From the IMG/VR virus record IMGVR_UViG_3300007735_000802: 64,000 nucleotides of DNA. One strand, written 5' to 3'. This stretch comes from a virus. Every line of letters starts with the position of its first letter. Positions within the stretch are counted from its first letter, which is position 1. A program made the translations under genes and the position numbers. Below, one piece after another: positions 1 through 64,000 of this stretch. The notes under the pieces were generated by a model that saw nothing but the letters and a program-made list of their open reading frames with translations, had not been told where the DNA came from and made no database searches.

Positions 1-5
1 TTAAT

Positions 6-1070
6 TTAAATAAAATTGTCCTGACTTACGCCTTTGTTAATTAACGATGCTAAACGAGCAGATGATGGTGAATCAAATGCTTTTGATGGTTTTGGTTGGT
101 TTTTGGTCATAAGAGAAAGAGTATTCATTACGCTTTCCATCATTGGACTTGATGCTGTATTGACAGAACCATTTCCTTCTACTTCTTCAGTTAATGGAAC
201 TTGAGTTGTGCCAAAGTTTGCTGCAAATTTTGTTGAATTTGATGAACTATTGAAATATGACTCACGAAGCAATGCTACCTTTTGTGCATATTGTTCTGGT
301 GATTCAAATTCAATACCTTCGCTTAATTTTGCAAGTTTTTCGACTTGAGTGTCTGTTAAACCTGATGCTTGTTGCATGAAAGCTTCTGCACAAAGATGAG
401 CATTGATTTCATTCTTGAGATCAATATTTTCTTTGATTGCGCTGTTTAAACTTTCTTGTAGTTCTGAATTTGCTTCATAAATGTCGTCTAGAACATTATA
501 TTTTTCTTGTGGAACATCAATGAATGAGGACTCAAATAGATCCTTCAATCCATTGATAAAGTTTTCCGCAATTTCAGTACGAAGACCTCTTTCTACAGCA
601 ACTTTATTTTGTTCCATCCATTCAGAAATTACATAGTTTAGATAACCATCAATATGTTCGATGAGTCCTTCCTGTGACTGTTGTGTAGCTTCCAATACAA
701 CTTCTTTTGCTGCTTGGGATTGCTCTTCTATAATTTCTTTTGCTGCTTGAATAATATGTGCTTCAAGAATTGAAACTTTTTCATTTATTGCTGCTTCAAA
801 GATGGTTTTTGCCTTAAACTTAAAATCTTCGCTAAGGTTTTCTCCATCAAAAAGACTAGCAAGATAATCAACTCCCTCTTCCTGAAGTTGATCATCTTCT
901 TGCTCTGGTTGCATTGCTGTTGGTTGTCCGCCCATTGGTCTTAATGATGCCTGATGTCTCATGGCAAATGTTGGATCTGCAATAGGTGGGTTAATAACTG
1001 CACCTTTACCAGTAGCATCTTGGTATAATTGAGGTGACGAGTATTCTGCATATGGGTTATTTGCTTGCAT
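6..1070 (-). CDS. gp22: Prohead core scaffold protein (T4 gp22-like)
   Basis: LSEDFKFKAKTIFEAA, YLNYVISEWMEQNKVAVERGLRTEIAENF and FIDVPQEKY motifs typical of gp22; downstream of gp21. Confidence 0.93.
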   Translation of the reverse strand: MQANNPYAEYSSPQLYQDATGKGAVINPPIADPTFAMRHQASLRPMGGQPTAMQPEQEDDQLQEEGVDYLASLFDGENLSEDFKFKAKTIFEAAINEKVSILEAHIIQAAKEIIEEQSQAAKEVVLEATQQSQEGLIEHIDGYLNYVISEWMEQNKVAVERGLRTEIAENFINGLKDLFESSFIDVPQEKYNVLDDIYEANSELQESLNSAIKENIDLKNEINAHLCAEAFMQQASGLTDTQVEKLAKLSEGIEFESPEQYAQKVALLRESYFNSSSNSTKFAANFGTTQVPLTEEVEGNGSVNTASSPMMESVMNTLSLMTKNQPKPSKAFDSPSSARLASLINKGVSQDNFI

Positions 1071-1122
1071 TAAATTTTCTCCATTTTCTCTAAAAAGTAT
1101 TTAGAATATTTTAAAATTCAAC

Positions 1123-1824
1123 TTATACTATTGTCTCTAATCTTGATAAAAATTTACCAACTACAGGACTTAAATTTTTATAATCTTGTGCTGCCTGTGA
1201 TCTTCTCTGTTGTTTTTTCATTTGTCTGAATTTTGCTAAAACATCAGCAGCATAGGCCGGGTTGATTTTTCTGTCCTGTCGTGTAGCTTTCACACGACCT
1301 AAAACTTCTTTGGTTCTTGCTCTCTGCATGATATCTGTAGCACCTTTGGCAAATTGAGCAATATTTGGATTATCTTTAAATAATTGATTTTGTCTTGTCA
1401 ACAATGCCTGTCTTTCATTCCATTGTTGTCTTTGCTCTATGTATCTTCTAACCAATTGTTGATGTGCTTGCAGTTGTGCTTGTGATGGATTTCTTGGTAA
1501 TGTTGGTGCAGTTGGTTGAACTTTTGGATATAAGTTCATTACTTTTTGATAATATTGTGGAGAAATGCCAAGATTTGATGTAACATGATGTGTTAACATA
1601 ATATCACGAATTCTTTGAGCATCCTGATATGATCTTTTTTGTGTTGCAGTTTTTATTTGCTCTATTGCTGCCTTACCTCTTTGAACTAATTCTTGTCCAA
1701 GTGCAGATAGTCTTGTTCCAAATCCTTGTCCAAATGCTTCGTGTATATTTTTAGCAAATATTGGAATTGCTTCTCTTAAAGCAACTCCAACTTCTTCGTA
1801 TAAATGTGAATCTTGATTAATCAT
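1123..1824 (-). CDS. Hypothetical basic, Gln-rich protein inserted between gp21 and gp22 (possible internal head protein)
   Basis: 233-aa ORF overlapping the gp21 stop; N-terminal LYE/IHE motifs resemble gp21 cleavage sites. Confidence 0.7.
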   Translation of the reverse strand: MINQDSHLYEEVGVALREAIPIFAKNIHEAFGQGFGTRLSALGQELVQRGKAAIEQIKTATQKRSYQDAQRIRDIMLTHHVTSNLGISPQYYQKVMNLYPKVQPTAPTLPRNPSQAQLQAHQQLVRRYIEQRQQWNERQALLTRQNQLFKDNPNIAQFAKGATDIMQRARTKEVLGRVKATRQDRKINPAYAADVLAKFRQMKKQQRRSQAAQDYKNLSPVVGKFLSRLETIV

Positions 1825-2465
1825 ATTCTTCTCAGGAAATCTGCAAATAATTTAATAGCATTTTCTTCAAGTTTTCTTTTTGAAGTTCTTTTTAATTGTT
1901 TATGATATTTTGCAATTTCTTTTTCAACCAAAAGACCATTATCCCAGATCCATTCTTTTCCTTCTAAAATTCCATCAACAAATGCATTTGGAGCAGATGG
2001 ATCTGCAACAATATCAATTGCTGCTAAGGTAAAATCTTCTTGTACGACATTTACTCCATTTTGACTTTTAAGAGAACCCATACCTCTGGAGGAAACACCT
2101 AATTGAGCACCTTCATCTATAAGATTTTTTACAATCTTACCCATTGGAGTATCCATTATTTTGGCTTTACCAATTATTTGTTTTCCATTTTCTTGTAAAT
2201 TTGTGATCATATGAGATACACGATCCAAATTAACAGTTGGTCCAGATGGATGATTTAGTTCTCCGAGTGCTCTCTTTTTATTCACATATTCTACAACATA
2301 TCTTCTGGTTTCTTTTATAAGGGTTGATTCGTTGTATAATCTTTTATTTCGATTAACAACTCCCGCTTCCATCATTATACCTTTAATGAAGTAGTTTTTC
2401 CCACCAGCCTCATTTGATTCAACGATGGTTTGTATATTTTCTGTTGTTTCTGTAATAAGTTTCAT
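1821..2465 (-). CDS. gp21: Prohead core protease (T4 gp21-like)
   Basis: NRNKRLY, ALGELNHP, LGVSSRGMGS and DIVADPSAPNAFV motifs. Confidence 0.97.
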   Translation of the reverse strand: MKLITETTENIQTIVESNEAGGKNYFIKGIMMEAGVVNRNKRLYNESTLIKETRRYVVEYVNKKRALGELNHPSGPTVNLDRVSHMITNLQENGKQIIGKAKIMDTPMGKIVKNLIDEGAQLGVSSRGMGSLKSQNGVNVVQEDFTLAAIDIVADPSAPNAFVDGILEGKEWIWDNGLLVEKEIAKYHKQLKRTSKRKLEENAIKLFADFLRRI

Positions 2466-2484
2466 GGTGGATCCTTCAAGTTAT

Positions 2485-2997
2485 TCAATATTCAACACCG
2501 GATTGTCTTATGTTTGGTGCTTGATTTCCTGCATCCAATTCGTCTTCATCTTCTTCATTCTCTATTTCACCTTCTGTATCTTCATGTTCTTCAGCATCCA
2601 TGGTTGCATTTTCTTCCATCATGGAAAGATATTCGTTTGCAAGTTCGATAATTTCGTTTTCGGAAAGTTCTTCTCCCAACTCTTCTTGAACTTCTTCGAT
2701 GAGAGATAATAGTTCAGTTTCAAAGTTTTCCAAAATAGCGTCCATTTCTGGATCTGTTGATTCTTTACGAAGAAGTTTAAAATCTTCTGCGTCAATTTTA
2801 TCATTATTATTTTTATCGATGTGCTTCTTTTGCTTTGATGTAAGCTTTCCTTCATTAAATACAGTTGGAGCAAAATCTGTTAATTTTTCTTCAAGAGCAT
2901 CACCTAGTTTAGAAAGTAAAGACTCGTTGATTAACTTATTTGCTGTGTGATAATCTTCACTGATAATTGCTTTTAAAAGATCGTTGTTTCTTGACAT
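2485..2997 (-). CDS. Acidic prohead core protein (gp67/68 position) with an EF-hand-like loop
   Basis: Lies between gp20 and gp21; acidic; DKNNNDKIDAEDF loop. Confidence 0.65.
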   Translation of the reverse strand: MSRNNDLLKAIISEDYHTANKLINESLLSKLGDALEEKLTDFAPTVFNEGKLTSKQKKHIDKNNNDKIDAEDFKLLRKESTDPEMDAILENFETELLSLIEEVQEELGEELSENEIIELANEYLSMMEENATMDAEEHEDTEGEIENEEDEDELDAGNQAPNIRQSGVEY

Positions 2998-3014
2998 TTT
3001 TATTCTCCTAAAAA

Positions 3015-3022
3015 TATTTATA
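3015..3022 (-). promoter_or_regulatory. T4-type late promoter TATAAATA
   Basis: Exact TATAAATA on the minus strand just upstream of the 2997 start and its AGGAG Shine-Dalgarno (SD). Confidence 0.75.
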
Positions 3023-3026
3023 ATAT

Positions 3027-4613
3027 TTATTGTTGCTGTTGTTGGTCGTCTGCTAAACCAAGTTGCTGCATCTGTAATTGCTGTTGAATTAATTTTTGTC
3101 TATCTTGTTCAATTTCTTCATCCATTTTTGCAATTTCAGCATCGGTTTGCTTCAAAATATTCTTTCTTACATACTTGGTTGAGAAATATAAACCATTGTA
3201 TTGACCAATAGTATTCAACATGTTTATTCTTTCTGCCAATATTTCATTTTCCTTAAGATCATTAAAATATGCATCTTTTGAAAAGTTTATTACAATATCT
3301 TGATGAATATTAGACCAATCTTCTGGGGTCATAATACCCTTCAATAAGCATTGTTTCTTTAAAATATCAAGGAATAAAAATGCAAATTTTCTTTGTTGTC
3401 TTTCTATGAACTTATAGAATTTCACTTCATCTCTAGTAATTTCGCTGCTTCTTCCAAGATTAAACCCTGTCTGAACTTCCATTCGAGTAAGAGGAACATT
3501 CAATGCTCGGTATAATTTCTTAAGAAGATATTCGATATCTTCCAGTTGACCAAGATTTTGACCACCTGGAAGTGTAGTGATTTCTGTTCCCTTTCCACCT
3601 TCTCTTCGTGGTAACCAATAATCTTCTAGAACAGACATGAAGTTTCTTTGGTCTTGAATTTGTCCAGAGGCAGAATCGTAAGTTAATTTATTACGATATC
3701 GATTCATCAAATCTTTTATATATTGCTCTGCCTTTTGCTTTGGAAGATTTCCAACATCAACATAAAATACTCGTCTCTCTGGTGCTCTTGCAAGACGATA
3801 AACCACTAAGGCATCCTCACTCTGTCTGAGCATGTTTAGTGGTCTGATTGCCTTGTATAAATTACCAACAACCTTTCTGGTTGTCTGATCAATAAGACCA
3901 GAGTGACAATATGTGATTGAATCAACAGATATTTTTACACCCGGAGTATTTACTGATGGTGTAATTGCACTTGCATTGTTAATTTCATAATCTGAATATA
4001 TGTAAAATTCTTCAACAGATTTAACCAATGGAACTGTAGTGTTGTTGACTTTTTTGATTTGTTTCTGAACTCTTCTTACTTTTCTAATTTTAATTGGATC
4101 AATTGCTCTGAGTTCAAGAATTCCTTTTTCTGGATGTTCAGTATCAATTATATTTTGAAAATATAGTCTTCCATCAACATACCATCTTCTGAATATATCA
4201 TAACCTTTATTGTTATAATCTAATAATTTTACAACTTTATCAAATTCTTGTTGAACTTTAGATTTAATATTATCAGATAAATCTGTATTATCTAAGGATA
4301 TTTTTACAGATGTTCCACTTGTGTCAAATGTTATCGCCTGTGTGACAATATCATCAATTGCCATATCTACTTCTGGATAAAGTGCCATCGATCTATATTG
4401 TTTGATCAAAGCATTTTCATCTACGAAGTAACCATTAAAGTCATAAACAGAAGACATGAAGCCTCCTGTTTCGACAATTTGAGTTCCATCAAATGTATCT
4501 GGTGCAATAAATGAAGCGTTAGATGGACTGTCTCCGCTCAAACCTCCGAGCGAAACATCTAGCGTTTCATTGTTTTTATTAAAAGAAAAACCAAAAAGAT
4601 CAAATAACTTCAT
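3027..4613 (-). CDS. gp20: Portal vertex protein (T4 gp20-like)
   Basis: FRRWYVDGR, RAPERRVFYVDVGNLPKQKAEQY, EDYWLPRREGGKGTEITTLPGGQNLG. Confidence 0.98.
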   Translation of the reverse strand: MKLFDLFGFSFNKNNETLDVSLGGLSGDSPSNASFIAPDTFDGTQIVETGGFMSSVYDFNGYFVDENALIKQYRSMALYPEVDMAIDDIVTQAITFDTSGTSVKISLDNTDLSDNIKSKVQQEFDKVVKLLDYNNKGYDIFRRWYVDGRLYFQNIIDTEHPEKGILELRAIDPIKIRKVRRVQKQIKKVNNTTVPLVKSVEEFYIYSDYEINNASAITPSVNTPGVKISVDSITYCHSGLIDQTTRKVVGNLYKAIRPLNMLRQSEDALVVYRLARAPERRVFYVDVGNLPKQKAEQYIKDLMNRYRNKLTYDSASGQIQDQRNFMSVLEDYWLPRREGGKGTEITTLPGGQNLGQLEDIEYLLKKLYRALNVPLTRMEVQTGFNLGRSSEITRDEVKFYKFIERQQRKFAFLFLDILKKQCLLKGIMTPEDWSNIHQDIVINFSKDAYFNDLKENEILAERINMLNTIGQYNGLYFSTKYVRKNILKQTDAEIAKMDEEIEQDRQKLIQQQLQMQQLGLADDQQQQQ

Positions 4614-4624
4614 TCATTTATTCC

Positions 4625-5176
4625 TTATCCATCATATGGTTCCCAATAATCATAAGCAATCTGAACAGTAAATTCAGAGAATGAATCCTGAAGGTCATAG
4701 TTCAGTGTTATTGCGCCGATATCTACTGGAAAACAATTCTTTAATTTAATTGCCTTTGTAAAGTTTTCTGGTTGTTGTGTTTCTGTTGGTGTTGAAGATG
4801 TACCTGGAATTAAATCACTATAACGAATAACCCAGTCTGTAACTAGATTATAATTAATTTGATTGGTATTTCTACCACCCATTGCTTCAATCCAACGCTC
4901 AAATCCAGATCTCAAATCCTTTGATGGAGTATTTGAATCATAAACGCTGATAGCCCAATCACCATATTGGCGTTCTCCAGCAAATTTCACTATTCTTCCT
5001 TGCCATGCAATTGGAATTGCTCCAATAGAAGAACCTGGTAAGTCCGCTGCCTTTACATAGATATAAATGTCACTTAAATTTGGAGATTCAACGCCATCAG
5101 GCCATTGACCTTCGACCAAAAATCTATTAGGTCTTACTCCAAAGAAATTATTTCTAAATTCGTTTAATGTTGCCAT
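4625..5176 (-). CDS. gp19: Tail tube protein (T4 gp19-like)
   Basis: RPNRFLV, KAADLPGS, GRIVKFAGERQYGDW, FPVDIGAI, EFTVQIAYDYW. Confidence 0.95.
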   Translation of the reverse strand: MATLNEFRNNFFGVRPNRFLVEGQWPDGVESPNLSDIYIYVKAADLPGSSIGAIPIAWQGRIVKFAGERQYGDWAISVYDSNTPSKDLRSGFERWIEAMGGRNTNQINYNLVTDWVIRYSDLIPGTSSTPTETQQPENFTKAIKLKNCFPVDIGAITLNYDLQDSFSEFTVQIAYDYWEPYDG

Positions 5177-5199
5177 TTATAACCTCTTTTCTTTATGTA

Positions 5200-6417
5200 T
5201 CAAAGTTCCGAAGATAGATCTTTGTTGGTTAGAGTAATTGTTACATAATTAATAGATGTTATTGGTTTGATTAATATATCGGCAACAAAGTAATTTGCTT
5301 CTACTACTTCTGGCGTATTATTTGATGTATCGCAGACTACTCTATATTCTGAAATACCTCTTTGTGCTACTATGCGATCTAAGAATCCTTCTGCTGCAAT
5401 CTTGAATCGTGAGCGAGTTATTGCATCATTTTGTTCAAACAATATTGATCTTGCAACTGGTCCGAGCGATCTCTTGATATACATGAATAGTCTAGAAACA
5501 TTAATTCTAGAAAGAGTTGATGTAGCTGGTTCTCCAGTTTTATCACCATATAGGTAAGTACCTTCGCCAGCAAATGTTACAACAGGATTAATTTTTGCAT
5601 CATACAATGAGTCTTGTTCAGCAGTTGTGAGATTTTTGCTAAGACGAATTACATTTAGAATTCTTCCCTTCTTAGTTCCTGCTGGAGAGAACCAGGGATA
5701 GAAGTCTCTATCTGTACGAGCAATACATCCTGCCAAGTCTGCTGCAAGAGGAGTTGTTACTGTGTTTAGACCAGTTACATCAAAATGAACTTTTGATCCA
5801 TATACTACAGCATAATTTTTATCGGTTGCTGTTGTAAAATTAGCTATATCGTTAGAAACAGATGTTGCTCCAATTGGAACATACATTATTCCAAGTGCTG
5901 GTTTTTCTGTACTTGCTTTTGTATCAACAATTGTTTGAAGTGGTGTAATATATGATGAATTGCCAGAACCACCCTGGAAAATAACTTGAAAATCAATATC
6001 TGCAAATCCTGCGGGTGGTGTTGTTCCATTTGCAAATGCAACATAACAACCACCACCATATTGTAAGAAGTTATTTACTGGATACCATTCATTTCTAAAT
6101 GTTGCACCAGATACCCCAGTTCCTGTATATGTTCCATCTAAATATGATGCAGCACATGAACCTACACTATATCCCGTTTGTCCTTGTACAAATGTAACTC
6201 CTCCAGCATTTAGATAAACTAAATCTGTTAGTCTATTGTACCATTCTGATGAGTTCTGAACATAAAAATATCCCTGTGCTTGTTCTGCCGTATCACCCAT
6301 TCTTTTAAGAGCAGTCGTAATATTGCAAACAGCACCAACTGTAGATGAAAATTGTTCTGTTACGGGAACAACCAATGATTCATCTAAAATTCTAAATTGA
6401 ACATTTGGTCTAGCCAT
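5200..6417 (-). CDS. gp18: Contractile tail sheath protein (T4 gp18-like, short form)
   Basis: NNFLQYG, PWFSPAG, INPVVTF, LYGDKT, RINVSRLF, LFEQND, DILIKPITSINY. Confidence 0.95.
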   Translation of the reverse strand: MARPNVQFRILDESLVVPVTEQFSSTVGAVCNITTALKRMGDTAEQAQGYFYVQNSSEWYNRLTDLVYLNAGGVTFVQGQTGYSVGSCAASYLDGTYTGTGVSGATFRNEWYPVNNFLQYGGGCYVAFANGTTPPAGFADIDFQVIFQGGSGNSSYITPLQTIVDTKASTEKPALGIMYVPIGATSVSNDIANFTTATDKNYAVVYGSKVHFDVTGLNTVTTPLAADLAGCIARTDRDFYPWFSPAGTKKGRILNVIRLSKNLTTAEQDSLYDAKINPVVTFAGEGTYLYGDKTGEPATSTLSRINVSRLFMYIKRSLGPVARSILFEQNDAITRSRFKIAAEGFLDRIVAQRGISEYRVVCDTSNNTPEVVEANYFVADILIKPITSINYVTITLTNKDLSSEL

Positions 6418-6441
6418 GCTTCTCTCCTTAAATAAATTTCC

Positions 6442-6449
6442 TATTTATA
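6442..6449 (-). promoter_or_regulatory. T4-type late promoter TATAAATA upstream of gp18
   Basis: Exact motif on the minus strand about 25 nt upstream of the gp18 start, followed by an AAGGAG SD. Confidence 0.75.
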
Positions 6450-6502
6450 TGTAGTTAAAATGGAATTTTGTATAGATTGTGACCGTTTTGTTTTGATTTT
6501 TG

Positions 6503-8218
6503 TCAAAACCATGGCATTTTTAGATCTTTTTTGTCGATAATCAACCATCTGTCATCTTCTTCGCTCCATTTCGAATCCTCTAAAATATCATCAACATCAA
6601 GGGATCCATCCAAATAATATCCAAATGGCAACATATCATCTTCTATTTTTTCAATGTCTTGTTGATACATTGCTAATCGAACATCCATATCAGTTAGACT
6701 CTTAAAATATGGTTGCCTTGTACACCATGCAAATAAAACCAAACACATGACAAGATCATCATTATGACCATCTTCTGCTTCAAAACTTTGCTTTTTGGAA
6801 ATAAATGTTGTAAACTCTGAGATCACATCAGCGTCTTCTACAATTAGTTTATCTTCCTCAATCATATTTTTGAGGACTTGACAACCAACCTTTTTTGTAA
6901 GAACCGATGTTTTAACTCCTAATTGAACTTTTTTGACAGGTCCAAATCCCTCGGTCATGACCTGACCTTTTCTACCCATCATTGTCGTTTTCACTATATT
7001 TTCATATTCCAGATCTGTATGAAGTATATTTGCAACTTCTATTCCTATACTGTTCACTTCTACCAGTACATGGGCATTGTTGTATTTTCTAGCAACTGTT
7101 TTGAGAACAGAGGCAAACAATAAAGGAGAGACTGTGTTATTTCTGTATGTTGCAACTACTTTATAAGGAAACTCAGTAACATCCACTACTGCCATTGCTG
7201 TATAGTCTTTTCCCTGTCCTTCAGCAACATCGGCGGTTATAAAATATAAATGATCTTGACTTTTTTCATTATCTGGATCTTTTCTAACAGGTTCCTGATA
7301 AATGTTCATTCCATCTTTTGTTCTGAGTATTGGTTTTGTATAAACCAATGTGTGTAACTTTGCAGATGATATTAAAGTATTTGAACTTCCCAAAAAGTCA
7401 CACTCGAACTCCTGCTCGAATTGCTTTTCTGAAGTTTTAGAAATCATGTCTTGTTTCCACTTGTCATCACGCAAGGGTCCACCTGGATATTTTGGAACTT
7501 GACTCCAGTGAACTTCAAAAGGAACATATCCATTTTGTTTGTTGATTGCACCCTTCCAATAGTAATAGAACATGTTCAAACCATTGGGGGTTGATATGAT
7601 AAACATTTTGGTAGACTGACCAGATGTAATTGTTGGATATACAGAGGTAAAGAACTCTTCCGCAATTTGCGTAGGAATGTGAGCAAATTCGTCTAGGAGA
7701 ATGCAGTTGAAAGAACCACCACGAATAGCAGAAGAAGATGTTGCCGCTGCTAAAATTCTAGACCCATTCTCAAGAACAATGGATCCCTTGTTCCATTCAA
7801 TAACACCTTGCTGTAACCACTTAGGCAAATATTCATATGCCATTTTAATTCTTCCTAAAATTTCAATGGCAGTGGATTGTTTGTTTGCAAGAATAGCAAC
7901 ATTCATATTTTGATTAAACAAAACATAATGTAGTAAATATGCACCTACGGTTGTGGTTTTACCAACCTGACGAGGAAGTTTACCTATAACAAATCGATTG
8001 CTGTGTAAATTTTGAATTAGTTCTTTTTGAAAATCATACATTTCAAAGGAAACAAGACCCTTATCAACAGCAACAATTTTTACATATTTTTCAACAAAAT
8101 AGATTGGATCATTTGCACATTTTACATATTCTTGAACTTGTTCTTGAGTAAATTGTTGCTGTACACCTACTGGTTTTAGATTTGGGTTTCCAAGATATCC
8201 ATCTTTTTTAGCTGTCAT
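6503..8218 (-). CDS. gp17: Terminase large subunit (T4 gp17-like)
   Basis: YLGNPNLK, Walker A PRQVGKTT, Walker B LLDEFA, ISTPNG, nuclease DDLVM. Confidence 0.98.
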   Translation of the reverse strand: MTAKKDGYLGNPNLKPVGVQQQFTQEQVQEYVKCANDPIYFVEKYVKIVAVDKGLVSFEMYDFQKELIQNLHSNRFVIGKLPRQVGKTTTVGAYLLHYVLFNQNMNVAILANKQSTAIEILGRIKMAYEYLPKWLQQGVIEWNKGSIVLENGSRILAAATSSSAIRGGSFNCILLDEFAHIPTQIAEEFFTSVYPTITSGQSTKMFIISTPNGLNMFYYYWKGAINKQNGYVPFEVHWSQVPKYPGGPLRDDKWKQDMISKTSEKQFEQEFECDFLGSSNTLISSAKLHTLVYTKPILRTKDGMNIYQEPVRKDPDNEKSQDHLYFITADVAEGQGKDYTAMAVVDVTEFPYKVVATYRNNTVSPLLFASVLKTVARKYNNAHVLVEVNSIGIEVANILHTDLEYENIVKTTMMGRKGQVMTEGFGPVKKVQLGVKTSVLTKKVGCQVLKNMIEEDKLIVEDADVISEFTTFISKKQSFEAEDGHNDDLVMCLVLFAWCTRQPYFKSLTDMDVRLAMYQQDIEKIEDDMLPFGYYLDGSLDVDDILEDSKWSEEDDRWLIIDKKDLKMPWF

Positions 8219-8678
8219 TTTCCACTTCTTCCGTAGGTATGGCTTTTAATTGACTACGAGTTTGATTTATAATATTTTGAAGATCCCGAGTAGAACCAAC
8301 AAATATAGAATTATTTGTTGTATTCTTTACTACTTTATTTGTTCCTAGAGCATCTGCTGTTGTTTTATGCATTTCCATAAGATCAGAATTTATTTCACTT
8401 ACTGTCTTAATAAGAATAGAAGCAACTTCATATGCTCTTGGCGAATCTCCCGCTTCTGCAACTTTCATGATGCCATCAATTGCTTCAAACCCAAGACCAA
8501 TTAGATCTTTCATATTTTTTCTGGCAGAATCAAAATCTTGTCTGACTTGATCTTTTCTTTTTATTTTTGCTTTTTTTGCAAAATCATTAACTACTTCAAT
8601 TTCTTTAATTTCAGACTTTGTTATTTCAATGTCTAATATTTCAGAAAGTTTTTCTTCGGATGTGTTTTTGTCATTCAT
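8208..8678 (-). CDS. gp16: Terminase small subunit (T4 gp16-like)
   Basis: DSPRAYEVA and NNSIFVGSTRDLQ motifs; overlaps the gp17 start. Confidence 0.93.
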   Translation of the reverse strand: MNDKNTSEEKLSEILDIEITKSEIKEIEVVNDFAKKAKIKRKDQVRQDFDSARKNMKDLIGLGFEAIDGIMKVAEAGDSPRAYEVASILIKTVSEINSDLMEMHKTTADALGTNKVVKNTTNNSIFVGSTRDLQNIINQTRSQLKAIPTEEVENDS

Positions 8679-8688
8679 TGTACACCTT

Positions 8689-9435
8689 TCATGGCCATGG
8701 ACCTATTACTGGTGTTATAGAACCTGTTATATGATCACCAGTATAACCAATATCTGTTACAAATATATCACCAGCAGTTGTGTCATCATATAGATTGACA
8801 TCGGTTCTTTCTATTATTCCTCCCGTAGAACCACAAATTTCTGGATAGACATATGTCTTTGCTGTAAAGTCAAAACTACTAATCAATACTCTTCTTGAAT
8901 CAAAAGATCCTTCGTAATCTTCATTCAGGGCAACTCCATTCAATACCACAGGAACATCTACTTCCTGGTATAGATCATTCATCTTGATTCTCATCATATA
9001 TTCTGGAGCAAAGAATGGAACAACTTGTTCAATTATTTGCAACATATCATCCATATGTCTTGTGTATGCATATAAAGAAAATCCAATATTGTATGGAACT
9101 TCAGAATAAGCAGATTTATAAACTCCGTTTACTACATCTGCTCTCTTTATAAGTCTATTAACTTTTCTTGTTGGATCGTATAGTAAAGTTGTAATTTCAA
9201 ATCCGAGTTTTGGTAAGACTATCTGAACTCTGCTATCTTTTGTGAGACTGCTTTCTTGTGTAAGTTTCAGAATAAACTTTTCTTTACTTCCATATGCAAG
9301 TGGTACTCTGATTTTATCTTTTTCTGTATTGTCTGTGTTATATCTTGTCACATAGACAGAATCAAATAAAGATCCAAACGCGAGAACTGTTTTTCGTATG
9401 GACTGATTGTAGAATGTTTTATTTACGCTAAACAT
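8689..9435 (-). CDS. gp15: Tail sheath stabilizer / tail terminator (T4 gp15-like)
   Basis: FYNQSIRK, FGSLF, VPLAYGSKEKF, VPYNI, QIIEQVVPFF. Confidence 0.95.
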   Translation of the reverse strand: MFSVNKTFYNQSIRKTVLAFGSLFDSVYVTRYNTDNTEKDKIRVPLAYGSKEKFILKLTQESSLTKDSRVQIVLPKLGFEITTLLYDPTRKVNRLIKRADVVNGVYKSAYSEVPYNIGFSLYAYTRHMDDMLQIIEQVVPFFAPEYMMRIKMNDLYQEVDVPVVLNGVALNEDYEGSFDSRRVLISSFDFTAKTYVYPEICGSTGGIIERTDVNLYDDTTAGDIFVTDIGYTGDHITGSITPVIGPWP

Positions 9436-10367
9436 TAATCACATTCCTCCGAGAATGGATCATCTTTATTAAATTCCAATATACCGTCTGCTGCCTGTGA
9501 ATAAAGATCGTTTTCCATAATATTGACACCCGATATTGGATCTACAGATAGATTTACATTTGTTGTGGTGATACCTAACAAATAGTATTCTGTTAGAGTT
9601 ATTCCAGTTCCGTATGTCTTTATAGACTGAGTTCCTGTTGGACCAGCAACAAAGGTTCCGGTAAGTCCTTTAATATATGCATTTATTCCAGAATATTCAA
9701 CTATTGTTGCTATACCAGTTGCATTTGCATATGTTGCACCAGCACCAGTAACCCCACTTACTTGATATATTGTATCTCCTCTTCGTGGTCGTATTGAACC
9801 AGAGATTGGTAAAGAAGAAATTGTAAGTATTTCCATATTATATTGACGATCATCTTGAACTTCATCAATTTCAGATACGCCAGTTTCAATGTCTTCGAAT
9901 GAATATGTGAAGAGTTCACATGTTAATGTATATGTTGTTAGACTTCCAAATTGGAAGAATGGAATCTTGTCTTCTACATAATTTATTTCAAATAAACTTT
10001 TATTTAGTGGAAAAAATATTAAATCTCCTTCACGGGGAGTTAATATTGTTGAATTCTTTGTTGTTATTTCCTGAGCAAAACGAGTCTTTGATAATTGAAA
10101 TGTAACGCGATCTGTGATGCTAATGCCAAATTTATTGACAATATTCATCTGATTGCCGAACGATGTTACATTTTGTATATACATTTCAATGCGATACGAA
10201 TCTGAAAAACTTGATGTTGGATCTTCTCCAAAGATTAAATCTATATCCAATGCCTCTCTTGGAATATAAATCATATCTCTACCCATAGCACGAATCGTCT
10301 CTATGGTGAGATCATCTAAAAGTTTTTGTTCTCCTCTATAATCTCGGAAGAATGGATTTACTGCCAT
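9435..10367 (-). CDS. gp14: Neck protein (T4 gp14-like)
   Basis: YIPRE, FGED, KFGI, PREGDLIFFP, FEINYVE, CELFTYS. Confidence 0.95.
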   Translation of the reverse strand: MAVNPFFRDYRGEQKLLDDLTIETIRAMGRDMIYIPREALDIDLIFGEDPTSSFSDSYRIEMYIQNVTSFGNQMNIVNKFGISITDRVTFQLSKTRFAQEITTKNSTILTPREGDLIFFPLNKSLFEINYVEDKIPFFQFGSLTTYTLTCELFTYSFEDIETGVSEIDEVQDDRQYNMEILTISSLPISGSIRPRRGDTIYQVSGVTGAGATYANATGIATIVEYSGINAYIKGLTGTFVAGPTGTQSIKTYGTGITLTEYYLLGITTTNVNLSVDPISGVNIMENDLYSQAADGILEFNKDDPFSEECD

Positions 10368-10370
10368 ATG

Positions 10371-11189
10371 TTATCCTATCATGAAATCGACTGGTAATTC
10401 ATATGCCGATTCGAATTCTCGTTCTATTAATGCAATTTCTTGAAGTGCTTCTTGATATATTTGAGCACCCCTGAGTGTTATGCCACCGGGAAGTTGAACA
10501 CCGTCAAACTTTGCCATGTTTGCTCCCCATTGTCTCTTGATAAGTGCGGTAACATATTTTTTAAGCATACGATCATCGTATATTTTTGTCCATGTATCAG
10601 GATCAAGCATGGCATATGCTTCTATAATTAGATAATATCCAGCAGTTACTTCTGAATTTTGTTCATTTAATGCATCAATATAAATTCTATTTGTTACTTT
10701 ACTAAATCTTATTGATTTTTCTGGACTGAATATTTGTTCAATCAAACTAATGTAAGACATAGTCGATTGATATCCTGCCATTGGATTTGCTTGAGATCCA
10801 TTCAATCCTCTGTTAATTCCAAAGTAGTCAGTAAGTGCCAACTGATATCTAACATCAAACATATTAACACCTGTCATCAGCCCAAACCTGAAGACACGAA
10901 CCACTGAAACTATATCTGTTCCTGATGGACTGTCATTTACATCTCCGCTTGGTGGCAATATATCTTCAAGTTCAATATATCCTCTAGAAATATCTGCTTG
11001 AGTGACCTGATATTTAAAAAATGTTTTCTGAACACCATCAAAATGTCTGGTAGCAAAGTATTGAAGTGCTTCATCTAGACGATCTTCGCATTGCTGACGA
11101 TCTACATTGATTTCAAGTATGGGAGCACCAAGTGCTCTTAGACAATGATCTATTAATGTATCTCTTGAGGTAGGTGGTTCTGATCCCAT
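10371..11189 (-). CDS. gp13: Neck protein (T4 gp13-like)
   Basis: CLRALGAPILEINV, HFDG, YVTALIKRQWGANMAKFDGVQLPGG. Confidence 0.96.
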   Translation of the reverse strand: MGSEPPTSRDTLIDHCLRALGAPILEINVDRQQCEDRLDEALQYFATRHFDGVQKTFFKYQVTQADISRGYIELEDILPPSGDVNDSPSGTDIVSVVRVFRFGLMTGVNMFDVRYQLALTDYFGINRGLNGSQANPMAGYQSTMSYISLIEQIFSPEKSIRFSKVTNRIYIDALNEQNSEVTAGYYLIIEAYAMLDPDTWTKIYDDRMLKKYVTALIKRQWGANMAKFDGVQLPGGITLRGAQIYQEALQEIALIEREFESAYELPVDFMIG

Positions 11190-11191
11190 TT

Positions 11192-11228
11192 AAAAATCTC
11201 CATCTTTATTTATAAGATGGAGATTTTT
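11192..11228 (-). promoter_or_regulatory. 15-bp perfect hairpin covering the gp13 SD, with a late promoter TATAAATA (11207-11214) over the loop
   Basis: aaaaatctccatctt (11192-11206) / aagatggagattttt (11214-11228). Confidence 0.8.
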
Positions 11229-11231
11229 TTA

Positions 11232-11822
11232 TTATTTGGGATTTGTTGATTCTTCTGGTTTTGGACCTGGAGGTTCGTGTGAAGATACTTGAATCTTCTC
11301 AATTTCTTTATATGGTAGTTGTTCGATATACCATCTTCTTGTCACGGGATTTTGTGCTTCGTCTGGTTTTGACTTTTGATAATTTGAAAATCCTGGCATT
11401 TGCAACGGACATGAAAGTCTCGGATAGTCTAGTTTACTATACTCGTCACCTTCTGCCAGCAACCATGTTCCTTTTCTATCTCCACACCCACATCCACCAC
11501 AAAAGAATTTTCCTGGTGTTTCACTTCGTTTTAAATGTTCACATGGAGGGAGAATTCCACCCTGCGCCTTGTTTCCAAAACAACTCACAACTCTGAGTTG
11601 TTTCATTGGAATTGTTACTTTTTCGTTATTAAATCCTCTTGAAGCAATAGCGGTTGCAAAACTTTGCATCATGGTTAATTTTTCTTTAACCACATTTGTC
11701 TTTTGTATTTCTTCTGATCTAAATTCCACAGGTTGCTCTGTTGGTTGTGATATTGCCTGTGCTGGTTCCGCTTTTGGTTGTTCAGGATTTACATTATTTT
11801 TATTTTTACAATTGCAACCCAT
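11232..11822 (-). CDS. Cys-rich metal-binding protein (DUF6171-like CxxCGC...CP pattern)
   Basis: MGCNCK N-terminus; PCEHL...FCGGCGC...SCPL. Confidence 0.6.
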   Translation of the reverse strand: MGCNCKNKNNVNPEQPKAEPAQAISQPTEQPVEFRSEEIQKTNVVKEKLTMMQSFATAIASRGFNNEKVTIPMKQLRVVSCFGNKAQGGILPPCEHLKRSETPGKFFCGGCGCGDRKGTWLLAEGDEYSKLDYPRLSCPLQMPGFSNYQKSKPDEAQNPVTRRWYIEQLPYKEIEKIQVSSHEPPGPKPEESTNPK

Positions 11823-11832
11823 AATATACCTT

Positions 11833-13317
11833 TCATGTTAAAACAATTTTTCTAAAGAATAAAATATTCTGAGAAGTCTTGCTATTTACCAAATAAGTTT
11901 TGAAATTAGTTTCATAAGAATCACTTATTCCTATAGAATACAAGAACTTACTATTATATAGATCAGATACAGATGTGACTGAGTTTATATAATTTGAATT
12001 AAAGAAAGAAGAAGATAATAAATTACCCTTTTCGGTAATTCCATTTCTGTACAAATATGCAGCATAGAAATACAATTCATATATGGAAGGAATATAGTAA
12101 TCTATAAATCCTTTTCTTGCATTATATTTAATTGTATTTGTAAGTGCATTATTAATTCCTGGGAATGATGTATTTCCATAAGTGTTATAATATCCATCCC
12201 ACAAAGAAGTTCTATACACCACTTGCTCTTCATCATATTTAAAGAATGGTAAATATGTAAGAGTCTCGTCTACTATCAACGCCCATTGCTTATCAGTTCC
12301 ACCAACAGAATTACCAGTTACTGTTCCTAAAGATGGACTTCCAAAACTAAGATTTCCATATACTTGACTGCTCTTGCCATTCAGATATGGTGGTTTAAAT
12401 ATACCAATATATATTCCACCCTGAAATTTATCTCCAGCAGTTAATCCCTTTGAATTAAACTCAGACAATGTCATTGATTGTCGTGTAAATATTCCGTTTA
12501 CCTTTACTGGATCTTCTGGTTGATATGAATTTACACAAAATGCATTTGTTTCATCTGCACTCTCTACCCAATATCCATTACACATAGATTCATGAGTCAA
12601 TGTGCATTCATATTCGTTGTCACTATTTAAAGTATAACAAGAACCAATTGTATTTGCAGAATAGTTTGTTGTTGAAGTTATTAATTGTGTTTGAATATCT
12701 AATGTTGTACAATCTGTTGATCCACATCGGTCTGAATTAAATACAGACGGATATGCATCAGTAGTCAATCTTTCACAATCAATCGCAGTGCATACATTTG
12801 TGCATACAATGTCTGTAGGCCATCCAGTTACTGGATCAAAATCTAAATGACAACAACCTTTTGGTTTTCTAACATCTGTATTTGGAGCGTTAACACATCT
12901 ATATCTCCAATCATTTGTATCATTTGGGTTTGTATTCACTAATGTGTCTGGACATGAACCAGCAGTCCATTTGCCACCTCGTCTTGCACATTCACACCTA
13001 GTGATATTGCTTTGTGTACCAGAATCTAAATATGGTTGTGTTCCCCCAGATAGTGGTAAATCTGGAATTGAATCTAAATCTCCTGGTGTCACTCTAGAAC
13101 AAGAGCAGCAACAACCAAGTTGTAAGTCGGCATTTGGACATTCTACATTATCAATTGATCCCGTTATACCAGCGACGAAATGACCATTTTCTGTAAAGCA
13201 TTCAATAAATGACTTTATTGTTTTTGTGTTGTCTATTCCACAACACACTCCATAACTGTTTAGTTTTGGTGCATAGTTAATTGCTGGTTTGATGCGTGAT
13301 CTGAATTGTATTGACAT
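11833..13317 (-). CDS. Cys-rich fibre-associated protein with C-terminal DUF1566/C-lectin-like domain
   Basis: GxCC repeats; GDKFQGGIYIG, WALIV, DGYYNT and DYYIPSIYEL shared with paralogs. Confidence 0.65.
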   Translation of the reverse strand: MSIQFRSRIKPAINYAPKLNSYGVCCGIDNTKTIKSFIECFTENGHFVAGITGSIDNVECPNADLQLGCCCSCSRVTPGDLDSIPDLPLSGGTQPYLDSGTQSNITRCECARRGGKWTAGSCPDTLVNTNPNDTNDWRYRCVNAPNTDVRKPKGCCHLDFDPVTGWPTDIVCTNVCTAIDCERLTTDAYPSVFNSDRCGSTDCTTLDIQTQLITSTTNYSANTIGSCYTLNSDNEYECTLTHESMCNGYWVESADETNAFCVNSYQPEDPVKVNGIFTRQSMTLSEFNSKGLTAGDKFQGGIYIGIFKPPYLNGKSSQVYGNLSFGSPSLGTVTGNSVGGTDKQWALIVDETLTYLPFFKYDEEQVVYRTSLWDGYYNTYGNTSFPGINNALTNTIKYNARKGFIDYYIPSIYELYFYAAYLYRNGITEKGNLLSSSFFNSNYINSVTSVSDLYNSKFLYSIGISDSYETNFKTYLVNSKTSQNILFFRKIVLT

Positions 13318-13326
13318 ATGTTTCTC

Positions 13327-16300
13327 TTAACACGCTTCATAATCAGAACAATCGGAACCACATAAAATAGGAACACACAACTCTTCATTATTTATAGTTA
13401 TTTTTACATTTTTAATTGTTGTGTTTGTTGAATATCTGAATGTTAACGATGGAATACATGAAACTGATTCGTTTATAATTAAATTATCACAATTCACAAT
13501 TCTTTCAAGATCACATGGTGGACTAAATGTACCTGGAGGACCAACTTGACCAATTTGAGGACCATTATTGCATTCTTCAACACATTGTTGTGGTTCACAA
13601 GTTCCTGTTGCACAACAATCACATCCACCAGGATAACATTCATCTGGAGATCTACAAGGACCAGCAGCACAATCACATATAGTTGATGGAGCTACTTTAT
13701 ATCCAAATAACAAATGTGCTCTGTGATCAACATACTGCAATACTGGACAAGATAATGGACCACCACCACTACAGCACAAATCAGCCCAATGCCAACCATA
13801 TTGCCATGGTCCACCAAGTAATTGATCCGAACTTCCATTAGGCCACATGTTTAAATAAGACCATTCATTATTTACTATTGCTTGTGTTTTTGGTAAAAAT
13901 GTAGAATATGTTACTCTTACTTTTCCATCAAGCGATGGATCATAACATTCAACACCAAGAAGTTCTTTGTCTGGTCCAAGACCACAATCTAAAAACTTCT
14001 CATAAAGAATTTCTCCGAGTGTACCTTTTAATTCTGTTGGAGTTATTAATCCATTAGCTACTTTACTTCTCCAACCATTTTGAGTTCCAAAATAAATACT
14101 GTCTTGAGCTTCTGATACGCTTGCTCTGTTTTTGTCTGCGGTGTCAAATGATTGATTTTCAGCAAATTTTATAAAACCGCCATAAACTATTCCACCATTC
14201 AAATATGTTAATCCCGCTTCATAATATAAAGGATCGTGAATAATTCTTGTTTGTGTAGTTCCTAAATTGCATGGTCTATTATCTGTTGGATATTGCGTAT
14301 CTGAACTTTTCTTGAAAAACATTTGTCTTCCTGCTGGTTGATAATTTTGCAAGTAAACAATTGTCGAGTTGCTTTCTGGTATTGCAGCTCCTCCTTGATT
14401 TATTTTTCTAAGATTATGAAATCCTCGAAAATCAAATGTGTCAAAATATGTTTGTGGTTCAGTAGTTATTATCTGTACAGGTCTTGTTTTTGTACAAAAA
14501 AGACAATCTGTTGAATCAAATACATAATCTGCTGCAATAAAATTATCGCTGTCTACTGGATAGTTTGCAAAAAATCTTGCCTTATCCCACCATGCACCTC
14601 CAGATGCTTCACATTGTTCTCTATTTCTTGCTGCTGGATCGCAAATGCCATCAGTGCTATTTGGTGATTTTTTACAACAAATACCGGTATGATATTCTAT
14701 AGTTCCGCATGGTTGCGCCGAACATGTTATATCTTTTCTAAATGTTTGATTTGTTCCAGAACAATTTTGTCTTGTTACATTATCAGCGCATGTGAAATTA
14801 CCTGAAGTAGTTTCAGTACAACAAGATCCAGTTTCTACTTCAACAGTATCACCACATGTACATGCACAACTTATTTCACCACATTGCTTATTTGGTCCCA
14901 TAAAATATGTTTTGATTTGACCAGCAATTGTTCTATTCAAGCATCCAGTAAAAGTGTCAGAAACACATGTAGATGTTCCTGCTGCTATATCACATACACA
15001 ACATGCACCAACGACATTTGTTTGATCGCAGCAGTTTACATCTGCACATGTTCCTCCAGTTACAGAAAGACCACCAAGAATTAATTCACATTGAACTCTG
15101 GTATATCTTCCTAAACAAACTCCATCTTTACAGCAAACTGTTTGTTGTGAATCGCAAGGATCATAACAAAATCTTCCTTGTGCTTTTAATTCTTCTTCCG
15201 ACAAATCTCCGGGTGGATTGTTTGTTCCTGTTGAATTATTATAATCCGAACATGTAATTCCGGTCCAATATTGACCGCCGTATGCTTCACACAATGATAT
15301 CGAAAGTCCCTCTACACATGCACCACCAACGCAGCAAACTCCTCCAAGACCACATGTTTTGTCACATGCCAATCCTGGATTGAATGATCCAAATAATTTA
15401 TCACACTCTGATTTTGTAGAATAATCTCTGCATTCTTTTGTTCCATCGGGATTAGTAAAGCAGCAAGATCCATACAAATATCCAGGAATGCATTGTCTAT
15501 AGACATTTGTAACATTATGACCACGATGAGCAACTGTTGCTAACCATGTTTGACCAGCGTCATAACTCAATAATCCTATGATGTTTCTACCACACGATAG
15601 GTAGTTTTCACTTGGTTCAAAATAAACATTATCTGGAAATTTCCAAACATTATCAGAATCAATAAAGAGAGTGACGGATGCAATTTCACCCTCAATAAAT
15701 GTTCCTGTTAATCCTTGTATACCAATTGGTGTTTTGATATCAAAAGCACCAGCAACATCACAATCTAAAAATATACCAAGAGTAGTTCCAGTGGTAAAAT
15801 TCGGTTCTCCATATAGCCCAGAATATTGATCTTGTTTTACAGGACCAACAGTTTTAATTCTTGCTGCTGAATTGAGATGAATGGAAGTGTCTGAACTTGC
15901 ACCTGCATTTCCATCGGTAAACAAAAATTGAAATGCTCCAGAATATCCTGTTCCTTGTTGAATATTTAAATCGCCACCATATACAGTTGTTGTATTTCCA
16001 AGGTAAAGAATATTGCCATTTTGCATAGAAGCGGCATTATAATTTCCTGGAACATCATTTCCCCAATATATGCTGTCTATTGAAATGTATTCATTGTTTG
16101 GTCCTGTATATGATGCTCTGAGAGAACCATATGCAGATATACCTCTAAAATTAAATGTACCACCAGAAACATTCTTGAATAATGTTCTACCTCTTGATGC
16201 ATAAGTACCAAGACCAATGCTTTCTCCAAGAACAAGACCTACAGATTTATCATTTACTGTCGCTCCTCGAAACGACCCAATAATTTCAGCAGTAGATCCA

Positions 16301-16494
16301 TCAGAAAAATTTAATAGAATAGAATTAGCAAATGCAGAATAACTTGTATAATATTTTCCAGATGGACCCGTAGGACCAGTAGTTCCAGTAGAACCAGTTG
16401 GACCTATTCCACCGCTTGGACCTAACGGTCCAGCTGGACCTGTGATTCCATACGCTCTTGTGCTGCTTATTGAACTGCTACTCATGGATTGCAA
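13327..16494 (-). CDS. Collagen-like, Cys-repeat fibre protein
   Basis: N-terminal G-x-x repeats (GPTGSTGTTGPTG); many GSCC/GVCC/GACC/GICC units. Confidence 0.7.
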   Translation of the reverse strand: MQSMSSSSISSTRAYGITGPAGPLGPSGGIGPTGSTGTTGPTGPSGKYYTSYSAFANSILLNFSDGSTAEIIGSFRGATVNDKSVGLVLGESIGLGTYASRGRTLFKNVSGGTFNFRGISAYGSLRASYTGPNNEYISIDSIYWGNDVPGNYNAASMQNGNILYLGNTTTVYGGDLNIQQGTGYSGAFQFLFTDGNAGASSDTSIHLNSAARIKTVGPVKQDQYSGLYGEPNFTTGTTLGIFLDCDVAGAFDIKTPIGIQGLTGTFIEGEIASVTLFIDSDNVWKFPDNVYFEPSENYLSCGRNIIGLLSYDAGQTWLATVAHRGHNVTNVYRQCIPGYLYGSCCFTNPDGTKECRDYSTKSECDKLFGSFNPGLACDKTCGLGGVCCVGGACVEGLSISLCEAYGGQYWTGITCSDYNNSTGTNNPPGDLSEEELKAQGRFCYDPCDSQQTVCCKDGVCLGRYTRVQCELILGGLSVTGGTCADVNCCDQTNVVGACCVCDIAAGTSTCVSDTFTGCLNRTIAGQIKTYFMGPNKQCGEISCACTCGDTVEVETGSCCTETTSGNFTCADNVTRQNCSGTNQTFRKDITCSAQPCGTIEYHTGICCKKSPNSTDGICDPAARNREQCEASGGAWWDKARFFANYPVDSDNFIAADYVFDSTDCLFCTKTRPVQIITTEPQTYFDTFDFRGFHNLRKINQGGAAIPESNSTIVYLQNYQPAGRQMFFKKSSDTQYPTDNRPCNLGTTQTRIIHDPLYYEAGLTYLNGGIVYGGFIKFAENQSFDTADKNRASVSEAQDSIYFGTQNGWRSKVANGLITPTELKGTLGEILYEKFLDCGLGPDKELLGVECYDPSLDGKVRVTYSTFLPKTQAIVNNEWSYLNMWPNGSSDQLLGGPWQYGWHWADLCCSGGGPLSCPVLQYVDHRAHLLFGYKVAPSTICDCAAGPCRSPDECYPGGCDCCATGTCEPQQCVEECNNGPQIGQVGPPGTFSPPCDLERIVNCDNLIINESVSCIPSLTFRYSTNTTIKNVKITINNEELCVPILCGSDCSDYEAC

Positions 16495-19400
16495 TTGCCT
16501 CCAAGAACATCAAGACACGAATTACAATTATTGCTAAATGTTATACCACTTGTAGGTATACCATATTGATTTGAAGAACTTGCTGCGGTGAAAAAATATT
16601 GCGTACATGTCACAACTATAGGAATTCTTCTCACTGGTCGTAAAGCGGCACTCTTGCTGTTTCTATTTCTACATTTCATCATGCCCAACTCGTTTTGATT
16701 TTGACCTTCTGTTAAATCAAATACTTGAGTTAACATTTTTTGTCCATTTGCAATTTTCATTGTATATCTATACGCTTCATCTGCATTTAATCCAAATGAA
16801 TTGTTGCTTGTTATTCTATTTGATGCAAGATATGGTTCTATTTGAGAATCAATTGGTTCTAGTCGATATGAATCTTTATTTAATGGATCAAACGCATCCC
16901 ATTCTTTGAGTCTGGTCACACTTGTAGAACTCCAATATTCATTTTCTCCAATTATTTGATCACCATTTACTGCAAGGGATGCATTTAATTCCTCAAGATT
17001 GTAGTACATGTAATTTAATTCAACAATGCTTGGAACATACCAATCGTTGTGACCATATAATCCAGATTCATTAATTTGAGAAATTTGTCTCATTGCTGAA
17101 TCTTGTGGATTTTTTCTAGACCACATTTCAGCAAACGCTTGATTGTGTATAATTGGATTTGTGTTTATATCATTTTTATTATAGATAGAGCTCCACGCTG
17201 GACCATTTCCAAACGAAAATTCAGTATAGCAGTTGCTAAATTGTGGATTACTAAGATTAAACCATGGATTTTGTATTCCTTTAAATGCACTGGAATCATG
17301 CATTCTTGTATTTACAAGACCATCTACTGTAAATGTTGGAACACTTCTTCTTGAAATTTCAGAAGGAGATCCGTCACTATTTGCAAGATTTCCTCCTTGC
17401 ATCATACCCCAACTTATTTTTCTAGATCCACCATATTCAACATCTTCAGGACCAACAATCAATGCCCACATGACATGAATTGCTGTTGGTCCATAAATTA
17501 TTGGAGCAAGTACCGAATAATCAGAGTTGTTTAAATCTCCAATATTTTCATTTGCCAATCCAGAATTTTTCAAACTATATGAATATGCTCCGCGATTTGG
17601 TGTATAACTGTTAGAACCTTCAAATAAAATTTCATTAGGCCATGTAATTCCATTTAAACTATATGCTTGTTGAACATATGGAATACCGGACTTTACCAAG
17701 CAATTTGTATTTAAAGATTTTACTGGTAGTGTTTCAGGGAAAGTTCTTGCAAAGTAAAGTATATTACCAGCATTATCAGCACCTGATACACCTTTGCAAG
17801 TCTTGCAGCGATATGTTGGTGGGACATTTGCTAAATTTCCTCTTGGATTTATTAGACATTCTAATGGTTCTCCAATTGCCAAATTTGGATTTGAATATGA
17901 AGAGCATGGATTTGGCATACCAATAAATCCAGCAAAATAACCACCACCAATTTTATCTCCAATATTTAAACAAGAATATATTTGATCATTGAATGGTTTA
18001 CATGCATTTGCTTGCGGACCATTAAAGAATTCCGCTGAGTATGAAGAACCACAACAAGTTACCTCAGCACAAACTGTTCCAGCACCTTGAAATACTTTTC
18101 CTGGACCCATACAGTCTTTTGGTAATTTTCCATTTTGACATCCTGTATCTGTACAACATGCTCCCTTAAGACGAGGATCTGCACAGCAATTTGGATCACT
18201 TATTTCTGATTCACAAGTAGAACCGGAAACAAAGAATGAATTAAATATAGATGCACAATCTTGTTGTGATAAATTAAAACACCTACCAGATACACAACAC
18301 TTTCCTAATTGTGCTGTACCTGTGTTGCATATATTAGATGGACAATTAAATATTGTTCCATCGACCCAAACATTTCCACAAGATCTTCCAAGATTAAAAT
18401 TTCCCTTTACTTGATTGCAACGCTCTTGTGTGGTATTAATGCATGTTGAACGATTTATCGTATAGTCATAAACACAACAAGCACCTTCGGTATAACAATC
18501 ACTTCCACTTTCTCGTTCACTGCAACCAGTTTGTGAAAATACTCCTGATATTGCTGCACAATAATCAGATGAAACATAATCTAAACAAATTTTATCAGAA
18601 GTTGCAGTGTTTTTACAATAACAACAAGAACCAATATTTGGTCGTCTTAAAAGTTGTGGTTTATATGTGTTTGTGTATGATATACCTGTGCTTCCTATGA
18701 AAACTATTTGTTCCATAGTTGCGCCACTTGTTGCACCAAATACTATTTTTTGACCAAGAGAAATATATGAACTTGTTAGTGAATCAAATGCTGGTCTAAA
18801 TCCATTGGTTCCTGGTATTGCTATAAAATCAGGAGATATAGTATTAATCAATATTGAAGTTAAAAATGTTCCACCAGTTCTTCCACCATAATTATTCAAT
18901 GAAACAGGACTTGGATTAAATATTGGATTTGCACCAGCAGAAACATTCCAGTTTCTTGTTTGTGTTAAAGATTCACGAAAGAAAGGTTGATCTATTATAA
19001 GTTGTCTTTCTTCTGCTACCCATTCTGTGTTTGGTGCTGCTGCTGCTTTAAGTGGAGTTGTTCCAAATCCTGCATTGTTGTTAATGTACAATAGTTCACC
19101 AGTATTACCTAGAGGAATATTAACATCAGCAACTGTAGCACCAAAAATGTATATAAAGTTATTGTCTGAACTTATTCCAAGATCTCCATCCGATGGTTCT
19201 CTAAATGGATTTGGTATTGATCCTGTTATTCTAAAACTTTTAAACTGTGCAGTTTCACCAGCAGCATATGAAGTTATTGGTGCTGAATTTAAATCACCAG
19301 GAATAAATCTAGTAGAAACAGAAGTTGGGGAATATGTTCCAAGTTGTGCTATGCTATAGAATTCTGTTCCATTTGCAGAACCAGCAGACCCTTGAAGATT

Positions 19401-19622
19401 ATCAAATGTAAATGCAAAAGTTCCACTATAGAAATAAATTGATGTAGAATTTCCAGTAACACCCGAAATTCCTGCACCTGTTGTTCCTGTAGGACCAATA
19501 GGACCAGTTGGACCTTCTGGTCCAGTATCTCCAGTTGGACCTTTTGGTCCACATGCTCCTGGATTTGCACCAGGTATTGAACCAACTATAATTCTCTTAA
19601 TAGATGAAGATCCGTATATCAT
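16482..19622 (-). CDS. Collagen-like, Cys-repeat fibre protein with DUF1566/C-lectin-like C-terminus
   Basis: GPT repeats; GACC units; NDWYVPSIVEL, YWSST, LRPVRRI. Confidence 0.72.
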   Translation of the reverse strand: MIYGSSSIKRIIVGSIPGANPGACGPKGPTGDTGPEGPTGPIGPTGTTGAGISGVTGNSTSIYFYSGTFAFTFDNLQGSAGSANGTEFYSIAQLGTYSPTSVSTRFIPGDLNSAPITSYAAGETAQFKSFRITGSIPNPFREPSDGDLGISSDNNFIYIFGATVADVNIPLGNTGELLYINNNAGFGTTPLKAAAAPNTEWVAEERQLIIDQPFFRESLTQTRNWNVSAGANPIFNPSPVSLNNYGGRTGGTFLTSILINTISPDFIAIPGTNGFRPAFDSLTSSYISLGQKIVFGATSGATMEQIVFIGSTGISYTNTYKPQLLRRPNIGSCCYCKNTATSDKICLDYVSSDYCAAISGVFSQTGCSERESGSDCYTEGACCVYDYTINRSTCINTTQERCNQVKGNFNLGRSCGNVWVDGTIFNCPSNICNTGTAQLGKCCVSGRCFNLSQQDCASIFNSFFVSGSTCESEISDPNCCADPRLKGACCTDTGCQNGKLPKDCMGPGKVFQGAGTVCAEVTCCGSSYSAEFFNGPQANACKPFNDQIYSCLNIGDKIGGGYFAGFIGMPNPCSSYSNPNLAIGEPLECLINPRGNLANVPPTYRCKTCKGVSGADNAGNILYFARTFPETLPVKSLNTNCLVKSGIPYVQQAYSLNGITWPNEILFEGSNSYTPNRGAYSYSLKNSGLANENIGDLNNSDYSVLAPIIYGPTAIHVMWALIVGPEDVEYGGSRKISWGMMQGGNLANSDGSPSEISRRSVPTFTVDGLVNTRMHDSSAFKGIQNPWFNLSNPQFSNCYTEFSFGNGPAWSSIYNKNDINTNPIIHNQAFAEMWSRKNPQDSAMRQISQINESGLYGHNDWYVPSIVELNYMYYNLEELNASLAVNGDQIIGENEYWSSTSVTRLKEWDAFDPLNKDSYRLEPIDSQIEPYLASNRITSNNSFGLNADEAYRYTMKIANGQKMLTQVFDLTEGQNQNELGMMKCRNRNSKSAALRPVRRIPIVVTCTQYFFTAASSSNQYGIPTSGITFSNNCNSCLDVLGGNCNP

Positions 19623-22600
19623 TATGGTCCTGGTTTATTCCTATATAGGTATTGAATAATTCTTTCTGTACTATTAAATGCAATTGGAGTATATGTCAAA
19701 TCATTTGCTTGTTGTGTTCCTTTTACTATTGCAGCTATTGAGAGTCTGGGAACATGCCAGAAAGCATTTCTTTGTGCGGTATCATCATTATTATCGTAAT
19801 AATTTTGATCACATCGTATTAATCTTACTGGTCGCAATTCATAAAAATCATTATAGTTATCTGCTTTTTTAACTTTAAAGTTTGTATCTGTTGGTGATGT
19901 GGTAGAATCAAATTTTATCGCCCATGCTTTTGTAAATTTATTTGTGACATATAATGGATTTGATGATCCTGTTGTTCCTGTGAATGTAGGATCATTTTGT
20001 GGTATTGGAGTTGTATTATTTGCTTGCAAAAATTGTTTTGTAATACCTTCATCAAAAGAAGCAGTAGAAGACCAAACCCAACTATTTGCCAGTATTCTTG
20101 GATCTCCAATACGAACGCCATTTGCATTTGCTATTTTTTGTTGTAGATTATTTGTGCTTGATCTACATGCATTTGCTATAAATGCAAGTTCGTCGATGCT
20201 CGGCACATACCATCTAGAAATTTGTGGAAATCCAGATTCTTTCATCGATACTACTTGTGGTTGTTGAGAAGATGACAACCAAGGATATGATGACGGTCCA
20301 ATAAGAGAATTGTTGTTATAAGTAGTACCACCAACAACTTTAGTTGGAGAATCTGAAGGATAATAAAATAAATTATGAACAGAAAGCCCTTCTACTATAG
20401 TAGTTCCACTTCCTGAATTATATACTGGATTAAAACTTGCAGTTGGTCCAAACACTCGCTTATATACTCCATTGACTAATGGAGGATTAACTGTTGATGT
20501 ATAATAAGTAGTTAAATTAGATCCCGCCATTCTGATTGTATTATACAATCCCCAATTTAATGAGTAAAATCCAGAAGATCTTGCAAATATTGAGGGACTA
20601 CCGCTAGTTGCTCTTCTAAACGGCGAATCTTTACAATTTGTGTCACAGTAAGTGCCGGCTCCCGTATCCACTTCGCATACAGGATTAAATGTTGTAAGAT
20701 TTCCCCACATTGTAATACCAGGAAAATTAACACCATATAGTCCATCGCAGAATAAATTTGAAGATGTAATTCCACATGTATTATTTTCAATTCCAACAGC
20801 AGGAACTATTTGTCCTGTTAATAAATCATCAGAATATATTGGACCAAATGATGTTCCTCCATGGTTCCATCTGTAATTAATTACCCAGTTTGTATCAAGA
20901 GCTACATCTCCTCCATTATTTGGAATAGTTATATCATAAGTATTCGAATAACTAACAGTTCCCTGAATATTAGTTCCTGTGTTGTCAATCCATTCTGTGG
21001 AAATTTGATCGAAATTAGTTATACCGTGTACATATGTATGATTAATAAATGATCCATATGGTCCTGCACCAATACTAACAATTTTTTCTTGTCTAAACAT
21101 TACTGGATACTTGGAAACAATAAGCAACCATTGATCTTGATCTTTATTAAAATTTGATCCATCTTGTATTTTATTTCCTAAAGTAAATCCATATCCTTGT
21201 GGATTGAATTGAGATTTATATAAAGAACAAGATCTTTCTGTTCCTGTATTTAATGATTTAAATTGTTGTATACTAACTGGATCCTCAAAACCAAATGGAT
21301 TTCCGCCATGTCCAGTATATCCGAAGCATGTAGAACCATTTGGATTAAATAATCCAACTACAATCCCTCCTGCAAACTCATCTCCAATGTAAACATCTCG
21401 ATAACCAATAAATGCACCATTTGCATTATATTTTTTAATTCTAAATGGTTTAGGACTTGCTCCAGAATTTTCTGTTATTTCGCATGTAGTTTGTGGTTCT
21501 GGTTGTGCCACGCATGTAAAATCAGGAAAATCAACAGATGCATTTGCACATAAGTGACCACATCCATAAAAAAGACCATTACAACTTGATTGATTATTTA
21601 CATTACTACAATTTCCATTGTTGCAGCATCCCGCAGTTCCGTCTAGACATACTCTAAAATTTGTTGGAGATCCATTATCATTGTAAGTATAATTACATAC
21701 TCTTCCAAGGCCTTGCCAGAAATTAGTACATGCATTTTTTCTGGTTTGTGTACAATCTCCTGCTGCTGTTCCATCGCAACATGCACCAAGATCTTCGAAG
21801 TAATTTTGACAATCGATTGCATCTACATTTTTAACACAAGCACTAATTGGTGTCCACGAAACCCATGGGTTGCTTGGATTTGTCAGTCTTGCTGTCTGCT
21901 GACAAAGACACTGAGTTATTGGTGTTGGATTTTTTATTATTGTATTATTTGCATTTTTATAGCAACAGACTCCAACCGGAGCAGATGTTGAAGACCCCGT
22001 GCATCCAGAATATCCTGCAGTTTGTCCTTGGAAAAACTGTGCAATTCCCTGATTAACAAATGGTTGACATTCTTCTTGTGTTATTACTCTTGATTGATCA
22101 AAAGAACATCCAAAGCAACAAAGTCCAGTTACTGGGGGTGGGGGAGGTGGTGGTCCTTCTGGATCACCTATTGATCTAGAACCAATACAGTCATAATAAG
22201 AAGCATTCCATTCGACAGCAGATGTTCCTGAATTAATTATTCCATAATTTGCATACCATGTATAATCAAGAGAAACCATATTGATTACATCAACATTATT
22301 TGTAAAGCATGGAGGATATAACAAAGGCCATGCAATATTATATGTTAAGTTTTCAAATGTTGCACCCTGTGTTAAATCGTCACTCGAAGCAAATAAAGTT
22401 AATGGAGCACCCGATCCTCCTGTTACACCGGGTGGAATAATAATTGTCAATGACTTTGCAACATCTGCTCTTGGAGGATTTCTTACTCTTACTATTTGTG
22501 CAAGAATGCTCTTTTGTGGAGTAATCTGATCATTATATCGATTAAGAATAAAAGTATTTGCCTTTTCCCAATCTATGTCCCAGTAGAAAAATTCTTTAGA

Positions 22601-23266
22601 GGTGATAGAACCAGATGGTGTGATATAATCTTTTCTAGTTGGTCTTACTATTTGTACTCTTTCACCATAATTGACTGCTTGTAGATTTACAGTTTGATTT
22701 GTAATATCATAATTTGTTCCAGTTAATCCATAGAAACGATTTCCTCCCAGATGATATACTAGTTGATGTTCAGATCCACCAGATAATCCAAGATATGGCA
22801 ATCCTGCAAGATTGTAAACAATATTAACTGTTTCTTTATCAGCAGTGCTTCCGGTATTGCTATAACGAATAACACTTAAATTTTGATTTTGTGATGCTGT
22901 TGTAAAGCCTCTAAATTGTGGTTTATATACAACATCACCGCCAGTTGCATCAATTGTATCAAATGTCAATCCATAAAATACTGAAAGTTCTCCAGCAGAT
23001 TCTGCCGATGCAAATATACTATAATTACCAGCAGCACCTTGTATACTGGTTCCAACTCCAATAGTTCCATCGCTAAAATTAGTTTGGATGAATGCTCCTC
23101 CAAACGCAAGTGTCATTCCAGTTATATTAGCACCAGTTGAACCTTTTGGACCGGTGGATCCTGCGGGTCCAGTATTTCCGTCTGGACCAGTTGAACCTGT
23201 TGGTCCTGTTGGACCACTGAATCCAATTATGCTTGTTTGTAAATAAGGACTGCTTCCGTAAATCAT
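19622..23266 (-). CDS. Collagen-like, Cys-repeat fibre protein with DUF1566/C-lectin-like C-terminus
   Basis: MIYGSS start shared with neighbour; GPT repeats; GACC units; RWYVPSIDEL, VWSST, LRPVRLI. Confidence 0.72.
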   Translation of the reverse strand: MIYGSSPYLQTSIIGFSGPTGPTGSTGPDGNTGPAGSTGPKGSTGANITGMTLAFGGAFIQTNFSDGTIGVGTSIQGAAGNYSIFASAESAGELSVFYGLTFDTIDATGGDVVYKPQFRGFTTASQNQNLSVIRYSNTGSTADKETVNIVYNLAGLPYLGLSGGSEHQLVYHLGGNRFYGLTGTNYDITNQTVNLQAVNYGERVQIVRPTRKDYITPSGSITSKEFFYWDIDWEKANTFILNRYNDQITPQKSILAQIVRVRNPPRADVAKSLTIIIPPGVTGGSGAPLTLFASSDDLTQGATFENLTYNIAWPLLYPPCFTNNVDVINMVSLDYTWYANYGIINSGTSAVEWNASYYDCIGSRSIGDPEGPPPPPPPVTGLCCFGCSFDQSRVITQEECQPFVNQGIAQFFQGQTAGYSGCTGSSTSAPVGVCCYKNANNTIIKNPTPITQCLCQQTARLTNPSNPWVSWTPISACVKNVDAIDCQNYFEDLGACCDGTAAGDCTQTRKNACTNFWQGLGRVCNYTYNDNGSPTNFRVCLDGTAGCCNNGNCSNVNNQSSCNGLFYGCGHLCANASVDFPDFTCVAQPEPQTTCEITENSGASPKPFRIKKYNANGAFIGYRDVYIGDEFAGGIVVGLFNPNGSTCFGYTGHGGNPFGFEDPVSIQQFKSLNTGTERSCSLYKSQFNPQGYGFTLGNKIQDGSNFNKDQDQWLLIVSKYPVMFRQEKIVSIGAGPYGSFINHTYVHGITNFDQISTEWIDNTGTNIQGTVSYSNTYDITIPNNGGDVALDTNWVINYRWNHGGTSFGPIYSDDLLTGQIVPAVGIENNTCGITSSNLFCDGLYGVNFPGITMWGNLTTFNPVCEVDTGAGTYCDTNCKDSPFRRATSGSPSIFARSSGFYSLNWGLYNTIRMAGSNLTTYYTSTVNPPLVNGVYKRVFGPTASFNPVYNSGSGTTIVEGLSVHNLFYYPSDSPTKVVGGTTYNNNSLIGPSSYPWLSSSQQPQVVSMKESGFPQISRWYVPSIDELAFIANACRSSTNNLQQKIANANGVRIGDPRILANSWVWSSTASFDEGITKQFLQANNTTPIPQNDPTFTGTTGSSNPLYVTNKFTKAWAIKFDSTTSPTDTNFKVKKADNYNDFYELRPVRLIRCDQNYYDNNDDTAQRNAFWHVPRLSIAAIVKGTQQANDLTYTPIAFNSTERIIQYLYRNKPGP

Positions 23267-23279
23267 ATATTATCCAATA

Positions 23280-24401
23280 TTAACTAAAGTAACTTTCAAC
23301 TGAGGATATTCTTGTTTCGTAATTTGCAAGTTTAGATGCAACATCATATGTTGTTCCAGAACCAACAACTATTGAGTCTGATATTAATCTTTCTGTTGTA
23401 ACTTGTGAAGGAACTGTTACTGTAATTCCTAATGGTTTTACTTTAATTCCTACTTTTATATTTTGCGATCCGTTTGATGGAGAAACAACCAAAGGTTGTG
23501 GTAGATTTATAATAGGAGTTAATACAGAATATACTTCTGGTGGAGTTGTATTACTTATTGTATATTGATATGTTGTTCCATTGTTTGTTACTTTTAATCT
23601 CTTGTTAGAACTTGCGAGAGAAGATCCCGCTGATTTTCTAACATAAATTATATTTGTTCCTATATCTGCAACTGTACCACTGTATGAAGATGTTTGTTGT
23701 GTTGTAGATCCGTTTCGAATTACATTTGTCACTGTTTCTGTTACTGTGATTTTTTCAACATATCCATAATTTGTAGAAAATGCGGAGTAGAATTCTGGAT
23801 AATCAGATACTGGTAATTCGTGTTGAATCGATGCATCAACATATGAAGGTTCAAATGTTGAACTTCCCAATAAGAATTGTATATTTCCAACGGATTCACC
23901 ACTGTCTGTAAACGCTTCTATATCACCGCCTACTTTGTATCCAATATAGTTTACAACAACTCCAGTGTATGATCCATGTGGTGCAACTTGATATACTGGT
24001 TTTACTATATGTGCTGGATTTGATGGTGCTAAGTTTTGCAAATAACCTGCTGTTAGTCCACTTAAGAAATATATGTCATTTCCACCAGATCCTCCACCTG
24101 AACCAGCATCTAAAAGTTTATTAGATTCAATATTAATTGAACCGTATATTACAACATTAAATGATTGTGGAGTGGATTCATATGATTCAATTACACCAAA
24201 AACTTCTGAATTTGGTGGAGTATCTGCTTTCGCAGCAGTATATCCGGTGTATCCGGCAGCACTCAGAGAATAACGAATCACCTGACCAGTAGTTAATCCA
24301 GAAACATAAGGAATATTTACAAGTAATCTAGATCCACCTTGATTTACACTCAAGGTGCTGAATGATGCTCTTATGTTTGAACTGTTACTACAACTAGGCA
24401 T
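23280..24401 (-). CDS. Virion structural protein sharing a domain with 24413-26740
   Basis: YTAAKAD...EVFG...YFLS...P...KPV domain shared with the adjacent gene. Confidence 0.6.
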   Translation of the reverse strand: MPSCSNSSNIRASFSTLSVNQGGSRLLVNIPYVSGLTTGQVIRYSLSAAGYTGYTAAKADTPPNSEVFGVIESYESTPQSFNVVIYGSINIESNKLLDAGSGGGSGGNDIYFLSGLTAGYLQNLAPSNPAHIVKPVYQVAPHGSYTGVVVNYIGYKVGGDIEAFTDSGESVGNIQFLLGSSTFEPSYVDASIQHELPVSDYPEFYSAFSTNYGYVEKITVTETVTNVIRNGSTTQQTSSYSGTVADIGTNIIYVRKSAGSSLASSNKRLKVTNNGTTYQYTISNTTPPEVYSVLTPIINLPQPLVVSPSNGSQNIKVGIKVKPLGITVTVPSQVTTERLISDSIVVGSGTTYDVASKLANYETRISSVESYFS

Positions 24402-24412
24402 GTATTACTCCG

Positions 24413-26740
24413 TTATATTGGATAACTTGCGTCTGCAATTATGTGTGTGTTGATTGAATCGTAATCTACAAATCCAGAAATAATGTTTATCTTTACTGAA
24501 CTTTCGTCCTGTGCGGTAGTTACTGTAGTCGTACCTTTAAGTGTTTGTCGAGATATATTATTATATCCCTTAGTACCTGTGGTATTTCGAATGTCAGCTC
24601 TTGCACTATAATTATACGCTTCATTACTCAATCCAGAATATGGAGAATATAGAGTTACGCTAGGTGTAGTTCTCATGGTTGTTGGGAACTTAAATACACT
24701 GTATGGAACACCAGGAAGAATATTAAATGAATATGTGTTAAGTGATGGATCTCCAGAATTTATCATTGTTGCAGATCCGATTGTTTGTGAACTTGTATAT
24801 GTTGAATAATAATACTTTTGAGCAAGTTTTTGTTGTTCTTCTTTAGATAAGAATGAATGTTTTGGAGTAGTGTATGTTCCATCATATACAACCAACGAAG
24901 CAAGACTTACATACAGACCAGTTCCTACTGCTACTCCACCACTATAACCAGCATTTACTAGTGGCATTAAATCCAATCCAATTTCAACATAATCGTTAGC
25001 ATATGATCCTGCTGAAAGACCGGGAACATCATAATTTAATGTGTGTTTAGTCCATGATGTTTGGAGGTTGATGGTTCCTATTGTATCTTTTGAAACCAAT
25101 CCTGAATTTCCATATCTTGCAAAATAAACATCCGCAGAATAATTTGACTGTGAGCATTTTGCATAGAAACTTACAGTGGTTGATGATCCATTGAAAGTTT
25201 CAATTTCATCTATCACATGACCAACTGTACATGTTGCACCACTAGGATCGGATCCTGTTGGATTTGCTATGCATTTAAAATTGACATAATATTCTGGATT
25301 TCCTTCAACATAAGTGTCAGTAACATTGAATGATTGTCTTTCAATATATTGTGAACTGCCCGATGGCATTCCTTCAAGTCTGCGAATCCAGTTGTCTGCA
25401 AAATATACACTTCCAGTAGATGTATATTGAGTCTTTCCTGTATTTCTTTGCCATACTGCATAATTTCCATTGAATGTATAATTCTTAAGATTAGTCAAAC
25501 TTTCAGGTTCTGCTGTTGATGTAAATGAAACACTTGATGGATATCCAGCAAGGGGTCTTGGATTTACATACCAATATGTTGGAGAAGAATCAAACACATA
25601 TCCTAATTGGTATGTTTGTTTACATCCTCCTCCCTGTCCTATAGTTAAAATATTTAACTGTGTAATTCCTGTTGCTGTTGCAGCGGATGATGTGCTAAAT
25701 GTCGAACCATTGATGCCCCATGGTCCTTGCTTTGTTGCAGCAGAAGATATTGAATATGGTAATATAGTGCTTGTTCCTTGAGTTAATATCTGGTAAATTA
25801 AGTTGCCACCAGATGTTGTTATGGACTCCACCATACCAATTATAAAATCTTCTTCATTTGCAACACCGCTATATGTCTGAGATTCACATGCCCATTTTTG
25901 TGTTCCACTGACAAACCAACCATTAATTGCTGTTCTGCCAGTTGAAGTTAAGTGATTATTAAATTCTGCTGAAGTAGAAAATGAGTGTGGTGCATATGAT
26001 AAGAACATACCACCAGTGAATCCAACAGTTCTTGGATCAGTTGGAGATGTTGGAAGAGAAATATACAATCTATGCGAACCAGATTCTCCTCCACCAGACA
26101 ATGAAGAATTTAAATAATTTCCTCTATATTGAATCACTAATCCTGCTGTTGCTCCAAGTCCAATCAAAACTGGTTTTGAAACTTGTCCAAGGGTTGTTGG
26201 TTCCGTGGTAGTAATATTACCACCAGTGCTAGGACTCAAGAAATAAACACATCCCGGAGAAAGTGTTGATCCTGCTACCGTTTGAAAATTTCCAGTAATA
26301 TAACCGTTTGTTGTAACGACAGAATATGTTGAAGTCAATGATGATAAAAATCCAACTACTTCTGCGGAATCTGGATTATTTGCTTTTGCTGTTGTATATC
26401 CACCAGACGACAACAAATATACAGGCATTCCAAAAGTAAATCCAGATGAACCAGAAGTAATTCCTGTTATTTTAAATGAATTGTTGGGAAAGATGGTATC
26501 ACTTGAAAAATTTACAGTTCCTAAAAAATTAACATTGTTTGAAACTGTACCACCAACATAAAGTTGAACAAGTCCACTTGTTGAATTGTATGATACCCCC
26601 ACTCCCCCATTGACTGTAAAAGTTACTCCAGAAACAGTTGCTTGATTTAATTTAGCAATTATTTCTGAATTTTCTTTTATGAACCAATCATAAAATGTAG
26701 AAGATCCAGTTAACTGTGAGATTGTATCATTAAATGCCAT
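24413..26740 (-). CDS. Tail fibre / baseplate-attached protein with a carbohydrate-binding-module-like C-terminal region
   Basis: N-terminal STFYDW motif; NGNYAVWQR...YFADNW...TVSFYAK...WTKH...AQKYY...FPTTMRTTPSV pattern of phage fibre modules. Confidence 0.65.
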   Translation of the reverse strand: MAFNDTISQLTGSSTFYDWFIKENSEIIAKLNQATVSGVTFTVNGGVGVSYNSTSGLVQLYVGGTVSNNVNFLGTVNFSSDTIFPNNSFKITGITSGSSGFTFGMPVYLLSSGGYTTAKANNPDSAEVVGFLSSLTSTYSVVTTNGYITGNFQTVAGSTLSPGCVYFLSPSTGGNITTTEPTTLGQVSKPVLIGLGATAGLVIQYRGNYLNSSLSGGGESGSHRLYISLPTSPTDPRTVGFTGGMFLSYAPHSFSTSAEFNNHLTSTGRTAINGWFVSGTQKWACESQTYSGVANEEDFIIGMVESITTSGGNLIYQILTQGTSTILPYSISSAATKQGPWGINGSTFSTSSAATATGITQLNILTIGQGGGCKQTYQLGYVFDSSPTYWYVNPRPLAGYPSSVSFTSTAEPESLTNLKNYTFNGNYAVWQRNTGKTQYTSTGSVYFADNWIRRLEGMPSGSSQYIERQSFNVTDTYVEGNPEYYVNFKCIANPTGSDPSGATCTVGHVIDEIETFNGSSTTVSFYAKCSQSNYSADVYFARYGNSGLVSKDTIGTINLQTSWTKHTLNYDVPGLSAGSYANDYVEIGLDLMPLVNAGYSGGVAVGTGLYVSLASLVVYDGTYTTPKHSFLSKEEQQKLAQKYYYSTYTSSQTIGSATMINSGDPSLNTYSFNILPGVPYSVFKFPTTMRTTPSVTLYSPYSGLSNEAYNYSARADIRNTTGTKGYNNISRQTLKGTTTVTTAQDESSVKINIISGFVDYDSINTHIIADASYPI

Positions 26741-26754
26741 TGCTTTACCTTATG

Positions 26755-27549
26755 TTATGGATAATAAATTTTTAGTTCTGTATAATGTAGGAATGATATT
26801 ACTGGAGGATCTTCTGATACTTCTGATAATGTAACCTTAGCAAATGCAGAAAATGTAGAAGATTCGTCTATATCACCAAGAGTTACATTTGATATGCTTA
26901 GTTTTAATCTGGCAGCACCACATGTATTATATGTGGATGTTGTTCCTTGTGAGTTGTCTCTCAATTCAGAACATTCTGTATCATCACCTGTTCCGCAACA
27001 AGAAATTTCTTCCTTTGCAACGGTAAATCCAATATATTCTGGTGTTGTAGTATTCGCTGTGGTTGTTTCCAGAGTTTCTGTAAACTCAGTATCATTGTAA
27101 ATCCAGAAAATTAATCCACTTTCTGGATCGTGCCACGAATACCAACCCGGAGAAACTGTAATGTTAATTATTGCTTTGTCTCTTCCATTATCATTTCTTT
27201 GCCTTGCATCGGTTATTTCTACTTGATCTGGATGAAATGGTATCATTCCAGTATGAACTACATTTGTATTTCCACCAACAGATTCTTGTGTTGCATATGG
27301 AGGATTTGGTGCTCCTGCTCCACCAGTAGATAAATACCAATTTGCTGGAGCAATTGAACTTAAAGTTTGATTTATAAAAAATAACTCAATCATTTCATTC
27401 AATTCGGATGCCTGCAATGCATATCCTGGATTAAATGCAATCATGTAGTAGTTTCTGACAGGACTTGTTAAGAAATTATCAGTTGCCCTACTGTAGTATG
27501 GGGATTTTTTTAATGGTAAAGGTGACTTTATTTGATTGGCAAATTCCAT
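26755..27549 (-). CDS. Baseplate protein with a DUF4815/VrlC-like N-terminus (short)
   Basis: SPYY...NYYMIAFNPGYALQASELNEM; directly after gp8. Confidence 0.6.
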   Translation of the reverse strand: MEFANQIKSPLPLKKSPYYSRATDNFLTSPVRNYYMIAFNPGYALQASELNEMIELFFINQTLSSIAPANWYLSTGGAGAPNPPYATQESVGGNTNVVHTGMIPFHPDQVEITDARQRNDNGRDKAIINITVSPGWYSWHDPESGLIFWIYNDTEFTETLETTTANTTTPEYIGFTVAKEEISCCGTGDDTECSELRDNSQGTTSTYNTCGAARLKLSISNVTLGDIDESSTFSAFAKVTLSEVSEDPPVISFLHYTELKIYYP

Positions 27550-27552
27550 ACT

Positions 27553-29304
27553 TTACATTCCTTTTACCATATTTATACGAATAATTACAGAATCTACATC
27601 AGAAATAGTAATCTCATCTGAGAGTTTTGTAGTTGATAAATTTTTACCAGAATATTGTGTAAAACTTGGTTTAGATACGATGCTTTTTATTTGTGATGTT
27701 TTTACATTTCCAGTTAAACTCTTATTTAATAAATAATCTGTTTCATCATAAATTACATTTTTTAGTTCTGTATTTTGTGTGGTGCTTGAAAGTGCAACAA
27801 CACCACCTACCTTTATTTCTCTTGCAGTTTTGCTTGTTGTTGTATTTCCAAAAGGCACATCATAAGTTATGTTATAAAGTTCATCTGTTTCTGGTAATTG
27901 TGCTGAACTTCCCGCTGAAACTGCAACCTTTACCGTAGTTCTAAAAATATAGTCTAATTTTTTATTTAAATTTGATCCAGTTGTAATGTTTGGTGATCCA
28001 CTAATTCCTGTTGGATTTTGAATTAAACCAAAGAAATTAATTGCATTTGGTAATTGTATTCCAGCAGTAGTAAAAGAAGAAGTATCTACTTTAGTATCAA
28101 TCATAACATGTTGAGCATCCAATACCGTGACTGGATCAAATGCCAATCCATCGATGGTATCTAGATTTACTTCAATCTTTGATGCAAATAGATCAGTATC
28201 TAAATTGCCCGTAACATATCCAGAATTAATGGAAACTGAAATATCTTTGTATCCAGATCCACTAGACAGTAATTCAATTCCATTAATGATGTATTGGTCA
28301 TCCTGTAATATTGTCTTGAGACGAATACTTGCACCTGATCCAGAATTGCTTGTTATTGTAAGTTCTGGATTTTCTACCAATGCCACTAATTGTTTTCTGC
28401 TAAAAGAACTCAAGTCTATGAAAACACTGACAACTGATCCCTCTTCTAAATTATCATTTGTGTTTACATCATAAAGGTAATAATATGGTGAGGCACTTGA
28501 TAATTTATTTTGAGAAATCAAAGAACCAATTTCATCATACTTGTCAACTATATCGATATTTGATTCTACTGTTTCATTGTCTGAATAAAATACACCAACA
28601 AAAGAGTCATTATTTTTTGACAGATAAAAACAATCGCTACATTTTATGTCATATGCTACTGTGAAAAGTTCTCCTTTTTCAAATTCTATTGTTCCATCAT
28701 CACCGTCTGTGCTGATGGCATTTTTTGAATAAAGAGCACACTTTCCTACTTCTGTTGTTGCAGAATCATCACAAAATGTTCTTGTTTGTTGTAGTTGAAC
28801 TTGCAAGTCATCGCTGTCAAATGTATCAAATGATACTACTGGAATCCATTTTGATGTTATAAATCTTTCAATTGTTGGAGTTATCTTATACAAAGGTTTC
28901 CAGGAATAACCGTCAGAGTATCGAACAATTCCAGTAGTATGAGTTGGTCTTACTCTAGAAACAAAACTTCCAAACAAATCAGATCTATTATCTGAGTTAT
29001 CTGATATGCAAAGGTATACATATCCATTTTGATTATTGTATGCATAAAAATTTTCAGTATTTTGTCTTATTGCGGACCATGGTTTGTATGGAATCATCGG
29101 TGTCCATTTTATGTTTGGAACCACAGGACTTAAACTATTTTGACCAACTCGAACAGAAAAATCAGACTGTCTCCAAACATCTATGGTACTTTGATTTGAA
29201 TTTGATGTTGTGTTGGCAGAGTCGGATCCAGCAAAAACAAATAACTGATTTTTTGTTCCAGCATCCTTTATGAATGTTTTGACATTGTTACTTTTTATAC
29301 TCAT
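27553..29304 (-). CDS. gp8: Baseplate wedge protein (T4 gp8-like)
   Basis: FYAYN...VYLCISDN...PTHT...DGYSWKPLY; C-terminal YSG...IIRI. Confidence 0.85.
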   Translation of the reverse strand: MSIKSNNVKTFIKDAGTKNQLFVFAGSDSANTTSNSNQSTIDVWRQSDFSVRVGQNSLSPVVPNIKWTPMIPYKPWSAIRQNTENFYAYNNQNGYVYLCISDNSDNRSDLFGSFVSRVRPTHTTGIVRYSDGYSWKPLYKITPTIERFITSKWIPVVSFDTFDSDDLQVQLQQTRTFCDDSATTEVGKCALYSKNAISTDGDDGTIEFEKGELFTVAYDIKCSDCFYLSKNNDSFVGVFYSDNETVESNIDIVDKYDEIGSLISQNKLSSASPYYYLYDVNTNDNLEEGSVVSVFIDLSSFSRKQLVALVENPELTITSNSGSGASIRLKTILQDDQYIINGIELLSSGSGYKDISVSINSGYVTGNLDTDLFASKIEVNLDTIDGLAFDPVTVLDAQHVMIDTKVDTSSFTTAGIQLPNAINFFGLIQNPTGISGSPNITTGSNLNKKLDYIFRTTVKVAVSAGSSAQLPETDELYNITYDVPFGNTTTSKTAREIKVGGVVALSSTTQNTELKNVIYDETDYLLNKSLTGNVKTSQIKSIVSKPSFTQYSGKNLSTTKLSDEITISDVDSVIIRINMVKGM

Positions 29305-29316
29305 ATGATATCTCTA

Positions 29317-30480
29317 TTATGGACCAAGGGATGGGCATGAAGGAATTCCTGCATTTGGAGAACCAAGACCCGGTGGATAACACAACTCTAGCATTGTTTC
29401 AATATTTATATTAAAAATATCAAAGGTATCATATTGAGAAGTCCAATTTGGAAATAGATGCGTTGGACCAGAGAATCCTGTATATCCATTGCAACTTGTT
29501 GTTTTTGGAAGGCCACACAATGTTATTCCTTCAGTTGCAGCATATGCAGTCCATCCTGCTGCAATATGGATATTATTAGAATATGTTCTATAATCTGTAG
29601 ATAATTTATATGGAGAATATTGGCGCAAAAGACCATATTCGCATATTACAGATGTATTTTCATCATATGTTGGACCTTGATAATCACTAAGTCTTCTCTC
29701 AAACACTATTCGAAGTCCTGATGGATGAACCATATTCAGATATGCTTCTTTATAGTCGTATGATGCTAGACCTACACTTAATAAATAAGACCAATCCTGA
29801 ATCCAGTTTCCATCCTGCATTCTGGAACCATTGAGATAACTTCCACTCAGAGTTGCAAGATCATCATAAGTTCCTGTTGCTCCAGGAAATGTAAAATCAG
29901 CACTGTAAAATCTTCCACCGTTCAGTCTTAATATATTTTTCTTTGGAACATCAATATGAATATCATCTTCATCTACGCCATACAAAGTCTGGAAGAAGTA
30001 TCGAATTCCTTCCTCTGTTGATTTTTTCTGATAAAATGTTCTTCTTACTTGATTTAAGAATTTTCTAAGATTACTTTCCTTGACAATACCACCATAACGC
30101 TCTAGACTTTCTATAGGAAATCCAGAAGCATAAGATAGAGCAAGTTTTTCCAGAGAATCAGAATCACAATTATCAATATCAATGTTATCCGTAAATTTTT
30201 CACTTAATTTGTATTGTGCTCCAGATGTGCTGTCGCAGTATAACCAATCGTAGTATGCTTGAACCAAATCATAGATGGTTGTGCCATCTATATTACTTGA
30301 TATCTTTTCTGCTTTCTCTTGTCTAATCCACAAAGGTATCTGACTTGTTATGTCATATATTCTGCCACACGAATCTTGAAATTCTACTTGCAATAGTTCA
30401 AATGTTATACCAGGAACTACGCTCGCTGCTATAGTTGCATTAATAGTTGCTGTTTGTGGATTGAGTGTAGTTGATAACAT
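29317..30480 (-). CDS. gp7: Baseplate wedge protein (T4 gp7-like, short)
   Basis: QIPLWI...QAYYDWL, FYQKKSTEEGIRYFFQTLYG, QDWSYL, VHPSG. Confidence 0.8.
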   Translation of the reverse strand: MLSTTLNPQTATINATIAASVVPGITFELLQVEFQDSCGRIYDITSQIPLWIRQEKAEKISSNIDGTTIYDLVQAYYDWLYCDSTSGAQYKLSEKFTDNIDIDNCDSDSLEKLALSYASGFPIESLERYGGIVKESNLRKFLNQVRRTFYQKKSTEEGIRYFFQTLYGVDEDDIHIDVPKKNILRLNGGRFYSADFTFPGATGTYDDLATLSGSYLNGSRMQDGNWIQDWSYLLSVGLASYDYKEAYLNMVHPSGLRIVFERRLSDYQGPTYDENTSVICEYGLLRQYSPYKLSTDYRTYSNNIHIAAGWTAYAATEGITLCGLPKTTSCNGYTGFSGPTHLFPNWTSQYDTFDIFNINIETMLELCYPPGLGSPNAGIPSCPSLGP

Positions 30481-32204
30481 TAGATTAGCGTTACATTTCT
30501 GTAGTTAAATGATATTAGATTATTTAATCCCATCGCAAAGTTCTTTTTACGAAGTTGTACATTTAAAGTCGCATTTGTCTTTATCACACCATTTTTGATA
30601 TAGATTACTCCACTATTTGCAATAAAGTAACCGTGATCTCCTGCAATTTTAGTTTCGTAATCTCCATTTGTAGATTTTGTCCATAATTCTAGATTTACTT
30701 TGTTTCCTCTAGAACTATTGCTTGTTAGATACATTACGAGTGCGACATTCGAGTCTGCAACAGGAGAAAGATCGGATGTAAAATCATTTGTTATATCAAT
30801 TCTTGTAAAGAGAGGAACATATAGTTCATTTTGTAAATTAAACGCATAATCCGATCCTGCTTGCATGTCTTTTTGGACAAACAAGAAGAAATCATCAGGA
30901 CTTATGATTAATGAATTGTTTATTGTAGCATCTGCTTGTAAATCTGCAATAAAATCTGAAGAACTGAAAGATACATTGTATTGATTTTGTTTTGCGTATG
31001 ATTGATTAAAAATTGTCTTAACTGTGTTTAATATTGTATTTCTATTTGCAGATCCATTTATTCTGAAAGAAAAATCAACATAAACATTGATCGAATTTGC
31101 CTGAACATATTCGGGATAAACAGTAATTACACTTTTATCTCTCAAGAAATTTATGAATTCTAAAATATTTTCAGCGGAGGGAGAAACATTTGATGTTACA
31201 AAAACTCTACCATATCTTGGAGGAGAAAGATCCTGACCACCAAAAACACTAAATTCGCTTTCAGAATTAAAAAATCCAGCTTCTAATAACAATGCCTTAT
31301 AGTCATTGACTGTAACTGCTCTTTCTTGTGAAGCAAACCACTTTGGTGCAAGATATCGTACCGTGTTGAGATTTGGTCCATCAAGTCCACCACTTGACTG
31401 CTCTACGAGAGTCACTGTGCCTGTAGTTGCTGTAAAGGTAGATAAGAAGTTTGCAGATGTTCCGGTTGCAGTTACATATCTTACAGTCAAAATGTCTACG
31501 GTTTCGTCTATTTCTTTTCCTAGAGAATTTGCTGGTCCAAATTGAATCTTAAATCCATTGTTTGTTCTTTCTATGAAATATATTCTTTGATTTATATCTG
31601 AAACATATCCTATATTGTCAACTCTTGTCCAAACATACTGTATATTATCTTCTACACTGGTTATCTTAATAGAATCTAAATCAAAATTTTGATCAGCAAT
31701 TACTATATTTTGTGTGTCAAAGTCAAAATTTGGTATTGCATCAAATGAAACATAACTTTGTGCTTCGTATATGTAAAATTCTTCAGATACACCATTCAAA
31801 ACATTTGCATCTTCTAGATTATAAAAAGTAAATGCAATTCCATTTTCATTTGTTGTTCTAAATGATGTTCCTGCCGTTATTTTTGTAGAAGCACCCAAAC
31901 CACTTACTATAATTTTTGCCCTTGCTGATTTATTTGATGGAACTGTATATCCTAGAGGTTTAGTCAGAGATATTACAGAATCTTCTTTTTGTGCGCTATC
32001 TAAAAATGCCTCAGCATTGATCATATTTGCATAATATGCATAATAAAATGTATTATATGCAAGCAAATCGATAATGGATTGCATCGCACTACCTTCAAAA
32101 TTATATCCACTGAAAGTTGATTGATTTTTCAAAAAGTCTGTAAGACTTGTTTTGATATCAAAAAATTCAAGATTTCCAAGTGTTGTTGGTGTATTTGCTG
32201 CCAT
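30480..32204 (-). CDS. gp6: Baseplate wedge protein (T4 gp6-like)
   Basis: YNFEGS, DLLAYNTFY, EAFLDSA, QERAVTVNDY, PPRYGRVF. Confidence 0.95.
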   Translation of the reverse strand: MAANTPTTLGNLEFFDIKTSLTDFLKNQSTFSGYNFEGSAMQSIIDLLAYNTFYYAYYANMINAEAFLDSAQKEDSVISLTKPLGYTVPSNKSARAKIIVSGLGASTKITAGTSFRTTNENGIAFTFYNLEDANVLNGVSEEFYIYEAQSYVSFDAIPNFDFDTQNIVIADQNFDLDSIKITSVEDNIQYVWTRVDNIGYVSDINQRIYFIERTNNGFKIQFGPANSLGKEIDETVDILTVRYVTATGTSANFLSTFTATTGTVTLVEQSSGGLDGPNLNTVRYLAPKWFASQERAVTVNDYKALLLEAGFFNSESEFSVFGGQDLSPPRYGRVFVTSNVSPSAENILEFINFLRDKSVITVYPEYVQANSINVYVDFSFRINGSANRNTILNTVKTIFNQSYAKQNQYNVSFSSSDFIADLQADATINNSLIISPDDFFLFVQKDMQAGSDYAFNLQNELYVPLFTRIDITNDFTSDLSPVADSNVALVMYLTSNSSRGNKVNLELWTKSTNGDYETKIAGDHGYFIANSGVIYIKNGVIKTNATLNVQLRKKNFAMGLNNLISFNYRNVTLI

Positions 32205-32596
32205 TATCTATCCCTTGTGATTGGTATTGTTATTGTGTCTTTTATTCCAAAATCTGGTATAGAGAAATCAACCACAACATTTATAGAATAATTCTCAGCA
32301 TCGTTTACAACTCTAATATCATTAATTGAAACTCTATTTTCGTATGTGCCAATGTTTACAGCAATTCTGCTTTGTAATGCAACAACCATTTCCATTGTGT
32401 AATTTTCAAACAAAGAACTTGTGATATTGCATCCAAATCGATTATCAAAAAATCTTTCTCCAGCGTTTGTCAAAATTATATTTTTCAAAGATTGCCTTAT
32501 TGCACTTAAATCTTTAATCTTATTTAAGTCGTTCGTAAAGGCATTTCTGCTTATGAAAAACGGAATGTCTGTATATGTTTGCCTAGTTTGTAGCAT
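32204..32596 (-). CDS. gp25: Baseplate wedge / sheath initiator (T4 gp25-like)
   Basis: AIRQSLKNIILTNAGERFF..FG....LFE, YENRV. Confidence 0.95.
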   Translation of the reverse strand: MLQTRQTYTDIPFFISRNAFTNDLNKIKDLSAIRQSLKNIILTNAGERFFDNRFGCNITSSLFENYTMEMVVALQSRIAVNIGTYENRVSINDIRVVNDAENYSINVVVDFSIPDFGIKDTITIPITRDR

Positions 32597-32608
32597 TATT
32601 ATTATTTA

Positions 32609-35600
32609 TTATTCTTTTTGTGGTAATTTTCCAAAAATTGCTTTTGGATCTTGAGGTTGATCATTTAAATATGGAATTTCATTTCTTGCAAGAGTTACAA
32701 CAAACACATGATTCAATTGTCCTATGAAATTGTGTTCTATTTCAGAAACAAACCATTTTCCTGACAATCCCTTGTATTCTCGGTATGTTAGTTCTGGCAG
32801 ATCGTTTGGAATGATCAATTCTACGATAGAACCTATGTTAATTTTTTCATTTGGAGCAATGGTTATCTTAATTTTTTGTGCTTCCAACAAAGTTGTCTGA
32901 GAAAGTCTTGCCAGTGGCAATTCTGGAGGAGCTCCCCAGAAAGTTGCATACATTCTATTAATCATTAAATACTCATGAAATTTCTTTCCCTGTTCTGGGC
33001 AGTTACAACTACACGAAGATGTGGGATTAGAAAACTCACATCCAAGATAATCTGGACCTAAAACTTCTTCTATTAATGCACATTCGCTTATCTTATTATA
33101 CAACTCATGCAATTCTAAATATGATGGTTCTGGTTCAGATGGCATCAGATATCTTGCTGGACAATTACAATATGGATCATTTGGTAAAGTACATCCAGAA
33201 GATGTAATTAATCCATTTTGAATAGCATTTGGATTTGCACATTTTAATCCAATTTCACTGCACGATCTTAATGTATCTCTAGAATAAACTGTAAATTGTA
33301 TTGAGAAGTTGCGATCAAAGAAATCATACTCAGCATCAACTGGTGGAGTCACAAGTCCATATTCAGTTTCACCGCTTAAATCATATTTCCACAAATCCTC
33401 AACAACTAGATTTGGTCTATAAAGATTGTAACTACCAGCAAGATAATGCATCAGCGATTCTCTAAAATAACCAGTAAAGGTAGCATTTGTCACATCAACA
33501 AATTCTGCTGTTTCTTCATTATCCACAAATATTGACATATTTGGTGCTTGTGTTGAAATCAAATCTTTTGTCTGTTGTGAATTATTTAATCCTAACCAAT
33601 CTTGGAATTCACTGCCATACCATGTTCTCCAGTAATTTGAAGAAATTGTAAAGATAGCCTTTCCTCCAAACATATCTCTTGCTTTTGTGTTTGGAGACTT
33701 CATAATATTTGCAAATCTTATTGGAATAAATAGATTTCTTGGTACAAAGAAAGACCACCAAGATCTATGTGGTTTCAATTTTCTATAACTGTTTGGTAAA
33801 ATAAACGAACCAAGAACAGAAGATCTATAAAGAGGATCAAATTGTTTTCCTGAACTTACACCATAGTGATATAATGATTCCATCCAGTCCTGAGAATCAT
33901 TTTCGAAATAATATCCACCACCCATGTGGTAATCCATATCATAACCACCACCATGAAGATCATTTTGCATTGGATCAAATGTGTAATATGGGAATTCTGT
34001 TTCAAATACTGCTTCAGGCCATAAGTCCATTCCATTATAATCGGTTGACAAATATTCAGAATTATTTAAGACAGAACCAGTATCATGATTCCACCACTTA
34101 TAATAATTGCCCTTATCAACTCCCTGTAATTTTCTATTTGTTGGAATTTCATCCTTTATCTTCTTAACTGCAACATCAAATCCAAATGGGTCCATACCAA
34201 TTACTGCTGCATTATATTTAACTCCCTGTCTACCCATTGGACCAACAGTTAGATTTACAAGATATGGCAAGAAATATTCAGATCCCGCATCACGAACAAA
34301 TCCATTTGGGAAATCATCTGATCTATCCAGTCCTATTGGTTTTTCAAAATCAACTCGAACATATGATGTTATTTCTTCTTTCTTAATATCTGGTGGTTTT
34401 TTATCCTTTGTATCGTAAAAATTGTATGTATTTTTAAAATCACTTACTGTGCCACTCAAAATTTGTAGATCTGATTGTGCAAAACCATAATAATAGAAAT
34501 CTTGATACTTTAATGTAGTTTTGTTTGTAATCAGATTTGCATCATAAACACCAATATGAATTGATGATTCTTGTAGATTTTCAAAAGCAACATATTTTGG
34601 ACCAGTTACATTAAACGATGTTTGATCAACAAATGATGATTGAGCATCTGTATCATCCGAATCAGATACAGCAAACCAAATATGTGGTTTTCTAGAACTG
34701 ATATATGATTGTTCTGTTGATCCATATTTTTTATATCTTTGATTGTAATATGGATGGAAAGTAGATCCAGTATTTCCTCCATAATATATCTGATATTTCC
34801 AATCAGAATATGATGCTCCAGTTATACCAGAAGATTTAGATAAGAGTTCATATCTACTGTTTCTAATTTCTTTTCTTGTTATCTTTTTAATATTTTGTAA
34901 AGAAAGTGGAGATTGAACTGTAGATCTCTCTTGATTCTTAAATACATTCTCTCCTGGTTTTTTCGAAAAGAAAAATGCATTTCTATTATACCAGTTTGTA
35001 TATGAAAGTTCCCATTCGTTTGAGTAAGTTTCAACAATTGCACTTTTTAGATCTTGTAATAACTTCAATTCAATTTTTAAAATTTGAACTTCTGCTATGG
35101 ATGTTCTTCTCAATGCTTCTATGGCAGAAGAACTCAAGCATGTTGTGTTATAACAATATCCAACTGACAGACATGCTTTTGTATTTTGTAAAATTTCTTG
35201 ACTTGTTATTGCAGGAAATAAATCTTTATCTGTTCCATAATCATAGAATGACCAATCAGACAAAGTAGTTGGACTCAATGTTCTCCACAAATAAGGAGCA
35301 GCATATCTGTATATTGGAGATAATTGTGGATTTTGTGCAGGGATATCTTGATTTGAATATTTAATATATCCTCTTATTATTGGATCGCGCGAACAATCTT
35401 TGAGTGCTATTGGATTTATTATTCGAATGTCTTCTTCTGTTGGACCAACTCCAGGTCCAGTTGGACCAGTTGGACCAGTTGGACCGCGAGGTCCGGGTGG
35501 ACCGGGTGGACCTGGAGGGCCTTGTGGACCTTGTCCACCACCTCCACCACCGCCAGTATCACTACAATTTTGTCTACAGAATCCATCACTGCACAGTTCA

Positions 35601-38257
35601 TAAGCAGAACCACATTCACAACCTTCACATCCATTTGGTTTTACAGTTCCATTAATTGCATCACATTCTGCCTGAGACATACAACCACAACCAGAATTTG
35701 TTGTACAACATGCAACTTGGGTTGAGTTACATCCATTTTGACCCAACACTACAGTGCAATTTGGAGATGTTCCCTGTAAAAGAACACAAGGAGCTCCTTG
35801 TGGTAAAGAGGAAAAAGCAGCTTCACATGTCAACTCTTCAAAATTAGAATTGCAATCTTTTGGATTTCCTTGACATGCTATTCTAGCATCTTCTATTCTT
35901 TCCAGATAAGTATCAACGGGATCAATCGGAACACAGATTGGTCCAGAATATGACAATGTACCATTCAGACATTTTCTACATGCAAATACAGATCCCTGAC
36001 AAGTATCATTTGCTCCACCCTGAGAACCACATGGAGTATCACCACCAACAACAGATCTGAATGTTATTTCTTGACCATTTACACCGGATAAAGGGGGTGT
36101 ACTGAAAACAACTTGTGCTACACCATAGTTTGGTGGTATTGAATTATATGGGACATGACCAAATTCATATTCTCCGATAGGCCACTCTGGTATTTGTTCT
36201 CCAGGAACTTCATCGCCAATATATTTAAATCCATCAGTGAGTAATTCTATCGGTCTATATTTTTCGGACTTCTTTGGAATTAATGAAGAATAAAATACAA
36301 AATCTGCTTTTTGTTTATAAATTGCAGCATTTACATTAATGAATTGCTCTAACTTTGAAATTCTATCCGTGATCTCGGTAATAGCAATATCATATAGTTT
36401 TGTTGCTCTTTCTATTACATATTTTTTATATGCAGCAGGAGCATTTGGACCTACCAAATTATAGAATTGACCAATTGTTTCATTGTATGGTTCTTTTGTT
36501 AAATCGTATGATTGTGTAAGACCTCTTTCAAATAGTGTGCTTCCAGAATCATAGTTTAATAAATCAGTAAAAGATCCTGCTGCTACAATTCTATATTCAT
36601 CATCCTTATCCCCATATATTCCAGTTGCTCCAAACAATGCATTATATGTGTAACCGTTTATTGAACCTGGATTTTGTAAGAGATTGATATCATATGTTGA
36701 ACCAAGAGCACCATCTTGGTGACAACATATCGTGCATCTATACACTTCCCATTGTCTTTTTATAGATTTTAATCTCGCATATTCTGTGCGATTATCAATT
36801 AATTTTTCTCTTATACCAAAATGGATTTTTTTAAATGTTTCAAAATCCCAACCAACCATATCAAATTGTGGTTGATATGCAACTGAATCCCACTGTTGTG
36901 TATCTTGTAAATATTTGTTCCATTCTTGACTAAATGGAGAATTTAAAAAGTTTTTATTAAAAAATCCAAAAACATTATCATCATAATATGTACTTGGTAA
37001 AATTTTACCATTAGCTATATCAAATGCAGAGTTTGATTTATTATATTTTGTAATATTCTCTGGTTTATTATTTAACCCTAAAGGAACTTTATCATAATAA
37101 TATTCAACAGCAGTATTATCTTTTAACTGATTCAACAAAATACTATTATTTGTTGTAAAATCTACATACGCTAGATCGCTATATTGATATGATGTATCAT
37201 ATGACTTAGATCCTGGTCCATAATAAACAGGATTGTGTATATAATAATGTGAAAATATAGCACCAGAATCTAGTAATTTTTGAAAGTTATATTGTTGAAT
37301 TACTTGTAATGATAAAATTCTATTTGGATTTGTTGTATCTACTGTGATTATAAATCCATCTACTGGGTCTTTCAACGCGCCTAGCGAATCTCCAGTTACA
37401 CCATTGTTTTCGTGTAACATTTTGGTTACGGATCTAAAGTTCCATCCATTTCTATCGATCCATATAAAATAATCAGCAAGTTTTAAATTTTTATCATATG
37501 CATAATTGCTAAGATAACGAAGTAATTGATTAAATTTAAAAGTAGACTTAGATTTTAACCAAGGATATGCTGAATAATTTTTCTTTAACCAAACACCAAT
37601 ATCAGAACTGTCTATATGATATACTTTTTCTGTAACTTCAGATTCCGTAACAACTTTATTTAATATTCTGTTGATTACTCCACTTTTTTCTAATTCTTGA
37701 TCCGGATTTTTACTAACAGATAAAACATCAATCATTGCTATATCAATATCACTGCTATATTGATTATTAATTCCTCCGGAATTTATAAATTCTAATTTCC
37801 ACGCGGTGGGTCTTTCATCTGCTTCATTTGTTTCCATCAATGAAGCTTCATCGTTTATTTGTTTAGCATTGTATATGTAAAATTTAAAAGTGACTAGGTC
37901 TTCTGATTTTCCTATTTTGAATTGAACTTCTAAGTATTCATTTCCTTGAAATAAAAATTCATCTACCCAATTTCTTGTATCGTATACGATCATAGATCCA
38001 AAAATAAATCCATCGTACATAGATTCTTTGAACACCAAAGAAGAAAATGGTGATTTAACAGTTACTGTTGGATCCCATGGAAGTAATAAAAATGAGTTTT
38101 CTTTATCTCCACGATTATCAATTCTGAATAATTCAATTTTTTCTATCTTAGATTCTATATTAAGAATTTTTCCAGATGGTTCAGAACCTGGTGCTTGATT
38201 CTCTGCTTGAGCACTTATTGTGGAAAGTAATGTCTTAAATTCTATTTCTTTACTCAT
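32609..38257 (-). CDS. Giant baseplate hub protein (gp27-like termini) with a large Cys-rich/collagen insertion
   Basis: N-terminal FKESM...GSM...GNEYL...F and YFIWIDRNGWNFRS; C-terminal ITIAPN..INIGSIV...LSGKWFVSEIEH; lies between gp53 and gp25. Confidence 0.65.
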   Translation of the reverse strand: MSKEIEFKTLLSTISAQAENQAPGSEPSGKILNIESKIEKIELFRIDNRGDKENSFLLLPWDPTVTVKSPFSSLVFKESMYDGFIFGSMIVYDTRNWVDEFLFQGNEYLEVQFKIGKSEDLVTFKFYIYNAKQINDEASLMETNEADERPTAWKLEFINSGGINNQYSSDIDIAMIDVLSVSKNPDQELEKSGVINRILNKVVTESEVTEKVYHIDSSDIGVWLKKNYSAYPWLKSKSTFKFNQLLRYLSNYAYDKNLKLADYFIWIDRNGWNFRSVTKMLHENNGVTGDSLGALKDPVDGFIITVDTTNPNRILSLQVIQQYNFQKLLDSGAIFSHYYIHNPVYYGPGSKSYDTSYQYSDLAYVDFTTNNSILLNQLKDNTAVEYYYDKVPLGLNNKPENITKYNKSNSAFDIANGKILPSTYYDDNVFGFFNKNFLNSPFSQEWNKYLQDTQQWDSVAYQPQFDMVGWDFETFKKIHFGIREKLIDNRTEYARLKSIKRQWEVYRCTICCHQDGALGSTYDINLLQNPGSINGYTYNALFGATGIYGDKDDEYRIVAAGSFTDLLNYDSGSTLFERGLTQSYDLTKEPYNETIGQFYNLVGPNAPAAYKKYVIERATKLYDIAITEITDRISKLEQFINVNAAIYKQKADFVFYSSLIPKKSEKYRPIELLTDGFKYIGDEVPGEQIPEWPIGEYEFGHVPYNSIPPNYGVAQVVFSTPPLSGVNGQEITFRSVVGGDTPCGSQGGANDTCQGSVFACRKCLNGTLSYSGPICVPIDPVDTYLERIEDARIACQGNPKDCNSNFEELTCEAAFSSLPQGAPCVLLQGTSPNCTVVLGQNGCNSTQVACCTTNSGCGCMSQAECDAINGTVKPNGCEGCECGSAYELCSDGFCRQNCSDTGGGGGGGQGPQGPPGPPGPPGPRGPTGPTGPTGPGVGPTEEDIRIINPIALKDCSRDPIIRGYIKYSNQDIPAQNPQLSPIYRYAAPYLWRTLSPTTLSDWSFYDYGTDKDLFPAITSQEILQNTKACLSVGYCYNTTCLSSSAIEALRRTSIAEVQILKIELKLLQDLKSAIVETYSNEWELSYTNWYNRNAFFFSKKPGENVFKNQERSTVQSPLSLQNIKKITRKEIRNSRYELLSKSSGITGASYSDWKYQIYYGGNTGSTFHPYYNQRYKKYGSTEQSYISSRKPHIWFAVSDSDDTDAQSSFVDQTSFNVTGPKYVAFENLQESSIHIGVYDANLITNKTTLKYQDFYYYGFAQSDLQILSGTVSDFKNTYNFYDTKDKKPPDIKKEEITSYVRVDFEKPIGLDRSDDFPNGFVRDAGSEYFLPYLVNLTVGPMGRQGVKYNAAVIGMDPFGFDVAVKKIKDEIPTNRKLQGVDKGNYYKWWNHDTGSVLNNSEYLSTDYNGMDLWPEAVFETEFPYYTFDPMQNDLHGGGYDMDYHMGGGYYFENDSQDWMESLYHYGVSSGKQFDPLYRSSVLGSFILPNSYRKLKPHRSWWSFFVPRNLFIPIRFANIMKSPNTKARDMFGGKAIFTISSNYWRTWYGSEFQDWLGLNNSQQTKDLISTQAPNMSIFVDNEETAEFVDVTNATFTGYFRESLMHYLAGSYNLYRPNLVVEDLWKYDLSGETEYGLVTPPVDAEYDFFDRNFSIQFTVYSRDTLRSCSEIGLKCANPNAIQNGLITSSGCTLPNDPYCNCPARYLMPSEPEPSYLELHELYNKISECALIEEVLGPDYLGCEFSNPTSSCSCNCPEQGKKFHEYLMINRMYATFWGAPPELPLARLSQTTLLEAQKIKITIAPNEKINIGSIVELIIPNDLPELTYREYKGLSGKWFVSEIEHNFIGQLNHVFVVTLARNEIPYLNDQPQDPKAIFGKLPQKE

Positions 38258-38258
38258 T

Positions 38259-39227
38259 TTATATTACCACTCGGAATGTTTTTCCGACTTCTTCTGATGC
38301 TAAAGCATTTTTTACAGTCGCTACGACTGATGACAAATATTCAGATCTCAATACTTTTATTTTTTGTTTAGATATGTATTCTTCAAATTGTGTTTCATCA
38401 ACAGTCTTTTTGCTATACCCATAATTAACACCACTTAAATTAGAATATTTGTAAATCAAAGTGTTTGCAAAATTTTCAAGAGTAGTGGTATCTGAACTAT
38501 CGGTATATATTGTAGATGTGCTTACATTTGGAGCAGTTGCGCCATTGACTACATTTTTAAATGGATTGATTATTAATTTTGAATCAGTTGATGAATCTGG
38601 TTCTGTATAAAAATAATCAACGCTAGTTTCATATTTTTCTGTAAATAGAATAGGTGTATAGTCTGTTGTTTCTGGTTCTAAATCTGTGTTAGAAAATTCT
38701 ATAGTGCTTACTGCTCCTGTTTCTGGATTATATCTTGCAAATAGAATATTATCTCCAGACACAAATGTTCCAACACCATCTGCACCTCTTATTTTTCTCA
38801 AATTAAGATCAAAGTCTTTGATGACTCTATAATGTGAGGTACTAACAGTTGTTGCACTATTTCCAGAGGTAGCAGTAACCTTTACGAGAATATCTCCTCG
38901 TCTTATGTCTGGAAGAGTTGCAATATAAAAAGCATCTCCTCCATAATTTTCTTGTTTTGATTGTGTATATTTTTCTTGTGTCAAAAACCATTCAGAATTT
39001 CGATCAGCAATTGCATTAACCATGAGAACTATCCATGAGTATGCTGTCGAACCGTACATTTTCAAGGAAACACTTTCTGGTGTTTCTCCATCTTGAATAT
39101 AATAATCATAGAAAGCATTAGAACTTGAATTTTGAACATCAAATGATATATGTTTAAAAATATCAGATACCGTTACAGTTCTTTTACCTATCTTATATGT
39201 AATTTGATCGTAATTTTTAAATAACAT
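38259..39227 (-). CDS. gp53: Baseplate wedge protein (T4 gp53-like, LysM-like)
   Basis: YYIQDGETPESVSLKMYG...WIVLMVN; C-terminal KQKIKVLR. Confidence 0.9.
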   Translation of the reverse strand: MLFKNYDQITYKIGKRTVTVSDIFKHISFDVQNSSSNAFYDYYIQDGETPESVSLKMYGSTAYSWIVLMVNAIADRNSEWFLTQEKYTQSKQENYGGDAFYIATLPDIRRGDILVKVTATSGNSATTVSTSHYRVIKDFDLNLRKIRGADGVGTFVSGDNILFARYNPETGAVSTIEFSNTDLEPETTDYTPILFTEKYETSVDYFYTEPDSSTDSKLIINPFKNVVNGATAPNVSTSTIYTDSSDTTTLENFANTLIYKYSNLSGVNYGYSKKTVDETQFEEYISKQKIKVLRSEYLSSVVATVKNALASEEVGKTFRVVI

Positions 39228-39236
39228 ATATTAACC

Positions 39237-40208
39237 TTAAGTTGTTATTTTTGGAATTATATTTCCAAAAGTAAGTATTGCCCCTGATCTGTTTGTGATA
39301 TCTGTTCCGACTTCTCTTCCTGGTTTTGTAACTCTAAAGGCTGGTTCGAGTTCTATGAATTTTAGACCTATAGAATACACTGATGGTTTGATCAAACCAT
39401 CTTTTGATATTGCAGTCAAAAATGGCACATCAAGTGATGTTCTTTTTACCTTTACCGCTGCCAATACAGATAATTGTGGTTGACCAGACCAACTCGTATC
39501 AAATCTAAGAGAATCAATCGGTCCAACTCCAAATATCCAAAGAGGAGGATGATAAAACTTGCTAGTGCTCAAACTTCCCAATGATCTCATTGTGGGAAGC
39601 GCAAGTGATTCAAATGACATTGCAATATCACTCGCACTCTTAGAATCTTCCAAAGTTAAACATGGCAAAACAAGAGTAACATTAAAACTTCTATGAGGAC
39701 CAGATGGATAATATACCACATCGTTGATGTCTGGGAGAGTTAGATTTTGACCATATCCAAAACTTGCAACTCCTGCTTCTGCTAAAGATATAGCATCTCC
39801 TATTTTATTTACAGCTTCTCCTATGGTATCTGCTGTGTATTCAATTTCAGGACTGATTGATTTTAAAACAGAAAATAAACTCTGAACAACTGCTGGTAAT
39901 GATGTAATTGCGGATGTGGGTTGACTGCTATAGTTTATGGAAGTATCAGTTTCAAATCTAACTGGACTTGGCACTATTATTTGTGTCTTTAAATTTGAAA
40001 GTGTTGGAAACGATAAATCTCCATTTGACCTAACATTCGCTGCCACGCGATTTATGGCACTATTTGCATACTCATAGCAATAAAATTTCATCCAAAGTGG
40101 AATAGAAGCTCTTACATCCTCTTTATTTGGGAATATAAGAGTTCCGGTTCTTTCCAATATGGATGCAATATTTGCTTGATTGCCAACTGTATTTGGTGCT
40201 TGTGCCAT
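39237..40208 (-). CDS. gp48: Baseplate tail-tube cap (T4 gp48-like)
   Basis: HRSFNVTL, FYHPP, LKFIELE; precedes gp53 and is divergent from gp4. Confidence 0.7.
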   Translation of the reverse strand: MAQAPNTVGNQANIASILERTGTLIFPNKEDVRASIPLWMKFYCYEYANSAINRVAANVRSNGDLSFPTLSNLKTQIIVPSPVRFETDTSINYSSQPTSAITSLPAVVQSLFSVLKSISPEIEYTADTIGEAVNKIGDAISLAEAGVASFGYGQNLTLPDINDVVYYPSGPHRSFNVTLVLPCLTLEDSKSASDIAMSFESLALPTMRSLGSLSTSKFYHPPLWIFGVGPIDSLRFDTSWSGQPQLSVLAAVKVKRTSLDVPFLTAISKDGLIKPSVYSIGLKFIELEPAFRVTKPGREVGTDITNRSGAILTFGNIIPKITT

Positions 40209-40231
40209 TATTTTCCCTAAATATTTTTATA

Positions 40232-40678
40232 ATGCCCTATAAAACCAAATTTATTCCCAAAAACACTACAAAATATATAGGTGACATAAATAAAATAATT
40301 TGTCGTTCCTTGTGGGAAAGAAAGTTTTGTAAGTTTTTAGATGAAAATAAAAATGTGTTAAGATGGTCGTTTGAGACATTAAAAATACCATATGTCTCCC
40401 CCGTAGATAATATGCCTCATTTGTATCTTCCTGACTTTATAATCGAAAAGAAAAATAAAGAAGGAATAGTAGAGACTTTAGTGGTTGAAATCAAACCATA
40501 CAAACAGACAAAAGAACCAGTTGCTGGAAAAAGAAAAAGTAAAAGATCTTTAATTAATGAAAATATTACTTTTGCTATAAATAAAAGTAAGTGGGAAGCA
40601 GCAAAATCATTCTGCGATAAGCATTCTTGGAAGTTTGTAATCTTAACAGAAAAAGAGTTATTCAATGGCAAGAAATAG
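40232..40678 (+). CDS. gp4: Head completion protein (T4 gp4-like, TnsA-like nuclease fold)
   Basis: KYIGD..IICRSLWERKF, YLPDF, VEIKP, NKSKWEAA, ILTE; start moved to ATG 40232 (MPYKTKF). Confidence 0.93.
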   Translation: MPYKTKFIPKNTTKYIGDINKIICRSLWERKFCKFLDENKNVLRWSFETLKIPYVSPVDNMPHLYLPDFIIEKKNKEGIVETLVVEIKPYKQTKEPVAGKRKSKRSLINENITFAINKSKWEAAKSFCDKHSWKFVILTEKELFNGKK

Positions 40679-41324
40679 CATAGTAGATACCATAACATCC
40701 TTCAGAGAGAATGTAATCTCACGGGGTGGACCTCAAATAGCAGCAATGTACGAGGTCACACTTAACAGTGGCAGCGATCCTCTAGTTTGCTATCCATTGA
40801 CCGTTGTAATTCCTGGTCGTGCCTTTCAGTTTTACGAACACGACATATGGGGTCCATCAAGAAAGATTCCTGTAAAAAGAACATATACTCAATGTAGTAT
40901 GACATTTATTGTGTATCAAGATTGGTTGGAAAGAACATATATTGAAGGATGGATGAATAATCTATTGGCATCAAAATTTATAACTGGAAATGTAAATACT
41001 GTAGATTCTCTTGGTGAAAATGATCTATCGGCATCAACACAAGAACAACAACACATAGGTGTAAGTTTAATTAACTCTTTATCGAATAACTCAGTATCGC
41101 GCGATGCTGTTTTTAGAGAATATGGAGATTATATTAATTATGTAAATGCTACTGGAACAATAAACATCCGAGCATTAAACGCAAGCGACAAAAGCACAAA
41201 CAAAGAAATAGTTTTATTTGAAGCATATCCAGCATCAATAACTCCAATGGCAATGGCAGCCGATGGATCTGGTTATGCCACTTTTAATGTAGGATTTCAA
41301 TATAATAACTATGCATATATTTGA
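40665..41324 (+). CDS. gp54: Baseplate tail-tube initiator (T4 gp54-like)
   Basis: Tube-fold motifs IPGR, GPSRKIP, EAYPASI, FNVGFQY; precedes gp26. Confidence 0.7.
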   Translation: MARNSIVDTITSFRENVISRGGPQIAAMYEVTLNSGSDPLVCYPLTVVIPGRAFQFYEHDIWGPSRKIPVKRTYTQCSMTFIVYQDWLERTYIEGWMNNLLASKFITGNVNTVDSLGENDLSASTQEQQHIGVSLINSLSNNSVSRDAVFREYGDYINYVNATGTINIRALNASDKSTNKEIVLFEAYPASITPMAMAADGSGYATFNVGFQYNNYAYI

Positions 41325-41332
41325 GGAACATT

Positions 41333-42031
41333 ATGAATTCATTATTTAATTTTATGAAAGATTCTTTGCCAAGGTATACAGTAAAACAACCTTCGACAAA
41401 GAAAACAATATCGTTTAGACCATTTACGGTAAAAGAAGAAAAAATGCTGTTAATAGGAAATCAGACTGGTTCAAATGCTGATTTTCTTACAACAATAGGA
41501 AAGTTGATTGAAAATTGTTTTGATTATGCAGGAGATGTCAAACAACTACCGATGTTTGATATTGAATATTTCTTCTTAAAACTAAGAGCAAAATCAGTGG
41601 CAGAAATAACCACACCAACAATAGTTTGTCCGGAGACGCAAGAAAAAATAAAATTAGAGATTAATTTGGATGAACTTGAACCGACATATAATCAAGAACA
41701 TAAAACAGAAATAAAATTAGCAAATAATATTTTAGTTAAAATGAAGTATCCAACGCTTGCTGATTTTATTGAAACGGAAAACTTTGATTATTATGATCTT
41801 ATTATAAATTGTATCAAAGAAATACAAACACCAAATGATATTATTGATTGTTCTTTGGTATCAAAAAATACAGTTCAAGAATTCATAGACTTACTAACAA
41901 AGGAACAATTCTTAAAACTGACAGATTTTATCAAAACGATGCCACGAATAGAGTTCAAGGCAAAATATAAAACATCAGATGGTAAAGAAAGAGAAATTGC
42001 AATTAAAGGAATCAAAGATTTTTTTCTATAA
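41333..42031 (+). CDS. gp26: Baseplate hub assembly protein (T4 gp26-like)
   Basis: PST...FRPFTVKEEK, FDIEYFFLKLRAKSV, MKYP, ends GIKDFF; ATG 41333 follows GAGGA. Confidence 0.92.
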   Translation: MNSLFNFMKDSLPRYTVKQPSTKKTISFRPFTVKEEKMLLIGNQTGSNADFLTTIGKLIENCFDYAGDVKQLPMFDIEYFFLKLRAKSVAEITTPTIVCPETQEKIKLEINLDELEPTYNQEHKTEIKLANNILVKMKYPTLADFIETENFDYYDLIINCIKEIQTPNDIIDCSLVSKNTVQEFIDLLTKEQFLKLTDFIKTMPRIEFKAKYKTSDGKEREIAIKGIKDFFL

Positions 42032-42225
42032 GCCTCAGTCACATAAGTCTAAACAGTGTTTTTAAAATAAATTTTAATCTCTCACACATTCAAGATAAAA
42101 GTTTATTTGATATAGAAAACATGATACCTTGGGAAAGAGACTTATATGTGGAACAACTGAGGCAGTATATAGAGGAACAGAATCTAAAGACACTACAAGC
42201 AAAGGCAGATAAGAGATATGGATGA
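42019..42225 (+). CDS. gp51: gp51-like hub assembly catalyst frame, probably expressed by -1 frameshift from gp26
   Basis: The -1 frame reads FSISLSHISLNSVFKINFNLSHIQDKSLFDIENMIPWERDLYVEQL... (MIPWER..Y gp51 motif); in-frame stop at 42004-42006; first ATG only at 42121; T7 run at 42019-42025. Confidence 0.8.
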   Translation, partial: FFSISLSHISLNSVFKINFNLSHIQDKSLFDIENMIPWERDLYVEQLRQYIEEQNLKTLQAKADKRYG

Positions 42226-43189
42226 AACAACAGATAAAAGAAAAATAGCAAATCTTGAATTGAAAGATTATGTAAGTCTGAATGTTTTGCCAACAACATC
42301 TGAATCTTCAAATTATGTTGAACTTCCAAAAGAAGAAAGTTCAAACTATGTTGAAACTGGTGGAAATTCGAATAACATCAATGTCAATATTAACATTGAT
42401 GGGAATCAAAGTCCTCAGTTGAATCAAGTGAATGAGACAAAAACCATAGTAAACAATGTATTACAAACAACTACAAATCCAGCAGATATAAAAAAAAACT
42501 CACCTCAAGACTCTCAAATGTCTGGAGAAAAGGTATTAGGAGATAGAGAATATCTACAAACGGTGTACAGAAAATATGATGATGAGGGATATTCCATTAT
42601 TCCTGAAATGGTGAGTCAATCTGCAACTATAGAATCTCTGGGTTCTAACGAATTCAACAATACCGAAGTTTCTAAATTTCAATATTCTGATATAAGAAAA
42701 GAAAATAAATCATTTATTAAAAATTTAAATATTGTCAGAAATATAACAAATACGGTATTGGCGGATTTAAACAGAGTTACATACTCTCCACAAAATGCAA
42801 TTAAAATGTCAATTGCAAATGTTACAAATGTAACACAACAATATTCTTCTGCAAGATCTCTTGAAGTTTCAAATGAAAGATCTAACATTGATGGTAATGA
42901 AAAAAATATAAGAGAAGCAGCAAGAAAACGAGAGATGGAAATTAAAAGAATAGATGAAGTGTTACTTCAATTGAAGAAAAATAAAGATACAAATGATGGA
43001 GAAGATGGTGAAACTGAGTACGAAATGAAAGAAGGATCAACATTTTTACCAGATATGTTTAGTTCTGCAAATCAGTCATTCATACAAAAAAATAAATTAT
43101 CAAGTCTCAACGACAGTGGAGACAGTACGATAGGAATATTTGTCAATAAAATGAACAATCCTCCAAACTGGAGGACTGTTCTAGGATAA
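42218..43189 (+). CDS. Hypothetical virion protein in the gp29 (tape measure) position
   Basis: 323 aa, N/S/E-rich, overlaps the gp51 stop; assigned by synteny only. Confidence 0.5.
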   Translation: MDETTDKRKIANLELKDYVSLNVLPTTSESSNYVELPKEESSNYVETGGNSNNINVNINIDGNQSPQLNQVNETKTIVNNVLQTTTNPADIKKNSPQDSQMSGEKVLGDREYLQTVYRKYDDEGYSIIPEMVSQSATIESLGSNEFNNTEVSKFQYSDIRKENKSFIKNLNIVRNITNTVLADLNRVTYSPQNAIKMSIANVTNVTQQYSSARSLEVSNERSNIDGNEKNIREAARKREMEIKRIDEVLLQLKKNKDTNDGEDGETEYEMKEGSTFLPDMFSSANQSFIQKNKLSSLNDSGDSTIGIFVNKMNNPPNWRTVLG

Positions 43190-43204
43190 GAGAGAATTTT
43201 GATA

Positions 43205-44098
43205 TTAGTCTTCTGCTAGTTTCTGAAAATAACTCAGAGCATCTGACTCTTCGTCAACATCATCTTCTACGGGTTTCTTTGACTTCAAAGATGGTTTCTT
43301 TTCCGTCAACTCATCAGCAACATCCTCTGCTGTCTTCTGAGAAGATGGAGCAGTTCCACGAACATCTCCACCAAGAACCTCATACATACGAGACTTGAGT
43401 TCTTCGTATGTTTTAAAGTTTGATGCATCTACAAGAGGAAGAAGTGCATGTTGAGATTTCCAAATCTTTTCCAACTTAGCATCGTCATCTGAAAGAACAG
43501 ATTGAGAATCAAACTCGGACTTATCATAATTGGTAAAACCACCAACCTTACGAATCTTGATTCTGAAGTTTGCACCCTTCCAGAAATCAAATGGATTGAT
43601 TGGTTCCTCATCATTGAATTCAGGCTTCATTGCTTCCTGAATCTTCTCAAAGATCTTGGTTCCAAACTTATAAAGAAAAACCTTTCCCTCATTCTGTGGA
43701 TTTGCTGGATCTGAAACCACATAAATGTTTGCAATATAAGTCAACTTACGCTTGCGAATTCTTGCAAGATCCTTATCTGATTCAAGACCAGAATTCCAGA
43801 GTTGATTATTTAATTCGCCAACAGGATCCTTTTGACCAATTGTTGTCAGAGAGTTTTCAATATACCATCCACCTGGTCCTTGAAATGCATGGTTATACAT
43901 CTTTACCCAAGGAACATCCTCTCCGTCTACTGGTGGAAGAAAACGAATAATTGCAAATCCGTTTCCAGACTTATCTTGCTCTGGTCGCCAAAAGCGATCA
44001 TCCTTATAATCCTTTGCCTTGGTCTGATCTTCCATCTTCTTAATAAGATCTTCAATACCAGACTTTGACTTCTTCTTCAAATCTCCAAATGAACCCAT
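43205..44098 (-). CDS. gp32: Single-stranded DNA-binding protein (T4 gp32-like)
   Basis: DDRFW...DKSGNG.AIIRFLP, HAFQGPGGWYIENSLTT, GANFRIKI, NYDKSEF, acidic tail. Confidence 0.98.
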   Translation of the reverse strand: MGSFGDLKKKSKSGIEDLIKKMEDQTKAKDYKDDRFWRPEQDKSGNGFAIIRFLPPVDGEDVPWVKMYNHAFQGPGGWYIENSLTTIGQKDPVGELNNQLWNSGLESDKDLARIRKRKLTYIANIYVVSDPANPQNEGKVFLYKFGTKIFEKIQEAMKPEFNDEEPINPFDFWKGANFRIKIRKVGGFTNYDKSEFDSQSVLSDDDAKLEKIWKSQHALLPLVDASNFKTYEELKSRMYEVLGGDVRGTAPSSQKTAEDVADELTEKKPSLKSKKPVEDDVDEESDALSYFQKLAED

Positions 44099-44112
44099 AA
44101 CTCCTACTTTCC

Positions 44113-44157
44113 CCGAAGATCTCCTTCGGTCTTATTACTCAGTGGGAACTCCCCACT
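44113..44157 (-). promoter_or_regulatory. Two GGAG-containing hairpins in the gene 32 leader
   Basis: AGTGGG-GAGTT-CCCACT and CCGAAG-GAGAT-CTTCGG on the minus strand, upstream of an AGGAG SD. Confidence 0.6.
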
Positions 44158-44162
44158 TCTGT

Positions 44163-44190
44163 ATTTTACTATGAAATGCCTCCGTGTCAA
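44163..44190 (-). promoter_or_regulatory. sigma70-like promoter for gene 32
   Basis: TTGACA-16 nt-TAAAAT. Confidence 0.6.
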
Positions 44191-44414
44191 CCGAAAGGCA
44201 ATTTATTCTTAATTTTAGGTAAAAAATTTAAATCTCTTGCTTCTTGTTCTATTTTTTCTAAAAGAGGTTGAGACAGCAACTTTGGAGCCATGGAAAAATC
44301 ATAAGAATATTCTTCAAAATAATGAATAACCGCATCCATGTATGTGCTGTTCTTTGATTTTACATAATTTTCCACTCTTTTGGAAAATTCTTCTTTTGTG
44401 ATGTTAAATATCAT
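44187..44414 (-). CDS. gp33: Late transcription coactivator (T4 gp33-like)
   Basis: FSKRVE...YMDAVIHY...LLSQPLLEKIEQEARDLNFL; adjacent to gp32. Confidence 0.88.
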   Translation of the reverse strand: MIFNITKEEFSKRVENYVKSKNSTYMDAVIHYFEEYSYDFSMAPKLLSQPLLEKIEQEARDLNFLPKIKNKLPFG

Positions 44415-44422
44415 ATGGTGTA

Positions 44423-44450
44423 ATTATACACTGATTAAAATTGATGTCAA
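44423..44450 (-). promoter_or_regulatory. sigma70-like promoter for gp33
   Basis: TTGACA-16 nt-TATAAT. Confidence 0.65.
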
Positions 44451-44483
44451 TCACTAGTATATATAAAAGTAAAGGAAATAAAT

Positions 44484-45725
44484 ATGCCATATACTGCTGA
44501 CAATATTGAAATTACGATCTCTAGTGGTACAGCTGTGATCGCAACAGATTATGGAACTAGCGGATCTGTAGGATTCAGTGCAGCACACGCTCAAATTTCA
44601 AAGATGTCTTGGGGAGATGAGAACTACACTTATAGAGTAAGTGAAGCATACCCAACACCAGTTAAGATTTATGGAATAACAGGAACTACAGTTCCTGTCT
44701 CTGGAACTATTGCAGGAACTGGAGAATTCTTAGTCAAAACAAATCCAACATCTTCTGTTATTGTAAAGGGTTCTACTTTTACATCAGATGCTGCTGTTTC
44801 AATATCTGGAAGAATTCAAGGAATAACATCAGGAACATCAGTAGGTGTTACTGGTTATGTTAATATTTTAAACAATGTCGCAGTATTTGGCATCAGCGGA
44901 GCAACAGCAATTGCAGTAACTGGTGGAAGAAGACTTGCAAGTTCTACTGACAGTGTAACTGTTGTTGGAAATGTTGGAATCAGTGGTGGATTGCAAATAC
45001 TTGCAGCGACAGATTCTATTGCAGTATATGGTCCAAATGGTTCAACATATGTTGAGACAAATCTAAACATTAATGGAACTCCTCTTGGTATTTCTGGTGA
45101 CGCACTAAAGGTAGCAGTAACAAACAGCGGATTTACATTTAGTGTTACTGTGTCTGCAACAACTGGTGTAACAAATACACAAGGACCATTGCAAGTTCAG
45201 GGTTATACAGGAACTGGATATCCACTTACGATCAAAGGAAGTCTAGCAGGAGGAGCAGTAGAAATTGGTGCTCTCACTGCTATTCCAGTAGAAGTAACTG
45301 GTCCTGTAGAGATTGATGATGCAGCATTGATTGATGAAATGGATACATTAAATTCAAGCATCAATACTGTTGCATCAAATACAAGATATACACTAGATGT
45401 GTTGAATTTAATAAATTCATCAGGATCTGGTGCAAAGGTAAACATCAATACAATTACAAAACCTTCAAGAATTATTGCTGGTCAAAAGGTTTTAAGCACA
45501 ACACCAGCATTGATATCTACAGATACACTTCGCGTCGGTGTTACATTAAAATCATTGGGAACAAACACAGCAGACATCTATATCGGAAACACACTTACAG
45601 TTTCAGATACATCTGGTTATGTTTTAAGTCCGGGAGAAAGTATTTACATAGAAGTTGCGAGCATGGGATCGATCTATGCTAGATCAGCAGCAGGAACACC
45701 TACAATATCATACATTGGTAGTTAA
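44484..45725 (+). CDS. Gly/Thr/Ser-rich putative virion structural protein
   Basis: Dense GxT/GxSG motifs; C-terminal GVTLKS...IYIG...GYVLSPGESIYIEV domain. Confidence 0.65.
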   Translation: MPYTADNIEITISSGTAVIATDYGTSGSVGFSAAHAQISKMSWGDENYTYRVSEAYPTPVKIYGITGTTVPVSGTIAGTGEFLVKTNPTSSVIVKGSTFTSDAAVSISGRIQGITSGTSVGVTGYVNILNNVAVFGISGATAIAVTGGRRLASSTDSVTVVGNVGISGGLQILAATDSIAVYGPNGSTYVETNLNINGTPLGISGDALKVAVTNSGFTFSVTVSATTGVTNTQGPLQVQGYTGTGYPLTIKGSLAGGAVEIGALTAIPVEVTGPVEIDDAALIDEMDTLNSSINTVASNTRYTLDVLNLINSSGSGAKVNINTITKPSRIIAGQKVLSTTPALISTDTLRVGVTLKSLGTNTADIYIGNTLTVSDTSGYVLSPGESIYIEVASMGSIYARSAAGTPTISYIGS

Positions 45726-46783
45726 TGGGAAATAGACAAAACACAACATCGGTTGGTGTAAAAAAACTTAGTAAAGAAAAACTTATACTAGTTCGTAGTG
45801 GTGTATTTTATGGATTGGTTATAGAAAATAAAAAGACCGAAGCAAATAGCATTAATCGTGGTCTAACATCTACTCCAACCATAATATATTACAGTGGAAA
45901 TACAAAGTGTTTGATTGACTATGGCAATCAAACAAATGCTGATGCAGAAAAAACAGTTAGCGATTTCTTTACACAAATCGATCCAGGAACAACCATTTAC
46001 ATAATAAATGGTTATTATAAAGATCCTACCTCAGAAAAAACAGCAGATGTAAGCGGAACCTATACATTCAGAAAGTTTGCAAATGGAGTCGTATCTGCCG
46101 ATGTAGTTAGTGTTAATGGATTATCTGCTTCTATAAATCGATATGATAAGTTAAAGTTTGAACAAATTCCATATGTTTTATCTGCATCTTTAAACACCAC
46201 AGACGAACAAAAAACCATAGTTAAAAACAGATTTGGTGTTAATACAAAAAACTCATTCAATTATCTCGGTGTTAAAGTTGGCGATTATGTCAAAATAAAC
46301 ACAATGACTAAACCATCTAAAATTACAGAAATAAATATTGATTCTGACGGAAATGAATATATTATTCTGGAAGACTTATTAGAGAGTTTAGATCTCACAA
46401 GCACAGAAACTGTAGTGACCGTATACGCCTCCACAATCGATTCGTTTAATTATGTTCCAGATGTATTGGAAGACAAAGCGATAGGCGTAGGTGCTTGTAT
46501 AGAAATACAAAACAATGTTATAATTGCTTGCACAAATAACAACACAATCACTCAGTGTAGACTAAGATCAAATATTAAAAATCAAATAAACACAGAAGTA
46601 ACAATAGGTACATTCTGTAGAACACCCGATACAAACTTGTCTGCTGTACAAGATACTACCGCTACATTAGCGCAAGCTACAAATGCAATTGCAAATAGTT
46701 TGTCAACGCTATCAACATCAAATGGAACTGTATTGAGAAACGGTGGAGTAGTTAAGAATAATTTCTTTGGTAGATCTTTTTAA
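45725..46783 (+). CDS. Hypothetical protein with one GAC-type Cys unit (probably structural)
   Basis: Translationally coupled to the upstream gene; VGACIE...ACT...QCR...FC. Confidence 0.6.
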   Translation: MGNRQNTTSVGVKKLSKEKLILVRSGVFYGLVIENKKTEANSINRGLTSTPTIIYYSGNTKCLIDYGNQTNADAEKTVSDFFTQIDPGTTIYIINGYYKDPTSEKTADVSGTYTFRKFANGVVSADVVSVNGLSASINRYDKLKFEQIPYVLSASLNTTDEQKTIVKNRFGVNTKNSFNYLGVKVGDYVKINTMTKPSKITEINIDSDGNEYIILEDLLESLDLTSTETVVTVYASTIDSFNYVPDVLEDKAIGVGACIEIQNNVIIACTNNNTITQCRLRSNIKNQINTEVTIGTFCRTPDTNLSAVQDTTATLAQATNAIANSLSTLSTSNGTVLRNGGVVKNNFFGRSF

Positions 46784-47001
46784 ATTAGTTTTTTTCTAAT
46801 TGGATTTAGATTAAACTTTGTTTTTATTTTTTGAGAAATAGATTGATATGAACTAGAAGATTCATATAAAACACAAAGGGTTACGGTATCCATAGAGACA
46901 CCGTAACCCTTGATTGTGCAATCAGGTTGATTTTCTAAAAATCTTTTGGGTTTACCACTTAACTCCAAAAAGGAGTAAGTATAGGTAACTTGTATCATCA
47001 A
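46780..47001 (-). CDS. Hypothetical protein
   Basis: 73-aa ORF with AAAGG upstream. Confidence 0.5.
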   Translation of the reverse strand: MMIQVTYTYSFLELSGKPKRFLENQPDCTIKGYGVSMDTVTLCVLYESSSSYQSISQKIKTKFNLNPIRKKLI

Positions 47002-47017
47002 CCTTTATTTATCATTT

Positions 47018-47332
47018 TCACTTCTTAACACAGCACTTATCTGACTTTGAACAGTCGCGAATGTCATCGCGAATATCTCGCGCGGTATCATCAACATAAC
47101 GATAGACAGCATCAAAATCACGATAGATTTCGTCACGCTCTGATCGTGCTTCTGCTTCGCACTTCTGTCCGATAACTGACAGAATAAAACCAAGGGCGAG
47201 AGCAACAATTCCAATGTTGCCGAAAAGAGATGCCGTGTTATCTGCGAGATTATCTCCCGCAAACGCGACAAAAAGATTTGCGAAGAGCCCTACACTGGCA
47301 AGACCAACGATAAGATTACGATTCTTTAGCAT
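47018..47332 (-). CDS. Two-TM membrane protein
   Basis: Start refined to MLKNRN (AAAGGAAG SD); two hydrophobic segments. Confidence 0.65.
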   Translation of the reverse strand: MLKNRNLIVGLASVGLFANLFVAFAGDNLADNTASLFGNIGIVALALGFILSVIGQKCEAEARSERDEIYRDFDAVYRYVDDTARDIRDDIRDCSKSDKCCVKK

Positions 47333-47418
47333 ATTTCTTCCTTTCATATGTTTGAATTCTGGACACCAACGATACAACTTGACAGGCCTGGTGATTCTAA
47401 ATGTTTTCATTATTTTTG

Positions 47419-47775
47419 TCATATATTGCTTTCGTGTATTTCTCTATGGCAATTAGCACAGACTAAAATACATTTTGATAATTCTTTTTTAAGTTTGGTT
47501 TCGCTTAACATCCTCATTTTTGACCATTCATATTCTTTAGAAGTTTTATCCAAATGATGAAATTCTAGTGCAGACATTGACTTGTTATATCCACATTTAC
47601 TACAACAACCACCCATTTTGCTGACTACTTCTATTTTTCTAGATTTCCATCTGTCCATACAGTATTGATTGAAACAATCTTTACAATACGAATATGAGTC
47701 TTTTCTTCCCTTTCTAGAATAAAACTGATCTTGAGTTTTTTCTATAGCACATTTAGAGCATTTTTTTGTCGTCAT
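47419..47775 (-). CDS. HNH endonuclease with Zn ribbons
   Basis: CSKC...CKDC, CSKCGY...LEFHH...CANCHREIH; immediately 3' of tRNA-Arg. Confidence 0.85.
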   Translation of the reverse strand: MTTKKCSKCAIEKTQDQFYSRKGRKDSYSYCKDCFNQYCMDRWKSRKIEVVSKMGGCCSKCGYNKSMSALEFHHLDKTSKEYEWSKMRMLSETKLKKELSKCILVCANCHREIHESNI

Positions 47776-47807
47776 GGTATAGATATATATAATCTAACCA
47801 ATTTCAA

Positions 47808-47879
47808 CAACCCCACCAGGAATCGAACCTGGAATAACAGCTTAGAAGGCTGTGGTTATATCCTTTTAACTATGAGGTC
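47808..47879 (-). tRNA. trnR: tRNA-Arg(UCU)
   Basis: Cloverleaf; anticodon arm ACAGC-CTTCTAA-GCTGT; TTCGATT T-loop; no encoded CCA. Confidence 0.93.
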
Positions 47880-47891
47880 TTCGATGCACCT

Positions 47892-47920
47892 ATTATACCA
47901 CAATAGGTGTCCCGTGTCAA
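47892..47920 (-). promoter_or_regulatory. sigma70 promoter for tRNA-Arg
   Basis: TTGACA-17 nt-TATAAT, with TG extension. Confidence 0.8.
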
Positions 47921-47923
47921 GGG

Positions 47924-48241
47924 TTAAACCGAAAGTTTGAGATTTGAATTTCCAGTGGGATCTACAATCTTTTTACCCGGTACTACAAGATTATTTACAA
48001 TTACAGATGTGTAATGATCTCCTAGTTCCTTTTGTGGATCTACCATGAAAACAATATTTTTCTTTTCGATGATTACGCCACTCTCTGTATTTGCGTATGG
48101 AATCCATCGCGCGAGTAGCAACTTTCCTTCTGGAGACGGAATAAGAACTGCCGCATCCTTAAGAGTTACTGTGTCTTCATTAATTGTTGTATTTGAAATA
48201 ATTTCTTCACCACTTACCAAACGAATAATCTTCACTTCCAT
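47924..48241 (-). CDS. Sm-like domain protein of T4-like phages
   Basis: MEVKIIRLVSGEEII...WIPY pattern; GGAG SD. Confidence 0.7.
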   Translation of the reverse strand: MEVKIIRLVSGEEIISNTTINEDTVTLKDAAVLIPSPEGKLLLARWIPYANTESGVIIEKKNIVFMVDPQKELGDHYTSVIVNNLVVPGKKIVDPTGNSNLKLSV

Positions 48242-48246
48242 TATAT

Positions 48247-48483
48247 TTACTCCTTGTTTTCTGAACATCTAAACATTATACGATCCCAAAATGTACACTT
48301 TGGGGGTTTATCAATAGGCCAACATGTACAACATGTTGATGGCCTAATATTTTCATTTTTTGGATCTATGAATCGATCAATACCTTTTTCAATTTCTTTG
48401 AGAGAAAGAAACATATCAATACATCTACCATCTCTGGTTGTTTGAACATGAATCAATTCTGATCGTTTTACTTCTCTTGGCAT
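48247..48483 (-). CDS. Hypothetical protein
   Basis: 78-aa ORF with GGAG SD. Confidence 0.6.
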   Translation of the reverse strand: MPREVKRSELIHVQTTRDGRCIDMFLSLKEIEKGIDRFIDPKNENIRPSTCCTCWPIDKPPKCTFWDRIMFRCSENKE

Positions 48484-48505
48484 TTTAGATCTCCATTATA
48501 GTCAA

Positions 48506-48835
48506 TTACACATTGATGTCAATATTTATCTTTCCTTTTTTTGCTTTTATCTTGTTTGAAACAAAATCATATATCAATTCCAATGATTTTAATCCTATAA
48601 ATCCCATGACAAATGCAGTTCCATATTTACCATTGTTTTGTATATATTCTGGCATAAAATTCAAAACTATTGGTGTAAGGTAATTTGCACATATTGCGCC
48701 AGCAAATATAGATGTTATTGCTTTTCCCGGTGTTTGATTCTTTGTAGTGAGGGCAAGCAACAATGCTCCAAAAAATCCAGCCATAACGAGTCCAAAATCT
48801 ATCCCGTAATTTGAGTTTTCTGAAGACTGATCCAT
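48506..48835 (-). CDS. Putative holin (3 TM segments, basic C-terminus)
   Basis: AGFFGALL, AGAICANYLTP, AFVMGFIG; late promoter TATAAATA at 48892-48899. Confidence 0.6.
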   Translation of the reverse strand: MDQSSENSNYGIDFGLVMAGFFGALLLALTTKNQTPGKAITSIFAGAICANYLTPIVLNFMPEYIQNNGKYGTAFVMGFIGLKSLELIYDFVSNKIKAKKGKINIDINV

Positions 48836-48901
48836 GCACAATTCCTTATTTAATATTAATATCAAACACATATTAAATAGGGTTGCAACCTTATTTATAA
48901 T

Positions 48902-49195
48902 TCATCTTTTTTGTCTGGTTTTTGTAGTAAAAAAGACGAACATAGAAATGACAAAAATAGTCATAGGTGCTGAAATATTGTGTATATGTGTAGCATTGTG
49001 GTGATAAAACTTGTAATCCAAATCAATCTTATATCTGATAATATATTCACTTTGTTCATATTTTTCCAGACTTGGATGATAATTTATGCCTACATTGGAT
49101 TTATATGATTCTGGCAACATCCATCCATAATTCACATCGTTAATTTTAATATCTTTTTTTTCTTTTATCATCAGAAGAATGTCTTGTTTTGACAT
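48902..49195 (-). CDS. Hypothetical protein with C-terminal TM helix and basic tail
   Basis: ...ISAPMTIFVISMFVFFTTKTRQKR. Confidence 0.55.
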   Translation of the reverse strand: MSKQDILLMIKEKKDIKINDVNYGWMLPESYKSNVGINYHPSLEKYEQSEYIIRYKIDLDYKFYHHNATHIHNISAPMTIFVISMFVFFTTKTRQKR

Positions 49196-49199
49196 GTCT

Positions 49200-49556
49200 T
49201 CAGGAAAACCATGAACTAGAGAAGTCGTGTATTGTGCTTACTTCTCTAGTTTCTCCTTCTTTGTTTTCTTTTGGTATTTCAAACGATTCTACCTTATCGT
49301 TTATTTGTTCAACCCCAGAAAAAATATCAACAATCTTATCAGCAAACTCTTTACCGATCAGGGTTATTGCAATAACCATTACTACGGTAAGTGCAAATAT
49401 TTTCTTTTCTAATTTTTCTATAGAAAGAAATGCCACCTTTTTATCTTCTTCACATTGCTTACATTTAGAATCTTTACATTCTGATAATTGTTTTTCACAT
49501 TCGTTACAGTAATTTTGTTCCTTTGAATTCATTGTAGCTCCTCTAGCTGAAACCAC
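49200..49556 (-). CDS. Single-TM membrane protein with Cys-rich N-terminus
   Basis: CNEC...C...CKQC followed by a TM segment; late promoter TATAAATA at 49586-49593. Confidence 0.6.
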   Translation of the reverse strand: MVSARGATMNSKEQNYCNECEKQLSECKDSKCKQCEEDKKVAFLSIEKLEKKIFALTVVMVIAITLIGKEFADKIVDIFSGVEQINDKVESFEIPKENKEGETREVSTIHDFSSSWFS

Positions 49557-49594
49557 AATAATATACCCGAGTCACTACATGCATATATTTATAT

Positions 49595-49619
49595 AAAAAA
49601 ACCCACCATTTCTGGTGGG
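49595..49619 (-). terminator. Rho-independent terminator after the tmRNA coding piece
   Basis: CCCACCA-GAAA-TGGTGGG followed by a T7 run on the minus strand. Confidence 0.8.
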
Positions 49620-49852
49620 AGTCAATTCAGTCGCGGGATGACCAGTCCCCACTGCTTTAGGCAGCACGACGCATTGGAGCGGCGTTTATAAGTGCCAACT
49701 TTGGCATTTAACGAGGGTTGTTGACTACCTCTCGGATATCTCCCTATTACTTACATCCCCCCGTCGATTCTGTTCGACCCCGTAGGTTTGAATGGAGTCG
49801 GGGGGATTCGCACCCCCGTGCAGTTGGGTAGTTTGTAAAGATCAACGATATC
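49620..49852 (-). ncRNA. ssrA: Circularly permuted (two-piece) tmRNA; tag AAPMRRAA
   Basis: Minus strand: T-arm and CGACTCC-A (ends 49793), 11-nt spacer, then 5' end GGGGTCGAACAGAATCGAC (starts 49781); G3.U70 pair; PK1; ATAAAC then tag ORF at 49683-49657. Confidence 0.9.
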
Positions 49853-49860
49853 ATTTTTAT

Positions 49861-50124
49861 TTATGGTCTGTCAACTAGATAAATGGATTCTTGATCTACA
49901 ATATCAAGACCGTTATGAGATCCTTTAATTTTTGTGATATCCCACAAAACAAGATCTCCGATCTTAATATCTTCAGTTAGATGTGGTCCAATATCAACGA
50001 CCTTTGACCAAACCATTTTATTTGTTACCTTGTCATCGTAAATAATTCCTGCTTCGGTAGTCTTTCTGCCACCGAATGTTCGTTTAAGCAGAACTGTCTT
50101 TCCCACTGGTTTAATATTTTTCAT
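49861..50124 (-). CDS. groES: Co-chaperonin GroES-like protein
   Basis: IKPVGKTVLLK...TTEAGII...VVDIGP...IKIGDLVL. Confidence 0.85.
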   Translation of the reverse strand: MKNIKPVGKTVLLKRTFGGRKTTEAGIIYDDKVTNKMVWSKVVDIGPHLTEDIKIGDLVLWDITKIKGSHNGLDIVDQESIYLVDRP

Positions 50125-50441
50125 TGCGAATCCTTATTAACAAAATTTTGAAGAGCAGTGGACATTCTGCTCAACGATGATTGTGCGAGAAGAATTTCAT
50201 TTGCAACTCGTTGAAGTTCCTTATTTGTTTCTGCAAGAATTATGTTCTTGTCTTTGTGCATATTTGTGTGCATTTTTTCCAAATCATCAATTTCTGGTTT
50301 CATTGGAAAATGTTTCAAGCACTCAGATGCTCTTTTACGAACTTCACTAGGAACTCGCGGAGTCTTTTCTGGATTTAGCAAATCGAAAAGAAATTCACGA
50401 TTCTTACGCATTGATATGAACCATTCATTTGGAAGTGTCAT
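50121..50441 (-). CDS. BPSL0761-like conserved phage protein
   Basis: MTLPNE...REFL.DLL.P.KTPRVP...R.RA...LKHFP. Confidence 0.65.
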   Translation of the reverse strand: MTLPNEWFISMRKNREFLFDLLNPEKTPRVPSEVRKRASECLKHFPMKPEIDDLEKMHTNMHKDKNIILAETNKELQRVANEILLAQSSLSRMSTALQNFVNKDSQ

Positions 50442-50453
50442 AATAATCTCCAA

Positions 50454-50527
50454 TCGGGGTGACTGGATTTGAACCAACGACTTCTTGCTCCCAAAGCAAG
50501 CGCACTACCAAGCTGTGCTACACCCCG
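50454..50527 (-). tRNA. trnP: tRNA-Pro(UGG)
   Basis: CGGGGTG acceptor; CTTGC-TTTGGGA-GCAAG. Confidence 0.95.
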
Positions 50528-50529
50528 TA

Positions 50530-50601
50530 AGCCACCTATGAGATTCGAACTCACGACCCATGCTTTACAAAAGCATAGCTCTACCGCTGAGCTAAAGTGG
50601 C
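50530..50601 (-). tRNA. trnT: tRNA-Thr(UGU)
   Basis: ATGCT-TTTGTAA-AGCAT; canonical D and T arms. Confidence 0.95.
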
Positions 50602-50602
50602 A

Positions 50603-50785
50603 TCATTCATCTTTGCCTCTGCCCCAACCATAAAGAGTACGATATTCTTCTCTGTTGCGAATATGTTCTTTATTTTGAATTTCTAAAAATTCAATTTTAC
50701 TTCTTGCTTCTGAAAGAAGCTGGGATAGATTCAAATCATTTGTATTTATTGCTGCTTGATGCAATCTAGTTTTAATGTCTTCCAT
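50603..50785 (-). CDS. Small hypothetical protein within the tRNA cluster
   Basis: MEDIKTRL... ORF between tRNA-Asn and tRNA-Thr. Confidence 0.55.
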   Translation of the reverse strand: MEDIKTRLHQAAINTNDLNLSQLLSEARSKIEFLEIQNKEHIRNREEYRTLYGWGRGKDE

Positions 50786-50788
50786 AAA

Positions 50789-50861
50789 CTCTCTGAACTG
50801 GGATCGAACCAGTGACATCAAAGTTAACAGCTTTGCGCTCTACCTGCTGAGCTATCAGAGA
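50789..50861 (-). tRNA. trnN: tRNA-Asn(GUU)
   Basis: CAAAG-CTGTTAA-CTTTG; TCTCTGA/TCAGAGA-G acceptor. Confidence 0.95.
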
Positions 50862-50866
50862 ATAAA

Positions 50867-50955
50867 AGCGTAGCGAAGGACTTGAACCTTTTTCTCACTT
50901 TGCTTTACAGCAAATCTAGTGTGCCTCTGAGTGCGCTACTCAACTGATACTACGC
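50867..50955 (-). ncRNA. Non-canonical tRNA-like RNA
   Basis: 7-bp acceptor GCGTAGT/GCTACGC and AAGG-TTCAAGT-CCTT T-arm, but no standard D or anticodon arm; packed between tRNA-Glu and tRNA-Asn. Confidence 0.65.
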
Positions 50956-50957
50956 AA

Positions 50958-51031
50958 TACCCTAACGGGGACTCGAACCCCGACTCACTGCCTTGAAAGG
51001 GCAGGGATTTAGCCAGTTAATCTATTAGGGC
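50958..51031 (-). tRNA. trnE: tRNA-Glu(UUC)
   Basis: CTGCC-CTTTCAA-GGCAG. Confidence 0.95.
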
Positions 51032-51036
51032 GTTAT

Positions 51037-51180
51037 TCAACCAATGATGCTAAGAATGTAAAACCCAACAAAACCCAACACCACACATTGCAACAATAAA
51101 CTAACAACCAAAAGACCAATCATGGTATTTAGTGAATAGTTTATATCTTCAAACAACTTATCCTTTTCATCATCTGTCAT
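51037..51180 (-). CDS. Small single-TM membrane protein
   Basis: MTDDEKDK... followed by a long hydrophobic helix. Confidence 0.55.
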   Translation of the reverse strand: MTDDEKDKLFEDINYSLNTMIGLLVVSLLLQCVVLGFVGFYILSIIG

Positions 51181-51182
51181 AG

Positions 51183-51254
51183 TACGCCGTACAGGTGCTG
51201 CCCCTGTGCTTAGACGATTATAAGTCGTCCTGAGATGCTGACCTCCCACGGCGC
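51183..51254 (-). tRNA. trnI: tRNA-Ile(UAU) with non-canonical T-loop GGCAGCA
   Basis: GCGCCGT/ACGGCGT-A acceptor; GACGA-CTTATAA-TCGTC; ACAGG-GGCAGCA-CCTGT. Confidence 0.85.
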
Positions 51255-51263
51255 GTTGGTATT

Positions 51264-51292
51264 ATTATACCATGTTAGTTATTGTATGTCAA
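51264..51292 (-). promoter_or_regulatory. sigma70 promoter for the tRNA cluster
   Basis: TTGACA-17 nt-TATAAT, with TG extension. Confidence 0.8.
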
Positions 51293-51587
51293 GCTCTTCA
51301 TCAAGTTTTGTCAAAGTTTGCAGTGCTTCGATTTGATCCATTTTTGGAACAACAATCTTTGACTTTTTGTTGTTTACATGACCATTTTCATTCTTGATTA
51401 AATAATTACTCTTTTGACGATCATCATCGTGTCCAAGACGATAATTGATTTCTTGAATGCCGATAGCATTTAGAATAATCGCCTTGTCATCATGATCTGC
51501 GAGAAGTCCTAGAATTTGAATAGAAGCAATGCGCGCTTCTTCCTCACCCATTTCGAGTGGGATATCAATGTGAAGTCGATACGGCAT
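51279..51587 (-). CDS. Hypothetical protein
   Basis: MPYRLHIDIP... ORF. Confidence 0.65.
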   Translation of the reverse strand: MPYRLHIDIPLEMGEEEARIASIQILGLLADHDDKAIILNAIGIQEINYRLGHDDDRQKSNYLIKNENGHVNNKKSKIVVPKMDQIEALQTLTKLDEELDIQ

Positions 51588-51589
51588 AA

Positions 51590-51745
51590 TCAATCCTGTA
51601 AAAATTGCACAACATCACTCTTTGCAACTTCTAAAAGTTGACCAGAGTCTGTTTTAATCTTAATCATTTCATTTCCAAAAAGGTCTGTGAAAGTCTCAAC
51701 AATCACGCATGTTTCTTTTGTTTCTTTAAGAATATACTTGCTCAT
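51590..51745 (-). CDS. Small hypothetical protein (51 aa, not in the ORF track)
   Basis: MSKYILKETKETCVIVETF...; GGAG SD; fills the gap exactly. Confidence 0.55.
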   Translation of the reverse strand: MSKYILKETKETCVIVETFTDLFGNEMIKIKTDSGQLLEVAKSDVVQFLQD

Positions 51746-51748
51746 AAT

Positions 51749-52117
51749 TTACTCCATTCTCTTAATACCTTCATTATCGGTATAGTATATATCGTCAAAC
51801 ACTTCAAGACACCACGGAGTACACAACTCACATGGTCTTGACATACGCAATTCACGAAAACGATTATATCGTACATTCACAAGCGTGAGTTTTAGTCCAC
51901 GATACTTGTATGGAAGTTTACGATATGCATCAAGTTCTGAATGCATTTCTTCGTAAGGATAACCAATTTCTTTTGCTTTTGGATGAGTCTTAAAACAATT
52001 TCTTCCAATTGAAAGAAGTCTCTTCTTGTGAAAGATTAAAGATATATGCTTCTTTTGCCTTGGAATCTCCAAGCACAAAGGATAAGCAAAATTTAAAAGA
52101 TTATCAAAGTCTGTCAT
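51749..52117 (-). CDS. Zn-dependent cytidine/dCMP deaminase-fold protein
   Basis: HSE...SRPCELC motif. Confidence 0.8.
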   Translation of the reverse strand: MTDFDNLLNFAYPLCLEIPRQKKHISLIFHKKRLLSIGRNCFKTHPKAKEIGYPYEEMHSELDAYRKLPYKYRGLKLTLVNVRYNRFRELRMSRPCELCTPWCLEVFDDIYYTDNEGIKRME

Positions 52118-52172
52118 AAAAAACAAAGATGTGGCATTTCTACCACATCTTCGCAAGTATTGAATTGTATGA

Positions 52173-52451
52173 TCAGGCGTTGATCATGAAACGAGAACCG
52201 TCCTTGCGGAACCCATAGGTACGACGACCCGGATGAGTGTCACGCATGAAGTAACGGGTAGTGTTGCCGTTCTCCACAGTCTCAATCTCCCAGTTACCGT
52301 ACTGCTCGACCTGCTCACGAATGTCGCTCATGGTCGCACGGAGATTCTGAACGCCGTACTTGTTGAGTGCTTCACGCGCATCGATACCCCAACCACGGGC
52401 GAGATGATTAATGACCTGACGCTTCTTGCTGAGAGTGTTGCTGTTTGCCAT
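52173..52451 (-). CDS. Small winged-HTH-like DNA-binding protein with GC-rich codon usage
   Basis: QVINHL...EA..YGVQNLRATMSDIR; own sigma70 promoter (TTGACT-16 nt-TATAAT, 52533-52560). Confidence 0.65.
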   Translation of the reverse strand: MANSNTLSKKRQVINHLARGWGIDAREALNKYGVQNLRATMSDIREQVEQYGNWEIETVENGNTTRYFMRDTHPGRRTYGFRKDGSRFMINA

Positions 52452-52636
52452 AACGATATAATCCTTTACCTTTGACTCTTAGAAACCATCCGAACTCAGG
52501 TGAGTCATGCCGTCGTTCGGTTAACTGCGTATATTATAACAGATCCTGATGGGAAGTCAAGCCCCTTGACTGCTTTCCTAAAAGTTTTTTAAAGTTCAAA
52601 GTTTAAAGTTTTTAAAAATAAAAGTGAGCTAATAGC

Positions 52637-52933
52637 TCACTCTTTAGGCTGCTTGCGGTAGTTTAGCTTCCACAATGCTTTTGCAATTGTCGTTCCCGTT
52701 TCCAGAACTGCTTCTTCAGAAAGTTCCGGTCTTACTGCATGAAGAACTTCGTGAATGATTGTATCCATCAAGTCTATTGGTTTTAGACTTCGCTTTACCC
52801 ATATTTCAGGTTTTGCATATTTTGGATCATCACATTCACCACAAGTATCATGAGATAGTTCTGTAGATTTTACAATCTTAATCTTCCAATTTTTCTTGTT
52901 GATTCGAATTGTAATTTCTTCCTCTGGAACCAT
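52637..52933 (-). CDS. Minimal zincin metallopeptidase-like protein
   Basis: GEC...IWV...DTIIHEVLHA...EE. Confidence 0.75.
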   Translation of the reverse strand: MVPEEEITIRINKKNWKIKIVKSTELSHDTCGECDDPKYAKPEIWVKRSLKPIDLMDTIIHEVLHAVRPELSEEAVLETGTTIAKALWKLNYRKQPKE

Positions 52934-53035
52934 CGGATTCCTCCGTCATATTTAGATCATTCTTTTCACTTTCTGCTAATCGTTTTAAAGTTTGATCATA
53001 TCTGTCAAAAATCTTTTTTATAATTTCTGACAGAA

Positions 53036-53203
53036 TCAATCAGCACCACTTTTGGTTGGTTTTGTGTCATCCCAATGTTTAATGGAATTTTTCTTTTTCT
53101 TCTTCTTACCAAAGATACGATCCCAGTTGTCTGACCACTTTTTGTAGTCAACAGATCTGGGTCTATCTCCTTTTCCCGCAGAATGTTGTCTGTTATCACT
53201 CAT
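53036..53203 (-). CDS. Small basic conserved phage protein (not in the ORF track)
   Basis: AGKGDRPRSVDYKKWSDNWDRIF motif of a common small phage family. Confidence 0.65.
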   Translation of the reverse strand: MSDNRQHSAGKGDRPRSVDYKKWSDNWDRIFGKKKKKKNSIKHWDDTKPTKSGAD

Positions 53204-53205
53204 AG

Positions 53206-53276
53206 AGCGGAATGCGGGAATCGAACCCGCCTCACTAGATTGGAAATCTAGCGCATTACCGATATGCTAATCCCGC
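53206..53276 (-). tRNA. trnG: tRNA-Gly(UCC)
   Basis: GCGGGAT acceptor, U73; CTAGA-TTTCCAA-TCTAG. Confidence 0.95.
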
Positions 53277-53316
53277 GAAAGTAGTCCTAACATACATATG
53301 TATATAAGGTCTACAA

Positions 53317-53736
53317 ATGAAAAAATCTATCTGTACAAATTGTTTAAAAGATTTCGAGCATCGTATCCAATGTTCAACTGGCAAATATTGTTCAAATAAA
53401 TGTCAACAAGATTACCAATCAAAACAATCATTACAAAAATGGTTAGATGGTACATGGGATGGAACAAAAAAAGGGTTTTCTCTTTCTAGCACTGTCAGAA
53501 AATATTTATTAGAACAAACAAATCATAAATGTTCAAAATGTGGCTGGTGTGAGATAAATCCAACTACAGGTAAAAGTCCATTAGAAATTGATCATATTGA
53601 TGGAAATTCTGAAAATAGTAGACCAGAAAATTTAAGAGTTCTCTGTCCAAATTGTCATTCCCTCACACCAACCTATAAAGCATTAAATTATGGTAAAGGT
53701 AGCAAAGCAAGATTAAAATACCATAAATTAATTTAA
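53317..53736 (+). CDS. HNH homing endonuclease inserted between tRNA-Lys and tRNA-Gly
   Basis: CTNC...YCSNKC, CSKCG...LEIDHIDGN...NLRVLCPNCH. Confidence 0.88.
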   Translation: MKKSICTNCLKDFEHRIQCSTGKYCSNKCQQDYQSKQSLQKWLDGTWDGTKKGFSLSSTVRKYLLEQTNHKCSKCGWCEINPTTGKSPLEIDHIDGNSENSRPENLRVLCPNCHSLTPTYKALNYGKGSKARLKYHKLI

Positions 53737-53808
53737 TGCTTCGGGTGGGTACTGCCCCCACATTCTTCACCTTAAAAGGGTGCTGCATTGCTAGTCTGCC
53801 ACCGAAGC
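53737..53808 (-). tRNA. trnK: tRNA-Lys(UUU) with non-canonical T-loop GGCAGUA
   Basis: GCTTCGG/CCGAAGC-A; CACC-CTTTTAA-GGTG; GTGGG-GGCAGTA-CCCAC. Confidence 0.85.
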
Positions 53809-53814
53809 GGTTTT

Positions 53815-53893
53815 GTGTGATTGGCGAATTCACACCATTTAACGCCTAGTTTCATTTGTAATTGTGGGGTAGAAACTATAAGATTCCCACAAT
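53815..53893. ncRNA. Two tandem H-type pseudoknots 5' of tRNA-Lys
   Basis: Crossing helices 53861-68/53886-93 with 53847-53/53872-78, and 53823-26/53843-46 with 53815-20/53830-35. Confidence 0.5.
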
Positions 53894-54076
53894 CATGATT
53901 TTTTTCGAAAATCACAAAAACTCTCATAATATAATAATACTTTAAATATAATCTGACATTTTAAATAACAATCATAATATATCTCCAGTTATTATAACAC
54001 AAATTATTTTATACCATCTTGCTTTTAGCGCAGGAACCCCCTCTAGCGCGAGGGGGAATTCACTTGTGTACGCACA

Positions 54077-54592
54077 TTATACCAGAACCGGAGCGTTTGT
54101 CAAGCCTTCTCTGTACCAATCTGGAATTTCTGTAAATTTCCATTTTGCGAATCGAGACTTTGCGCCAATATAATATTTTCGATATGCCGTTACTGCATCC
54201 CCAGGAACTTTAAATTCCTCTGGCATTGCTTGTGCAAATGGTGTCAAATGCCCCTCTGGAACTTGCAGAGGAGGATGAAATCTAAACCATTCAGTCATTG
54301 CATGTGCCAAATGAATTTTATTGTAGCGACGAGTATACTCAAGTGACAATTCGTGAGTATGTTCTGCTAACCAAAAATAGTTATCAGTGGTCTGCCTTGC
54401 CCATATCGTACATGGATGATTCTGAAATGATTGTTTGTACAAACTAACAGGTGCATATACGACATGACTGCCAGACATACGATGATTCGTGGAGAGCATT
54501 TGACAACCCTCCACGATCATTTTTACCACATGCTTGTCACACATCATATGTGCAGCAATGCGTGGATTTTCATGCAATACAAAAATATTCAT
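54077..54592 (-). CDS. Pyrimidine dimer DNA glycosylase / endonuclease V family protein
   Basis: MNIFVL...CDKHVVKMIVE..QMLST...NHPCTIW...EYTRRY...FAQAMP...AYRKYY. Confidence 0.85.
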   Translation of the reverse strand: MNIFVLHENPRIAAHMMCDKHVVKMIVEGCQMLSTNHRMSGSHVVYAPVSLYKQSFQNHPCTIWARQTTDNYFWLAEHTHELSLEYTRRYNKIHLAHAMTEWFRFHPPLQVPEGHLTPFAQAMPEEFKVPGDAVTAYRKYYIGAKSRFAKWKFTEIPDWYREGLTNAPVLV

Positions 54593-54756
54593 AGACCAAT
54601 TCGGTGATAGAGTGACTTAGGAAGACGACCCAACTTATGAAGATTTTCTAAAGTTTTCTTTTTTGCATTTGCAAGCGATGCTTGTTGCTTTGCAGTCCAC
54701 TTACGCTTCTTTGCCCGGTGCTTTTGTGCTACTTCACGATTTGGTGTATTAGGCAT
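54589..54756 (-). CDS. Small basic hypothetical protein (55 aa, not in the ORF track)
   Basis: MPNTPNREVAQKHRAKKRKW...; stop overlaps the next start (ATGA). Confidence 0.55.
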   Translation of the reverse strand: MPNTPNREVAQKHRAKKRKWTAKQQASLANAKKKTLENLHKLGRLPKSLYHRIGL

Positions 54757-54920
54757 TTTTTACCTTTCCATTCACACGAATGTTTCTTTCAGTGCATCCA
54801 ACTTGATTTTGTTTTCTATTCAGAGTCTTCTTTAGTTTTTCAATTCTATAATCACGCATTGCTTTGCTACTAAAACCACGACATGCTGTATTATTTTTAC
54901 CCATAATATATCTCCATATT

Positions 54921-55481
54921 TTATAATTCAGTATTTTCTGAAATTCCGTATCGTTTTTCTTCTGCTTCTTTACGAAGTTTATTAATTATAGATCTTGCTT
55001 GATCCATATTTTTTTGCATTTGAATTTTTCGCTTTTCTTCAGAAGTTTCAACAATTTCTTTATTTTTTCTTTTTATTTCTTCTCTTTGTTCTCTTACGCT
55101 TTTTACTCTTTCTTCTGCCTTTGATGTAATTTCTTCTTTATTTTTATCTAATTTTTCTTTTTGTTCTGATTCAATATCCTGACCAGATTTATCTTGCTTC
55201 TTAAATTCATCTGAGGTTCTAAAGAAATTTACATTTTCAATTTTAAAACTTTTCCATTTTCCCTCTGTTATATCCCAAACGGGTATAATATCAGTTCTTG
55301 ATGGATTTGTCAATGTTGTTTCTACGCTTTGTCTATACTTTGACGGAATTAAACCAGATTCTAAAGTGCAATATATTTTTCTATTTGTTCCATCAATTTT
55401 AGTAAAATCAACCTGACACACTCCTTGAATCAGGTGTTTGATAATAATCTCTCTTGATATGTTCTTTTGTTTGTATAGCAT
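54921..55481 (-). CDS. WYL_2/SH3 beta-barrel protein with a coiled-coil tail
   Basis: GVCQVDFTKIDGT.R...CTL...VWDI...WKSFKIENV. Confidence 0.75.
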   Translation of the reverse strand: MLYKQKNISREIIIKHLIQGVCQVDFTKIDGTNRKIYCTLESGLIPSKYRQSVETTLTNPSRTDIIPVWDITEGKWKSFKIENVNFFRTSDEFKKQDKSGQDIESEQKEKLDKNKEEITSKAEERVKSVREQREEIKRKNKEIVETSEEKRKIQMQKNMDQARSIINKLRKEAEEKRYGISENTEL

Positions 55482-55638
55482 TCTTTTCTCCCGGAAGATT
55501 CGAAGGTATTCCTACCATATTTCTCAAAAGTTCTCTATAGTATTCAGGTGTTCCGTGAGTCAAATCACTTGCTACTCTAAAATCAAATTCTTGCCAATTT
55601 GGTTTGTTCATATACATATTTATATTGGAGAGATTTAA

Positions 55639-55959
55639 ATGAAAAAAGACAAACCAAGATATATGGGAACGATTACAATAGCAGGAACAACATATTCGGC
55701 AACTCCAAATATCAATAGTGATATTCCACTAACTCAAGGAGTAAATGTTTCTCTTCCTTCATCTGCCTACACTTTATTTGTTACTTTAGTAGGCCTAACT
55801 GCACAAACAAGTACAGTTACAGGTTCCACATTTGGTTATGCAATAACCTCTTCCACTTCTTCACCTACCGTAGAATTTATTCCATGTGGTAATGTCAATC
55901 AATTGCTTTTCCGTGGAAGTGTAGTAACAGCAACTAATATTGGAATCATGGGTGTGTAA
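55639..55959 (+). CDS. Small beta-rich protein, paralog of 55959-56381
   Basis: LFVTLVGLTAQ..TGSTFGY..EFIPCGNVNQL; GGAG SD. Confidence 0.65.
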   Translation: MKKDKPRYMGTITIAGTTYSATPNINSDIPLTQGVNVSLPSSAYTLFVTLVGLTAQTSTVTGSTFGYAITSSTSSPTVEFIPCGNVNQLLFRGSVVTATNIGIMGV

Positions 55960-56381
55960 TGGGAAGAAAAAGAGCATATAACAAAAATCAAGATAGAAGA
56001 TACGGAGAAGTTCCTATTGGAAAAGGAAAGAGATGTAAATTTACTCGCCATGTTGTAAATATACCTGTTGCTTTAGATTACGGTACATGGTATAGAGTTA
56101 CCGATCAAAATATTCCACTTGTAAATGGAATAGAAATTTACATTCATCCAACTGCTGATACATTTCCTTCAGATCTTTTCTTTACATTAACAGGTGCAAC
56201 AGCACAACAATATACTGGTGCAACATTTGGTTATAGAATAAATGTTGGTACTGTAGCAAACTCCACCAAAACATTGATGGAGTTTGTACAATGCACTAAT
56301 GCAAACGATTTATGGTATCAAGCAGTAGACATTAATGGAAATGCTACAACTATAGATAAACTTTCGTTTTATGGATATTGA
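55959..56381 (+). CDS. Small beta-rich protein, paralog of 55639-55959
   Basis: LFFTLTGATAQ..TGATFGY..EFVQCTNANDL. Confidence 0.65.
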   Translation: MGRKRAYNKNQDRRYGEVPIGKGKRCKFTRHVVNIPVALDYGTWYRVTDQNIPLVNGIEIYIHPTADTFPSDLFFTLTGATAQQYTGATFGYRINVGTVANSTKTLMEFVQCTNANDLWYQAVDINGNATTIDKLSFYGY

Positions 56382-56759
56382 TCATTTTCTTTTTGCCAAA
56401 GAGTGATCGATCCAATAATCTTTCCAATCATTTCTTGATCTGTTTTGAAACTTATAAAGATTGTTATTTACTGCGACATAAGAATCATCGACATCATGAA
56501 AATGACAATAATAGTAAGGTCGATGTGAAGTTGGATCTCCTACCTCACGCTGTAAAGAAGTACCAGGATTTTTTTCCACATACTCCTTTATTGTTCCGGG
56601 AAGAGATTTGATATTAAAATAATACTTAATAAATTCAGATTCTGATAGATTTTGCCACCAAGAAACAAACTCTTCCTCATTCATATTTGGTCGCCAAATC
56701 CATGTCTTGTAACCATATTCTTCATTTAGAAAAACTTCAATAGTATTGTGATTCATCAT
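56382..56759 (-). CDS. Hypothetical protein
   Basis: 125-aa aromatic-rich ORF in an operon. Confidence 0.6.
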   Translation of the reverse strand: MMNHNTIEVFLNEEYGYKTWIWRPNMNEEEFVSWWQNLSESEFIKYYFNIKSLPGTIKEYVEKNPGTSLQREVGDPTSHRPYYYCHFHDVDDSYVAVNNNLYKFQNRSRNDWKDYWIDHSLAKRK

Positions 56760-56985
56760 CTACATCCCTAAAATGTTTTGCGATTTGTTTTAAAAAATTA
56801 TATTCTTCGTCTAGAAATAAACCATGTTCATGCTTTTGAAGCAATGTTATTGCTAAGTTTGATGCAAGTTTCCAAAAATGGTTGCTTTCTTGAAATGCAC
56901 CATCTAAAGCAGATCTTTCTGCCAATTCAACATACTCATAACAACTAGAAATTTGCTTAGATATTGTCACTTTATCTTTGCTCAT
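56737..56985 (-). CDS. Hypothetical protein
   Basis: Coupled to the acidic ORF (TAATG). Confidence 0.6.
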   Translation of the reverse strand: MSKDKVTISKQISSCYEYVELAERSALDGAFQESNHFWKLASNLAITLLQKHEHGLFLDEEYNFLKQIAKHFRDVDDESQYY

Positions 56986-57239
56986 TAAAGAGGATCTTCG
57001 TCATCTACTTCCTCTTCATATTCTGCATGTTCGTCATCATCATAATTTTCATCATCATCGAAAATGAAATCATCATCTTCATCGTCTAAATCATCTTCGT
57101 CCAGATCGTCTTCATCTTCCAAATCATTATCATCAAGATCATCTTCATCTTCATCCCACTCATCATCTTCATCATCAATATCCTCTTCATCCCATTCTTC
57201 TAGGTCATCATCCCAGTCTTCTTCATCTGAATGATTCAT
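56985..57239 (-). CDS. Extremely acidic protein (candidate nucleic-acid mimic)
   Basis: 59 of 84 residues are D/E, no K/R; AAGGA SD; promoter TTGACA-17 nt-TATAAT at 57279-57307. Confidence 0.7.
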   Translation of the reverse strand: MNHSDEEDWDDDLEEWDEEDIDDEDDEWDEDEDDLDDNDLEDEDDLDEDDLDDEDDDFIFDDDENYDDDEHAEYEEEVDDEDPL

Positions 57240-57324
57240 ATGTTATCCTTTATTTTGAGGTTTGAAATTTACAGTTGGATTATACCAGACACCACTATAT
57301 ATGTCAAGTCAGATAAATAGAAAT

Positions 57325-57900
57325 ATGAAAACTATAAAAACTTTGTTGGAAGAAATTCATATACTCTCAGAGTCTGCACCTGGTCCAGAATTAACACCAC
57401 AAAGACCAGTACAAAGTGCGGATGTTGCTGGTTTTGGTCCCAATGAAATGCCTCTTTTTAATTATAAAGTATTAGGAGCGGTAGCACCAGACACTCAACA
57501 ACAACAAGAGTATGTACCCGGAGGAAATGGTCTTTCAATTCACAGAGATTCGTATTCATATCTACAACAATTGGGAAATATGTATGGAGTGGAGGTAGCA
57601 CCAGCACCCGGTACTCCAGAAGCGCAAATGTTACGACAACAATTTCCACAATACAAGCCTAAAAATTTATATGTTTTAAATAATATTATAAGACATCGCG
57701 AACGAACCAGCGAAATCTATAATAGATTGCAAAAACTTGCAATGACTCCACTTGGAAATGAACACATTAAAGATTACACAGATCCATATAATCAAGATCC
57801 AATCCAAACTATGGAACCAAATTATGACATGTCTTCGTCACAACAAAATGTAGAAACTCAAGATTATAACAACGCTGCTGATGTCGGTGGTATAAGTTAA
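57325..57900 (+). CDS. Putative internal head protein (capsid-targeting-like N-terminus)
   Basis: MKTIKTLLEEIHILSE; ATAAATA just upstream. Confidence 0.6.
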   Translation: MKTIKTLLEEIHILSESAPGPELTPQRPVQSADVAGFGPNEMPLFNYKVLGAVAPDTQQQQEYVPGGNGLSIHRDSYSYLQQLGNMYGVEVAPAPGTPEAQMLRQQFPQYKPKNLYVLNNIIRHRERTSEIYNRLQKLAMTPLGNEHIKDYTDPYNQDPIQTMEPNYDMSSSQQNVETQDYNNAADVGGIS

Positions 57901-58025
57901 ATAATATCTCGCTCTAGAATATCCAGAGTCTTGTAATATATTCCATAGAAAAATTTATAGGATGATTCTATCCAATTGGATATTTTTGTTTTTCTCTTTT
58001 TGCTCATAGATATGATTATTTATTT

Positions 58026-58069
58026 TTGAGTAGACAAATTTTAATAAACTAAAATTTGTCTAAACTCAA
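58026..58069. repeat. 13-6-13 perfect inverted repeat with extended flanks
   Basis: tagacaaatttta (58031-43) / taaaatttgtcta (58050-62); ttgag/ctcaa flanks. Confidence 0.7.
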
Positions 58070-58128
58070 TATTAATATGTATTGATTCAATCAATCTTCA
58101 TGGTATACTGTTCCCTAAATAATTTCAT

Positions 58129-58581
58129 ATGCTGAATACTGTTTCACTTTACAATATGTCGTATCAGAAGATCCTTGAAATCGACTGGAAACACGCAGTC
58201 GTTTTATTGATCAATGGAAAAGTTTCTCCATGCACAGAGGAGGAGTTTTTAGAAATACGCACTGGTAGTGGTATTTTCAAACTACCCCTCCATATCAGTT
58301 TAAAAAAATATGTACATTTACCATACAGAGAGGTAAGTCCATCTCGAAAGAATATTTTCAAGAGAGATGATTATACATGCCAGTATTGCTCTGTCAAGAT
58401 GAGTGGAGAAGACGCAACAATTGACCATGTTCTTCCTCGTTGTCGAGGAGGCAAGCATGAATGGAATAATGTAGTCACTTGTTGTTTGCGGTGTAATCGT
58501 AAAAAGGGAAATAAGACTCCAGCAGAAGCAAACATGCCACTAAACAAAACACCCAAACCTTTGAGATTTGGGTGTTTGTAG
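58129..58581 (+). CDS. HNH endonuclease (McrA-like)
   Basis: RKNIFKRDDYTCQYC...TIDHVLP..RGG...WNNVVTCC.RCN.KKG. Confidence 0.9.
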   Translation: MLNTVSLYNMSYQKILEIDWKHAVVLLINGKVSPCTEEEFLEIRTGSGIFKLPLHISLKKYVHLPYREVSPSRKNIFKRDDYTCQYCSVKMSGEDATIDHVLPRCRGGKHEWNNVVTCCLRCNRKKGNKTPAEANMPLNKTPKPLRFGCL

Positions 58582-58599
58582 ACTACTCATATATTTAAT

Positions 58600-58881
58600 T
58601 TATGTTGAGTTTCGATTAGTGCGAGTGGGTCTTGGTCCACCAGGATTAATTGGTCTTGGATTAATAGGACCAGGTCTTGGTCCACCTGGATTTGGTGGTC
58701 TTGGTGGACTTGGTGGACGAGGAGGTCTTGGTGGACCGGGTTGTACGGGAATTGGTGGATTTGGTGGTGGACCGGGTCGGGGTGGTGTTGTTCCGGGTGG
58801 ACCAGCAAATTCTTCCTGTTCATATACTTCATACATTAAAGACTCTAATAGTTTTTGTTTAAAATAATTTTTAAAATTCAT
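58600..58881 (-). CDS. Pro/Arg-rich low-complexity protein with capsid-targeting-like N-terminus
   Basis: MNFKNYFKQKLLE, then PPRP/PGGPRP repeats; TATAAATA at 58907-58914. Confidence 0.6.
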   Translation of the reverse strand: MNFKNYFKQKLLESLMYEVYEQEEFAGPPGTTPPRPGPPPNPPIPVQPGPPRPPRPPSPPRPPNPGGPRPGPINPRPINPGGPRPTRTNRNST

Positions 58882-58909
58882 AGATCTCTCTCTCTTTCTT
58901 CTTTTATAT

Positions 58910-59533
58910 TTATAAAAGTCCAGTATTGATAACTTTTCTTGCAAGTTTTTCAGACATTACATTATCTGAAGGAAAATGAAGTCCAACATTTAATCTTGAA
59001 TCTCTCATTCTTTGAGTAAAGTCTTCGATCTCTGGTTTCATATCTGGTCTTAGTTTCGAAAAGATATGATTCATTATGTAAGAATCAAATGCATGACCAG
59101 ACGGATATGATGGATGATGTGCATCATTTTTTATTGTAACATCAAATGGAATTCCCATTGCGTCTGCATATTGTTTTGGTCTTCCACGATTATAATGTTT
59201 CTTGAGATAAAATAAAATAGGATCTGTCTTGTCCATTATACTGTCTATAAAGTCTTTCGAAACATTCAACCCAAGAGTATTTCTCGCAAAGTCAGCATAC
59301 ATTTGCTGTTCTTCATTTTCTGATTTTTTTGCAAATTCATATTCTTCGTCTGTAACATTATCCATACGATCTTTAAGAGAATATATTTCTCTTTTTGTCT
59401 CTTCGTCTGATGGAAATGGAATATTTTCTAGCTCAGACAATCCACCAACTTTATGTAAAAATTTCAAGATTGAATTATTTGGATCAATCTTTCTCTCATG
59501 AACTGGTTTTAGATTTCCGTATGGAACTGGCAT
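58910..59533 (-). CDS. PAP2 / haloperoxidase-superfamily phosphatase
   Basis: KKHYNRGRP, SYPSGH and SRLNVGLHFPSD motifs. Confidence 0.88.
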   Translation of the reverse strand: MPVPYGNLKPVHERKIDPNNSILKFLHKVGGLSELENIPFPSDEETKREIYSLKDRMDNVTDEEYEFAKKSENEEQQMYADFARNTLGLNVSKDFIDSIMDKTDPILFYLKKHYNRGRPKQYADAMGIPFDVTIKNDAHHPSYPSGHAFDSYIMNHIFSKLRPDMKPEIEDFTQRMRDSRLNVGLHFPSDNVMSEKLARKVINTGLL

Positions 59534-59534
59534 A

Positions 59535-59855
59535 TCACAGTCTGTACTTTTCTATCTCTTCGAAATTAATTCCTGAACCTTGATCAAAATTCCAACCTTT
59601 TGGTGTTTGAATCTTATTTGCATCAATTCCAAGATTTCTTAGTTTGTGTGTTGCTCTTTCAATACCAGATGCATCTCCCTGAGTTCTTGCATGATGTAAA
59701 ATTTTAACATGATGATCGATGGCATCGCTCTTGTCAAGAATATCACCATGAGATATAAACTGACCTTTCTCTACTCTTGTGGGATCAAGAGCATAGTTTT
59801 TCGGATGTCTCATACTTTCCATTATTTGGTTGAATATTCTTTGCTTTATATTCAT
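59535..59855 (-). CDS. Hypothetical protein (possible internal head protein)
   Basis: MNIKQRIFNQIME; TATAAATA at 59875-59882. Confidence 0.6.
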   Translation of the reverse strand: MNIKQRIFNQIMESMRHPKNYALDPTRVEKGQFISHGDILDKSDAIDHHVKILHHARTQGDASGIERATHKLRNLGIDANKIQTPKGWNFDQGSGINFEEIEKYRL

Positions 59856-59922
59856 TATTATTCCTCTATTCAATTATTTATATAAAAGAAATATATTTGA
59901 TATCAAATTGAACCACATGGAC

Positions 59923-61779
59923 TTAGGTCGTTTTACCATAATTTGGATTCTTTATCCATTCTTGTTCTCCAAAATTTCTATGAACCAATTTATCTAACTG
60001 ATAATCTTCCTCATGGGGATCCATTGGGAAATGTGTTTCGGTGAAATGGTTTACAGCATCTCTAAATTGATCCATTAATGGATGTCTAGCAAGTTCTTGT
60101 AGTGTATAAGTTAAACCAATAGATCGAAGAACTGTATGTCTTGGTTTTATATCTTTCCAAGGTATATCTTTGACGGGGATATCCCTCATTCTTCCATACC
60201 GAGTTCCCCATTCATAAAAATTTTTATTCCTGTATAACCAATTATTTGTTTTGGTCATTATGTCTCTACTATGATATGGTTTTAATGATATTCGTCCTAA
60301 AGGTCTTTTTAAATTATAATCTCCTTTATGAATCAAATACGCCATATGAGTTCCACCAAGAATATCGTCTGGAACTTTATGAGCATTTTCACCGACTGCT
60401 TGATTTGCTCTTCCTAGTCGTCTTGCTTGTTCCATTCCTCGCTCATTGCTTCTTATAGCTTCTGAGTGTTCCAAATCCCCTATGAACCCACGATCTTCAT
60501 CTGGACAAACTCCAAGTGCCATGCAACTTCTCCATCCTTTATTAGTTGACTGCTCTGCCACATGATATGGATGGCGAGTTATCATGATTTCTAAACCTTT
60601 TTCGAGATGCCGTGCAATATCATCATGTTCATTTAATCTTCTTGCAGCAGCATAATATCCATCAGACCCTTCTGTTGCTTGCAAAACTTTTCGAATTCGA
60701 ATTGGTCTTGCCCTTGCACCGGGAGCAATATTTGTAGCTACAGCAAGTCGATTATTCCAATCATGAATTTTATATCCATGTTTATCTAAATGTGAAACTA
60801 ATTCCTCCGGTGGATTTTGAAAATGACTCATATCAAAGGGAATTATTTTAACATCATGATCGTCATGTCTTCCCAATCCAGAACTTGGTCCACCAAAGAT
60901 ATGATCTGAAAATTCTGTATCTCTGGCATAGTCACCAGCATTGTGAATCTCACGATCAATATAATATTCTTGTCTTCTGTTTAATGCTTCTACAAAGTAA
61001 GATTTAAAAGATTTGATATTTAATACAGGATCATAAGAATCTCCTGTAAAGAATCTTCTTCTTTGAATTGATTTTGGTTCGTCAGTTGTTCCTGCTTTTC
61101 TCATTGCTTCTTCTGGAGAAGGAACAGAATGTACACCAGATCCTGGATCGCGAGACAATGATCCACGGCCGTGAATAAACCTGTCAATTTCTTGCATATT
61201 CTTAAATTCAAAATCTTGACCATTCTTTAATTTTTCAATATGATCTGGACTTAATCTATGTTTAAGTTCTTCCAGTTCTTCGGGTGAATGAGTCTTTAAT
61301 CCATATATTCTGATCTTCCAATCTGGATGATATCTCAATCTTTCTCGTATTGATTTCACTGCTGGAATCATATCATGAATAGAATGTCTATCCAACCCAC
61401 TTGATGTTGTGGTGTCTATAGTGATTCTTCTATTTTCTGGTTTTTCTTTCATATTTCGCCAACCTCCATTGATTGAACGAAAGAAACCCCTGGTTGCCAA
61501 CCTTCTTTCAATTGAAGGATCAAATGGACCAATTCCAGTTTTATGAAGTTCCAACTCTTCCATATCATCTAAATCTAAAAGTTCATCCATTTGTCTTTGA
61601 GACATTTTAAATTTATCTGGATGAGTCAATGGAATAAACATATGATCAATAGAATTCCAATTACCATTTAAAGGTGGCTTTTCTGGTTCAATTATATCAC
61701 CATGCTTGGAAACAAAAAAACTATGAAATAGATCTTTACCCATTTCAAGATTTTCAGTTATTTGTTTAAATGATTTCAT
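59923..61779 (-). CDS. Putative internal head protein with two capsid-targeting-like motifs
   Basis: MKSFKQITE and internal IKSFKSYFVE; ITRHPYHVAEQST.KGWRSCM domain. Confidence 0.65.
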   Translation of the reverse strand: MKSFKQITENLEMGKDLFHSFFVSKHGDIIEPEKPPLNGNWNSIDHMFIPLTHPDKFKMSQRQMDELLDLDDMEELELHKTGIGPFDPSIERRLATRGFFRSINGGWRNMKEKPENRRITIDTTTSSGLDRHSIHDMIPAVKSIRERLRYHPDWKIRIYGLKTHSPEELEELKHRLSPDHIEKLKNGQDFEFKNMQEIDRFIHGRGSLSRDPGSGVHSVPSPEEAMRKAGTTDEPKSIQRRRFFTGDSYDPVLNIKSFKSYFVEALNRRQEYYIDREIHNAGDYARDTEFSDHIFGGPSSGLGRHDDHDVKIIPFDMSHFQNPPEELVSHLDKHGYKIHDWNNRLAVATNIAPGARARPIRIRKVLQATEGSDGYYAAARRLNEHDDIARHLEKGLEIMITRHPYHVAEQSTNKGWRSCMALGVCPDEDRGFIGDLEHSEAIRSNERGMEQARRLGRANQAVGENAHKVPDDILGGTHMAYLIHKGDYNLKRPLGRISLKPYHSRDIMTKTNNWLYRNKNFYEWGTRYGRMRDIPVKDIPWKDIKPRHTVLRSIGLTYTLQELARHPLMDQFRDAVNHFTETHFPMDPHEEDYQLDKLVHRNFGEQEWIKNPNYGKTT

Positions 61780-62330
61780 AGCATCTTTCCTGATGAATTC
61801 AATATCATATAGTTCGGATGTCTTCGTTGTAAAGTTCGAACCACTGCTGTCTCTGGCACTCCTCCAATATGAGAGTATGTAATAAATCCTGTACCATCGT
61901 CACGATGTTCGATTCTCCCACGACCGACTATATTTTTAACAGCACCAATTTCGGATACTACTTTAGGATCAATGATTTTTCTTAAAGATGAAGTCAATGA
62001 TGGACCATAGATTAAATCTCTTTCAATAGTATCATGAGTTAAATTTTTATCAGCATGTGCGGGGTGCGTTATTATACCCTTATCTCTGTGATACCAAAAT
62101 ATTTCTGGTTTTTTCTTTGCCAAGTTATTCCCGAAGACTCTTCGTTTCACACTTTCTATGTCTTTTGCACCATGTCCGAACATAGTCCATATGCCACCAC
62201 CAGCGGTAGAATCATCATGTTTCGCATATTCTGGAGTTCGCAATACATCTAAAAATTTGATATACCGCTCACCCCGAGAAGGCCTCGAAATTTTTTTTGC
62301 TTCAAAAATATATTGTTTAAAACTTTTCAT
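61776..62330 (-). CDS. Putative internal head protein
   Basis: MKSFKQYIFE N-terminus. Confidence 0.65.
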   Translation of the reverse strand: MKSFKQYIFEAKKISRPSRGERYIKFLDVLRTPEYAKHDDSTAGGGIWTMFGHGAKDIESVKRRVFGNNLAKKKPEIFWYHRDKGIITHPAHADKNLTHDTIERDLIYGPSLTSSLRKIIDPKVVSEIGAVKNIVGRGRIEHRDDGTGFITYSHIGGVPETAVVRTLQRRHPNYMILNSSGKML

Positions 62331-62806
62331 ATTGTTAAATTTCCTGTTTGTCTTCTGGGTATGGATCTTCTTCCACCAGGAACTGGAGGTCCGAGTCTTC
62401 TTGCTTTCTTGAGTCTTGGTTCTCTTGTATCTGCTGGTGGTTGATCGTCTTCTCTTTTTTCTGGTGTATATGTCATCAACATAATACCCTTATACCCGAG
62501 TCCTCTTCCACCACCTTCTGTAAATATATCATGTCTGAATTCTCTTCCATGATGATCCTGCAATTCAGCAACTCCAACATTCCTACCACCAATCCTAAGA
62601 AACCCTTTTTTAGCATTCGCATCTCGAGCTGCTTGCGTAAAGTCATAGCGAATCTGTCCATTCTTCAATTCACTGTGAAAAGGTGCTTGATGTATTCTTC
62701 CAAATGAATCTTGAACTTCAACAAATGGAAGATGTGGTTTTCCAGAAAGACGATAGATTGGCATTTCTTCGTCTTCTTCTTTAATATATTGTTTGAAGGA
62801 TTTCAT
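62327..62806 (-). CDS. Putative internal head protein
   Basis: Start refined to MKSFKQYIKE; TATAAATA at 62824-62831. Confidence 0.65.
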   Translation of the reverse strand: MKSFKQYIKEEDEEMPIYRLSGKPHLPFVEVQDSFGRIHQAPFHSELKNGQIRYDFTQAARDANAKKGFLRIGGRNVGVAELQDHHGREFRHDIFTEGGGRGLGYKGIMLMTYTPEKREDDQPPADTREPRLKKARRLGPPVPGGRRSIPRRQTGNLTI

Positions 62807-62829
62807 ATGCGACTTATACAGGGTATTTA

Positions 62830-62967
62830 TATACCGGAAAAATTTTTTATATTGCAAAGATTTAGCTTGACATGGATTTAGGGGTGTGTGTATAATATTT
62901 GTGTGGAATGAAAAGGGGATCTAAGCTTCGACTTATATTCATTGTAAGCTATACCGGAAAAATTTTT
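62830..62967. repeat. 18-bp direct repeat, 120 bp apart
   Basis: tataccggaaaaattttt at 62830-62847 and 62950-62967. Confidence 0.8.
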
Positions 62968-63064
62968 GAGGTTAGGTACTTAAACATTTTTGCTGGGGAA
63001 ATTTGCTAGCCCCTGACACCCCTAACATCCCCCGAACGCATTTCTAGTGTGTGATGACCGATCC

Positions 63065-63084
63065 ATTTCCACAAGTTATCCACA
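63065..63084 (+). promoter_or_regulatory. Tandem DnaA-box-like motifs
   Basis: TTATCCACA (63076-84, perfect) and ATTTCCACA (63065-73). Confidence 0.45.
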
Positions 63085-63185
63085 ATCCCCCTGGCATCCC
63101 CCGTTATCGCCCCCATTCGTAACTCTCTATACCACAACGACTTACGAAATGTCGAGAATATTTCCAGTTTCATCGGTCGAAGGGG

Positions 63186-63213
63186 TTGACGGCATCGACC
63201 AGCTTGATATAAT
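63186..63213 (+). promoter_or_regulatory. sigma70 promoter, probably producing a leaderless mRNA
   Basis: TTGACG-16 nt-TATAAT with TG extension; ATG 6 nt downstream; no SD. Confidence 0.7.
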
Positions 63214-63219
63214 GATCGC

Positions 63220-63480
63220 ATGAGCAACAAGAGCAACAACGGAACGAACAAGGTCGCCTCCAACAAGGGTCGCAAGGGTCCGCGCACTATCCTGTCGGTC
63301 GCGCAGCTGCGTGAGAAGATGCTGCGTGAGATGATGGTGAAGGAGGTCCGCAAGATCGAGCGCAAGATCGGGAAGCTGATCAAGCGCGAGGTGCAGCTGC
63401 AGGACAAGCTCCACACGACGCAGACGCAGCTCGACCAGCTGAAGATCATGCGCGCGGAGTACGCTGCGGAGGTGAAGTAA
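63220..63480 (+). CDS. Basic coiled-coil protein, GC-rich (putative early gene)
   Basis: 86-aa ORF with G/C-ending codons, directly after the promoter. Confidence 0.7.
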   Translation: MSNKSNNGTNKVASNKGRKGPRTILSVAQLREKMLREMMVKEVRKIERKIGKLIKREVQLQDKLHTTQTQLDQLKIMRAEYAAEVK

Positions 63481-63481
63481 G

Positions 63482-63694
63482 ATGCCGCAGACTCGCAAGC
63501 CTGCAACCCTTCGCACTCCGAACCTGATCGCAAAGTGTCACATCGACTGCAACCGCGTCTTGGTCGAGATCACAGACCGCGCGTCATGGCAGGATCTTGG
63601 GGTGACTCCTCCATCCGATGAAGAGCTCGAGAAGCTCGCCAAGTGGATTCGCAAGGTGCGTTCCTTCCGCAACAACCGCAACCGAAAGAGCTAA
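63482..63694 (+). CDS. Hypothetical protein, GC-rich (putative early gene)
   Basis: GGAGG SD; follows the previous stop. Confidence 0.6.
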   Translation: MPQTRKPATLRTPNLIAKCHIDCNRVLVEITDRASWQDLGVTPPSDEELEKLAKWIRKVRSFRNNRNRKS

Positions 63695-63696
63695 AC

Positions 63697-63978
63697 ATGA
63701 CGAACGAACAACTCATTGACGAAGCCATCGCCATTCTCCAGATGTCGAACATGGAAGACTGTGCTGCAGCTGTGCAGACTCTTCAATCGGAGCTCGAGCG
63801 CGTGAAGCAGATCGCGCGGGATCGACTCGACACGATTCAGAAGCTGCAGACTGAGCTCTACCACGCGAAGACTCACATCAGGGATCAGAGCAAGATCGTA
63901 GAACAGCTCGAGCTCGAGCTCGAGGAGCTCGAGGATCGTGGGGGCCTGTGGGGAGCGCATTGTCGGGGAGAGATCTGA
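63697..63978 (+). CDS. Coiled-coil hypothetical protein, GC-rich (putative early gene)
   Basis: MTNEQLIDEA... heptad pattern. Confidence 0.6.
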   Translation: MTNEQLIDEAIAILQMSNMEDCAAAVQTLQSELERVKQIARDRLDTIQKLQTELYHAKTHIRDQSKIVEQLELELEELEDRGGLWGAHCRGEI

Positions 63979-64000
63979 CCGACAACCGCGCGTGGTTGAT

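Follow-up and report, generated by a model that had tools for sequence, protein, structure and literature searches.

The DNA analysed here (the window) is a 64,000-nt stretch of an IMG/VR virus record, and on its minus strand lies a locus in which the acceptor end of a tmRNA precedes the coding part. This arrangement raises two questions: whether the virus carries a genuine two-piece tmRNA that could serve in ribosome rescue, and to which of the known permuted lineages, if any, such a gene belongs.

Identification of a permuted tmRNA gene

The locus is a phage-encoded, circularly permuted (two-piece) tmRNA gene. ARAGORN, run on the window, calls a permuted tmRNA at 49566-49886 on the minus strand with the tag AAPMRRAA*, and the covariance model RF04321 (tmRNA_permuted), searched over the whole window, scores 64.2 bits against a gathering cut-off of 47 (E 4e-10), with the full model (1-213) aligned over 49657-49852. 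An earlier note, made from the letters of this DNA, had named a permuted tmRNA with the same tag and proposed both of these searches, and each of them bears the identification out. All the features it described lie on the minus strand where it had placed them; only its end of the RNA, at 49620, has to be moved, as the terminator and its U-run reach to about 49595. The gene order is permuted, with the 3' half stopping at 49793 and the 5' half beginning at 49781, and it agrees with the RF04321 score, the acceptor stem, the T-arm, P2, and PK1 with the tag frame and the stop hairpin in indicating a permuted tmRNA. The features are collected in Table 1.

Table 1. Parts of the tmRNA gene and neighbouring features, in window coordinates
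Feature	Coordinates	Strand	Basis or remark
Acceptor piece, ~60 nt, CCA not encoded	49793..49852	-	RF04321 alignment, covariation, acceptor/T-arm haplotypes
P2c 5' strand	49852-49847	-	acceptor piece
P2b 5' strand	49839-49834	-	acceptor piece
P2a 5' strand	49828-49826, 49823-49821	-	acceptor piece
T-arm GGGGG/UGCGAAU/CCCCC, 5 bp + 7-nt loop	49817-49801	-	sequence, haplotypes
Acceptor 3' strand CGACUCC	49800-49794	-	sequence
Discriminator A73	49793	-	sequence
Spacer, 11 nt	49782..49792	-	sequence
Coding piece	49595..49781	-	sequence, RF04321 alignment, covariation
Acceptor 5' strand GGGGUCG; 7 pairs incl. G3.U70	49781-49775	-	sequence
D-loop analogue AACAGAAUCGAC	within coding piece 49595..49781	-	sequence
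P2a 3' strand	49763-49761, 49759-49757	-	coding piece
P2b 3' strand	49755-49750	-	coding piece
P2c 3' strand	49740-49735	-	coding piece
PK1	49694..49734; stem 1 49734-49728/49717-49712, stem 2 49725-49720/49699-49694	-	covariation
Tag frame GCC GCU CCA AUG CGU CGU GCU GCC UAA = AAPMRRAA*	49683-49657	-	ARAGORN, conservation
Hairpin P5 GCUGC/GCAGU, stop codon in loop	49651..49665	-	alignment; invariant
3' pseudoknot	49620..49650; stem 1 49650-49647/49638-49635, stem 2 49643-49639/49624-49620	-	covariation
Intrinsic terminator or 3'-terminal hairpin CCCACCA-GAAA-UGGUGGG, then U7	49595..49619 (hairpin 49619-49602)	-	sequence
T4-type late-promoter-like motif CATAAATA	49858..49865	-	sequence, relatives
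gp31/GroES-like (co-chaperonin-like) ORF	49861-50124		directly upstream of tmRNA
HNH endonuclease	47419-47775
gp32 SSB	43205-44098		PHROG 224, E 8e-114; 56-58% identity to cyanomyovirus gp32

The RNA has no anticodon arm, and its D-loop analogue ends in UCGAC. Its T-loop, UGCGAAU, carries G where tRNAs carry U55; in some relatives the loop reads UUCGAAU. Partner strands of P2 include GAUAUC/GAUAUC and UUUACA/UGUAAG, and PK1 is built from GUCAAC/GUUGGC and from CGAG-GG/CCCUCG, the second of which is absent from the earlier note. The terminator proposed there was located as a hairpin followed by U7, and each relative has a hairpin and U-run of its own at this position.

Covariation among related phage sequences

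Folding of the single sequence by minimum free energy gave a non-tmRNA fold (z = -1.7), a method poorly suited to, and uninformative for, a pseudoknotted two-piece RNA, and covariation was therefore used. Motif scans of IMG/VR recovered the T-arm/acceptor 25-mer in 16 contigs and the 5' 18-mer in 19, whereas the tag/P5 module, which is independent of the tRNA-like domain, is found in 68. We mapped the structure (P2a-c, T-arm, acceptor, PK1 stems, P5, 3' pseudoknot stems and terminator) on an alignment of 16 sequences, in which 88.3% of the cells are paired, versus 41-48% when the partners are slid, and 13 pairs show compensatory changes on both sides. At 0.188, the covariation score exceeds both that of the slid controls (0.03-0.08) and that of shuffles (0.096), and none of 500 shuffles reaches it. 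Each helix that had been proposed from the single sequence is present, with homologs on at least 68 IMG/VR viral contigs in support.

The signal is unevenly spread over the helices. P2c is paired throughout (100%), with one double change from U-A to C-G, and P2a is 96% paired with three double changes, its two segments alternating among CCC/GGG, ACC/GGU and UCC/GGA and among CUG/CGG, AUG/CAU and UUG/CAA. P2b is 76% paired and shows no double change, so that it is without covariation support. Stem 1 of PK1 is 93% paired with three compensatory pairs; stem 2 is 74% paired, a shortfall due to alignment indels in one subgroup, whose own stem 2 (GCAAC/GUUGC) pairs by eye. In the 3' pseudoknot, stem 2 is 97% paired and again has three compensatory pairs (GGUCA/UGACC, GGUUC/GAACC, GGCCA/UGGCC), and the closing pair of the T-stem changes from G-C to A-U. 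The P5 hairpin is invariant in all sequences; it is structurally plausible and carries no covariation signal.

The acceptor stem occurs in six haplotypes, with 5' strands GGGGUCG, GGGGCUG, GGGGAUG, GGGACCG, GGGGGUG and GGGUCCG, each with a perfectly complementary 3' strand, and all six keep G3.U70 and A73. The first search motif fixed the acceptor stem, and the haplotypes were re-examined in members found via other motifs; GGGUCCG was found without imposing the G.U pair. The earlier note had named homologs that fail to conserve the acceptor pairing and the tag frame as evidence against a tmRNA; all six haplotypes are paired, and the frame has no indels. CCA is not encoded in any of the 49 resolved members.

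The same mRNA-like module is joined to clearly different tRNA-like domains in L036, L051 and the L042 group: L036 and L051 have GGGGCUGAA...UUCGA with canonical T-loops, and the L042 group has GGGUCCG. Two truncated alleles (L012:1-340 and L015:2570-2900) keep the acceptor piece and a tRNA-shaped insert and lack PK1 and the tag frame, the insert being followed only by a degenerate GGUCGAGUAAAUCGAC and a terminator. They resemble the "permuted, no CDS" forms and the DS6A-type tmRNA-like RNAs. Since the coding part is lost in both, tagging would be dispensable in some genomes.

The tag peptide

Among the 49 resolved members the tag reads AAPMRMAA in 33, AAPMRRAA in 11, AANMRMAA in three, and GAPMRMAA and GAQMRLAA in one each. 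The 27-nt (nine-codon) frame has no indel in any member of the two sets compared (22 and 49), and codon changes are mostly synonymous (GCA/GCU, CCA/CCU, CGG/CGU/CGC, GCU/GCC), with UGA or UAA as the stop. This pattern argues for translation of the frame. The resume codon GCC lies 10 nt 3' of PK1. An upstream in-frame GCA was considered in its place and is ruled out by a 1-nt indel just upstream of the frame in four relatives (L002, L003, L008, L026), and for this reason GCC is taken as the first codon of the tag.

The C-terminal Ala-Ala never varies. It is part of an RAA or MAA ending, LAA being optimal for E. coli ClpX. Its composition is atypical, basic or Met-rich, with neither an ANDENY-like nor an SspB-like part; in pf16, a T4-like phage with SspB, no tmRNA was found. 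The earlier note had called the tag very short, a description that we do not retain: eight codons are unremarkable, 10 aa being the commonest tag length and 2-aa tags existing in a tmRNA database of 97,179 sequences (PMC11915505). The family's tag strings were not found in the searched literature or in the supplements of PMC9004378 and PMC11915505.

Genome context and expression

The genome is that of an uncultured T4-like myovirus, with a GC content of ~34%. Six tRNA genes (Arg, Pro, Thr, Asn, Glu, Gly) form a cluster around the tmRNA, at 47808-53276. Neither the locus nor the surrounding 20 kb has a match among 50,697 cultured phage records (blastn, megablast), and at E up to 10 these records yield only matches of 27-30 nt, mostly in the T-arm. 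The nearest record is a 34-kb IMG/VR fragment with the same tmRNA (L011). The two are identical through the tmRNA to the 3' pseudoknot and diverge beyond it (49595-49625), and they differ in their terminator hairpins and downstream genes; the 3' end of the tmRNA is, by this comparison, a mosaic junction.

Upstream of the acceptor piece, at the position of the late-promoter-like motif of the window, relatives carry (T/C)ATAAATA 5-7 nt before the GAYAUY start. By the spacing rule of T4 late promoters, the predicted +1 falls at about G49852, the first base of P2c, and would imply late timing. Against 7.2 expected, the window contains 13 exact copies of the late-promoter octamer TATAAATA, 12 of them on the minus strand; one copy, at 49586-49593, follows the tmRNA terminator immediately. 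At 49845-49874 on the minus strand the late-type motif is overlapped by a sigma70-like promoter, TTGACA-18 nt-TATCGT, which has a TG extension and 10 of 12 matches. Transcription from it would begin within the strand of P2c that covaries, and for this reason we rejected it as the principal start; it probably does not initiate the tmRNA, although early expression may occur.

As stated in the earlier note, smpB was not found in the window: tblastn with E. coli SmpB, a search of limited sensitivity, gave a best E of 3.9, and PF01668 is absent. The same holds for the 323 kb of related contigs (tblastn; Pfam PF01668). In the absence of smpB from these sequences, function would therefore depend on host SmpB. 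The window has no riboswitch match in Rfam.

Comparison with known two-piece tmRNAs

Two-piece tmRNAs in phages are, as such, already published. A survey of 18,146 phage genomes found 133 unique tmRNAs, of which 53 are permuted and 50 of these 53 marine or aquatic; the permuted set includes HTVC008M, Melnitz, Mosig, Caulobacter phages, S-CAM1, S-CAM3 and S-CBWM1 (Buchholz et al. 2022, PMC9004378). What is new here is the AAPMR(R/M)AA family without an assignable lineage, which adds to the known cases a sizeable group from uncultivated phages (at least 68 IMG/VR contigs) with a conserved eight-residue tag and does not overturn current understanding. RF04321 recognizes the cultured examples as well (S-CAM1 99.1, S-CAM3 92.5 and HTVC008M 90.6 bits).

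The cyanophages S-CAM1 (NC_020837) and S-CAM3 (KU686197) likewise have a permuted gene in a T4-like phage beside tRNA genes, with the order found in the window: P2, tag, stop hairpin, one 3' pseudoknot, terminal hairpin. Their spacer is 5 nt, versus 11 nt in the window, and the ARAGORN call spans 315 nt, versus 321 nt; in S-CAM3, as in the window, CCA is not encoded. Neither a compact gene nor a short spacer is therefore new, and in the light of these phages and the 53 permuted genes of the survey the view of the gene as a remarkable invention is not supported. In other respects S-CAM1 and S-CAM3 are unlike the window: their tag has 21 codons (ANTSDSAANNIVAFSRSTVAA) rather than eight, they have a canonical T-loop (UUCGAUU) and a 5' leader hairpin, and outside the tRNA-like domain we observed no significant similarity.

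HTVC008M, Melnitz and Mosig carry alpha-type two-piece tmRNAs in marine T4-like myoviruses, for which a role in maintaining the hijacked translation machinery has been proposed (PMC9004378). The T-loop of HTVC008M (UGCAAUA) shares with the window a G at the second position; its tag (ANFNEYALAA) and its spacer, a hairpin of ~50 nt, differ. A glutamine riboswitch and an early promoter distinguish Melnitz from the window, which has the late-type motif. The bacterial permuted tmRNAs (Alphaproteobacteria, some Betaproteobacteria and some Cyanobacteria; RF01849, RF01850 and RF01851, merged in RF04321) share with the window the acceptor-first order, G3.U70, a P2 that joins the pieces, and fewer pseudoknots, and are processed by tRNA-maturation enzymes (PMC11915505). 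The gene studied here, in contrast, fails the lineage models, is virus-encoded without a cognate smpB, and has a tag unlike ANDxxx...AA. One-piece phage tmRNAs (L007, L013 and L017; cluster C mycobacteriophages) also lie in a tRNA cluster; unlike the window, the L007 type has the standard gene order, four pseudoknots and the tag ANTNYRLAA.

For the features that define each lineage we relied on the Rfam models and on PMC11915505, and on all three models the window stays below the cut-off. It scores 39.9 bits on the cyanobacterial model (RF01851; cut-off 70; relatives 15-42), 34.8 on the betaproteobacterial (RF01850; cut-off 84; relatives 15-39, with L036 at 37.8) and 29.1 on the alphaproteobacterial (RF01849; cut-off 50; relatives 27-33), this last through a local match confined to the tRNA-like domain. 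Among the positive controls, S-CAM1 and S-CAM3 reach 128-132 bits on the cyanobacterial model, and HTVC008M reaches 83.8 on the alphaproteobacterial one. The AAPMR(R/M)AA tmRNAs are apparently, to judge from these scores and the searches below, an orphan family restricted to phages. Unlike the cultured examples, it has no host-lineage assignment, and hence no easy host prediction.

The T-arm/acceptor motif, scanned against one genome each of 185,579 bacterial species, has two matches, neither in a permuted tmRNA, and both were discarded as host clues. One, in a Bacilli MAG, lies in a one-piece tmRNA that is unrelated, and the other in a tRNA-Ala of a phage-like tRNA cluster in a Verrucomicrobiota MAG. 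The latter contig (L022, JAXGQW010000016.1; 76 kb; cluster of Phe, Asn, Arg-UCU, Pro-UGG and Ala), whose tRNA-Ala has the T-arm/acceptor motif of the phage tmRNA, may be a mis-binned phage contig.

The ends of the window's tRNA-like domain recur in a one-piece tmRNA (L007, L013, L017) and in the permuted L027. The one-piece tmRNA at L007:1380-1712 (minus strand; identical in L013 and L017) scores 99.8 bits on RF00023 and matches the two-piece tmRNA of the window exactly over its first 18 nt and its last 25 nt. Its tag was read by eye, as ARAGORN misplaces the gene and gives a spurious tag. The permuted tmRNA at L027:6283-6602 is AT-rich and shares the 5' 18-mer; its CCA is encoded, its tag (ANDNSFSQLAIAA) is of alphaproteobacterial style, and it scores 96.6 bits on RF04321, yet on the alpha model it stays at 43.3 bits, below the cut-off of 50. 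Local alignment of the inner sequence gave nothing significant against L007 (z = 0.8) or against the other comparators L027, S-CAM1 and HTVC008M (z up to 2.1); a homology with L007 seen by eye in PK1 and at the tag end was rejected, the alignment similarity being at chance level. The shared domain ends are compatible with module exchange or with selection by a shared host.

Function and origin

We consider it likely that the locus encodes a functional two-piece tmRNA, situated inside the tRNA cluster of an uncultured T4-like myovirus, that rescues stalled ribosomes. From the gene form, the helices, the identity elements and the tag frame we infer its processing, charging, use of SmpB, proteolysis and benefit to the phage as follows. 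A single precursor would be transcribed, probably from the late-type promoter CATAAATA, from about G49852 to the terminator at about 49595. Host RNase P would cleave 5' of G49781, the 11-nt trailer would be trimmed to A49793, and the host CCA-adding enzyme would add CCA, giving a 60-nt acceptor piece and a ~185-nt coding piece held together by the acceptor stem and P2a-c. Host AlaRS would charge the RNA with alanine by way of G3.U70 and A73, and host SmpB and EF-Tu would deliver it to stalled ribosomes. Translation would resume at GCC and append (A)AAPMRRAA, whose C-terminal Ala-Ala would mark the product for a host protease such as ClpXP. The phage would probably benefit through the recycling of ribosomes stalled on truncated mRNAs of a T4-type infection. 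Several observations weigh against this reading: smpB is absent from the window and the related contigs, the T-loop has a G in place of U55, the tag has an RAA or MAA ending and no SspB-like part, P2b and P5 show no compensatory changes, and L012 and L015 have lost the coding part.

One alternative concerns the origin of this tmRNA only, and not its function: that it represents a fourth permuted lineage, independent of the alphaproteobacterial, betaproteobacterial and cyanobacterial ones and perhaps arisen within phages from a one-piece tmRNA like that of L007, L013 and L017. The failure of all three lineage models for the window and five relatives, where cultured phage tmRNAs easily pass the models of their hosts, points in this direction, as do the one-piece phage tmRNA with identical ends and the lack of a permuted tmRNA among the bacterial matches to the T-arm/acceptor motif. 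However, similarity to the one-piece form and the other comparators beyond the shared ends of the tRNA-like domain stays at the low z-scores given above, and the layout (no long 5' leader, PK1, tag, P5, one pseudoknot, terminal hairpin) is that of the cyanophage and cyanobacterial type. The mRNA-like module, moreover, sits on several tRNA-like domains, so that identical ends may reflect module exchange or shared-host selection instead of ancestry, and the models may fail simply because the sequences diverge fast in phages or because the host lineage has not been sampled. We regard a fourth lineage as unlikely. The earlier note had suggested a possibly independent permutation: no lineage model fits, yet there is no significant similarity to the one-piece candidate ancestor, and the data neither demonstrate nor exclude such an event. 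The family bears on the question of how often the permuted form arose or was remodelled in viruses.

Two further alternatives bear on function. In the main one, the RNA would act chiefly as a decoy or modulator that competes with host tmRNA for SmpB, AlaRS or ribosomes, or that replaces a host tmRNA destroyed or shut off during infection, and its short tag might stabilise or re-route proteins rather than target them for proteolysis. A CDS-less tmRNA-like RNA of mycobacteriophage DS6A is cited in PMC11915505 as inhibiting endogenous tmRNA in E. coli, two of the relatives retain the acceptor piece without PK1 and tag, and the tag itself is atypical. Against this, strong purifying selection in more than 49 genomes acts on the tag frame, on where its stop lies, on PK1 and on the interval to the resume codon, and the C-terminal Ala-Ala does not vary; a conserved frame is hard to explain unless it is translated, and this counts against a decoy for the allele of the window. 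We find the decoy role improbable, somewhat more so than a fourth lineage. A non-functional relic, that is, a captured fragment of host ssrA or the remnant of an attachment site, is more improbable by far. Although tmRNA genes are common integration sites and their fragments occur in prophages (PMC9004378), the gene here is complete, every testable helix is maintained by compensatory changes, and 68 contigs of lytic-type T4-like phages have kept the gene, which has a promoter-like motif and a terminator of its own; the scan of bacterial species with the T-arm/acceptor motif also found no close counterpart. Rescue of stalled ribosomes by a two-piece tmRNA thus remains the reading that we prefer.

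A variable spacer with tRNA-shaped elements

Across relatives the slot between the two pieces measures 5-205 nt and can hold a tRNA-shaped element or even a real tRNA-Pro, and it thereby offers a natural series for the processing of two-piece precursors. A conserved element of ~100-135 nt occupies it in many relatives, for example L005:3978-4106, and also in L004, L006, L008-L010, L012, L015, L016, L024-L026, L028 and L037-L041. The element folds into a tRNA-shaped cloverleaf in which a closing stem of 7 bp is combined with a D-like arm, an arm of 5 bp, a long arm of the variable type, and a T-arm-like hairpin that abuts the 3' strand; eight of its pairs are kept via double changes. It receives no tRNA call from ARAGORN and no Rfam match at E up to 10. 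The element may serve as a processing handle for RNase P and RNase Z, and the short-spacer alleles look like precise deletions of it. A broader picture, in which the AAPMR(R/M)AA family is a phage-borne fourth two-piece lineage with exchanged domains and modules and the spacer is a docking slot for tRNA-shaped elements and tRNAs, is conceivable and in our judgement unlikely.

The longest spacer, of 205 nt, is that of L041:466-916 (minus strand), where the tRNA-shaped element and a genuine tRNA-Pro(UGG) stand between the acceptor and coding pieces. Further tRNA-like elements lie upstream of the acceptor piece in L036:1540-1660 (minus strand) and in the L042, L048, L058 and L070 groups, each bearing a T-arm-like GGGUGCAxGyCCC hairpin. 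In L036, a copy related to the spacer insert is located ~650 nt upstream of the tmRNA, with an ORF between the two.

What the first reader, a model, noticed from the sequence alone, without database searches (positions are those of the whole stretch)
49770..53808. Co-varying non-canonical tRNA elbow (D-loop AG with T-loop G55) in three RNAs
Seen in the sequence: tRNA-Ile(UAU) has T-loop GGCAGCA and D-loop ...CAGCA. tRNA-Lys(UUU) has T-loop GGCAGUA and D-loop ...UAGCAA. The tmRNA has T-loop UGCGAAU and D-loop AACAGAAU. All three replace the universal G18G19 and U55 with A18G19 and G55, while the other six tRNAs keep GG and UUC. Inference: a compensated alternative elbow rather than decay, since the stems are intact. 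It would bypass TruB/TrmA modification and might evade host tRNA-targeting defence nucleases. tRNA-Lys(UUU) is the established target of PrrC-type anticodon nucleases.
Basis: partly seen in the sequence, partly recalled or inferred. Interest (0 to 1): 0.7.

Follow-up and report, generated by a model that had tools for sequence, protein, structure and literature searches.

The report
Phage tRNAs with rewired elbow
Two tRNA genes and the ribosome-rescue RNA (tmRNA) of this uncultured T4-like phage replace the near-universal corner contact G18-U55 with a matched A18-G55 pair; this looks like a working alternative design, also found in many phage tRNAs and in all alphaproteobacterial tmRNAs sampled, and standard gene finders miss it.

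Summary
tRNA-Lys(UUU) (53738-53808, minus), tRNA-Ile(UAU) (51184-51254, minus) and the permuted tmRNA all carry G55 in the T-loop with A18-G19 in the D-loop. The six other tRNAs keep GG and UUC.

These genes are not decaying:
- Ile(UAU) has orthologues with canonical, GGCAG-type and AGCGU-type elbows, compensatory stem changes, and a perfect sigma-70 promoter.
- The nearest tmRNA relative has UGG/UUC where the window has CAG/UGC.
- Among 133 assignable, pattern-unselected cloverleaf tRNAs from viral contigs, 31 are A18/G55, 102 are G18/U55 and none is discordant.
- The GGCRG T-loop with AG is also the elbow of 32 of 32 alphaproteobacterial tmRNAs sampled.
- UGCRA with an intercalating A is the generic non-tRNA T-loop.

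A 99%-identical relative carries a canonical tRNA-Lys where the window has the variant tRNA-Lys plus an HNH endonuclease gene, so this is a cassette swap.

Function is inferred, not shown. The design removes U54/U55, which TrmA, TruB and a published T-loop defence nuclease need. With only three variant RNAs here, the trait may be near-neutral in this phage.

This scan has noted the same elbow repeatedly on other DNA. I found no paper describing it in tRNAs.

The parts
53738..53808 (-). tRNA-Lys(UUU) with variant elbow. D-loop ACUAGCA with A18 at 53792 and G19 at 53791. T-loop GGCAGUA at 53750-53756 with G55 at 53755. Discriminator A at 53737. No CCA is encoded.
   Evidence: Rfam tRNA 45.5 bits. 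Cloverleaf as minimum-energy fold. Own cloverleaf scan. The same gene, 97.5% identical over 79 nt, sits in the otherwise DNA-dissimilar contig L129.
53317..53736 (+). HNH endonuclease gene abutting the variant tRNA-Lys. Together with that tRNA it forms a cassette, about 53278-53836, that is absent from the 99%-identical relative G001.
   Evidence: Pfam HNH_3 27.9 bits and HNH 22.7 bits, both above their cut-offs. G001 has a canonical tRNA-Lys(UUU) and no HNH gene at this site.
51184..51254 (-). tRNA-Ile(UAU) with variant elbow. D-loop UCAGCA with A18 at 51239 and G19 at 51238. T-loop GGCAGCA at 51196-51202 with G55 at 51201. Discriminator A at 51183.
   Evidence: Cloverleaf fold with z = -2.7. 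Orthologues carry canonical, class I and AGCGU elbows and compensatory stem changes. Identical in G001.
51264..51292 (-). Consensus sigma-70-type promoter (TTGACA, 17 nt, TATAAT, with TG extension). It ends 9 nt before G1 of tRNA-Ile(UAU).
   Evidence: It is the only 12-of-12 match in 49400-54100.
49566..49886 (-). Circularly permuted (two-piece) tmRNA gene with tag AAPMRRAA*. T-loop UGCGAAU at 49806-49812 with G55 at 49811. The 3' acceptor strand is at 49794-49800 and the 5' acceptor strand at 49775-49781, with G3:U70. In the D-loop analogue AACAGAAU at 49767-49774, the A18 equivalent is 49771 and the G19 equivalent is 49770.
   Evidence: ARAGORN. RF04321 at 64.2 bits against a gathering score of 47. 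Alignment with 10 relatives that all have GG and UUC.
47808..47879 (-). tRNA-Arg(UCU) with a canonical elbow, used here as a comparison. This gene is also swapped, together with a neighbouring weak HNH-like ORF (47419-47775), relative to G001.
50454..51031 (-). Canonical tRNAs Pro, Thr, Asn and Glu, which have GG and UUC. They are the internal controls. The stretch also contains non-tRNA sequence.
53205..53276 (-). tRNA-Gly(UCC) with a canonical elbow. It marks the left border of the Lys/HNH cassette.

Best explanation
These are working genes for tRNA-Lys(UUU), tRNA-Ile(UAU) and tmRNA, built on an alternative elbow.

How the elbow is built (inferred from sequence and from published T-loop structures):
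- The intercalating D-loop base is A18 instead of G18. It contacts G55 instead of pseudouridine 55, as in the UGNRA-type T-loops of riboswitches and rRNA.
- The outer G19:C56 pair is kept. That pair forms the flat face that other molecules dock on (background knowledge).
- The 54-58 pair is either kept (U-A in the tmRNA) or replaced (G-G in the two tRNAs). The second arrangement is exactly the elbow of alphaproteobacterial tmRNA.

What is shown:
- Strict covariation of positions 18 and 55.
- Orthologue series that switch elbow type as a unit.
- Conserved stems, anticodon loops and discriminators.
- A consensus promoter in front of Ile(UAU).
- The same design in a known functional RNA class.

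How it got here:
- The Lys gene arrived as a cassette with an HNH homing-type endonuclease gene and replaced a canonical tRNA-Lys. This is shown by comparison with a 99%-identical relative.
- The tmRNA switched within its own lineage.

What is inferred:
- Without U54/U55 these RNAs cannot receive m5U54 or pseudouridine 55. The tmRNA loses only pseudouridine 55.
- They should also escape enzymes that read the UUC motif, such as T-loop-cutting Schlafen-type defence nucleases.
- That advantage probably matters most in phages with complete variant tRNA sets. In this phage, with three variant RNAs, the trait may be close to neutral.
For: - Sequence and folds.
- Covariation: 31 A18/G55, 102 G18/U55, 0 discordant. 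With unambiguous 7-nt D-loops the counts are 15 AG/GC and 55 GG/UC.
- Controls within one 54/58 background: GUCAGUA goes with GG, while GGCAGYA goes with AG. The 19:56 pair also covaries, to U:A and A:U.
- Ile(UAU) orthologues: canonical in L129, L008 and L004; class I in the window, G001 and L132; AGCGUUA with AAAGUU in L007. Acceptor, anticodon and T stems change in a compensatory way.
- tmRNA: ten relatives have GG with UUC. The nearest (L008) differs at positions 17/18 and 55, and also has two compensatory acceptor pairs.
- 32 of 32 sampled alphaproteobacterial tmRNAs have a GGC[AG]G T-loop with [CU]AG in the D-loop analogue.
- Perfect promoter before Ile. A TTGACA-17-TATAAT promoter precedes the same Lys gene in L129.
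- Cassette swap.
- Papers: an intercalating A hydrogen-bonds to the sugar edge of the G at T-loop position 2, and UGNRA accounts for 88.7% of the T-loops in the FMN-riboswitch alignment that preprint analysed (bioRxiv 10.1101/2022.12.26.521914). Cash cuts 5' of U55, and U54 or U55 substitutions abolish cutting (PMC13462974).
Against: - There is no direct evidence that these RNAs are transcribed, processed, CCA-tailed or charged.
- Ile(UAU) gets no Rfam tRNA hit at all. It has G8 and U14, although its canonical orthologues share both.
- Lys has a G27-A43 mismatch.
- Only 3 of 9 tRNA-type RNAs in this window are variant, and a 99%-identical phage uses a canonical Lys. A broad T-loop nuclease would therefore still cripple this phage, so the adaptive part is weak here.
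- The covariation statistic is not corrected for relatedness, and the sample came from contigs chosen for holding at least one variant tRNA.
Confidence: 0.7

Rival explanations
1. Neutral alternative. A18-G55 is simply a second, equally fit solution for the elbow. It is reached by compensatory drift in fast-evolving phage RNA genes and then shuffled between phages by recombination and homing endonucleases. It has no role in defence or modification avoidance.
For: - Patchy use within one phage, 3 of 9 RNAs.
- Near-identical phages differ only in which Lys allele they carry.
- A canonical-for-canonical tRNA-Arg swap happened the same way.
- The design works in all sampled alphaproteobacterial tmRNAs, with no obvious link to defence.
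Against: - Some phage contigs have converted nearly whole tRNA sets: 12 high-confidence variant tRNAs in L117 and 6 in L151. Drift alone is unlikely to do that.
- A double change with a presumably unfit intermediate recurs in many independent tRNA families.
Confidence: 0.25
2. Selection at the DNA level. The altered T-arm sequence protects the tRNA gene from a homing endonuclease, or another DNA-targeting agent, that recognises the highly conserved GGTTCGAATCC segment of tRNA genes. The D-loop change is then only a repair of the damage this does to the RNA.
For: - The variant Lys gene sits beside an HNH gene in the window and beside a weak HNH-like ORF in L129.
- The cassette is polymorphic between near-identical genomes, and divergence rises on one flank: 92.6% against 99.4% identity.
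- Precedent: T4 SegB sits in the tRNA gene cluster and drives preferred inheritance of that region (PMC2330249).
Against: - The other swapped cassette in this window, tRNA-Arg(UCU) with its neighbouring HNH-like ORF, keeps a canonical T-arm.
- The Ile(UAU) gene and the tmRNA have no adjacent endonuclease gene.
- Chromosomal alphaproteobacterial tmRNAs use the same elbow.
Confidence: 0.1
3. These are decaying pseudogenes, or tRNA-like decoys, that no longer decode.
For: - ARAGORN misses both tRNAs, and Rfam misses Ile entirely.
- They lack the universal GG and T-psi-C motifs.
Against: - The cloverleafs are perfect, with U33, A37 and A73.
- The anticodon loop is conserved across orthologues, and stem changes are compensatory.
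- Ile(UAU) has a perfect promoter.
- Covariation is strict.
- The variant Lys occupies the slot of a canonical Lys in a sister phage.
Confidence: 0.05

Closest known systems
Canonical tRNA elbow (G18-pseudouridine 55, G19:C56, T54-A58, purine 57), as reviewed in PMC7912444
   Same: Same cloverleaf and same 7-nt T-loop closed by G53:C61. The G19:C56 pair and purine 57 are kept. A D-loop base still faces position 55.
   Different: A18 and G55 replace G18 and U55. In the two tRNAs, G54 and G58 replace U54 and A58. There is no substrate uridine for TrmA or TruB. Gene finders tuned to GG and TTC miss these genes.
Two-piece tmRNA of Alphaproteobacteria (Rfam RF01849). From memory, its T-loop signature is described as GGCRGUA.
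   Same: The T-loop is GGC[AG]G and the D-loop analogue has [CU]AG instead of UGG in 32 of 32 genomes read here. This is the same elbow as the window's Lys and Ile tRNAs. The window's tmRNA D-loop (AACAGAAUCGAC) is of the same form.
   Different: Here the GGCAG loop is in decoding tRNAs of a phage, not in a tmRNA. The window's own tmRNA uses UGCGA, not GGCRG. It scores below the RF01849 cut-off: 29 bits for the near-identical G001 copy.
Non-tRNA T-loop motifs: UGNRA/CGNRA loops of FMN and cobalamin riboswitches, and the rRNA GGAAG T-loop (bioRxiv 10.1101/2022.12.26.521914)
   Same: G is at loop position 2. An adenine intercalates between positions 4 and 5 and bonds to that G. UGCGA and UGCAA fit the UGNRA consensus, and GGCAG resembles GGAAG.
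   Different: Those loops dock onto receptors inside riboswitches or rRNA. Here the motif is used in the tRNA and tmRNA elbow, together with a G19:C56 pair.
T4 SegB homing endonuclease in the tRNA gene cluster (PMC2330249; PMC13096335)
   Same: A free-standing endonuclease gene lies inside a T4-like tRNA cluster. Near-identical phages differ by replacement of the neighbouring tRNA gene and by divergence of one flank.
   Different: The endonuclease is HNH rather than GIY-YIG. Cleavage and homing were not tested. The cargo tRNA has a variant elbow.
Phage tRNAs that escape anticodon nucleases (Azam et al. 2024, PMC11555353, as cited in PMC13462974; the T5/PARIS tRNA-Lys case from memory)
   Same: These are phage-encoded copies of tRNAs that defence systems target, with sequence changes at the site the nuclease reads.
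   Different: In the known cases the changes are in the anticodon stem-loop. Here they are in the elbow, and no cognate nuclease has been identified for this phage.

Membership tests
tRNA (Rfam RF00005) | Cloverleaf with a 7-bp acceptor stem, 3-4-bp D stem, 5-bp anticodon stem and 5-bp T stem, a 7-nt anticodon loop with U33 and purine 37, and a discriminator base | tested here: met
   Both genes parse this way, and the cloverleaf is their minimum-energy fold. Lys has a G13-A22 mismatch and a G27-A43 mismatch.
tRNA (Rfam RF00005) | Covariance-model score at or above the gathering score of 29 bits | tested here: inconclusive
   Lys scores 45.5 bits, but only with permissive filters. Ile(UAU) gets no hit at E<=10, although its canonical orthologue in L129 is called by ARAGORN.
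tRNA (Rfam RF00005) | Conserved G18-G19 in the D-loop and U54-U55-C56 in the T-loop | tested here: not met
   The D-loops have AG. The T-loops are GGCAGUA and GGCAGCA. This departure is the finding itself.
tRNA (Rfam RF00005) | Processing, CCA addition and aminoacylation | not testable with these tools
   No sequencing run on record as RNA holds the region.
Permuted tmRNA (Rfam RF04321) | Model score above the gathering score, an acceptor stem with G3:U70, and a tag reading frame ending in AA-stop | tested here: met
   64.2 bits against 47. The GGGGUCG/CGACUCC stem with G3:U70 was read. The tag is AAPMRRAA*.
Permuted tmRNA (Rfam RF04321) | T-loop UUCGA with GG in the D-loop analogue | tested here: not met
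   The window has UGCGAAU and AACAGAAU. All ten relatives have UUC and GG.
A18-G55 alternative elbow (working class defined here and in earlier notes of this scan) | G55 occurs only together with A18, and G19:C56 is retained | tested here: met
   3 of 3 RNAs in the window. 31 of 31 in unselected viral cloverleafs, with no discordant case.
A18-G55 alternative elbow (working class defined here and in earlier notes of this scan) | The 54-58 pair is one of U-A, A-U or G-G | tested here: met
   G-G in Lys and Ile, U-A in the tmRNA. Among 34 G55 loops in the wider sample: U-A 17, G-G 8, A-U 7, other 2.
Free-standing homing endonuclease cassette | An endonuclease domain, plus presence/absence polymorphism between closely related genomes with co-converted flanks | tested here: met
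   HNH_3 and HNH score above their cut-offs. The gene is absent from G001. Flank identity is 99.4% on one side and 92.6% on the other.
Free-standing homing endonuclease cassette | Site-specific cleavage of the allele that lacks the endonuclease | not testable with these tools
   This needs a biochemical assay.

The most novel reading that the evidence does not exclude
The A18-G55 elbow, with its 54-58 variants, is an anti-defence design. It removes the U54-U55 dinucleotide that T-loop-cutting tRNases such as Schlafen-type Cash need, so phage-encoded tRNAs and tmRNA survive a defence that destroys the host's tRNA pool. Homing-endonuclease cassettes spread single resistant tRNA genes between phages, as caught here in the swap of canonical Lys for variant Lys plus HNH.
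Probability: 0.3. Interest if true: 0.85.

Novelty: new variant of a known kind. Interest (0 to 1): 0.6.

Why it matters
G18, T54 and pseudouridine 55 are taught as near-universal features of tRNA, and gene finders rely on them.

A second elbow that strictly covaries and is apparently functional has several consequences:
- Phage tRNA inventories are undercounted. ARAGORN missed every GGCAG-type tRNA I checked it against here.
- The T-loop modifications would be dispensable for decoding.
- Phages would hold a pool of tRNAs that enzymes reading the UUC motif cannot touch.

The authors of the 2026 paper on T-loop-cutting Schlafen nucleases left open whether phage tRNAs are targeted. These natural variants make that question directly testable.

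This window adds three specific points:
- A natural allele swap between near-identical phages.
- An orthologue series of one tRNA with three elbow types.
- The identity of the GGCRG/AG elbow with that of alphaproteobacterial tmRNA.

Tried and rejected
- Expression: the look-up of sequencing runs listed no RNA holder. The four runs laid were contigs, and the two labelled RNA-Seq are probably DNA, so they say nothing about transcripts or RNA ends. They do show the HNH/variant-Lys junction in another sample (X10, record 8).
- Cultured relatives: no DNA or protein match to any phage in the phage collection beyond conserved tRNA stretches. The host remains unknown.
- Phage-encoded T-loop nuclease: I looked for one next to the variant tRNA arrays in L117 and L151. 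Pfam found only HNH, GIY-YIG, sugar-metabolism and methylase genes.
- Literature: no paper holds both U55G and G18A. None holds GGCRGUA. None describes variant T-loops in phage tRNAs.
- Bacterial genomes: the scan with the class I pattern returned mostly chance hits in GC-rich DNA and about six real tRNAs.
- Pair counting on alignment A1: not done, because MAFFT shifted L007's T-stem by one column. I read the pairs from my own cloverleaf parse instead.
- Odd tRNA-like RNA at 50868-50955: I could not assign D-loop positions 18/19, so it is not used as evidence.

Full report
**What is in the window**

ARAGORN and the default Rfam run find six canonical tRNAs on the minus strand (Arg-UCU, Pro, Thr, Asn, Glu, Gly). 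They also find a circularly permuted tmRNA: RF04321, 64 bits, tag AAPMRRAA*.

With permissive filters, Rfam finds a tRNA at 53737-53808 at 45.5 bits against a gathering score of 29. It has anticodon UUU, D-loop ACUAGCA and T-loop GGCAGUA.

The Ile(UAU) candidate at 51184-51254 gets no Rfam hit even at E<=10. It nevertheless folds into a cloverleaf as its minimum-energy structure, with z = -2.7. Its D-loop is UCAGCA and its T-loop is GGCAGCA.

The tmRNA has T-arm GGGGG-UGCGAAU-CCCCC. Its D-loop analogue is AACAGAAUCGAC, where the family consensus has UGG.

The six canonical tRNAs all have GG and UUC. One addition: the two tRNAs also change positions 54 and 58, to G and G.

**These are real genes, not decay**

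I fetched 67 related viral loci through the neighbouring GroES-like gene.

Orthologues of the Ile(UAU) gene share its acceptor stem, the unusual G8-G9, the extra AG before the anticodon stem, and the anticodon loop CUUAUAA. They come with three different elbows:
- Canonical, UCUUGGUUA with UUCGAAU, in L129, L008 and L004. ARAGORN calls the L129 copy tRNA-Ile(tat).
- UCAGCA with GGCAGCA in the window, G001 and L132.
- AAAGUU with AGCGUUA in L007.

The acceptor, anticodon and T stems differ between these orthologues by compensatory changes. The D-stem does so in L007.

A 12-of-12 sigma-70 consensus promoter (TTGACA, 17 nt, TATAAT, with a TG extension) ends 9 nt before G1. It is the only perfect match in 4.7 kb.

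For the tmRNA, ten relatives all have GG and UUC. The nearest, L008, reads AAUGGAAUCGA and GGGGGUUCGAAUCCCCC. The window reads AACAGAAUCGA and GGGGGUGCGAAUCCCCC. Two acceptor pairs also change in a compensatory way.

**The covariation is general**

I scanned viral contigs for AGCA, then 29-33 nt, then GGGGCAGYACC. About 33 of the hits are perfect cloverleaf tRNAs in unrelated contigs. Their anticodons cover Asp, Glu, Gly, Ile, Lys, Pro, Ala, Cys, CAU, Ser, Thr and Gln.

That pattern fixes both loops, so it cannot test covariation. I therefore scanned all 190 loci with my own cloverleaf finder, which puts no constraint on loop sequence. I excluded every tRNA that matched the search pattern. Position 18 was assigned from the D-loop register that lets position 19 pair with position 56.

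Results among high-scoring unique cloverleafs:

| Class | Count |
|---|---|
| A18/G55 | 31 |
| G18/U55 | 102 |
| A18/U55 | 0 |
| G18/G55 | 0 |

- Fisher p = 5e-31, not corrected for relatedness.
- The 31 fall into 30 clusters at 80% identity, from 9 loci, with 20 anticodons.
- With 7-nt D-loops, where the register is unambiguous, the counts are 15 AG/GC and 55 GG/UC, with no discordant case.

Internal controls point the same way:
- GUCAGUA (U55 on the G54/G58 background) goes with AAAGGUA.
- AUCG..., CUCG... and UCCG... loops go with GG.
- Two tRNAs covary at 19:56 instead, as U19:A56 and A19:U56.
- Among 34 G55 loops, the 54-58 pair is U-A (17), G-G (8), A-U (7) or other (2).

ARAGORN reports many of the UGC and AGC classes. 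It reported none of the GGCAG tRNAs I checked it against, in the window, L117 and L172.

**How it compares with what is known**

Two links make the design structurally credible.

First, T-loops outside tRNA are mostly UGNRA (88.7% of the T-loops in the FMN-riboswitch alignment that preprint analysed). An adenine intercalates between positions 4 and 5 and makes two hydrogen bonds to the sugar edge of the G at position 2. The same preprint mentions an rRNA T-loop GGAAG (bioRxiv 10.1101/2022.12.26.521914). UGCGA in the tmRNA and UGCAA fit the first consensus. GGCAG resembles the second.

In 32 of 32 parsed alphaproteobacterial tmRNAs, the T-loop is GGC[AG]G. The D-loop analogue reads [CU]AG-G-N-UCGAC, where standard tmRNAs have UGG (unpublished genome G046 was left out). 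The class I elbow of the window's two tRNAs is therefore exactly the elbow of an established functional RNA class.

I found no paper that describes this elbow in tRNAs, or that pairs U55G with G18A. The library is limited, so this is not proof that no such paper exists.

This scan has noted the same elbow on many other genomes: 36 notes matched my first word query. Examples are e1-5405076, e1-4362434 and e1-3432542. My survey agrees with them independently.

**How the genes got here**

The nearest held record, G001, is 99.2-99.4% identical to the window across the core of this tRNA region (47884-53277). In place of window 53278-53836 it has about 120 bp carrying a canonical, non-orthologous tRNA-Lys(UUU) with GG and UUCGAUC. 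It has no HNH gene there.

In the window that slot holds the variant Lys and, on the opposite strand, an HNH endonuclease gene at 53317-53736, with Pfam scores above the cut-offs. Identity to G001 is 99.4% on the left of the cassette and 92.6% on the right. That pattern is what co-conversion would leave.

The same variant Lys gene, 97.5% identical over 79 nt, lies in contig L129. L129 does not otherwise align with the window at the DNA level, but it has the same gene neighbourhood (denV-like gene, winged-helix HTH gene). There the Lys gene sits behind a TTGACA-17-TATAAT promoter and next to a weak HNH-like ORF.

A second swap of the same kind affects tRNA-Arg(UCU) and a neighbouring weak HNH-like ORF. 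In that case both alleles are canonical. So endonuclease-linked tRNA replacement is a general process in this lineage, as with T4 SegB (PMC2330249). It is not tied to elbow type.

**What it does**

Two steps have evidence: these are conserved, structured genes with decoding anticodons, and the elbow change is a coupled, selected substitution.

The remaining steps are inferred:
- The RNAs fold into the normal L shape with A18 stacked on G55.
- They lack m5U54 and pseudouridine 55. The tmRNA lacks only pseudouridine 55.
- They are poor substrates for enzymes that read UUC.

A concrete candidate enzyme exists. The CRISPR-associated Schlafen nuclease Cash cuts tRNAs 5' of U55, single U54 or U55 substitutions abolish cutting, and its authors state that whether phage tRNAs are targeted is open (PMC13462974).

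Against a strong adaptive reading in this phage: only three of nine tRNA-type RNAs are variant, and a sister phage does without the variant Lys. The trait may be near-neutral here and advantageous mainly in phages with complete variant sets (12 high-confidence variant tRNAs in L117, 6 in L151). I found no nuclease gene beside those arrays.

PrrC acts on the anticodon loop.

**Verdict**

This is a new variant of a known kind. Within this scan it is a recurrent finding. This window contributes the allele swap, the three-elbow orthologue series, the tmRNA switch and the identity with the alphaproteobacterial tmRNA elbow.

Noticed in passing
window 50868-50955 (-); homologues L008:566-657, L054 about 8668-8760 (-), L067 about 6620-6724, L068: A conserved tRNA-like RNA with a GCGUAG/CUACGC acceptor-type stem and a T-arm. 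Its middle part is highly variable and has no recognisable anticodon arm. ARAGORN and Rfam both miss it. In distant relatives it sits immediately upstream of the tmRNA gene. Its T-loop is UUCAAGU in the window and L008, but UGCAAGU or UGCAGGU in L054, L067 and L068. I could not assign its positions 18/19.
   Followed up: partly
window 47419-47883 compared with L001:428-505: There is a second cassette difference from the 99%-identical relative G001. A non-orthologous tRNA-Arg(UCU) plus a 118-aa ORF with sub-threshold HNH similarity (E = 0.005) replaces a different tRNA-Arg(UCU). Both Arg alleles have canonical elbows.
   Followed up: partly
L062:13244-13313 (-) = L065:7416-7485 (-): A tRNA(CAU) that ARAGORN misses, with D-loop GACAGAA and T-loop UGCAACU (A18/G55). 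It has a C1-U72 mismatch and an A11:U24 pair. From memory, both are features associated with bacterial initiator tRNA.
   Followed up: no
L107 and L122 (viral contigs found): Variant-elbow tRNAs whose anticodon stems enclose 9-nt loops (CCUAAUGAA and AGUAAUGAC) instead of 7-nt loops. Both loops contain UAAUGA.
   Followed up: no
window 52173-52451 (-) with promoter 52533-52560 (-): A GC-rich 92-aa winged-helix (HTH_39) gene behind an 11-of-12 sigma-70 promoter, inside the AT-rich tRNA region. It varies strongly between environmental samples. L129 has a homologous domain next to its variant Lys gene.
   Followed up: no
window 58129-58581 (+) and 40163-40678 (+): Further mobile-type nuclease genes: a strong HNH_5 endonuclease, beside a 326-bp stretch (58581-58906) that is absent from G001, and a TnsA-like/endonuclease I-like gene. 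The region around the tRNAs is a mosaic of such insertions.
   Followed up: no
window 49566-49886 (-) and relatives: The tmRNA tag differs sharply within the phage group. It is AAPMRRAA or AAPMRMAA in the window, G001 and L008, and ANELAMAA, ANQMAMAA or ANEMAMAA in others. The window group also lacks a roughly 100-nt insert between the two tmRNA pieces.
   Followed up: no
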